A stretch of DNA of 4,715 bases. Source: a virus. Lineage: Duplodnaviria; Heunggongvirae; Uroviricota; Caudoviricetes. A program made the position numbers and the translations under genes. The stretch lies in the IMG/VR virus record IMGVR_UViG_2667527792_000004; one strand, written 5' to 3'. How positions within the stretch are numbered: position 1 is the first letter of the stretch; the number at the start of each line of letters is the position of its first letter. The notes under the pieces are model-generated. The model searched no databases, had not been told where the DNA came from, and saw nothing but the letters and a program-made list of their open reading frames with translations. Positions 1 to 4,715 of this stretch are shown here, piece by piece.

Positions 1-425
1 AATTAGACCAGCAATATCTAAAAGATCTACTTATCGCATTCGAAAAAACTCATGGCCCTGACACGATGCTTAGTGAACTAGAGGATAATGGCTTTAATAG
101 ATATGACCAAAATTTTATTTTCCATATGCGATTATTATGCGACTACGAATTAATAGTCAGGGTTGATGGAAAACCTGGGTTCGGTCATATAATGTCCAAC
201 GAGTTAGGGGAAGGTGTTGGATATAGTTGGATCGAAGTACCACTGAGGTTGACAGCAAGAGGGCATGATTTTATTGCTGACTTGCGTCAAAAGGAGGTCT
301 GGCAAACTATAAAAACAAACTTTAAGGATGAGGGAATTAGTACACTAATAAGTGTTTCAAAATCACTAGCAAAAGGCTTTGCAAGGAAAAAGATAAAAGA
401 TATTACAGGAATAGATATTGAATAA
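1..425 (+). CDS. 5'-partial hypothetical phage accessory protein (ea-region moron; tentatively resembles DUF2513-type small phage proteins)
   Basis: The frame is open from base 3 to TAA 423-425 (141 codons). There is no in-frame start before ATG 66 and no Shine-Dalgarno in front of ATG 66, so the true start is probably just upstream of the window. The segment is visibly AT-rich compared with the rest of the window. It sits where ea8.5 lies in phage lambda. The family assignment is from memory of motif spacing only. Confidence 0.55.
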   Translation, partial: LDQQYLKDLLIAFEKTHGPDTMLSELEDNGFNRYDQNFIFHMRLLCDYELIVRVDGKPGFGHIMSNELGEGVGYSWIEVPLRLTARGHDFIADLRQKEVWQTIKTNFKDEGISTLISVSKSLAKGFARKKIKDITGIDIE

Positions 426-469
426 TTCTTAGCATCAGCAACTACTGCCTTTGGTGGAAATTATATCTG

Positions 470-496
470 AACTCGCTACGGCGAGTTTTGTTTTAT
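470..496 (+). terminator. Putative intrinsic terminator hairpin (AACTCGC-TACG-GCGAGTT) followed by a T-rich tract
   Basis: Perfect 7-bp inverted repeat at 470-476 and 481-487 with a 4-nt loop, then TTGTTTTAT. Lies between the accessory ORF and the 55-aa ORF. Confidence 0.4.
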
Positions 497-507
497 GGAG
501 ATGATAA

Positions 508-675
508 ATGCACTTCCGAGTCACAGGTGAATGGAATGGAGAACCATTCAACAGAGTTATCGAAGCAGAGAACATCAATGACTGCTATGACCACTGGATG
601 ATATGGGCCCAGATAGCACATGCAGACATAACCAATATTCGAATTGAAGAACTGAAAGAACACCAAGCCGCCTGA
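508..675 (+). CDS. Small hypothetical protein, 55 aa, matching the lambda ORF between ea8.5 and xis (orf55 / lambdap35-like)
   Basis: ATG 508 is preceded by GGAG at 497-500 (7-nt spacing). Translation is MHFRVTGEWNGEPFNRVIEAENINDCYDHWMIWAQIAHADITNIRIEELKEHQAA, near-identical to my recollection of the lambda ORF at this position. It is below the 60-aa cutoff of the supplied ORF track. Confidence 0.7.
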   Translation: MHFRVTGEWNGEPFNRVIEAENINDCYDHWMIWAQIAHADITNIRIEELKEHQAA

Positions 676-690
676 TGGCGGTTTTTTCTT
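666..690 (+). terminator. Putative intrinsic terminator (GCCGCC-TGAT-GGCGG stem-loop plus T6 run); the stop codon of the 55-aa ORF lies in the loop
   Basis: Inverted repeat 667-672 / 677-681 followed by TTTTTT at 682-687. Confidence 0.45.
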
Positions 691-702
691 GCGTGTAATT
701 GC
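689..702 (+). promoter_or_regulatory. cII-type activator site TTGC-N6-TTGC of the int promoter pI (-35 region)
   Basis: TTGCGTGTAATTGC has direct TTGC repeats 6 nt apart, the arrangement of cII sites at lambda pRE, pI and paQ. Its position puts the transcription start inside the first codons of xis, as known for pI. Confidence 0.55.
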
Positions 703-714
703 GGAGACTTTGCG

Positions 715-933
715 ATGTACTTGACACTTCAGGAGTGGAACGCTCGCCAGCGACGCCCAAGAAGCCTTGAAACAGTTCGTCGATGGGTGCGCGAATGCAG
801 GATATTCCCTCCTCCGGTTAAGGATGGAAGAGAATATCTGTTCCACGAATCAGCGGTAAAGGTTGACTTAAATCGACCAGTAACAGGTAGCCTTTTGAAG
901 AGGATCAGAAATGGGAAGAAGGCGAAGTCATGA
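715..933 (+). CDS. xis: Excisionase Xis (lambda-type), 72 aa
   Basis: Full-length ORF whose translation (MYLTLQEWNARQRRPRSLETVRRWVRECRIFPPPVKDGREYLFHESAVKVDLNRPVTGSLLKRIRNGKKAKS) matches lambda Xis as I recall it. GGAG lies 8 nt upstream. Its 3' end overlaps int by 23 bp, as in lambda. Confidence 0.95.
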   Translation: MYLTLQEWNARQRRPRSLETVRRWVRECRIFPPPVKDGREYLFHESAVKVDLNRPVTGSLLKRIRNGKKAKS

Positions 934-1981
934 GCGCCGGGATTTACCCCCTAACCTTTATATAAGAAACAATGGATATTACTGCTACAGGGACCCAAGG
1001 ACGGGTAAAGAGTTTGGATTAGGCCGAGACAGGCGAATCGCAATCACTGAAGCTATACAGGCCAACATTGAGTTATTTTCAGGACACAAACACAAGCCTC
1101 TGACAGCGAGAATCAACAGTGATAATTCCGTTACGTTACATTCATGGCTTGATCGCTACGAAAAAATCCTGGCCAGCAGAGGAATCAAGCAGAAGACACT
1201 CATAAATTACATGAGCAAAATTAAAGCAATAAGGAGGGGTCTGCCTGATGCTCCACTTGAAGACATCACCACAAAAGAAATTGCGGCAATGCTCAATGGA
1301 TACATAGACGAGGGAAAGGCGGCATCAGCCAAGTTAATCAGATCAACACTGAGCGATGCATTCCGAGAGGCTATGGCTGAAGGCCATATAACAACAAACC
1401 CGGTCGCAGCCACTCGCGCTGCAAAATCAGAGGTAAGGAGATCAAGACTTACGGCTGACGAATACCTGAAAATTTATCAAGCAGCAGAATCATCACCATG
1501 TTGGCTTAGACTTGCAATGGAACTGGCTGTTGTTACCGGGCAGCGAGTTGGTGATTTATGCGAAATGAAGTGGTCTGATATCGTAGATGGATATCTTTAT
1601 GTCGAGCAAAGCAAAACAGGCGTAAAAATTGCCATCCCAACAACATTGCATGTTGATGCTCTCGGGATATCAATGAAGGAAACACTTGATAAATGCAAAA
1701 AGATTCTTGGCGGAGAAACCATAATTGCATCTACTCGTCGTGAACCGCTTTCATCCGGCACAGTATCAAGGTATTTTATGCGCGCACGAAAAGCATCAGG
1801 TCTCTCCTTCGAAGGGGATCCGCCAACCTTTCACGAGTTGCGCAGTTTGTCTGCAAGACTCTATGAGAAGCAGATAAGCGATAAATTTGCTCAACATCTT
1901 CTCGGGCATAAGTCGGACACCATGGCATCACAGTATCGTGATGACAGAGGCAGGGAGTGGGACAAAATTGAAATCAAATAA
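911..1981 (+). CDS. int: Tyrosine site-specific integrase Int (lambda-type), 356 aa
   Basis: The 356-aa translation begins MGRRRSHERRDLPPNLYIRNNGYYCYRDPRTGKEFGLGRDRRIAITEAIQ and ends HLLGHKSDTMASQYRDDRGREWDKIEIK, matching lambda Int apart from a few substitutions. It contains the BamHI site (GGATCC 1816-1821) characteristic of lambda int. Confidence 0.97.
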   Translation: MGRRRSHERRDLPPNLYIRNNGYYCYRDPRTGKEFGLGRDRRIAITEAIQANIELFSGHKHKPLTARINSDNSVTLHSWLDRYEKILASRGIKQKTLINYMSKIKAIRRGLPDAPLEDITTKEIAAMLNGYIDEGKAASAKLIRSTLSDAFREAMAEGHITTNPVAATRAAKSEVRRSRLTADEYLKIYQAAESSPCWLRLAMELAVVTGQRVGDLCEMKWSDIVDGYLYVEQSKTGVKIAIPTTLHVDALGISMKETLDKCKKILGGETIIASTRREPLSSGTVSRYFMRARKASGLSFEGDPPTFHELRSLSARLYEKQISDKFAQHLLGHKSDTMASQYRDDRGREWDKIEIK

Positions 1982-2009
1982 TGATTTTATTTTGACTGAT
2001 AGTGACCTG
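1978..2009 (+). other. Int arm-type binding sites P'3, P'2, P'1 of the P' arm
   Basis: ATAATGATTTT (1978-1988), ATTTTGACTGA (1989-1999) and ATAGTGACCTG (1999-2009) are reverse complements of the arm-type consensus C/AAGTCACTAT. P'3 overlaps the int stop codon. Confidence 0.7.
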
Positions 2010-2016
2010 TTCGTTG

Positions 2017-2030
2017 CAACAAATTGATAA
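2017..2030 (+). other. IHF binding site H' of attL
   Basis: CAACAAATTGATAA fits the reverse complement of the IHF consensus WATCAANNNNTTR (YAANNNNTTGATW). Confidence 0.55.
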
Positions 2031-2035
2031 GCAAT

Positions 2036-2069
2036 GCTTTTTTATAATGCCAACTTAGTATAAAAAAGC
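2036..2069 (+). repeat. Perfect 11-bp inverted repeat (GCTTTTTTATA ... TATAAAAAAGC) spanning the inner P' arm and the core
   Basis: Seen directly: 2036-2046 and 2059-2069 are reverse complements separated by 12 nt. It is an intrinsic feature of lambda att DNA. Confidence 0.8.
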
Positions 2070-2115
2070 AGGCTTCAACGGATTCATTTTTCTATTTCAT
2101 AGCCCGGAGCAACCT

Positions 2116-2140
2116 GTGAACACATTTTCAGTTTCCCGTC
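2116..2140 (+). pseudogene. ybhC: 5' remnant of ybhC (first ~8 codons with its RBS), the host gene flanking att-lambda on the gal side
   Basis: GGAG at 2106-2109 then GTG 2116. Translation VNTFSVSR matches the N-terminus I recall for YbhC (MNTFSVSRLALALAF...). The frame then diverges and stops at TGA 2161-2163. Confidence 0.4.
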
Positions 2141-2384
2141 AGCAACAGCGGCCCCAGGTCTGAAACCGTCGCCCGTACCGAATGGCCTTTCTCGCCAAAG
2201 ATATCCCACACCACCACCGGATTAGCATGCGGTTGCCAGTCATTTACGCCGATATTTTTAAGCCTTGCGAGCAGTTTTTCCCCCTGGTTAAATACGCCAG
2301 AAGTCTTGCTGATTACGCTCGATGGCAGCGAAGTTCCCGACGTGCTGGCGGATTATTTGCGCCGCTTTCAGCCTGATTGGGTGG

Positions 2385-2522
2385 ATAGCCGAGTTGCAGA
2401 GTATGCAGCGTTCCTTGCAACGCCTTAACGATGCCTGTTGTGGGACCGCCCATAGCAGTGTTTATTGTTCGATTCTTGAAGCTCTTGAACAAGGGGCGAG
2501 TGGCGTTAAGAGTGGCTGTTGA
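2385..2522 (+). pseudogene. zntR: 3' fragment of zntR (MerR-family Zn-responsive regulator), last ~45 codons only
   Basis: Translation IAELQSMQRSLQRLNDACCGTAHSSVYCSILEALEQGASGVKSGC matches ZntR residues ~97-141, including the metal ligands C114, C115, H119 and C124. There is no start and no HTH domain, and the upstream sequence in this frame is unrelated with stops at 2289 and 2310. Confidence 0.7.
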
Positions 2523-2577
2523 TTTTTTGCACTGGCAGGATTACACTCGCGCCGTAAAATAACCAATTGGAGTTTTT

Positions 2578-2796
2578 ATGAGCCGATATCAGCATACTAA
2601 AGGGCAGATAAAGGATAATGCGATAGAAGCATTACTACATGATCCCTTATTCCGACAGCGCGTAGAGAAAAATAAGAAGGGGAAAGGCAGTTACATGCGA
2701 AAAGGAAAACATGGCAATCGGGGGAACTGGGAGGCCAGTGGCAAGAAAGTAAATCACTTTTTTACCACTGGTCTTCTGCTTTCAGGCGCTTGTTAA
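2578..2796 (+). CDS. arfA: Alternative ribosome-rescue factor A (ArfA / YhdL), 72 aa, intact
   Basis: Translation [72 protein letters not shown] matches E. coli ArfA as I recall it. GGAG at 2569-2572 lies 5 nt upstream of the ATG. It is directly downstream of zntR on the same strand, as in K-12. Confidence 0.85.
2733..2773 (+). promoter_or_regulatory. Stem-loop inside the arfA 3' coding region (candidate RNase III processing hairpin)
   Basis: CCAGTGG at 2735-2741 pairs with CCACTGG at 2765-2771, with further imperfect pairing inside. arfA mRNA is known to be cleaved by RNase III in a 3' hairpin to give a non-stop mRNA regulated by tmRNA. Confidence 0.5.
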
Positions 2797-2808
2797 GAGC
2801 GGTTATGC

Positions 2809-3087
2809 ATGATCGGCGACCCGACTGGCGCCCTGACCCGTAACTTCGACAACATGCGTGAAGATGAAGGTCTGGCTGATCGTGCGACCTTCGTTGTTGA
2901 CCCGCAGGGTATCATCCAGGCAATCGAAGTTACCGCTGAAGGCATTGGCCGTGACGCGTCTGACCTGCTGCGTAAAATCAAAGCAGCACAGTACGTAGCT
3001 TCTCACCCAGGTGAAGTTTGCCCGGCTAAATGGAAAGAAGGTGAAGCAACTCTGGCTCCGTCTCTGGACCTGGTTGGTAAAATCTAA
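2809..3087 (+). pseudogene. ahpC: C-terminal half of AhpC (alkyl hydroperoxide reductase, peroxiredoxin subunit), 5'-truncated
   Basis: Translation [92 protein letters not shown] matches AhpC residues ~96-187. The resolving Cys in VCPAKW is present, but the N-terminal peroxidatic Cys region is absent. The M at 2809 is an internal Met of AhpC. Confidence 0.85.
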
Positions 3088-3106
3088 GTTCCGCAATCGC
3101 GTAATT

Positions 3107-3136
3107 AATCGGGTGCTGCGGCACCCGATTTTCTTC
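3107..3136 (+). terminator. Intrinsic terminator/attenuator between ahpC and ahpF
   Basis: 10-bp stem AATCGGGTGC / GCACCCGATT (3107-3116 / 3121-3130) with loop TGCG, followed by a T-rich run. It lies 20 nt after the ahpC stop. Confidence 0.6.
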
Positions 3137-3215
3137 CCCGCACCATGATGCAAGCTGCATCCAGGTAGCCGCAGAGGCCGCTTGCATGATGATGTTTAAA
3201 GCCCAGGAGATAAAC

Positions 3216-4199
3216 ATGCTCGACACAAATATGAAAACTCAACTCAAGGCTTACCTTGAGAAATTGACCAAGCCTGTTGAGTTAATTGCCACGCTGGATG
3301 ACAGCGCTAAATCGGCAGAAATCAAGGAACTGTTGGCTGAAATCGCAGAACTGTCAGACAAAGTCACCTTTAAAGAAGATAACAGCTTGCCGGTGCGTAA
3401 GCCGTCTTTCCTGATCACCAACCCAGGTTCCAACCAGGGGCCACGTTTTGCAGGCTCCCCGCTGGGCCACGAGTTCACCTCGCTGGTACTGGCGTTGCTG
3501 TGGACCGGTGGTCATCCGTCGAAAGAAGCGCAGTCTCTGCTGGAGCAGATTCGCCATATTGACGGTGATTTTGAATTCGAAACCTATTACTCGCTCTCTT
3601 GCCACAACTGCCCGGACGTGGTGCAGGCGCTGAACCTGATGAGCGTACTGAACCCGCGCATCAAGCACACTGCAATTGACGGCGGCACCTTCCAGAACGA
3701 AATCACCGATCGCAACGTGATGGGCGTTCCGGCAGTGTTCGTAAACGGGAAAGAGTTTGGTCAGGGCCGCATGACGTTGACTGAAATCGTTGCCAAAATT
3801 GATACTGGCGCGGAAAAACGTGCGGCAGAAGAGCTGAACAAGCGTGATGCTTATGACGTATTAATCGTCGGTTCCGGCCCGGCGGGTGCAGCGGCAGCAA
3901 TTTACTCCGCACGTAAAGGCATCCGTACCGGTCTGATGGGCGAACGTTTTGGTGGTCAGATCCTCGATACCGTTGATATCGAAAACTACATTTCTGTACC
4001 GAAGACTGAAGGGCAGAAGCTGGCAGGCGCACTGAAAGTTCACGTTGATGAATACGACGTTGATGTGATCGACAGCCAGAGCGCCAGCAAACTGATCCCG
4101 GCAGCGGTTGACCAGCACGTTTTCCGCAGCTGTGGGTCAAAGAGGCATGATGCGACGCTTGTTCCTGCGCTTTGTTCATGCCGGATACGGCTAATGTAG
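3216..4199 (+). pseudogene. ahpF: ahpF (alkyl hydroperoxide reductase subunit F), 3'-truncated: homology covers about the first 298 codons, then unrelated sequence to a stop
   Basis: AGGAGA at 3205-3210 then ATG 3216. Translation [29 protein letters not shown] ... [17 protein letters not shown] ... [12 protein letters not shown] matches the AhpF N-terminal domain and the start of the FAD domain. After ~4110 it reads [29 protein letters not shown]-stop instead of the AhpF sequence EGGLHQIETASG... Confidence 0.85.
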
Positions 4200-4212
4200 A
4201 TCGCTGAACTTG

Positions 4213-4240
4213 TAGGCCTGATAAGCGCAGCGTATCAGGC
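4213..4240 (+). repeat. REP-like palindromic element (GTAGGCCTGATA ... TATCAGGC)
   Basis: GCCTGATA at 4216-4223 and TATCAGGC at 4233-4240 are reverse complements around a 9-nt centre, preceded by GTAG. Another REP-like motif (GATGCGACGCTT) lies about 60 bp upstream. Confidence 0.5.
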
Positions 4241-4271
4241 AATTTTTATAATTTAAACTGACGATTCAACT

Positions 4272-4430
4272 TTATAATCTTTGAAAAATATCGCCAGAGA
4301 CGAACGGGAAACTGATACACAGCAACCCGACGATAAACAACAGCACGGCAATAAACTGGATTGCTCTGCGATGTTTTTTAAGCATCTCCAGATCAAACTT
4401 CAAAATTGTTGCCTTATCTATATATAACAT
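4272..4430 (-). CDS. Hypothetical small hydrophobic protein, 52 aa (single predicted TM helix)
   Basis: Minus-strand ORF giving MLYIDKATILKFDLEMLKKHRRAIQFIAVLLFIVGLLCISFPFVSGDIFQRL. GGTGG lies 4 nt upstream of the ATG. It has a charged N-terminal part followed by a ~22-residue hydrophobic stretch. It is absent from the ORF track because it is under 60 aa, and I do not recognise it. Confidence 0.3.
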   Translation of the reverse strand: MLYIDKATILKFDLEMLKKHRRAIQFIAVLLFIVGLLCISFPFVSGDIFQRL

Positions 4431-4469
4431 AGAACCACCCTATAAAATTAAGAAGAAAATCCCCTGCTA

Positions 4470-4715
4470 TCAATCTATGCCAAAAACGCGTCTAAGAATG
4501 CAGTCGGAGGGCCATTCCGGCAGTACGCTCAGAATATGGCGCAGATACGCTTCCGGATCGATACCGTTCAGACGGCAGGTGCCGATCAGCCCGTACAGCA
4601 GTGCTCCACGCTCGCCGCCGTGATCGCTACCGAAGAACACGTAATTTTTCTTTCCGAGACAGACTGCACGAAGCGCTCTTTCCGCTGTGTTATTGTCCAC
4701 CTCCGCCAGACCGTC
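4470..4715 (-). CDS. IS66-family transposase (TnpC-like), C-terminal 81 codons; the 5' part lies beyond the window end
   Basis: Minus-strand translation ...DGLAEVDNNTAERALRAVCLGKKNYVFFGSDHGGERGALLYGLIGTCRLNGIDPEAYLRHILSVLPEWP... carries the conserved IS66 transposase C-terminal signature (DNN-AER-LR ... GRKN-F-GS ... LNG-DPEAYL). The frame is open to the window edge. The M at 4700 in the ORF track is a GTG within the protein. Confidence 0.7.
   Translation of the reverse strand, partial: DGLAEVDNNTAERALRAVCLGKKNYVFFGSDHGGERGALLYGLIGTCRLNGIDPEAYLRHILSVLPEWPSDCILRRVFGID
4470..4715 (-). mobile_element. 3' portion of an IS66-family insertion sequence; element boundary not identified
   Basis: Transposase fragment as above. 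No GTAAGCG-type terminal inverted repeat is visible between 4200 and 4470. Confidence 0.5.

Follow-up and report, generated by a model that had tools for sequence, protein, structure and literature searches.

The first 425 bases of the window, as we call the whole 4,715-nucleotide stretch of viral DNA analysed here, carry a gene whose 142-amino acid product is a catalogued member of the family DUF2513. On its AlphaFold model the product is a small soluble winged-helix protein, and nothing sets it apart from the rest of its family. [quoted passage not shown] As to its role, our tentative reading, which we hold to be somewhat short of evenly probable, is that the protein acts as an early-expressed winged-helix regulator.

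Translation of the plus strand shows a frame that is already open at window base 3 and is closed by a TAA at 423-425, with 141 codons including the stop, 140 of them sense codons. Bases 1-2140 of the window are 100% identical to a stretch found in many E. coli chromosomes, that of ATCC 8739 among them, and in the identical ATCC 8739 stretch the ATG stands 4 nt upstream of window base 1. Extending the frame upstream, as the original prediction had advised, recovers the full product, of which only the residues 'MK' are missing from the window; the coding sequence is thus assigned to 1-425 with its first 4 nt outside, on the basis of RefSeq, Pfam, PHROG and AlphaFold. An automatic list of open reading frames gives an internal ATG at 66 alone for this frame, because frames running off the window edge are not listed. 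The original prediction had also taken the frame to be unassigned and a candidate for something undescribed, and this does not hold. The protein is 100% identical to RefSeq WP_000762730.1, annotated as “DUF2513 domain-containing protein”, and is a clear member of both Pfam PF10711 and phrog_585, with about 1500 related clusters when counted at 50% identity.

The opposite strand of the region offers nothing beyond 33-residue frames in the list of open reading frames, and searches of the region gave no Rfam match and no repeat. Intact alleles make up 40 of the 42 E. coli-type copies recovered from public viral contigs. When the gene is compared with its Enterobacter and Serratia homologues (73-75% protein identity) dS is saturated and dN is only 0.15-0.20, which argues for strong long-term purifying selection. 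Near-identical E. coli alleles give dN/dS values of 0.12-0.77, which are noisy at about 10 substitutions per pair, against lower values of about 0.1 for int, orf55 and a neighbouring 204-amino acid gene in the same two genomes; few as the substitutions are, these fairly high values count against a regulatory role.

A megablast match to lambda (J02459/NC_001416) starts at window position 460 and runs to 700 with 96.3% identity, in agreement with the original prediction, which had placed the start of lambda-like sequence at about 455-460. Lambda and approximately 185 other lambdoid phage records align from 460-464 onward only, at 96-99% identity. Among the 188 phage records that match the lambda-like part, Escherichia phage Chlobot is the sole match to 1-459, aligning over window 1-700 at 97.3%, and E. 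coli prophages that have the DUF2513 gene align in the same way through 1-700. Since the lambdoid alignments start at 460-464, positions 426-459 (plus strand) are assigned to a 3' untranslated tail of the insert that reaches to a mosaic junction at about 460. The GC content is 0.36, 0.405, 0.385 and 0.335 over 1-500 compared with 0.43-0.505 over 501-900. The original description of a different frame of at least 141 codons with lower GC, in the place where lambda has ea8.5, was accurate throughout.

The insert is also far less common than its surroundings. Across 5426 complete E. coli genomes, the 455-bp segment was detected in 185 (168 at ≥80% coverage), at 181 chromosomal places and 11 on plasmids, and the adjoining orf55-xis segment in 2679 (1704 at ≥80% coverage). 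These counts bear out the suggestion that the region is a dispensable, variable slot, as does a comparison across lambda-type phages, in which the slot holds a different gene in each case. The gene directly upstream of orf55 is ea8.5 in lambda; in other phages with an orf55-xis-int backbone the same place is taken by two small reverse-strand frames (2B8), by frames of 277 and 92 amino acids (JEP4) or by a reverse-strand membrane protein (mEp332). The alternatives that the original prediction had itself allowed for, a well-characterised family or a conserved backbone gene, do not apply: DUF2513 is not a well-characterised family, and the gene is not a backbone fixture. A moron in the sense of Hendrix and colleagues is said to be an autonomous accessory unit in lambdoid phages, and the DUF2513 gene resembles one in its presence in only some of a set of similar phages and in its deviating base composition.

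Ea8.5 is a homeodomain/zinc-finger hybrid, in contrast to the winged helix of the DUF2513 protein, and there is no sequence similarity between the two (BLASTP E = 13). The likeness is one of place and kind, since ea8.5 occupies the same position upstream of orf55-xis-int and is likewise a small dispensable early gene (PMC8614690). Its solved structure suggests a role as a transcription factor, and both ea8.5 and orf55 have been noted as lambda-specific (PMC8614690). More generally, the genes between exo and xis are non-essential early genes that influence lysogeny, including lysogenisation, and prophage induction (PMC8614690).

The genetic setting can be read most completely in Chlobot, an isolated and complete lambda-type phage of 46.5 kb in which the DUF2513 gene lies in the leftward early operon. 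Upstream of it on the same strand are N, ral, kil, gam, bet, exo, homologues of orf60a/63/61/73 and an Ea22-like gene; between the last of these and the DUF2513 gene stand the gene for the 204-amino acid protein, a fragment of an S24/UmuD-like gene and a gene for a protein of 112 amino acids. Downstream come orf55, xis and int. In the window the first backbone gene after the insert is the orf55 homologue (508-675, plus strand, 55 amino acids), assigned by phrog_676 (E 1.7e-39) and the lambda annotation; orf55 is discussed in PMC8614690. It is followed by xis (715-933, plus strand; ORF list, RefSeq excisionase) and a lambda-type int (911-1981, plus strand; ORF list, RefSeq tyrosine recombinase), which together end the leftward early operon. 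The lambda att core, GCTTTTTTATACTAA, is read directly as its reverse complement at 2055-2069. In the RefSeq annotation of the matching genomes the prophage ends beyond int and ybhC follows.

A consensus scan for terminator-like hairpins (8-pair stem) found four, compared with 0.4 expected. One of them, GAACTCGCTACGGCGAGTTT followed by TGTTTT (469-488, plus strand), stands 3' of the insert but inside the lambda-homologous backbone. A second and stronger one, AAGCCGCCTGATGGCGGTTT followed by TTTCTT (665-684), also belongs to the lambda-type backbone, where it overlaps the orf55 stop codon (673-675) and extends into the gap before xis. Consensus scans predicted no sigma-70-like promoter on the coding strand upstream of the DUF2513 gene. 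The motif TATAAA/TGnTATAAA, which precedes a 12-bp palindrome described below, was considered as the extended -10 element of a promoter of its own and dropped, because it is made up of the 3'-terminal codons of the upstream gene together with its stop, and loci in which that gene has another ending lack it.

From the position in the Chlobot operon, and with no sigma-70-like promoter upstream, we infer that the gene is transcribed within the N-antiterminated pL transcript. In an intact phage such as Chlobot it would be expressed together with the rest of the leftward early operon, and its product would be made early after infection or induction and not from a repressed prophage. The lineage of the window is different. 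The ATCC 8739 prophage is a remnant of about 9 kb between ybhB and ybhC, with two IS1 copies and several pseudogenes and without N or the immunity region, so the native promoter is gone; in such a defective remnant, lacking N and pL, the gene is probably carried along with little or no expression. Chlobot, by comparison, is isolated and viable and carries the gene in the well-understood pL operon, which makes it a convenient genetic entry point both to the family and to the exo-xis region.

The suggestion in the original prediction that the insert could serve lysogenic conversion or superinfection exclusion found nothing in its favour: the protein has no PADLOC match and no signal peptide or membrane segment, and no promoter-like site was found for its gene. 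A better candidate for lysogenic conversion or a surface function is the 204-amino acid accessory gene (phrog_8310; 10722-11336 in locus L001 and 6722-7336 in L002), whose product has an N-terminus like that of a signal peptide or lipoprotein and weak matches to SH3_3 and LPAM_1. A hairpin and a T-run follow that gene.

Membership of DUF2513 rests on matches along the whole of both profiles. The protein scores 42.9 bits against PF10711 (gathering score 29.6; E 6.8e-11), with residues 2-115 aligned on positions 1-100 of 100, and matches phrog_585, which carries the label 'unknown function', at E 2.3e-34, with residues 1-135 aligned on positions 1-127 of 128. The family signature, a histidine in helix 3 and the motif RLTxxGH(D/E)F after the wing, is present, and the protein is of the stand-alone size of about 135-140 amino acids typical of the family. 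In 36 close homologues there is no variation at H43, R84, L85, T86, G89 or H90, and the H, R, T and G are at least 90% conserved in 99 diverse members. The 113 clusters returned by a word-indexed search all come from Enterobacterales and bear the name DUF2513 at source, and all 110 full-length homologue clusters carry a precomputed PF10711 assignment. An exhaustive profile search of 1.84 billion representatives extended the family to 1520 clusters at E ≤ 0.001, nearly all of them stand-alone proteins of about 130-145 amino acids. DUF2513 is therefore a sizeable family, mostly borne by phages and mobile elements, with a confidently predicted fold. The gene itself, already annotated in RefSeq and belonging to a catalogued family, is an ordinary accessory gene and amounts to little as a discovery, and a winged-helix protein in the exo-xis slot would not surprise a specialist.

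The winged-helix fold is taken from an AlphaFold model of the 142-amino acid protein with a pLDDT of 93.1, in which neither a signal peptide nor a membrane segment was seen. The modelled likeness to the winged-helix proteins of the MarR, PadR, TubR and HxlR families is one of fold only: sequence identity is 8-21%, about 60% of the DUF2513 protein aligns, and its winged-helix domain is acidic. At E ≤ 0.1 Pfam returned DUF2513 alone, those four families being unmatched, and a search of NCBIfam gave no match. No credibly related chain was found in the PDB by a single-sequence search and two profile searches, one of them with a profile of 99 members, and a fold search of the viral predicted structures in BFVD gave no match at E ≤ 0.001. 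In the full-text literature searched DUF2513 has one incidental mention, PF10711 none, and nothing relevant appears under YjcQ; experimental work on the family was not found there.

A regulatory role would fit with three things, namely the winged-helix fold as modelled, the place of the gene in the operon and what is known of the exo-xis region, and by analogy with that region we regard it as a reasonable, if tentative, proposal. In outline, the protein would probably form a dimer, most likely through its C-terminal helices, and its winged-helix domain would bind nucleic acid or a protein partner and so tune phage development or host physiology; we give this fuller version, too, a little less than an even chance. 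Several observations stand against it. The winged-helix part (residues 1-85) has a net charge of -6, which is also the family median (range -10 to -1), and the putative recognition helix has only one conserved basic residue, which is unusual for a sequence-specific DNA binder. No operator for the protein was identified, and the sole conserved palindrome nearby belongs with the 112-amino acid gene.

That gene lies just outside the window (11630-11968 in L001 and 7630-7968 in L002) and belongs to phrog_536, labelled “transcriptional regulator” in PHROG. Its distance from the DUF2513 gene, 28-29 nt upstream, is the same in 63 of the 153 loci examined, which come from E. coli, Cronobacter, Yersinia and others. 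The statement that no partner gene is visible in the window is correct; the often linked gene lies beyond its edge and is a pseudogene in the window's lineage. The linked proteins are 52-100% identical, and those of E. coli and Cronobacter are 63% identical despite their differing phage backbones. The wider family comprises at least 394 clusters (Salmonella, Citrobacter, Klebsiella and others), has no Pfam domain, and mostly lies either where the nin region ends or immediately ahead of the terminase small subunit. Six cysteines (C40, C79, C82, C91, C93 and C99) are invariant in the 112-amino acid protein. Its AlphaFold model was poor (pLDDT 53.5) and was not used.

The pair could be thought to form a two-gene module, either a toxin-antitoxin or a regulator-effector system, since the genes are adjacent with constant spacing, occur together at different positions of different backbones, and resemble toxin-antitoxin pairs in size and order; the N-terminus of the 112-amino acid protein also bears a weak likeness to the LexA-regulated protein YbfE (16.8 bits; cut-off 62). 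We consider such a module highly improbable, because the pseudogene data largely refute it. In 24 of 41 E. coli-type loci, the source of the window among them, a TGA stands at the invariant Cys40 of the 112-amino acid gene, which is annotated as a pseudogene in ATCC 8739, and in these loci the DUF2513 gene is intact. A type II toxin-antitoxin pair would be expected to be kept together, since a cell should not tolerate loss of the antitoxin, and here one gene is broken and the other is not. Decoding of the TGA as selenocysteine was considered and rejected as unlikely: in several of the TGA sub-lineages further invariant residues are gone as well (G80R, C99Y), in keeping with decay, and judged by these sequences the pattern fits a spreading pseudogene.

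Nor is the 112-amino acid gene an obligate partner, a possibility that was rejected since it is a pseudogene in most E. coli-type loci and absent near some homologues; the Serratia homologues (73-76% identity) and some other loci have no recognisable copy upstream. The 112-amino acid family is moreover far the larger, and elsewhere its members precede unrelated small genes, either Rem-like or T4 Y11B-like. The pseudogene, the absent copies and the other followers make the linkage look like shared descent of a block. Our reading is that this block of 112-amino acid gene, palindrome and DUF2513 gene came to the exo-xis region from an earlier place in the nin region or close to the terminase genes.

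The palindrome in question, GTGACATGTCAC, is an exact 12-bp palindrome lying between the two genes, approximately 15-26 nt before window base 1 (11975-11986 in L001, 4336-4347 in L155-L165, 8252 in L011 and 6787 in L161). It occurs in 77 of 171 loci, where the chance expectation is about 0.001 per 12 kb. In E. coli, Cronobacter, Yersinia, Enterobacter and Salmonella prophages it directly follows or overlaps the stop of the 112-amino acid gene, and it is there whatever gene comes next, be it DUF2513 or, in Salmonella and E. coli prophages, a Rem-like or T4 Y11B-like gene. In this distribution the palindrome tracks the upstream gene and not DUF2513. Extra copies mark further boundaries between genes in those phages, one of them immediately past the terminator 3' of the terminase large subunit; Chlobot has a single copy. 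The palindrome may be an operator or a junction for the exchange of cargo. A LexA or CRP box was considered and rejected, the conserved core GTGACA/TGTCAC having no spacer and fitting neither consensus; the LexA box is CTGT-N8-ACAG and the CRP box TGTGA-N6-TCACA.

The places in which DUF2513 homologues are found vary widely. In Serratia prophages the homologue closes an early operon, and a predicted exonuclease, a Xis-like gene and int come after it. A Klebsiella phage has it between its lysis genes and the gene for the terminase small subunit, Cronobacter prophages have it immediately ahead of the gene for that subunit, and Yersinia-type prophages have it in the nin region, with DNA methylases on one side and the DUF1367-YbcO-Q genes on the other. 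Such different slots (nin, pre-terminase, post-lysis) suggest that the function of DUF2513 is not specific to the exo-xis region. In three enterobacterial prophages the homologue directly follows an AIPR abortive-infection gene of 568 amino acids (L117/L118 4076-5782, and L120). Elsewhere it adjoins the R subunit of a type I restriction system, in a gammaproteobacterial metagenome-assembled genome (L049 2982-5927), or an Eco57I-like methylase, in one from Latescibacterota (L069 6318-8006). In environmental bacteria DprA is another neighbour, and most neighbours are without annotation. In rare metagenomic proteins, distant relatives, the N-terminal module is DUF2513-like and the domain fused to it is TIR_2, a TIR of the CAP12/Pycsar type or, on a weak match, DUF4062 (P0241 at L167 849-2072, P0138 at L166 355-1191, and P0206).

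Homologues beside abortive-infection and restriction genes or fused to TIR point towards immunity rather than regulation. On this basis the protein could be a phage-borne immunity or exclusion factor in which the winged-helix module recognises the nucleic acid or protein of an invader, alone or with a host partner. We think this unlikely. Neither the protein nor its neighbours matched PADLOC-DB 2.0 at E ≤ 1, and among 99 members of the family PADLOC gave only four isolated matches (E 0.001-0.01). Winged-helix proteins with TIR effectors and the effector of retron Ec86 differ from the DUF2513 protein, which lacks an effector domain; near its gene, in the ATCC 8739 and Chlobot loci, neither a retron nor a TIR gene was found. 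With no promoter of its own found, an immunity factor would not be expressed from a repressed prophage. The TIR fusions, for their part, are on single short metagenomic contigs of 2.1-2.3 kb with no informative neighbours, and no common partner gene was found across approximately 125 distinct DUF2513 neighbourhoods.

The same fusions can also be read the other way, as a sign of counter-defence or host takeover, in which an early acidic protein would bind and tie up a protein of the host or of a defence system, perhaps as a mimic of the sensor module found in winged-helix-TIR proteins. The winged-helix domain is acidic throughout the family, DUF2513 genes are found in early operons, and the same module forms the N-terminal part of TIR-domain proteins. 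The products of ral and gam act by binding host proteins. Among the exo-xis and early-left neighbours, orf73/TraR and possibly orf55 do so as well (PMC8614690). Against this, the proposal is pure inference with no identified target, and the C-terminal part of the protein is basic. Many DNA binders of the MarR/PadR type are, moreover, acidic overall. We consider it slightly more doubtful than an immunity function, and prefer the regulatory reading to both.

A further predicted winged-helix protein from the exo-xis region, Gp05 of the Stx phage Phi24B, has a PVQ repeat and a coiled coil, both absent from the DUF2513 protein, and a tblastn search of 50,697 phage records gave no DUF2513 match in Stx phages.

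More speculatively, and with only a slim chance of being right, DUF2513 could be a stand-alone recognition module of phage-host conflict systems that circulates as free cargo of temperate phages, being the same winged-helix unit that rare bacteria have fused to TIR effectors. Its task would then be to set off a host effector, as trigger or adaptor, when competing phages arrive, or else to disable such effectors by acting as a decoy, and the slot after the 112-amino acid gene and GTGACATGTCAC would be an unnoticed exchange point for such cargo in enterobacterial phages.

The remainder of the window is of a different character. Bases 1-2140 correspond to the prophage end and the beginning of the ybhC region. 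Past base 2140 the window is not contiguous with ybhC, unlike the genomes that match 1-2140, and 2141-4715 is pieced together from E. coli loci that are not linked to one another. An unidentified piece (2141-2382) is followed by zntR-arfA-mscL (about 2383-2805), the 3' end of ahpC with ahpF (about 2804-4111), a repeat-rich piece, an hdeD segment (about 4285-4506) and a fragment of an IS66-family transposase on the minus strand (about 4470-4700). At least 80% coverage of the window was reached in 0 of 5426 complete E. coli genomes. The sequence has the look of an assembly chimera, or of DNA that was extensively rearranged or constructed, and the finding at 1-455 is unaffected. The ahpF frame (3186-4199) matches E. 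coli ahpF to about 4111 only and then continues into unrelated sequence with a repeat-like end, the gene being truncated at a junction of the patchwork.

What the first reader, a model, noticed from the sequence alone, without database searches (positions are those of the whole stretch)
2106..2145. Junction 1: ybhC start and RBS present, but the gene is broken after ~8 codons
An integrated lambda-type prophage should be followed by full-length ybhC. Here the RBS and the first 8 codons (VNTFSVSR) fit, then the reading frame diverges and stops 15 codons in. The host flank is therefore cut roughly 70 bp beyond the core by something other than integration.
Basis: partly seen in the sequence, partly recalled or inferred. 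Interest (0 to 1): 0.45.

Follow-up and report, generated by a model that had tools for sequence, protein, structure and literature searches.

The report
Chimeric contig breaks ybhC beside prophage
The ybhC gene next to a lambda-like prophage really does stop matching after 25 bases. It does so because this 4.7-kb contig is a patchwork of eight unrelated pieces of one E. coli genome, which is most likely a sequencing or assembly artefact rather than a real chromosomal rearrangement.

Summary
The window carries lambda-type xis and int, and an attL whose 15-bp core lies at 2055-2069. Host flank follows, with a GGAG ribosome-binding site and the ybhC GTG start at 2116. Identity to ybhC ends exactly after base 2140, which is 8 codons plus 1 nt. 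The frame then runs QQQRPQV and stops at 2161-2163.

What follows is not a deletion scar. It is a 141-nt internal antisense fragment of yjgR, followed by six more unlinked fragments:
- slipin gene
- zntR'-arfA-'mscL
- 'ahpC-ahpF'
- cynX/lacA spacer
- hdeD 5' end
- an internal piece of an IS66 transposase gene

The seven junctions show only 0-3 nt of microhomology. None carries an IS end, att site, repeat, adapter or N. All chromosomal pieces are 100% identical to a single lineage (strain WAT-like), lie 0.26-1.3 Mb or more apart around its chromosome, and occur in both orientations.

The window is the whole of contig CDRT01000831.1 of draft assembly GCA_001373215.1. No junction-spanning match exists in 5,426 complete E. 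coli genomes or in three contig collections.

The most likely explanation is an intragenomic chimera made during library preparation or assembly (about 0.8). A real one-step patchwork rearrangement cannot be excluded without the reads (about 0.1). Interest is low.

The parts
715..933 (+). excisionase (xis) of the lambdoid prophage
   Evidence: ORF. Annotated as excisionase in ATCC 8739 at the collinear position.
911..1981 (+). lambda-type tyrosine integrase (int), 356 aa
   Evidence: ORF. Pfam Arm-DNA-bind_1 and Phage_integrase hits on record. The int-xis region (about 460-2070) is 97.8-99.1% identical in DNA to lambda, 434, mEp332 and others; phage Chlobot matches 1-2069 at 98.0%.
1982..2069 (.). 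P' arm plus the 15-bp common core (2055-2069) of attL
   Evidence: Core found at 2055-2069. Nearly all phage matches end at 2069 (the others at 2070 and 2073). The match to the empty attB of strain WAT starts at 2051.
2070..2140 (+). Genuine host flank: B arm, GGAG at 2104-2107, ybhC GTG at 2116 and its first 25 nt
   Evidence: Collinear with ATCC 8739, where the ybhC CDS begins at locus 5116 = window 2116.
2140..2141 (.). Junction 1 (the finding): ybhC nt 25 joined to the inside of yjgR, with 1 nt (C) shared
   Evidence: Three-way alignment of the window against both parents. Perfect-match ranges.
2141..2281 (-). Piece B1: internal fragment of yjgR (gene on the - strand). It is a rare allele, exact in 41 of 5,426 genomes.
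2282..2385 (+). Piece B2: internal fragment of an accessory slipin-family gene (yjbD-lysC islet). J2 at 2281|2282 has 0 nt shared.
2383..2806 (+). Piece C: last 140 nt of zntR, complete arfA (2578-2796) and last 14 nt of mscL. J3 shares GGA (2383-2385).
2807..4111 (+). Piece D: 3' part of ahpC (ORF 2809-3087) plus the first 896 nt of ahpF. J4 shows either TAT microhomology plus a 1-nt deletion or a 2-nt GC filler.
4111..4286 (+). Piece E: cynX 3' end, the cynX-lacA spacer and the lacA 3' end. J5 shares A (4111).
4285..4506 (-). Piece F: hdeD 5' end (146 nt) plus 76 nt upstream. J6 shares AA (4285-4286).
4506..4715 (-). Piece G: internal 3' part of an IS66-family (ISEc47-like) tnpC. It starts 51 nt inside the CDS, not at an IS end. 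J7 shares G (4506). The contig ends here.

Best explanation
The break in ybhC is the first of seven non-homologous joins in a chimeric contig. Short random fragments of one E. coli strain's own DNA were strung together outside the cell, after the attL-ybhC fragment. There are at least seven such fragments, of 104-1305 nt.

Two routes could do this. One is end-to-end joining of fragments during library construction or amplification. The other is an assembler, scaffolder or gap-closer chaining reads and islands that do not belong together.

On this reading the strain's chromosome carries an ordinary lambdoid prophage at attB followed by an intact ybhC.

Shown:
- the mosaic structure and the exact breakpoints
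- the single-strain origin of the pieces
- the absence of any recombination signal at the joins
- the source of the window, a small, high-numbered contig of a draft assembly

Inferred: that the joins arose in vitro or in silico rather than in the cell. Which artefact route was used is unknown.
For: (1) Eight segments come from eight unlinked loci, in both orientations. Positions in strain WAT are:
- ybhC: 0.824 Mb
- yjgR: 4.734 Mb
- slipin: 4.474 Mb
- arfA: 3.665 Mb
- ahpCF: 0.659 Mb
- lacA: 0.395 Mb
- hdeD: 3.867 Mb
- IS66: not placed

(2) The junctions have 0-3 nt of microhomology. A test of 30-nt junction contexts against random E. coli pairs shows no excess local homology (sum p = 0.52). 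Only in-register identity is slightly raised (p = 0.03).

(3) No IS end, att core, repeat, adapter, vector or N lies at any junction.

(4) Every piece cuts through genes at arbitrary internal positions. No frame is preserved and no functional unit is created.

(5) The window is the entire contig CDRT01000831.1 (4,715 bp) of GCA_001373215.1. The assembly therefore has at least 831 contigs.

(6) The structure is unique. No place in 5,426 complete E. coli genomes covers 80% or more of the window. The J1 36-mer is absent from the viral, GTDB-representative and JGI metagenome contig collections. The chimeric AhpF' and HdeD' ORFs occur on exactly one contig among about 15 billion proteins.

(7) The pieces are duplicates of core genes, including a 1.3-kb one. 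Inference from how de Bruijn and short-read assemblers behave: a real insertion of second copies would normally break a short-read contig at each copy boundary, not thread through all of them.

(8) The only internal difference from strain WAT in about 2.4 kb is a 1-nt deletion 2-3 nt from junction 4. Errors of this kind tend to survive next to chimeric breakpoints.
Against: No reads, coverage or pairing information could be inspected, so the artefact is inferred and not demonstrated.

All pieces come from one strain background and are otherwise error-free. This is equally what a real intragenomic event would give.

A single library chimera normally has one junction. Seven in 2.6 kb needs either concatemerised DNA or serial mis-joining, and I cannot say which occurred.

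No adapter or linker remnants sit at the joins.

Microhomology is slightly above the blunt-join expectation. Six junctions share 8 nt in total, against about 4 expected.
Confidence: 0.8

Rival explanations
1. This is a real, single catastrophic rearrangement in the isolate. A break in ybhC next to the prophage was repaired by end-joining that captured several chromosomal fragments, or by serial microhomology-mediated template switching (MMBIR or chromoanasynthesis-like). The result is a patchwork insertion of second copies of chromosomal segments.
For: All pieces derive from one strain background and are 100% identical to it, so the event would be recent and intragenomic. Junction microhomology of 0-3 nt, with a small indel at J4, is compatible with such repair. 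E. coli has a ligase-A-dependent alternative end-joining pathway that uses microhomologies. This is cited in PMC4872102 (read), which refers to Chayot et al. 2010; that paper was not held here.
Against: As described in the source I could read, E. coli alternative end-joining produces deletions, not chains of seven captured fragments. I know of no documented bacterial example of such a chain (own knowledge). The structure occurs in only one small contig of a heavily fragmented draft. A short-read assembler should not be able to thread through a 1.3-kb duplicated segment (inference). There is no selection rationale, because every gene is a fragment except arfA.
Confidence: 0.1
2. This is a simple prophage- or IS-associated deletion or inversion endpoint: aberrant excision, IS-mediated adjacent deletion, or recombination between repeats that truncated ybhC.
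For: The break lies only 71 bp from attL, and an IS66 fragment is present in the contig.
Against: Aberrant excision joins phage DNA to host DNA, whereas here host is joined to host outside the intact attL. No IS end lies at 2141. The IS66 piece is 2.4 kb away and is itself cut 51 nt inside tnpC. There is no homology between the partners, with 1 nt shared at J1. Six further unrelated joins follow within 2.4 kb, which a single deletion or inversion cannot produce.
Confidence: 0.03
3. This is a cross-strain or metagenomic mis-assembly: pieces from different E. coli strains in a mixed sample were merged.
For: The assembly is highly fragmented, with a contig number of 831 or more. The assembly may belong to a gut culture-collection batch in which wells could be mixed, but this is only a guess based on neighbouring accessions.
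Against: The rare yjgR allele (41 of 5,426 genomes), the accessory slipin fragment and pieces C, D, E and F are all 100% identical to one sequenced strain, WAT. This fits a single donor genome. Graph mis-assemblies join sequences at shared k-mers, but the joins here share 0-3 nt.
Confidence: 0.05

Closest known systems
Chimeric contigs or reads in draft assemblies (insert-insert ligation concatemers, amplification chimeras, scaffolder or gap-closer mis-joins)
   Same: Abrupt non-homologous joins between unlinked loci of the same genome. Arbitrary breakpoints inside genes. Both orientations. A small contig in a fragmented draft that is unique to one assembly. A small error next to a breakpoint.
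   Different: Typical library chimeras have one junction, whereas this contig has seven in 2.6 kb. No adapter or linker remains. The producing step cannot be named without the reads and methods.
Lambda attL (BOP') of a prophage integrated at attB between ybhC and ybhB
   Same: Window 1-2140 is a normal example. It has xis and int, the P' arm, the 15-bp core at 2055-2069, then the B arm and the ybhC start. It is listed at 100.0% in 26 natural E. coli genomes.
   Different: In those genomes ybhC continues for 1,284 nt. Here collinearity ends 25 nt into the gene.
E. coli alternative end-joining (Chayot et al. 2010, as cited in PMC4872102) and MMBIR/FoSTeS-type complex rearrangements
   Same: Joins with 0-3 nt of microhomology. 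A small indel at one junction. Segments copied from elsewhere in the same genome.
   Different: The end-joining products described in the source I read are deletions of up to tens of kb, not multi-fragment chains. MMBIR-type chains are documented mainly in eukaryotes (own knowledge). There is no evidence here that the joins exist in the cell.

Membership tests
Lambda-type attL junction (site-specific integration at attB) | Int and Xis genes adjacent to the P' arm, with the 15-bp common core GCTTTTTTATACTAA followed by the bacterial B arm | tested here: met
   int at 911-1981 and xis at 715-933. Core at 2055-2069. Phage identity stops at 2069. The empty-attB flank of strain WAT matches 2051-2140.
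Lambda-type attL junction (site-specific integration at attB) | The host flank continues collinearly into full-length ybhC | tested here: not met
   Collinearity with ATCC 8739 and all other genomes ends at 2140, 25 nt into ybhC.
Aberrant prophage excision (specialised-transduction type junction) | A novel joint between phage DNA and host DNA that replaces an att site | tested here: not met
   attL is intact, and the novel joint links host ybhC to host yjgR.
IS- or transposon-mediated deletion or insertion | An IS terminus (inverted repeat) exactly at the breakpoint, with or without a target-site duplication | tested here: not met
   Base 2141 lies inside yjgR. The only IS sequence (4506-4715) begins 51 nt inside tnpC, not at an end. 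No flanking direct repeats were found.
Homologous or repeat-mediated recombination | A shared stretch of tens of bp or more between the two parents at the breakpoint | tested here: not met
   0-3 nt are shared at the junctions. There is no excess local homology against random E. coli pairs (sum p = 0.52).
In vivo microhomology-mediated end-joining or template switching (A-EJ, MMBIR) | Junctions with short microhomology and/or small indels | tested here: inconclusive
   Microhomology values are 1, 0, 3, 3 (or a 2-nt filler), 1, 2 and 1 nt. This is only slightly above the blunt-join expectation.
In vivo microhomology-mediated end-joining or template switching (A-EJ, MMBIR) | The junctions are physically present in the organism's chromosome | not testable with these tools
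   This needs the raw reads of GCA_001373215.1 or PCR on the strain.
Chimeric contig (library or assembly artefact) | A contig composed of segments that are non-adjacent in every reference genome of the lineage | tested here: met
   Eight segments lie 0.26-1.3 Mb or more apart around the chromosome of strain WAT, in both orientations. No genome has a place covering 80% or more of the window.
Chimeric contig (library or assembly artefact) | Junctions lack normal read and pair support, while the native continuations are fully supported | not testable with these tools
   Reads are not available here. The only indirect hints are the short contig length and the contig number 831.

The most novel reading that the evidence does not exclude
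The contig is accurate. On that reading a wild E. coli isolate carries, immediately beside the attL of a lambdoid prophage, a patchwork insertion made in one event from at least seven short copies of distant chromosomal segments. The joins have 0-3 nt of microhomology. This would be a bacterial counterpart of chromoanasynthesis, or of multi-fragment capture at a double-strand break.
Probability: 0.07. Interest if true: 0.7.

Novelty: not a real feature. Interest (0 to 1): 0.08.

Why it matters
If it is an artefact, as I judge most likely, it matters only for data hygiene. Contig CDRT01000831.1, and probably other contigs of GCA_001373215.1, should not be used to infer gene truncations, prophage boundaries or rearrangements. 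The truncated YbhC, AhpC, AhpF and HdeD 'proteins' predicted from it are spurious database entries.

If the joins were real, this would be a rare documented case of multi-fragment patchwork repair in a natural bacterial isolate. That would be of interest for the mechanisms of illegitimate recombination in E. coli.

Tried and rejected
- Looked for the whole window in 5,426 complete E. coli genomes. Only the separate pieces were found.
- Searched for the J1 36-mer in IMG/VR, the GTDB representatives and the JGI metagenomes. There were no hits.
- Looked up the AhpF' fusion from the native ATG. It is not on record. The longer 337-aa ORF was on record and identified the source contig.
- Searched the literature for the accession numbers. 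The one hit was a false match to JACDRT.
- Neighbouring accessions point to the Kau et al. 2015 culture-collection batch, but that link is only a guess. Kau 2015 and Chayot 2010 are not held in the library.
- Tested for restriction-site, adapter, linker or vector remnants at the junctions. None were found.
- Tested for extended imperfect homology at the junctions. Only J2 stands out (p = 0.014), and this does not survive correction for seven tests.
- Tested a mixed-strain origin. This was rejected because strain WAT matches all six chromosomal pieces exactly.
- Looked for repeats linking the junctions. None were found.
- Considered a reduced-genome or engineered strain, a lacZ-fusion prophage and a Hi-C/3C-type ligation product. 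These were rejected because the pieces are not in map order, no engineered sequences are present, and no common cut site occurs at the joins.

Full report
**1. The observation**

The left 2,140 bases of the window are an ordinary end of a lambdoid prophage integrated at the lambda attachment site.
- The ORFs include a DUF2513 gene, a 55-aa ORF, xis (715-933) and a 356-aa integrase (911-1981).
- The int-xis region (from about 460) is 97.8-99.1% identical to lambda, 434, mEp332 and related phages. Phage Chlobot matches 1-2069 at 98.0%. Nearly all these matches stop at 2069.
- The 15-bp common core lies at 2055-2069.
- From 2070 the sequence is host DNA. In E. coli ATCC 8739 the collinear region carries ybhC starting at the position equal to window 2116.
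- The window has GGAG at 2104-2107 and GTG at 2116. Its first eight codons, VNTFSVSR, match native YbhC.

In all complete genomes that match, the alignment ends at 2140. A three-way alignment shows the ybhC parent dropping to chance-level identity after 2140. A yjgR parent matches perfectly from 2140/2141, so one C is ambiguous. The frame then reads QQQRPQV and stops at 2161-2163.

**2. What lies beyond the break**

The rest of the window is a mosaic. Using best-matching loci from complete genomes and gapless perfect-match ranges, the pieces are:

| Piece | Window range | Content |
|---|---|---|
| B1 | 2141-2281 | Internal, antisense fragment of yjgR |
| B2 | 2282-2385 | Internal fragment of an accessory slipin-family gene |
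| C | 2383-2806 | zntR 3' end, complete arfA, last 14 nt of mscL |
| D | 2807-4111 | ahpC 3' part and the first 896 nt of ahpF |
| E | 4111-4286 | cynX end, spacer, lacA end |
| F | 4285-4506 | hdeD 5' end and upstream |
| G | 4506-4715 | 3' part of an IS66-family tnpC, starting 51 nt inside the CDS |

The seven junctions share 1, 0, 3, 3 (with a 1-nt deletion, or alternatively a 2-nt GC filler), 1, 2 and 1 nt.

I compared 30-nt contexts of the two parents at each junction with random pairs of E. coli sequence.
- There is no excess local homology (sum p = 0.52).
- In-register identity is mildly raised, reflecting those few shared bases (p = 0.03).
- Only J2 looks unusual (p = 0.014), and this does not survive correction for seven tests.

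No adapter, linker, vector or N occurs anywhere, and no repeats connect the junctions. No common restriction site is visible at the parental breakpoints.

**3. One donor genome**

The yjgR allele of B1 is exact in only 41 of 5,426 complete genomes. The slipin gene is present in 1,631 of them. I walked one of the 41, strain WAT (NZ_CP012380.1), to each locus.

WAT is 100% identical to B1, B2, C, D, E and F. The sole exception is the 1-nt deletion next to J4. Positions in WAT are:

| Piece | WAT position (Mb) | Strand |
|---|---|---|
| ybhC | 0.824 | n/a |
| B1 | 4.734 | + |
| B2 | 4.474 | + |
| C | 3.665 | - |
| D | 0.659 | + |
| E | 0.395 | + |
| F | 3.867 | - |

The pieces therefore come from one strain background and are scattered round the chromosome in both orientations. 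This rules out a cross-strain or metagenomic merge. It does not distinguish an in vitro from an in vivo intragenomic event.

**4. Provenance**

Exact-sequence look-up of the chimeric ORFs showed that the 337-aa AhpF' fusion and the 52-aa HdeD' fusion each exist on exactly one contig of 4,715 bp. That contig is ncbi:GCA_001373215.1:CDRT01000831.1, range 1-4715. The window is therefore a complete contig, numbered 831, of a draft assembly.

No complete E. coli genome has a place covering 80% or more of the window. The J1 36-mer is absent from three large contig collections.

Neighbouring accession numbers are isolates of the Kau et al. 2015 Malawian-children culture collection: CDQM01, CDQP01, CDQV01 and CDQX01, and GCA_001373155.1. 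Another neighbour, GCA_001373295.1, is an unrelated Ralstonia. Assignment of CDRT01 to that batch is therefore only a guess. I could not read the methods paper.

**5. Interpretation**

Integration cannot explain the break, because Int exchange is confined to the core 71 bp away and attL is intact. Several other mechanisms are also excluded:
- Aberrant excision would join phage DNA to host DNA.
- IS-mediated events would place an IS terminus at the breakpoint.
- Homologous recombination would need shared sequence.

None of these is seen.

What is seen is a chain of near-blunt joins between arbitrary internal fragments of 104-1305 nt. No function is created, and the chain sits in a short contig of a badly fragmented draft. 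The simplest reading is a chimera made outside the cell. Either fragments were concatenated during library construction or amplification, or reads and islands were chained wrongly by assembly software.

Two further points lean the same way.
- The pieces would be second copies of core genes, including a 1.3-kb one. By inference from how short-read assemblers behave, a contig would break at repeat boundaries rather than thread through them.
- The only sequence error lies 2-3 nt from a junction.

I put this reading at about 0.8.

**6. The real-event alternative**

A genuine one-step patchwork is not excluded, because I have no read-level data. It could arise by multi-fragment capture during end-joining or by serial template switching.

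E. coli does have a microhomology-using alternative end-joining pathway. It is cited in PMC4872102 (read), which refers to Chayot et al. 2010. As described there, it yields deletions rather than chains of captured fragments. I give the real-event reading about 0.1 overall, and about 0.07 for the specific 'bacterial chromoanasynthesis-like' version.

**7. Verdict**

That something is most probably not biological. Novelty class: not a real feature. Interest is low (0.08).

The decisive test is to map the assembly's raw reads across the seven junctions and across native ybhC, or to run PCR from int into ybhC and into the yjgR and ahpF pieces.

Noticed in passing
window 2281/2282, 2383-2385, 2806-2809, 4111, 4285-4286, 4506: Six further non-homologous breakpoints of the same kind as the one reported. 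They join fragments of yjgR, a slipin gene, zntR-arfA-mscL, ahpCF, cynX-lacA, hdeD and an IS66 tnpC.
   Followed up: yes
window 2804-2812: The window reads TATGC-ATGATC where strains M8 and WAT have TATGCGATGATC. This is a 1-nt deletion in ahpC 2-3 nt from junction 4, or alternatively a 2-nt GC filler. It is the only internal difference from strain WAT in about 2.4 kb of chromosomal pieces.
   Followed up: partly
window 2578-2796: A complete arfA (alternative ribosome-rescue factor, 72 aa) sits inside piece C. It is the only intact chromosomal gene in the mosaic part.
   Followed up: no
window 2282-2385; L003 1405-3107; L020 1082-3968: Piece B2 derives from an accessory islet between yjbD and lysC. 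The islet holds a slipin-family protein, a nucleotidyltransferase-domain protein and a zeta-toxin-family protein. Matches to the slipin fragment occur in 1,631 of 5,426 complete E. coli genomes. Its content looks like a toxin-antitoxin or defence islet.
   Followed up: no
window 2140-2281: The yjgR allele is rare, being exact in only 41 of 5,426 complete genomes. Together with the other pieces it ties the donor strain to a WAT-like lineage. WAT itself has an empty attB, with ybhC and ybhB adjacent.
   Followed up: yes
window 1-2069; L001 1-3000: The prophage end carries a DUF2513 gene upstream of xis and int. In ATCC 8739 the region just inside it contains an IS1 and several pseudogenes, which suggests a decaying lambdoid prophage in that lineage. 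Window position 609 differs from ATCC 8739 (C versus G).
   Followed up: partly
window 3186-4199 and 4272-4430 (-): The chimeric ORFs (337-aa AhpF' with a 29-aa foreign tail, and 52-aa HdeD') have entered the public protein collection as predicted proteins from this one contig. They are spurious entries created by the mosaic.
   Followed up: yes

Follow-up and report, generated by a model that had tools for sequence, protein, structure and literature searches.

A 4715-bp contig with a lambda-family prophage end joins eight unrelated Escherichia coli segments and is probably a chimeric molecule made in vitro

Does a prophage end that is followed by a string of unrelated bacterial gene fragments represent a natural locus, or a molecule that was put together outside the cell? 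This question is raised by the virus record IMGVR_UViG_2667527792_000004, whose 4,715 nucleotides are referred to here as the window. The whole window is the complete 4715-bp contig CDRT01000831.1 of assembly GCA_001373215.1, and the contig numbering of this public draft runs to at least 831, indicating that the assembly is heavily fragmented. A first-pass annotation had described the region 2070-4715 as a patchwork of unrelated chromosomal pieces beside a prophage end. Our analysis showed that the patchwork is real and is more broken up than previously described. The window consists of eight unrelated E. coli segments placed end to end, which meet at seven junctions (J1 to J7; Table 1). The prophage end is one more fragment among these and no special partner.

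Within its own boundaries, each segment has a 100% match in at least one complete E. coli genome, with the SNP at 609 as the sole exception, and the matches are far above chance (local BLAST E-values from 5e-51 to 0). Every base of the window maps to E. coli chromosome, prophage or IS, and neither N gaps nor linker sequences were found in it. The fragments measure 104-1305 nt, instead of the 0.25-1.3 kb given earlier, and the two end pieces have minimum lengths of 209 and 2140 nt. All identifiable genes had been placed head-to-tail on the + strand, but yjgR, mscL', lacA', hdeD' and the IS66 tnpC' lie on the - strand, so that the orientations of the segments are mixed. The breaks cut genes without regard to features; downstream of 2140, arfA is the only intact gene, and all others there are stumps. 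We concluded that the contig has no function as a unit.

Table 1. Segments of the window, their features and the junctions between them
Feature	Positions	Strand	Remarks
Segment 1a: lambda-family prophage end	1-2069	+	Annotations from ATCC 8739 and more than 20 other complete genomes
DUF2513 gene (segment 1a)	3-425		Cut by contig end 4 nt after start codon
ORF55 (segment 1a)	508-675
xis (segment 1a)	715-933
int (segment 1a)	911-1981
attL P' arm with 15-nt core TTAGTATAAAAAAGC (segment 1a)	2055-2069 (core)		Letters read directly from sequence
Segment 1b: native bacterial attL flank	2070-2140	+	Contiguous with prophage in ATCC 8739
ybhC, first 25 nt (codons 1-8)	2116-2140		Start placed by ATCC 8739 locus; J1 after 2140
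Segment 2: interior of yjgR (HerA-like helicase gene), 141 nt	2141-2281	-	100% to 14EC047 yjgR; J2 after 2281
Segment 3: interior of accessory slipin-family gene, 104 nt	2282-2385	+	Exact match; annotated in TCM3e1; J3 after 2385
Segment 4: zntR'-arfA-mscL'	2386-2806	+	2383-2806 100% to M8 and many others; J4 after 2806
zntR, last 140 nt (segment 4)	to 2522
arfA, complete (segment 4)	2578-2796
mscL, last 14 nt, convergent (segment 4)	2793-2806	-
Segment 5: ahpC'-ahpF'	2807-4111	+	ahpC 3' part, ahpC-ahpF spacer, ahpF 5' part; J5 after 4111
ahpC 3' part, residual ORF (segment 5)	2809-3087
ahpF, 5' 896 nt (segment 5)	3216-4111
Segment 6: cynX'-REP-lacA'	4112-4286	+	4111-4286 exact match to strain 504838; J6 after 4286
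cynX, last ~40 nt (segment 6)
cynX-lacA intergenic REP element (segment 6)
lacA, last ~34 nt (segment 6)		-
Segment 7: hdeD' and spacer	4287-4506	-	4285-4506 100% to M8; J7 after 4506
hdeD, first 144 nt (segment 7)	4287-4430	-
hdeD-hdeA spacer, 76 nt (segment 7)
Segment 8: interior of IS66-family (ISEc47-like) tnpC	4507-4715	-	4506-4715 exact match to WP7-S17-ESBL-04

Over segment 1 as a whole (1-2140), ATCC 8739 and more than 20 further complete genomes differ from the window at position 609 only. Its phage matches, namely Chlobot (98.0%), mEp332 (99.1%), lambda (97.8%) and 434 (98.1%), end at 2069-2073. Positions 2055-2069, which we take to be the att core by comparison with the lambda core, belong to an ordinary attL that is contiguous with the native flank to 2140 in more than 20 genomes. 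The true attB-side flank covers 2070-2140 only, and the stretch 2141-2385, previously assigned to the att-lambda flank, is composed of the yjgR and slipin-family pieces. The slipin-family gene adjoins yjbD/rluF and was found in 1631 of the 5426 genomes (about 30% of E. coli). Four breakpoints that had been named earlier (2140; 2383-2385; 2806/2807; 4111) are real, while three others (2281, 4286 and 4506) had been missed. Additionally, the REP-containing region can now be labelled more exactly as the cynX-lacA intergenic region, and the stretch between it and IS66 is assigned to the 5' end of hdeD and the hdeD-hdeA spacer. The native stop codon of tnpC would lie 51 nt beyond the point where the piece is cut, and the piece extends to the contig end.

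A contiguous alignment to one natural locus would, according to the first-pass annotation, refute the patchwork, and none was found: the arrangement is absent from 5426 complete E. coli genomes, 72,556 plasmids and 50,697 phage records. When contiguity was taken as at least 80% of 2070-4715, of 2120-2420 or of 4090-4715 in one place, 0 of the 5426 genomes passed. None of J1 to J7 occurs singly in these genomes either. Two junction strings are absent from the GTDB species representatives, and one is absent from the JGI metagenomes. Based on this lack of recurrence in genomes, plasmids, phages, GTDB representatives and JGI metagenomes, we rejected a natural contiguous locus or genomic island. 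The native sites of neighbouring segments lie at least 0.2 Mb apart, where they were measured within one genome. In M8, ahpCF is located at 0.81 Mb, arfA at 3.88 Mb and hdeD at 4.08 Mb; in 14EC047, yjgR is located at 4.41 Mb and arfA at 0.47 Mb; in 2014C-4135, cynX/lacA is at 0.10 Mb and ahpCF at 4.74 Mb; and in WCHEC020031, hdeD is at 3.79 Mb and cynX/lacA at 2.40 Mb.

The junctions are random and nearly blunt, and their overlaps fit chance. From J1 to J7, the exact overlaps between the joined sources are 1, 0, 3, 0, 1, 2 and 1 nt, including GGA common to both source loci at J3 (2383-2385) and AA common to both sources at J6 (4285-4286). Their sum of 8 compares with 4.7 expected under random blunt joining (P = 0.13, analytic negative-binomial). 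At J4, which shares no nucleotide, there is also a 2-nt irregularity: against M8, the region 2804-4111 shows 0 mismatches and 1 gap, and the gap is at the junction, so that the GC at 2807-2808 is either filler or belongs to a native TATGC with a 1-nt deletion behind it. The native flanks were compared by banded local alignment, with 20,000 random pairs as reference; homology across the junctions was not significant overall (Fisher P = 0.16), which led us to reject homology-driven joining. The best homology of any junction is an imperfect 13/16 between the source loci at J2, with P of about 0.008 alone and about 0.06 corrected for seven junctions. At none of the junctions do the sources share a repeat of the length at which an assembler could be misled (about 20 nt or more).

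In terms of specific cutting or recombination, the junctions likewise show no common feature. Neither a common restriction site nor a 4- or 6-nt palindrome is shared across the junctions or the 14 native ends. GATC and CATG occur near J4 only, and the GATC at 2811-2814 is native ahpC sequence. Restriction-ligation products, such as library clones or 3C/Hi-C/Pore-C concatemers, were rejected on the lack of a common palindrome. No junction lies at an IS end, J7 being inside tnpC and the others touching no IS, and neither target-site nor other duplications were seen at the junctions. The earlier statements that no restriction site is shared, that no break coincides with an IS end and that GATC lies near one junction only were all borne out. 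A transposition or IS mosaic was rejected since the sole IS piece (4507-4715) begins inside tnpC and duplications are lacking at the junctions. J1 is located 71 nt beyond the 15-nt core and the other junctions have no att-like sequence, which led us to reject a site-specific product of lambda Int. IS, ISCR and integron mosaics and lambda specialised-transduction joints are likewise foreign patchworks beside mobile elements or prophage ends. However, such joints are found at the ends of elements, in att cores or at recombination sites, whereas J7 is inside tnpC, J1 is off the core and no other junction touches the end of a mobile element.

Considering that the window is a small whole contig in a fragmented assembly, that its junctions are unique and that the joins are random and nearly blunt, we favour the explanation that the contig represents a physical chimeric DNA molecule, which was joined in vitro by ligation without homology and corresponds to no natural locus. 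We consider this explanation probable; that the joining took place in vitro, and by ligation, is what we infer from these features. Since neither a de Bruijn nor an overlap assembler could have joined the pieces by computation on overlaps as short as these, a physical molecule must have existed. In this case, E. coli genomic DNA would have been randomly broken into fragments of about 0.1 to more than 2 kb, and the fragments would have been joined end to end without homology, most likely by blunt ligation of fragment to fragment while the sample or library was being prepared. The resulting concatemer may then have been multiplied, for instance through cloning or through phi29 amplification of the ligated fragments, or it may have been sequenced as one long molecule, and would have ended up as a small contig of a poor draft assembly. 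It has been shown that blunt-end ligation followed by phi29 amplification turns short fragments into concatemers, which reach high copy number (PMC9267064). Blunt-ligation concatemers of the BL-WGA type and ligation-library chimeras resemble the window: their short random fragments follow each other in any order and either orientation, and the joins are not site-specific and involve essentially no homology. We observed the features of such a concatemer in the window, namely random breakpoints, random orientation, overlaps at chance level and fragment sizes as in sheared DNA. On the other hand, the flank homology at J2 exceeds a pure ligation model, and no such protocol is on record for GCA_001373215.1.

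Some observations sit less easily with a ligation chimera. An unamplified one-off ligation product would fall short of the coverage for short-read assembly, so that amplification, cloning or a long read has to be assumed. The sequence is nearly error-free, its deviations being the private SNP at 609 and the irregularity at J4, which would be odd for a single long read from about 2015. The 13/16 match hints at annealing-driven joining, at least at J2. Additionally, the end of the contig falls within an IS66 copy, and it is at such repeats that ordinary E. coli contigs would end.

Among the alternatives, polymerase template switching during multiple displacement amplification (MDA) or PCR of a fragmented template would also give a chimera made in vitro, and we consider it unlikely. 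Such switching could account for the 2-3 nt that are shared at 2-3 junctions and for the homeology at J2, and amplification would explain how one molecule reached assembly coverage. However, MDA gives roughly one chimera per 10-20 kb, and seven switches per 2.6 kb would be far denser than this. The overlap is 0-1 nt at 4 of the 7 junctions, only 2-3 of the 7 have an overlap of at least 2 nt, and the flank homology is not significant overall. MDA chimeras, which are primed on 2-21 nt of complementarity, resemble the window in that their junctions, formed artefactually in amplified bacterial DNA, have 0-21 nt of complementarity, and that work was likewise done on E. coli (Lasken and Stockwell 2007, PMC1855051). 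On the other hand, more than 85% of them are inverted and intramolecular, join nearby sequences and carry short intervening deletions (PMC1855051), whereas the window joins distant loci, which lie 0.2-3 Mb apart where neighbouring pieces were measured in one genome, in both orientations and seven times in a row. A template-switch product of reverse transcriptase from cDNA was rejected, as the yjgR, hdeD and IS66 tnpC pieces are antisense and the others are sense.

A real and recent event in vivo is distinctly unlikely in our estimate. It would have begun with a double-strand break in ybhC outside attL, and non-homologous or microhomology-mediated repair would have captured or copied seven short fragments from other parts of the chromosome. 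Such an event would be the bacterial equivalent of a complex templated insertion or of serial template switching (FoSTeS/MMBIR, chromoanasynthesis). On the one hand, the overlaps of 0-3 nt, the J2 homeology and the J4 irregularity are of the kind that end-joining or template switching leaves. All segments are from E. coli and several of them match one small group of strains at 100% identity, fitting a single source genome, and the sequence is clean and ends in a repeat like a genuine chromosomal contig. On the other hand, none of the junctions is present in the complete genomes, and the record is a small contig of a very fragmented assembly. Had the segments been copied from native loci, the 421-nt and 1305-nt duplicates should have stopped a short-read assembler, which would have split the contig there instead of reading through. 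E. coli lacks Ku/LigD end-joining, and its RecBCD degrades linear fragments. Complex templated insertions and FoSTeS/MMBIR events, known from yeast dna2 mutants and human chromoanasynthesis, string together several fragments of 0.1-1.5 kb from distant sites with zero to a few nucleotides of homology. The window strings fragments in the same way, but those systems are eukaryotic. We know of no bacterial example of such an insertion, nor of a described capture of seven fragments at one break in E. coli. It is very unlikely that the contig stems from a genuine chromosomal locus where a ybhC break beside the lambda-family prophage was healed with seven pieces of 0.1-1.3 kb, copied or captured from scattered E. 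coli loci.

Purely computational mis-assembly, in which reads of different loci were joined and the molecule never existed, has hardly any probability. The assembly is very fragmented and so probably of low quality; however, the 0-3 nt shared per junction are far under any k-mer or overlap of an assembler, N gaps and linkers are missing, and seven independent false joins within 2.6 kb are implausible.

Of the possibilities that had been left unranked, we now favour the chimera and disfavour the designed construct. For a molecule that was built deliberately or cloned with several inserts, for example a concatenated standard or the insert of a genomic library, the chance is slight indeed. Ligated sheared blunt fragments do give multi-insert clones, and this possibility merges with the in vitro ligation chimera if the latter was propagated in a vector. 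However, vector, marker, linker, primer and restriction-site sequences are absent, all bases being native E. coli, prophage or IS, and genes are cut at arbitrary points, with only arfA left whole downstream of 2140. The native joint between attL and chromosome in segment 1 indicates the chromosome of a lysogen, and not a phage vector.

The main value of this analysis is a warning about data quality. Except for arfA, the gene calls downstream of 2140 are stumps or fusion products, for example the 337-aa AhpF' and 52-aa HdeD' fusions, and they should not be taken for variants of genes, for gene neighbourhoods or for the cargo of a prophage. No record was found of the AhpF' protein from its native ATG, and the two junction-spanning fusion ORFs occur only in CDRT01000831.1 among 153 billion gene positions. 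Further contigs of GCA_001373215.1 may be similarly chimeric, and pan-genome or synteny studies should use the assembly only after it has been vetted. The contig would be of biological note only if the junctions proved to be real in genomic DNA, since the capture of several fragments at a single break is, to our knowledge, undescribed in E. coli.

With regard to the source of the DNA, ATCC 8739 was rejected as a single source strain: it fits segment 1, but the sequence of segment 3 was not found in 100 kb of its genome around lysC-yjbD-rluF. The arfA, ahpCF, cynX-lacA, hdeD and yjgR segments have their 100% matches in the same few strains, namely M8, 14EC047, 13P460A and 2014C-4135.

A comparison against 5426 complete E. 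coli genomes, followed by local re-alignment to a single fetched representative per matching locus, showed that the window is made up of eight segments (table below), separated by junctions J1-J7 after positions 2140, 2281, 2385, 2806, 4111, 4286 and 4506. Inside its boundaries, every segment matched some complete genome exactly except for one base at 609, and in all cases the mismatches in the BLAST tables were alignment over-runs past the junctions. The private differences in the window are only the base at 609 and an irregularity at J4. For pairs placeable in one complete genome, the native sites of neighbouring pieces lay 0.2-3 Mb apart, and the orientation of the pieces relative to the chromosome was mixed.

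Segments of the window and their gene content
Segment	Position	Strand	Content
1, prophage part (lambda-family end)	1-2069; attL core 2055-2069		DUF2513 gene, ORF55, xis, int, attL core
1, bacterial flank	2070-2140		71 nt native, including ybhC codons 1-8
2	2141-2281	-	yjgR, internal piece
3	2282-2385		Accessory slipin-family gene, internal piece
4	2386-2806	mscL' -	zntR 3' end, complete arfA, last 14 nt of mscL
5	2807-4111		ahpC 3' part, 5' 896 nt of ahpF
6	4112-4286	lacA' -	cynX 3' end, intergenic REP element, lacA 3' end
7	4287-4506	hdeD' -	First 144 nt of hdeD, part of hdeD-hdeA spacer
8	4507-4715	-	IS66-family tnpC, interior piece

At the sequence level, the patchwork of unrelated pieces described in the first-pass annotation is real, and it is broken into more fragments than claimed. 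Its four breakpoints were all placed within 1-2 nt, but those after 2281, 4286 and 4506 were overlooked. The stretch 2140-2384, taken there for the att-lambda flank, is in fact yjgR and the slipin gene; the REP-containing region is cynX-lacA, and the stretch before IS66 is hdeD. The identifiable genes do not all lie on the + strand as proposed, since yjgR, mscL', lacA', hdeD' and tnpC' (primes denote truncated pieces) are on the - strand, and there is therefore no head-to-tail regularity. Its statements that the breaks share no restriction site and do not fall at IS ends both hold.

Phage genomes align only as far as 2069-2073, so at attL the prophage and chromosome meet in a natural joint; the joint and its flank to 2140 are contiguous in ATCC 8739 and more than 20 other genomes. 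Position 609, within prophage ORF55, differs from ATCC 8739. Considering that the best complete-genome matches all scored 3947 bits, calculated to correspond to one mismatch across 2140 nt, this base is probably a SNP private to the record or a consensus error. The prophage also contains a mosaic boundary (window 1-464): lambda, 434, HK106, mEp332 and others align only from about 460-464 onward, and the upstream DUF2513 gene module is common to phage Chlobot (98% identity over 1-2069) and ATCC 8739-type prophages.

The 337-aa fusion ORF of AhpF with the cynX-lacA intergenic region had a single record, contig CDRT01000831.1 of GCA_001373215.1, and the 52-aa HdeD' fusion was likewise recorded solely there. 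This contig is 4715 bp long and identical to the window. The window is therefore one complete small contig of a draft assembly numbered to at least 831. The mosaic was not found in PLSDB plasmids or GenBank phages, nor were the junction strings in GTDB species representatives or JGI metagenomes.

When every source locus was extended across its junction one base at a time, the exact overlaps at J1-J7 came to 1, 0, 3, 0, 1, 2 and 1 nt. Their sum of 8, against 4.7 expected under random blunt joins, is not a significant excess (P = 0.13), and the native-flank similarity of the seven junctions combined gave a Fisher P of 0.16 (banded local alignment against 20,000 random pairs). Only J2 (2267-2285) showed flank similarity above chance (P = 0.008 uncorrected, about 0.06 corrected), the yjgR and slipin source loci sharing imperfect homology of 13/16 nt, GCGAGCAgtTTTTcCC versus GCGAGCAtcTTTTaCC. 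At J4 (2803-2814), the GC at 2807-2808 is in register with neither source; or else TATGC comes from ahpC and is followed by the loss of one G (1-nt deletion). J4 also creates the palindrome ATGCAT (2805-2810), with CATG and GATC sites of native origin immediately after it. Neither the junctions nor the 14 native ends had any 4- or 6-nt palindrome in common.

The best explanation of the patchwork is a chimera formed in vitro and kept in a low-quality draft assembly rather than a biological feature. We infer that a physical chimeric molecule was sequenced, because overlaps of 0-3 nt are too short for joining by a k-mer or overlap assembler. Randomly broken fragments would have been joined end-to-end without homology, possibly by blunt ligation of fragment to fragment, or short fragments may have been ligated into concatemers and then amplified with phi29, an order for which protocols exist (PMC9267064). 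A clean contig would require that the chimera had been amplified or cloned, or else sequenced as a single long molecule.

Much less probably, the locus is real: seven fragments would have been captured or copied to mend a break in ybhC, in a way reminiscent of the serial template switching or complex templated insertions known from eukaryotes. The homeology at J2, the clean sequence and a contig ending in a repeat are compatible with such a locus. We consider a repaired locus very improbable. If the pieces were extra copies in a normal E. coli genome, a short-read assembler should break at the 421-nt and 1305-nt duplicates, which also favours an artefact.

Classical multiple displacement amplification chimeras, over 85% of which are inverted and intramolecular (PMC1855051), do not match seven joins between distant loci. 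The tests also went against a designed construct (no vector, marker or linker, and arfA alone intact downstream of 2140), cDNA (3/8 pieces antisense), a restriction-ligation or 3C-type product (no common site), Int recombination (J1 lies 71 nt beyond the att core) and transposition (J7 falls within tnpC).

In terms of strain origin, segment 1 is matched by ATCC 8739, and a small set of strains (M8, 14EC047, 13P460A and 2014C-4135) recurs at 100% identity for several of the other pieces. Matches to segment 3 were present in 1631 of the 5426 genomes. An accessory insert next to yjbD/rluF (locus L003, 1405-3107) consists of the slipin-family gene and, adjoining it, a gene with a nucleotidyltransferase domain. 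The lysC-yjbD gap of ATCC 8739 is about 250 nt and lacks this insert, and segment 3 was unmatched within the 100 kb fetched around lysC-yjbD-rluF of that strain.

In practice, our results are a warning on the gene calls of CDRT01000831.1, and possibly on those of all of GCA_001373215.1. AhpF' (3186-4199, + strand) is extended by 29 codons of cynX-lacA origin and TnpC' (4470-4700, - strand) by 11 foreign codons that derive from the hdeD-hdeA spacer, and automated gene callers called both fusion ORFs as proteins. The 92-aa AhpC C-terminal ORF occurs in 891 indexed blocks of the collection. Among the ahpC regions of other public assemblies (L012-L019), those of several multi-megabase assemblies have ahpC and many neighbours broken into short ORFs, which looks like indel-rich consensus rather than true truncation.

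Follow-up and report, generated by a model that had tools for sequence, protein, structure and literature searches.

The 244-bp stretch at positions 2141–2384 consists of two ordinary E. coli gene shards lying end to end, and it has no function of its own. The window, by which we mean the whole stretch of DNA that was analysed, is the complete 4,715-bp contig CDRT01000831.1 of assembly GCA_001373215.1. The two shards are neighbours within a longer patchwork, in which a lambdoid prophage end with 25 nt of ybhC is followed by fragments of yjgR, a slipin-family gene, zntR-arfA, ahpC-ahpF, cynX-lacA, hdeD and an IS66 tnpC, in this order. The 244-bp unit does not exist as a feature; both shards are parts of known genes and incapable of function. 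The joining probably took place outside the cell and was followed by assembly of the product; its location in a tube rather than in a cell is what we infer.

The piece map was made by local BLAST against fetched reference loci, and both parents were read across each joint. It comprises eight pieces of 104–2140 bp in mixed orientations, with seven joints in 2.4 kb. The pieces (A to H) and the features within them are as follows:

1–2069, plus strand: phage part of piece A, a lambdoid prophage end, 100% identical to ATCC 8739 and many other genomes
3–425, plus strand: DUF2513 gene, cut by the contig end (the contig begins 4 nt inside the gene)
508–675, plus strand: 55-aa ORF in piece A
715–933, plus strand: xis (excisionase), piece A
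911–1981, plus strand: int (integrase), piece A, followed by the att arm
2055–2069, plus strand: 15-bp lambda core TTAGTATAAAAAAGC, piece A
2070–2140, plus strand: host part of piece A, the bacterial side of the lambda attachment site and the start of ybhC
2141–2281, minus strand: piece B, internal shard of yjgR, codons 74–119 flanked by an incomplete codon on either side, making up nucleotides 1–141 of the stretch
2282–2385, plus strand: piece C, codons 33–66 plus 2 nt from the interior of an accessory slipin-family (SPFH/Band 7) gene, in sense orientation
2383–2806, plus strand: piece D, zntR codons 97–141 and stop (to 2522), a spacer, arfA and the 3′ tip of mscL
2578–2796: arfA, complete, in piece D
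2807–2808: filler ‘GC’ at the D/E joint, present in neither parent in an ungapped comparison of both
2809–4111, plus strand: piece E, ahpC from codon 96 to the stop (3087), a spacer and ahpF codons 1–298 (3216–4111)
4111–4286, plus strand (lacA antisense, from 4253): piece F, the last 40 nt of cynX (to 4150), a spacer and the last ∼34 nt of lacA
4285–4506, minus strand: piece G, the 5′ ∼144 nt of hdeD, whose start codon is at 4430, and 76 nt of the hdeD-hdeA intergenic region
4506–4715, minus strand: piece H, an internal part of the tnpC gene of an IS66-family (ISEc47-like) element, about codons 452–521/537, running to the contig end

Identity inside every piece is 100%, and the apparent mismatches and indels arise from over-extension of the alignments at the joints. 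Because the differences are confined to these alignment edges, the sequence is not noisy. What each piece is and how the joints are built is shown by the DNA and near-certain. Every truncated gene in the contig (ybhC, zntR, ahpC, ahpF, cynX, lacA, hdeD and tnpC) is a part of this same patchwork and not an independent pseudogene.

Positions 2141–2281 were 100% identical over 141 nt to yjgR in 41 complete genomes, and at most 98.6% identical in the others. In the fetched reference locus yjgR reads opposite to the window, and the minus-strand translation from 2280 to 2143 gives 46 residues that correspond to YjgR residues 74–119 and match Pfam HerA_C at positions 72–117 (E = 9e-17). The yjgR product is a HerA-like C-terminal-domain ATPase (DUF853) with a P-loop. 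Thus sequence and reading frame agree with yjgR, whereas the extent does not: identity ends at 2141 and at 2281, the shard holds 46 of 500 codons, and it lacks the start codon, the stop codon and the Walker A region (residues ∼23–55 in Pfam matches). Being antisense to its neighbours and without start, stop or Walker A, the shard cannot make YjgR. The allele is a rare one, found at 100% in 41 of 5,411 genomes, and could help to place the source strain phylogenetically. Of the 20 top carriers of this allele, 19 match piece C, the slipin shard, as well.

The last 103 nt of the 244-nt stretch belong to piece C, with the bases GGA at 2383–2385 being common to pieces C and D. This piece matches genes annotated ‘slipin family protein’ in 1,631 of 5,426 complete E. 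coli genomes (∼30%). The slipin gene adjoins yjbD/rluF and runs in the same direction as the window in the fetched reference locus. The piece is in register on the plus strand, where its 34-residue translation equals slipin residues 33–66, and its sole mismatch to the slipin gene is at 2386, beyond the joint. Identity, frame and strand are therefore those of the slipin gene, but only 34 of its 375 codons are present here and the Band_7 domain, which covers residues 147–318 of the full protein (E = 2.6e-26), is wholly absent, so that what is left is not a functional slipin gene. The shard itself, residues 33–66, had no Pfam match of its own.

The earlier note had reported three frames free of stop codons over most of 2141–2384, and a stop-to-stop scan of all six frames agreed with it almost exactly in the coordinates. 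One plus-strand frame (2120–2425) is stop-free for 102 codons and spans all 244 nt, a minus-strand frame (2131–2352) is open for 74 codons, and a second plus-strand frame (2164–2373) is open for 70 codons; the 71 codons given before for 2164–2376 are these 70 and the stop. The stop-free runs of the remaining three frames reach at most 102 nt within 2141–2384. ORFs that do have a start codon in this region are all short and none of them is in the yjgR frame, which makes the statement that there was no usable start for a full protein a fair one. The ORF listing gives:

2182–2376, plus strand: 64 aa, ATG start, crossing the B/C joint
2306–2428, plus strand: 40 aa, TTG start
2139–2243, minus strand: 34 aa
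2084–2209, minus strand: 41 aa

In the gene calls that accompany the public record, the interval 1981 to 2578 is empty, and a scan of the whole 4,715-nt window found no Rfam family. To obtain the chance level of the open frames, 133 kb of ordinary chromosome from E. coli strain WAT was sampled in steps of 25 nt, which gave 5,293 windows of 244 nt. The third-longest stop-free run served as the statistic; its value in 2141–2384 is 210 nt. A third-longest run of at least 210 nt occurred in 8.2% of these ordinary windows (n = 5,293). The three-frame openness is thus not beyond chance.

The stretch looks open because each shard brings the stop-free frame of its parent gene. The earlier note could not tell which frame was real. 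The real one is the minus-strand frame 2131–2352 over the first 141 nt and the plus-strand frame 2120–2425 over the last 104 nt, and each of them extends into the neighbouring pieces by chance. The third frame, 2164–2373, is coding in neither parent gene and is a chance by-product of coding-type composition. Hence the description of the stretch as an internal coding piece from elsewhere survives in part: it is coding DNA of the E. coli chromosome, but it comes as two pieces from two genes in opposite orientations. The premise that 2141–2384 is one fragment was wrong, since there is a joint at 2281/2282. The possibility, raised at the same time, that BLAST would reveal ordinary ybhC sequence or non-coding intergenic DNA was not borne out, as the matches were to neither.

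The seven joints, two of which are given here as examples (CAGTTTCCCGTCAGCAACAGCGGCC and GCAGTTTTTCCCCCTGGTTAAATACG), are:

2140/2141: joint A/B, overlap of 1 nt
2281/2282: joint B/C, overlap of 0 nt (blunt)
2383–2385: joint C/D, overlap of 3 nt (GGA)
2807–2808: joint D/E, either GC as a 2-nt filler or an overlap TAT and 1 nt deleted
4111: joint E/F, overlap of 1 nt
4285–4286: joint F/G, overlap of 2 nt
4506: joint G/H, overlap of 1 nt

The overlaps sum to 8 over 6–7 joints, compared with 4–4.7 expected for random joining at a mean of 0.67 per joint, and the probability of a sum of at least 8 is 0.08–0.13; it becomes 0.02 if the D/E joint is counted as a 3-nt overlap with a deletion. With the D/E joint read as filler the overlaps are not beyond chance, and microhomology at the joints is not demonstrated. 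Reading the 14 fragment ends directly, we found no common restriction half-site, IS terminus or att sequence, and there were no repeats flanking the joints. Rearrangement mediated by an IS or by the integrase was considered and rejected, because the A/B joint lies 71 nt past the core and piece H is an internal part of tnpC and not an IS end. D/E is the only joint that carries filler, and in its alternative form the TAT overlap of 3 nt goes with the loss of one G of ahpC.

The left flank is an ordinary lambda-type junction of prophage and host. Positions 1–2140 are 100% identical to and collinear with E. coli ATCC 8739, where ybhC follows the prophage, and with many other genomes. The phage records Chlobot, mEp332, lambda and 434 match only to 2069–2073, and strain WAT has the same 90 nt beside an empty attB between ybhC and ybhB. 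The arrangement is that of a lambda-type junction at attB (ybhC/ybhB) as found in ATCC 8739, with int, xis and the core at 2055–2069, followed by the region upstream of ybhC. It differs in that the break towards the 244-nt stretch falls at 2140, which is 71 nt past the core and inside ybhC, and for this reason the A/B joint was not made by Int site-specific recombination. Within the window ybhC starts with GTG at 2116 and contributes its first 25 nt (8 codons and 1 nt), after which identity stops at 2140. This is where the earlier note had placed the edge of ybhC, and its other flank, zntR sequence from about 2383–2386, was also confirmed. The prophage end is 98–99% identical to phages Chlobot, mEp332, ev099, 434 and lambda. 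In strains BR1220 and NCTC9040 IS elements interrupt this region of the prophage end, which may explain the contig end.

No single source locus for 2141–2384 was found by megablast among 5,426 complete E. coli genomes, where none of the 5,413 matching records covered at least 80% of it, and the whole window occurred as a unit in none of the 5,426 genomes. The A/B joint pattern gave no hit in one genome per GTDB species, and the B/C joint pattern gave none in IMG/VR and none in JGI metagenomes. Plasmid and phage collections contained none of the joints, but separate pieces or the prophage part only. M8, GE3 and ATCC 8739, the top matches for other pieces, lack the rare yjgR allele. This hinted at a mixture of strains, and the idea was dropped because strain WAT carries pieces B, E and F (yjgR, ahpCF and cynX-lacA) at 100%, with an empty attB. 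The pieces are thus compatible with a single genome like that of WAT to which the prophage is added. If a chimera arose from a single DNA preparation, its pieces should fit one genome in this way.

The near-blunt joints, the mixed orientations and the perfect distant copies point to random end-to-end joining of fragments. In the reading that we favour, random DNA fragments would have been joined end to end in an essentially blunt manner, fragmented DNA being ligated or concatenated before amplification or library construction, and the concatenated molecule would then have been assembled into a contig. In its structure the contig agrees with an in vitro chimera: loci that are not adjacent are joined, the overlap is within chance, and the pieces are otherwise identical to the genome. 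Chimeric DNA arising from library co-ligation or whole-genome amplification likewise shows perfect distant copies, mixed orientation, minimal overlap and confinement to one data set. Moreover, the contig is number 831 of the draft, and the assembly is therefore heavily fragmented. E. coli has no Ku/LigD non-homologous end-joining (NHEJ) (PMC4872102), and its LigA-dependent alternative end-joining is reported there to use microhomologies and to give large deletions. With NHEJ missing and alternative end-joining producing microhomology-mediated deletions, seven near-blunt joints in 2.4 kb are unlike known cell processes, and on these grounds concatenation in vitro is deemed the most likely origin.

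Coverage is a point against this reading, or at least against a trivial artefact. A short-read assembler needs reads across each joint, and pieces A (2.1 kb) and E (1.3 kb) are unbroken, which indicates that the molecule was present at assembling coverage and that the intact parental loci did not out-compete it. Such coverage is not to be had from a rare library chimera of a single molecule; it requires either concatenation before amplification or fragmentation, or a genuine genomic structure. Chimeras from multiple displacement amplification (MDA) consist in more than 85% of cases of inverted segments, from nearby or from the same molecule, usually with priming overlaps of 2–21 nt (PMC1855051). 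A template switch of this kind fits poorly, because the present pieces come from hundreds of kilobases to megabases apart and overlaps of at least 2 nt are found at 2–3 of the 7 joints. The inverted same-molecule segments of MDA are thus unlike the far-apart loci joined here.

The contig could be real chromosomal DNA of one isolate, in which a break in ybhC beside the prophage was repaired by a one-off complex event, but we consider this unlikely. The event would be either serial template switching (MMBIR or chromoanasynthesis-like), with short stretches copied from distant loci, or capture of chromosome fragments by alternative end-joining. A 2.4-kb tract of shards would then lie between ybhC and an IS66 element, and the 244 bp would be inert pseudogene debris. 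The contig does begin in normal collinear DNA running from the prophage through the attachment site into ybhC, its other end inside an IS66 transposase gene is a typical repeat-induced contig end, and assembly through the 1.3-kb and 2.1-kb pieces implies good read support and an unrivalled path through the assembly. One WAT-like genome could supply all the pieces, and overlaps of 1–3 nt at 5 of the 7 joints together with the 2-nt filler resemble scars of template switching or end-joining. In these respects the contig resembles the products of MMBIR/chromoanasynthesis and alternative end-joining, where short distant segments are strung together with 0–3 nt of microhomology and one small filler. 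Against this, the microhomology here does not clearly exceed the chance level given above, and one joint is blunt. There is no process known in E. coli that chains seven pieces from loci megabases apart, and it is mainly from eukaryotes that multi-segment templated-insertion chains are documented. E. coli does possess a LigA-dependent pathway of end-joining (cited in PMC4872102), but the outcomes reported there are large microhomology-mediated deletions and not seven-piece insertions; moreover, free ends in E. coli, which has no NHEJ, are degraded by RecBCD (PMC4872102). The joints are also absent from the other genomes and metagenomes searched, so that inheritance is unsupported. In its strongest form, in which the contig is a faithful natural chromosome and a single catastrophic repair at ybhC, beside the prophage, inserted material from six or more distant loci, either copied or cut out, we hold this reading to be quite improbable. 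If true, it would be a bacterial counterpart of templated insertion of the chromoanasynthesis or chromothripsis type, in an organism without NHEJ.

If the assembler or scaffolder had made a purely computational mis-join, or had mixed strains or samples, this would leave a mosaic without any physical molecule, as could be imagined for a fragmented draft (at least 831 contigs) with a mosaic unique to one record. We consider it very unlikely, since assemblers need shared k-mers or overlaps of tens of bases and the parents share 0–3 nt. A single read would cover a piece of 141 or 104 nt with the joints on both its sides, which means that the reads must contain the joints, and pieces B, E and F fit one strain with no sign of a mixture. 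That the 244 bp might be a single captured gene fragment, or an expressed novel fusion gene using the 64-aa ORF or the 102-codon frame, is hardly credible. The ATG-initiated ORF 2182–2376 does cross the B/C joint and three frames are open, but each half is 100% identical to a gene of its own, the two genes lie on opposite strands and the change between them at 2281/2282 is abrupt, and the 64-aa ORF sits in a frame that is coding in neither parent. No gene is called between 1981 and 2578 on the deposited contig, openness in three frames is met in 8% of ordinary windows, there is no Rfam match in the window, and the chimeric sequence is not conserved in E. coli genomes, the GTDB species set, IMG/VR or JGI metagenomes. 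A functional fused gene appears essentially excluded as far as the sequence can tell.

The case is mainly a caution that an apparently ‘open’ orphan stretch may be two shards of known genes. CDRT01000831.1 is unfit as evidence for gene order, for novel small ORFs or for truncated forms of ahpF, hdeD and zntR. Potential novelty is confined to the reading as a natural insertion of several pieces in E. coli; should the mosaic exist in the living strain, few such multi-piece templated or end-joined insertions would be on record for this species, and it would bear on bacterial break repair. Nothing in the sequence itself requires such a reading.

To the right of the 244-nt stretch, piece D is 100% identical over 424 nt to strain M8 and others, where it is annotated zntR/arfA/mscL with mscL convergent, and piece E is 100% identical to M8 and WAT except for the alignment edge at the joint. 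Only the first 298 codons of ahpF are present, and its frame continues through the 3′ end of cynX in piece F as far as a stop at 4199. A chimeric AhpF ORF thereby spans 3186–4199, with 337 aa (327 aa from the true start); the public gene call takes it as a protein, and it has matches to Thioredoxin_3 and Pyr_redox_2. On look-up, the truncated AhpF from the true start codon gave no exact match, and from the upstream ATG it matched exactly on one contig of one sample, CDRT01000831.1. Piece F matches the cynX/lacA region of M8 and WAT, with differences at the alignment edge only. The cynX-lacA spacer contains a REP-like palindrome, GTAGGCCTGATAAGCGCAGCGTATCAGGC, at 4200–4245, with weak additional matches across the chromosome; it lies within piece F, away from the joints.

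Piece H is 100% identical from 4506 onwards to the ISEc47 tnpC of plasmid pWP7-S17-ESBL-04_2. Piece G is 100% identical over 222 nt to many genomes, annotated hdeD, and a 52-aa ORF at 4272–4430 consists of HdeD residues 1–48 and a foreign tail. Other truncated HdeD entries of the same 90% cluster were considered as possible carriers of the F/G joint and rejected, as each is ordinary HdeD that stops where its contig does. Short N-terminal fragments with the sequence of E. coli HdeD are also annotated in assemblies labelled Pseudomonas aeruginosa, Klebsiella pneumoniae and Salmonella enterica. hdeD is not expected in these three species, and its fragments in those records suggest either contamination by E. 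coli or the presence of the hde region on a mobile element.

Follow-up and report, generated by a model that had tools for sequence, protein, structure and literature searches.

The arfA block of a mosaic 4.7-kb Escherichia coli contig is probably a fragment of the native zntR–arfA–mscL locus, joined to unrelated sequences during draft assembly

The gene arfA (yhdL), which encodes the alternative ribosome-rescue factor ArfA, is found in Escherichia coli within the locus zntR–arfA–mscL. Its transcript contains a stem-loop at which RNase III cleaves or transcription ends, which yields a non-stop mRNA that is normally silenced by trans-translation (PMC3989581). A paper of 2023 reported that arfA antisense RNA regulates MscL (PMC10070815). 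The window analysed here, a stretch of DNA of 4,715 nt, contains a block with a complete arfA gene. The block is like the native locus over 424 nt at 100% identity, with the 72-codon open reading frame (ORF), the spacer, the ribosome-binding site (RBS) and the inverted repeat. Only the context differs, as zntR is interrupted at codon 96 and the last 14 nt of mscL are all that remains of that gene.

As a whole, the window resembles chimeric short-read draft contigs. It is a small orphan contig in which pieces of unlinked loci, between a read and a contig in size, are chained together, with a single 'n' at a join, overlap-free joins and a unique record. It is unlike such contigs in having six N-free joins, one with two extra bases. 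Nor is there evident merging of the kind on which GapFiller depends, a program described as leaving a gap open unless the extensions from its two sides can be merged (PMC3446322). The window also shares with alternative end joining and MMBIR the joining of unrelated sequences with overlaps of 0–3 nt and the occasional filler. Those events, however, comprise a single join or a few and favour microhomology, whereas seven joins are found here within 2.6 kb, with overlap at the level of chance and an 'n' at one of them. The contig is probably a scaffolding or assembly chimera, and the arfA block a normal fragment of the sole native zntR–arfA–mscL locus.

The arfA block and its native locus

When the window was compared by megablast with 5,426 complete E. 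coli genomes, positions 2383–2806 were found to be identical (424/424) to the native zntR–arfA–mscL locus of E. coli M8 and of many other strains. The native M8 copy of the locus (L001) was taken as the reference for the features of this piece, termed tile 4 (Table 1). A first-pass annotation made from the sequence had placed a block at 2385–2808, with the tail of zntR and arfA adjacent and co-oriented as in K-12. The arrangement is confirmed by the identity to the native locus, and the coordinates were correct to within 2 nt. The zntR tail consists of the last 140 nt of the gene, with the stop codon at 2520–2522, and codons 97–141 read IAELQ...SGC. Missing are 95 codons and the first base of codon 96, since position 2383 corresponds to nucleotide 287 of zntR, the second base of that codon. 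The helix-turn-helix domain of ZntR is not in the tile, in agreement with the earlier description of a zntR lacking its first ~96 codons including the DNA-binding domain. A terminator-like hairpin of 10 pairs followed by a T-rich run lies at 2435–2458 within the zntR tail; it is no more than a match to the consensus, and such sites are as numerous in the region as expected from shuffled sequence.

The gene arfA itself is intact, as had been proposed together with its RBS and 3′ hairpin. Its product passes the ArfA family profile (Pfam PF03889) with a score of 89.5 bits (cut-off 25.5 bits; E = 9e-26). The region 2715–2806, which includes the 26-bp hairpin, folds with −38 kcal/mol (z = −5.6), and none of 200 shuffled sequences was equally stable. 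By identity to the native gene, the hairpin is taken to be the stem-loop of the literature, that is, the RNase III or premature-termination element. The spacer between zntR and arfA contains a promoter-like match, CTGGCA-17-TAAAAT at 2532–2560, which agrees with the consensus at 9 of 12 positions (consensus match only). As the native spacer, the promoter-like match, the RBS, the ORF and the hairpin are all kept, expression of ArfA from the tile would be formally possible, judging from sequence. Expressibility is a property of the native gene, and the question is meaningful only if the structure is real.

Tile 4 ends 10 nt past the arfA stop codon, within the last codons of the convergent mscL. 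In the native locus the 3′ ends of the arfA and mscL coding sequences share 4 nt (L001 1911–1924 corresponds to 2793–2806). The native synteny is thus reduced to 140 nt of zntR and 14 nt of mscL, followed by unrelated tiles. This loss concerns the surroundings of arfA and leaves its identity as a gene untouched. The arfA block is single-copy in 5,426 of the 5,426 complete genomes, always within zntR–arfA–mscL. It was matched at 5,438 places in total; the surplus places probably reflect matches that were split, not second copies of the block, and the one listed record with two places matches the query partly. An Rfam scan of the window returned nothing at the gathering threshold.

Tiles and joins of the contig

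Local BLAST against fetched native loci resolved the window into at least eight unrelated E. coli tiles, whose native loci are scattered around the chromosome and whose orientations are mixed. After the prophage/ybhC piece of 2.1 kb, the pieces measure 140, 104, 424, 1303, ~175, ~220 and at least 209 nt. Tiles 2–5 and 7 are exact to the fetched loci, tiles 6 and 8 are a few SNPs off, and no sequence decay was found in the tiles.

Table 1. Tiles, sub-features and join-spanning ORFs of the window. Positions are those of the window.
Feature	Positions	Strand	Remarks
Tile 1, right end of a lambdoid prophage remnant and start of ybhC	1–2140	+	Genome matches all end at 2140
DUF2513 gene (tile 1)	to 425	+	
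orf55 (tile 1)	508–675	+	
xis (tile 1)	715–933	+	
int (tile 1)	911–1981	+	
P′-core-B att (tile 1)	~2056–2070	+	
ybhC start (tile 1)	2116–2140	+	First 25 nt
Gap mark 'n'	2141	none	ybhC/yjgR (tile 1/tile 2) boundary, mapped independently before the 'n' comparison
Tile 2, internal piece of yjgR	2142–2281	−	140 nt; zero mismatches to the native locus (L003) over 2141–2281
Tile 3, internal piece of an accessory slipin-family gene	2282–2385	+	104 nt; exact match (L004)
66-aa ORF ending in the ZntR tail	2322–2522	+	
Tile 4a, zntR 3′ tail	2383–2522	+	zntR nt 287–426; codons 97–141 and stop at 2385–2522
Tile 4b, native zntR–arfA spacer	2523–2577	+	55 nt; GGAG Shine-Dalgarno at 2568–2571
Tile 4c, arfA, complete	2578–2796	+	72-codon ORF; same sequence as native WP_000092696.1 (RefSeq annotation)
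arfA internal 3′ hairpin	2723–2783	+	26 bp; agrees with the stem-loop expected of arfA
Tile 4d, mscL 3′ end	2793–2806	−	Last 14 nt, 4 codons and stop; tile 4 ends at 2806
Filler 'GC'	2807–2808	none	From neither neighbouring tile; best match in 5,426 genomes stops at 2806
Tile 5, ahpC 3′ part, ahpC–ahpF spacer and ahpF 5′ part	2809–4111	+	92 codons of ahpC; first 299 codons of ahpF
AhpF residues 1–299 with a 28-residue tail from the cynX-end/REP region	3186–4199	+	337 aa with upstream start
Tile 6, cynX 3′ end, REP element and lacA 3′ end	4112–4286	+	lacA antisense; 2 SNPs relative to K-12
HdeD N-terminus with foreign tail	4272–4430	−	
Tile 7, hdeD 5′ part and hdeD–hdeA spacer	4285–4506	−	First 146 nt of hdeD (antisense), 76 nt of spacer; 100% identity
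TnpC C-terminus with foreign tail	4470–4700	−	
Tile 8, internal piece of IS66-family tnpC, to the contig end	4507–4715	−	99.1–99.5% identity

Tile 1 matches E. coli ATCC 8739 and many other genomes at 100% identity, with one mismatch to the ATCC 8739 record that was fetched; phage matches to the tile stop at 2069–2073. Its prophage remnant lies at its normal site upstream of ybhC, and its int–xis region is 97.8–99.1% identical to lambda, 434, HK106 and mEp332. The gene from which tile 3 derives belongs to the slipin family (SPFH), stands beside yjbD and is accessory, being present in 1,631 of the 5,426 complete genomes. The first-pass annotation had the arfA block next to att-lambda sequence. 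This is not so: the start of ybhC and the yjgR and slipin pieces intervene between the att core and the block.

Tile 5 is 99.9% identical in the BLAST alignment, with one gap at the join, and exact across 2809–4111. The ahpC part complementary to it ends in '...AAATATGCG', and the complementary ahpF part starts at codon 300. As an alternative to the 'GC' filler, the ahpC sequence can be aligned from 2804 with a 1-nt deletion and a shared TAT, an alignment that needs one gap. The SNPs of tile 6 are at 4117 and 4187, and a REP-type palindromic element occupies 4200–4250, between the ends of cynX and lacA.

The overlaps at the seven joins, all of which lie within 2.6 kb, are 1, 0, 3, 0, 1, 2 and 1 nt. 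The 3-nt overlap is the GGA at 2383–2385, common to tiles 3 and 4, where the arfA tile begins. The overlaps sum to 8 nt; a simple chance model of random sequences abutting bluntly predicts 4.7 (P = 0.13). As this is at the level of chance, the joins show no use of homology. Junction alignments revealed no IS ends, att cores, direct repeats or target duplications, and no shared restriction site at the seven joins. The joins are located inside coding sequences (zntR, mscL, ahpC, ahpF, cynX, lacA, hdeD and tnpC). No join has the features of mobile-element or site-specific recombination, since the IS66 tile is an internal piece of tnpC and 70 nt separate the att core from the first join. No N is present at six of the seven joins, and one join has two extra bases.

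Four other routes to such a mosaic were considered and rejected. An RNA-derived mosaic, made by template switching of a reverse transcriptase, does not fit the mixed polarity, as yjgR, lacA, hdeD and tnpC are antisense and the other genes sense. Ligation at restriction sites, as in 3C/Hi-C or in a Sau3AI library, would leave a site common to the seven joins, and none was found; GATC and CATG occur near the arfA/ahpC join. For repeat-mediated misassembly at shared k-mers, the overlaps are merely 0–3 nt. A divergent source of the slipin and yjgR tiles, which scored 95.9% and 99.3% in BLAST, was dismissed because these values stem from spurious extension across the joins, both tiles being exact.

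Source of the contig and origin of the joins

In an exact protein look-up, the 337-aa ORF made of AhpF′ and its tail (with the longer start of the gene caller) was recorded on CDRT01000831.1 alone. This is a single contig of 4,715 nt, and therefore the window is the whole of that contig. CDRT01000831.1, contig number 831 of assembly GCA_001373215.1, is a small orphan contig in a fragmented draft of more than 830 contigs. Exact look-ups of the 327-aa AhpF′ and of the 66-aa chimeric ORF found neither on record. The 92-aa C-terminal product of AhpC (2809–3087, from an internal Met start) is found in 891 blocks of the gene-position index. These records probably come mostly from frameshifted ahpC, as most of the six places shown have broken-up neighbouring genes of the kind seen in error-rich assemblies. 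Because this AhpC tail is common in frameshifted assemblies, an exact look-up with it is not specific.

Between the deposited contig (L014) and the window there is one difference in sequence: the deposit has 'n' at 2141, for which the window gives 'A'. A gap placeholder therefore stands exactly at the boundary between the unlinked ybhC and yjgR sequences, as is found in chimeras, where a genuine rearrangement would have determined, unambiguous sequence. A lone 'n' where unlinked sequences meet marks a scaffold join with an unresolved gap, and the ybhC/yjgR join, at least, was not read through. Both joins flanking the arfA tile carry defined bases, and they are as blunt and as devoid of any signature as the rest. 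Replacement of the 'n' by 'A' had concealed this decisive clue, the sole explicit sign of a gap, from the first reading.

The mosaic is unique to this record. No place covering at least 80% of the window, or of 2120–2830, was found in any of the 5,426 complete E. coli genomes, nor in phage and plasmid records. Strings spanning the junctions had no matches in genome, viral and metagenome contig collections, and no join was seen in an independent genome or record.

Assembly or scaffolding is the best explanation of these observations. Small, unrelated E. coli fragments would have been strung together while the draft was assembled or scaffolded, the prophage/ybhC piece of 2.1 kb being extended by a chain of short pieces. 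One join would have kept its 'n' placeholder; the others would have been closed without real overlap, one of them with two stray bases. It is presumed that software, and not the cell, made the joins, the six N-free ones arising by the same process. These six, closed without overlap, are the weak point of the software reading, as true merging of contigs normally needs real overlap, and the 2-nt 'GC' is unlike simple concatenation. It may be that some reads did cross these joins, which would suggest physical chimeras. The mosaic could indeed be a physical molecule made in vitro, from sheared fragments ligated in a blunt-end library or by ligation followed by phi29 whole-genome amplification, which would also be an artefact. 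The joins are blunt, without signature and at chance-level overlap, the tiles of 100–1300 nt follow each other in random order and orientation, the record is unique, and six N-free joins with a 2-nt filler are more easily obtained from real end processing than from software. However, an 'n' exactly at a join is unexpected in a well-covered molecule that was read through, and a single chimeric molecule would need amplification to assemble over 4.7 kb. Ligation in vitro is accordingly considered rather unlikely, though it deserves more weight than the readings that follow.

A genuine rearrangement in vivo is very improbable. In this reading ybhC would have been broken, and fragments would have been captured or copied there through homology-independent alternative end joining or MMBIR/FoSTeS-like serial template switching. 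Overlaps of 0–3 nt and a small filler are also produced by end joining, the undecayed tiles would fit a recent event, and the block, which keeps its spacer with the promoter-like match, its RBS and its hairpin, could be expressed. Against this stand the 'n' at one join, the absence of the joins and of a second arfA copy from the 5,426 complete genomes, and the succession of seven joins in 2.6 kb of a 4.7-kb orphan contig from a highly fragmented draft. Alternative end joining and MMBIR reportedly rely mostly on microhomology, whereas the overlap here is no greater than chance. That a break in ybhC by the lambdoid prophage remnant was healed with at least seven short fragments, in a chromothripsis-like or templated-insertion event, is likewise hardly credible. 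Least probable of all is a mixed or contaminated sample, or a host other than E. coli with integrated E. coli fragments, such as an NHEJ-proficient organism or a transgene array with carrier DNA. The slipin and IS66 tiles are indeed absent from ATCC 8739-like genomes, the ATCC 8739 record having six places for the eight tiles; as tiles 3 and 8 are thus missing from the perfect matches of tile 1, the tiles need not share one strain. But the contig resembles E. coli at every base and has no foreign flank, all tile types occur together in many E. coli genomes (BR1220, for example, with 10 places), and the 'n' favours a join made by software.

Meaning for arfA and for the public record

The arfA block looks displaced because a short draft contig is a patchwork of unrelated pieces of the genome. 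Of the first-pass annotation, the statement that the block is out of its native context is upheld by the tile map; the implication of a displaced, potentially expressible second copy in a real genome is not, the contig being in all likelihood chimeric. Since assembly or scaffolding is the best explanation, the contig provides no evidence for a displaced arfA copy in the organism. Were such a copy real, the cross-talk between arfA and MscL would be lost, since only the last 14 nt of mscL are included in the tile. If the rearrangement had taken place in vivo, the contig would contain a second, promoter-proximal copy of arfA, accompanied by a dead remnant of zntR and no longer coupled to mscL or to read-through from zntR. 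The mosaic would then be an unusual case of multi-fragment end joining in E. coli, and a natural experiment on how arfA is regulated when taken out of the context in which it overlaps mscL.

The gene arfA and its regulation are already known, and on present evidence the displacement is not a real feature. The present value of the analysis lies in quality control. The public contig CDRT01000831.1 is flagged as chimeric, and its fused ORFs are not to be treated as genes, the AhpF′-tail fusion being already a called gene in a public protein collection.

Follow-up and report, generated by a model that had tools for sequence, protein, structure and literature searches.

The stretch of DNA analysed here (the window, 4715 nt) is identical in extent to an entire GenBank contig, CDRT01000831.1 (range 1–4715), of the draft assembly GCA_001373215.1. 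Throughout its length it is a patchwork in which unrelated E. coli fragments, at least eight in number and from 0.1 to more than 2.1 kb each, follow one another; one of them is an internal slice of the ahpC-ahpF operon. The fragments, called tiles below, were resolved by sub-window megablast, by use of the annotated regions of matched genomes and by local BLAST. They are, from left to right:

1–2140, plus strand: tile A, the right end of a lambdoid prophage with attL, continuing for 25 nt into the start of ybhC (2116–2140); a contiguous match with one mismatch to ATCC 8739 and many other genomes
Genes of tile A, plus strand: a DUF2513 gene (truncated where the contig ends), orf55, xis (715–933) and int (911–1981)
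2055–2069, minus strand: the exact 15-bp lambda core of attL, GCTTTTTTATACTAA
2140–2281, minus strand: tile B, an internal 142-nt piece of yjgR, antisense; perfect match
2282–2385, plus strand: tile C, 104 nt from the interior of an accessory slipin-family gene; perfect match
2383–2806, plus strand: tile D, the zntR 3' end, the whole of arfA (2578–2796) and the 3' end of mscL, a convergent gene; identical to strain M8 over 424/424 nt
2809–4111, plus strand: tile E, ahpC'-ahpF'; 1303/1303 nt identical to M8
4111–4286, plus strand: tile F, the cynX 3' end, a REP-containing spacer and the lacA 3' end; perfect match
4285–4506, minus strand: tile G, the 5' part of hdeD (approximately codons 1–48) and its upstream region; perfect match
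4506–4715, minus strand: tile H, an internal piece of tnpC, the transposase gene of an IS66-family (ISEc47-like) element, running off the contig end; perfect match

In tile A, the xis and int genes (the latter encoding a lambda-type protein of 356 aa) are intact in the 715–2069 region, and this prophage end shares about 98% identity with phages of the lambda/434/HK106 type and is nearly identical to the attB prophage of ATCC 8739. The only difference in tile A lies at position 609 (C versus G), is synonymous in orf55 and is private when compared with all top-scoring complete genomes. The arrangement is the same as at the left junction of a lambda-type prophage, where attL, int and xis lie at attB by ybhC, and the 15-bp core is exact. 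Unlike at the native junction, however, the chromosome arm ends here 25 nt into ybhC, and the patchwork follows.

Each of the tiles B–H is a perfect match to some known genome within its true limits; the mismatches seen in the short tiles come from BLAST over-extension across the joins. Tiles D, E, F and G all match strains M8 and GE3 perfectly. For four of the tiles, the source loci in M8 were placed at approximately 0.50, 0.81, 3.88 and 4.08 Mb, with both strands represented. Strain WAT matches tiles B and E. The slipin-family gene of tile C, located beside yjbD/rluF, was found in 1631/5426 complete E. coli genomes. Tile H begins within the transposase gene, about 50 nt from its 3' end, and not at an IS terminus. 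Judging by these sequences, the tiles are wild-type E. coli DNA that is not K-12-like (the slipin gene, IS66 and a short ahpCF spacer allele, described below). Since the slipin gene, IS66, the lambdoid prophage and the short spacer are all markers of wild strains, the patchwork is not stray contamination from a cloning host.

In the patchwork part of the window, arfA (72 codons) is the sole intact gene, and the mscL 3' end overlaps its stop codon. A REP-type palindromic element, GCCTGATAAGCGCAGCGTATCAGGC, occupies 4196–4245 in the cynX-lacA spacer of tile F. The repeat scan revealed no meaningful internal repeats in the window, and the Rfam scan gave zero matches.

The ahpC-ahpF slice was examined at the level of single bases. 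In a megablast search of 5,426 complete E. coli genomes, positions 2804–4111 of the window map to ahpC-ahpF, and perfect-match extension against the ahpCF locus of E. coli M8 places the slice at 2809–4111 (1303 nt, identity 1303/1303 nt, 100%). Its parts are as follows:

2809–3087, plus strand: ahpC fragment, codons 96–187 and the stop codon; Cys166 kept, Cys47 absent
3088–3215, plus strand: ahpC-ahpF intergenic region, short 128-nt allele, with a hairpin (3107–3130) and the U run after it, then another, long hairpin and the ahpF RBS
3216–4111, plus strand: ahpF fragment, codons 1–298 and 2 nt; double thioredoxin-fold N-terminal domain, Cys129/Cys132 and GSGPAG

Thus, the doubly truncated ahpC-ahpF block that a preliminary description had placed at 2809–4110 is present, with an end one base further on, at 4111. 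The breakpoints, which it had proposed to define by BLASTN as a check, fall at 2809 and 4111 by perfect-match extension, and each of them abuts an unrelated locus. Its view that the block was cut cleanly from within the operon is supported, the 5' part of ahpC and the 3' part of ahpF being gone. In the E. coli ahpCF operon the neighbours are dsbG and uspG, while the slice is flanked by arfA/mscL and cynX/lacA instead. The operon moreover contains ahpC codons 1–95 and all sequence upstream of them, as well as ahpF codons 299–521 with Cys345/Cys348 and the NADH site, and all of these are missing from the slice.

Two reading frames cover the truncated genes. The ORF at 2809–3087 encodes 92 aa, residues 96–187 of the 187 of AhpC. 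This C-terminal product (MIGDPTG...) is on record, exactly, on 512 contigs, complete genomes among them, so it is not unique to CDRT01000831.1. The ORF at 3216–4199 encodes residues 1–298 of the 521 of AhpF followed by 29 out-of-frame foreign residues; this tail and the stop codon (4197–4199) are supplied by cynX/lacA sequence of tile F.

The spacer between the two genes is 128 nt long (3088–3215). Inside it we found a 10-bp GC-rich hairpin at 3107–3130, followed by UUUUCUU, which a simple terminator scan had missed, and an AGGAGA upstream of the ahpF ATG (3216) is retained. The preliminary description had likewise noted an internal ahpC-ahpF terminator and the ahpF RBS as preserved. The same gene order, hairpin and ahpF RBS occur in M8 and GE3, two example strains with the short-spacer ahpCF allele. 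In ATCC 8739, by contrast, the spacer is long (about 244 nt, with extra sequence directly after ahpC), and six SNPs fall in the slice. The difference between a short spacer of 128 nt and a long one of about 244 nt indicates two structural alleles of the ahpC-ahpF spacer in E. coli. ATCC 8739 thus carries tile A but the other ahpCF allele; the tile A prophage occurs in many backgrounds.

The Ahp system passes electrons from NADH to FAD, then to Cys345/Cys348 of AhpF, then to Cys129/Cys132 of AhpF, and finally to the Cys166–Cys47 disulfide of AhpC, where Cys47 is the residue that attacks the peroxide. The AhpC fragment begins at residue 96, and the peroxidatic Cys47 (FVCPTE) is absent from it; the resolving Cys166 (EVCPAKW) is retained in the 92-aa ORF. 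In AhpF, the N-terminal CxxC (Cys129/Cys132, SCHNCP) is retained, with a Thioredoxin_3 domain at residues 126–195 (Pfam), and so is the first FAD motif, GSGPAG, at residue 219. Native AhpF sequence stops at residue 298, and Cys345/Cys348 and the NADH-binding GGGNSG (362) are absent. Both fragments failed the full-length test of their NCBIfam models: AhpC (TIGR03137) reached 156.4 bits where the cut-off is 272, covering profile positions 96–187 of 187, and AhpF (TIGR03140) reached 388.5 bits where it is 502.9, covering positions 1–303 of 515. Pfam agrees with NCBIfam in giving partial matches for AhpC' and AhpF' alike. The region upstream of ahpC, next to dsbG, includes an OxyR-regulated promoter. 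This promoter region is absent as well, as the slice starts within ahpC and the arfA/mscL tile lies upstream.

Since the Ahp relay has lost its first protein disulfide as well as its last catalytic residue, no part of it can turn over. On the sequence evidence, we conclude that the slice cannot give an active Ahp system and is inert. The earlier claims about its coding capacity are supported. The AhpC fragment has lost the region of the peroxidatic cysteine and has the arfA/mscL tile in place of its native upstream region and promoter; AhpF keeps the N-terminal redox domain and the first FAD motif and loses the rest of the FAD/NADH domain and its disulfide after residue 298; and with catalytic residues missing and family-model scores under the cut-offs, no active peroxidase system can be encoded. 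At most, the ahpF RBS could serve for translation of a truncated AhpF (the N-terminal domain, 80 residues of the FAD domain and the 29-aa foreign tail), were the fragment transcribed. Such a transcript might come from the arfA promoter region of tile D, a candidate source, where a promoter-like site at 2532–2560 was recognised by consensus match only.

The joins between tiles were defined by extending both parents to the last perfect base. All seven are sharp, and they lie at the following positions:

2140: join 1, 1-nt overlap
2281/2282: join 2, 0-nt overlap
2383–2385: join 3, 3-nt overlap
2807–2808: join 4, overlap of -2 nt, i.e., a GC filler that fits neither parent in register
4111: join 5, 1-nt overlap
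4285–4286: join 6, 2-nt overlap
4506: join 7, 1-nt overlap

The summed overlap is 8 nt over the 7 joins, versus 4.7 nt expected for random blunt joins (P=0.13). As this sum is not clearly above chance, the joins appear to be homology-independent; overlaps of 0–3 nt are too short for either homologous recombination or a de Bruijn (k-mer) graph error. The GC at 2807–2808 allows three readings: a 2-nt filler, a deletion of 1 nt in codon 95 of ahpC, or a single SNP where mscL ends. It leaves the native Met96 ATG as the start of the called 92-aa ORF, 12 nt past the arfA stop codon. When the sequences at the 14 breakpoints were inspected directly, no common restriction, Tn5, lox/FRT or IS-end motif was seen.

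We also looked for the joins in other records. No place covering at least 80% of any join-spanning query was found in the complete E. coli genomes (0/5,426), where about half of the window is the most that occurs in one place in any genome. Neither the phage search with the whole window nor the plasmid search with 2100–4715 (joins 1–7) gave a place covering at least 80%. The exact 40–43-mer of join 4 is absent from GTDB representative genomes, IMG/VR and JGI metagenomes, that of join 1 from GTDB representative genomes and IMG/VR, and that of join 5 from JGI metagenomes. By exact look-up, the chimeric ORFs (a 52-aa HdeD' fusion and a 337-aa AhpF' fusion from the ATG at 3186) are found on one contig only, CDRT01000831.1. 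The AhpF' ORF from the native ATG gave no record; the gene caller chose the upstream ATG at 3186.

Taken together, these results lead us to favour, as the probable reading, an ahpC'F' slice that is one tile of a chimeric molecule made outside the cell and then assembled faithfully, and hence not real biology. In such a scheme, E. coli DNA would have been broken at random into unrelated wild-type pieces, which would have been joined end to end without homology, by blunt-end ligation or by polymerase template switching/amplification chimerism. We infer that this joining step took place in sample or library preparation; the chimera would then have been faithfully assembled as an orphan 4.7-kb contig numbered 831. 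Since the chain exceeds 2.5 kb and is essentially error-free, a multi-copy physical molecule probably existed before sequencing, and such accuracy is equally compatible with a real molecule that replicates and with an amplified chimera. The preliminary description was incomplete in treating the block as an event at ahpCF itself, as it is one of at least eight tiles and seven other loci are cut alike. Its preference for an extra, ectopic partial copy over the only ahpCF of the strain was reasonable. A true chromosomal ectopic copy is, however, less likely than a chimera, given tiles joined without homology. Most likely, the strain carries a normal ahpCF elsewhere.

The patchwork could instead have formed in the cell, by catastrophic breakage or replication collapse next to the prophage attL, with repair through alternative end-joining (A-EJ) or MMBIR-like serial template switching inserting copies of distant chromosomal segments into ybhC, which would make the slice a true ectopic dead copy. 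Tile A stops 25 nt into ybhC in an otherwise native context, every tile resembles wild E. coli DNA, and the perfect accuracy over all tiles suggests deep coverage. Overlaps of 1–3 nt at five of the seven joins, and a short filler at another, resemble what is reported for A-EJ (bioRxiv 10.1101/605246). Against this, the overlaps show no clear excess over chance (P=0.13), no similar chain exists among 5,426 complete E. coli genomes, and a short-read contig would not be expected to cross two-copy repeats of 1.3 kb and 0.4 kb. E. coli has no Ku/LigD NHEJ, and its A-EJ has a rate of about 1 × 10⁻⁵ (PMC4872102; bioRxiv 10.1101/605246), so a series of seven joins inside the cell would be highly exceptional. 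Moreover, A-EJ, at about 1 × 10⁻⁵ per break, is described as deletion-forming (PMC4872102). We regard this origin as unlikely. Unlikely, too, is its fullest form, a wild isolate with a chromothripsis-like insertion at an attB prophage, in which homology-independent end-joining or serial template switching would have put together copies of seven or more distant segments. If true, it would mean multi-fragment capture or end-joining in a bacterium without NHEJ, which would be of interest for double-strand-break repair.

It is improbable that the chain is real but non-chromosomal, i.e., a concatemer of sheared DNA that sat on a multicopy clone or was in the sequenced sample as carrier or co-ligated DNA. 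Blunt, motif-free joins and tiles of 0.1–2 kb are typical of sheared, ligated DNA, and a high copy number would carry the assembler through tiles that are also present at their native loci; however, the 4715 nt contain no vector, adaptor or linker, all bases but two are explained by E. coli tiles, and the joins are in no plasmid record (search of 2100–4715). A purely computational misassembly, in which the record stems from an error in the graph or in scaffolding, or from contigs that the submitter had concatenated, and no chimeric molecule existed, seems very improbable. The assembly is highly fragmented (contig number at least 831) and three tiles are shorter than 200 nt, but graph errors require shared k-mers while the joins share 0–3 nt, there are zero N spacers, and the 2-nt filler or indel at one join is unlike simple concatenation. 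It is scarcely credible that the slice is the strain's only ahpCF and that the strain truly has no alkyl hydroperoxide reductase: the query holding the slice matched 5,426/5,426 complete genomes, ahpC and ahpF are annotated in 25/25 of the top matches listed, both ends of the slice abut unrelated loci and not dsbG or uspG, and seven further loci are cut in a like manner.

Several other candidates were considered and rejected. An engineered or transducing-phage construct, prompted by lambda int/xis/attL and by lacA-cynX, does not agree with the native chromosomal arm at attL, the intact int, the absence of vector sequence and the wild-strain markers on the tiles. Restriction-based ligation (Sau3AI, Hi-C, Pore-C), Tn5 and recombinase scars were dismissed as the 14 breakpoints have no common motif, and cDNA or retro-insertion as sense and antisense tiles are mixed. 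An IS-mediated join at tile H is contradicted by a breakpoint about 50 nt within the transposase gene and not at an IS end. Finally, the window is no mosaic made in silico, being identical to GenBank contig CDRT01000831.1.

For the chimeric molecule that we favour, the significance is mainly one of data hygiene. Cut or chimeric ORFs of the contig ('ahpC', 'ahpF' with its foreign tail, 'hdeD') are already separate entries in protein collections, and they should not be taken for natural variants or for a loss of Ahp.

Two known processes can be set beside the joins. A-EJ depends on LigA and is known for deletions with 1–9 nt of microhomology (PMC4872102; bioRxiv 10.1101/605246). As summarized in these two sources, the A-EJ of Chayot et al. 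2010 is Ku/LigD-independent and rare, and gives single-break deletions. The window joins are like it in their independence of Ku/LigD and in their microhomology of 1–3 nt, and overlaps of 0–3 nt are within its reported range. However, A-EJ is a matter of single-break deletions, whereas the window has seven serial joins that add distant loci, two of them without microhomology. Chimeras from libraries or whole-genome amplification (WGA) form the second comparison. Seven joins in a 4.7-kb molecule are many when compared with ordinary library chimeras. Nevertheless, library and WGA chimeras share with the window random breakpoints, chance-level microhomology and an occasional filler base, as well as tiles drawn genome-wide from either strand and joins that are unique to one record.
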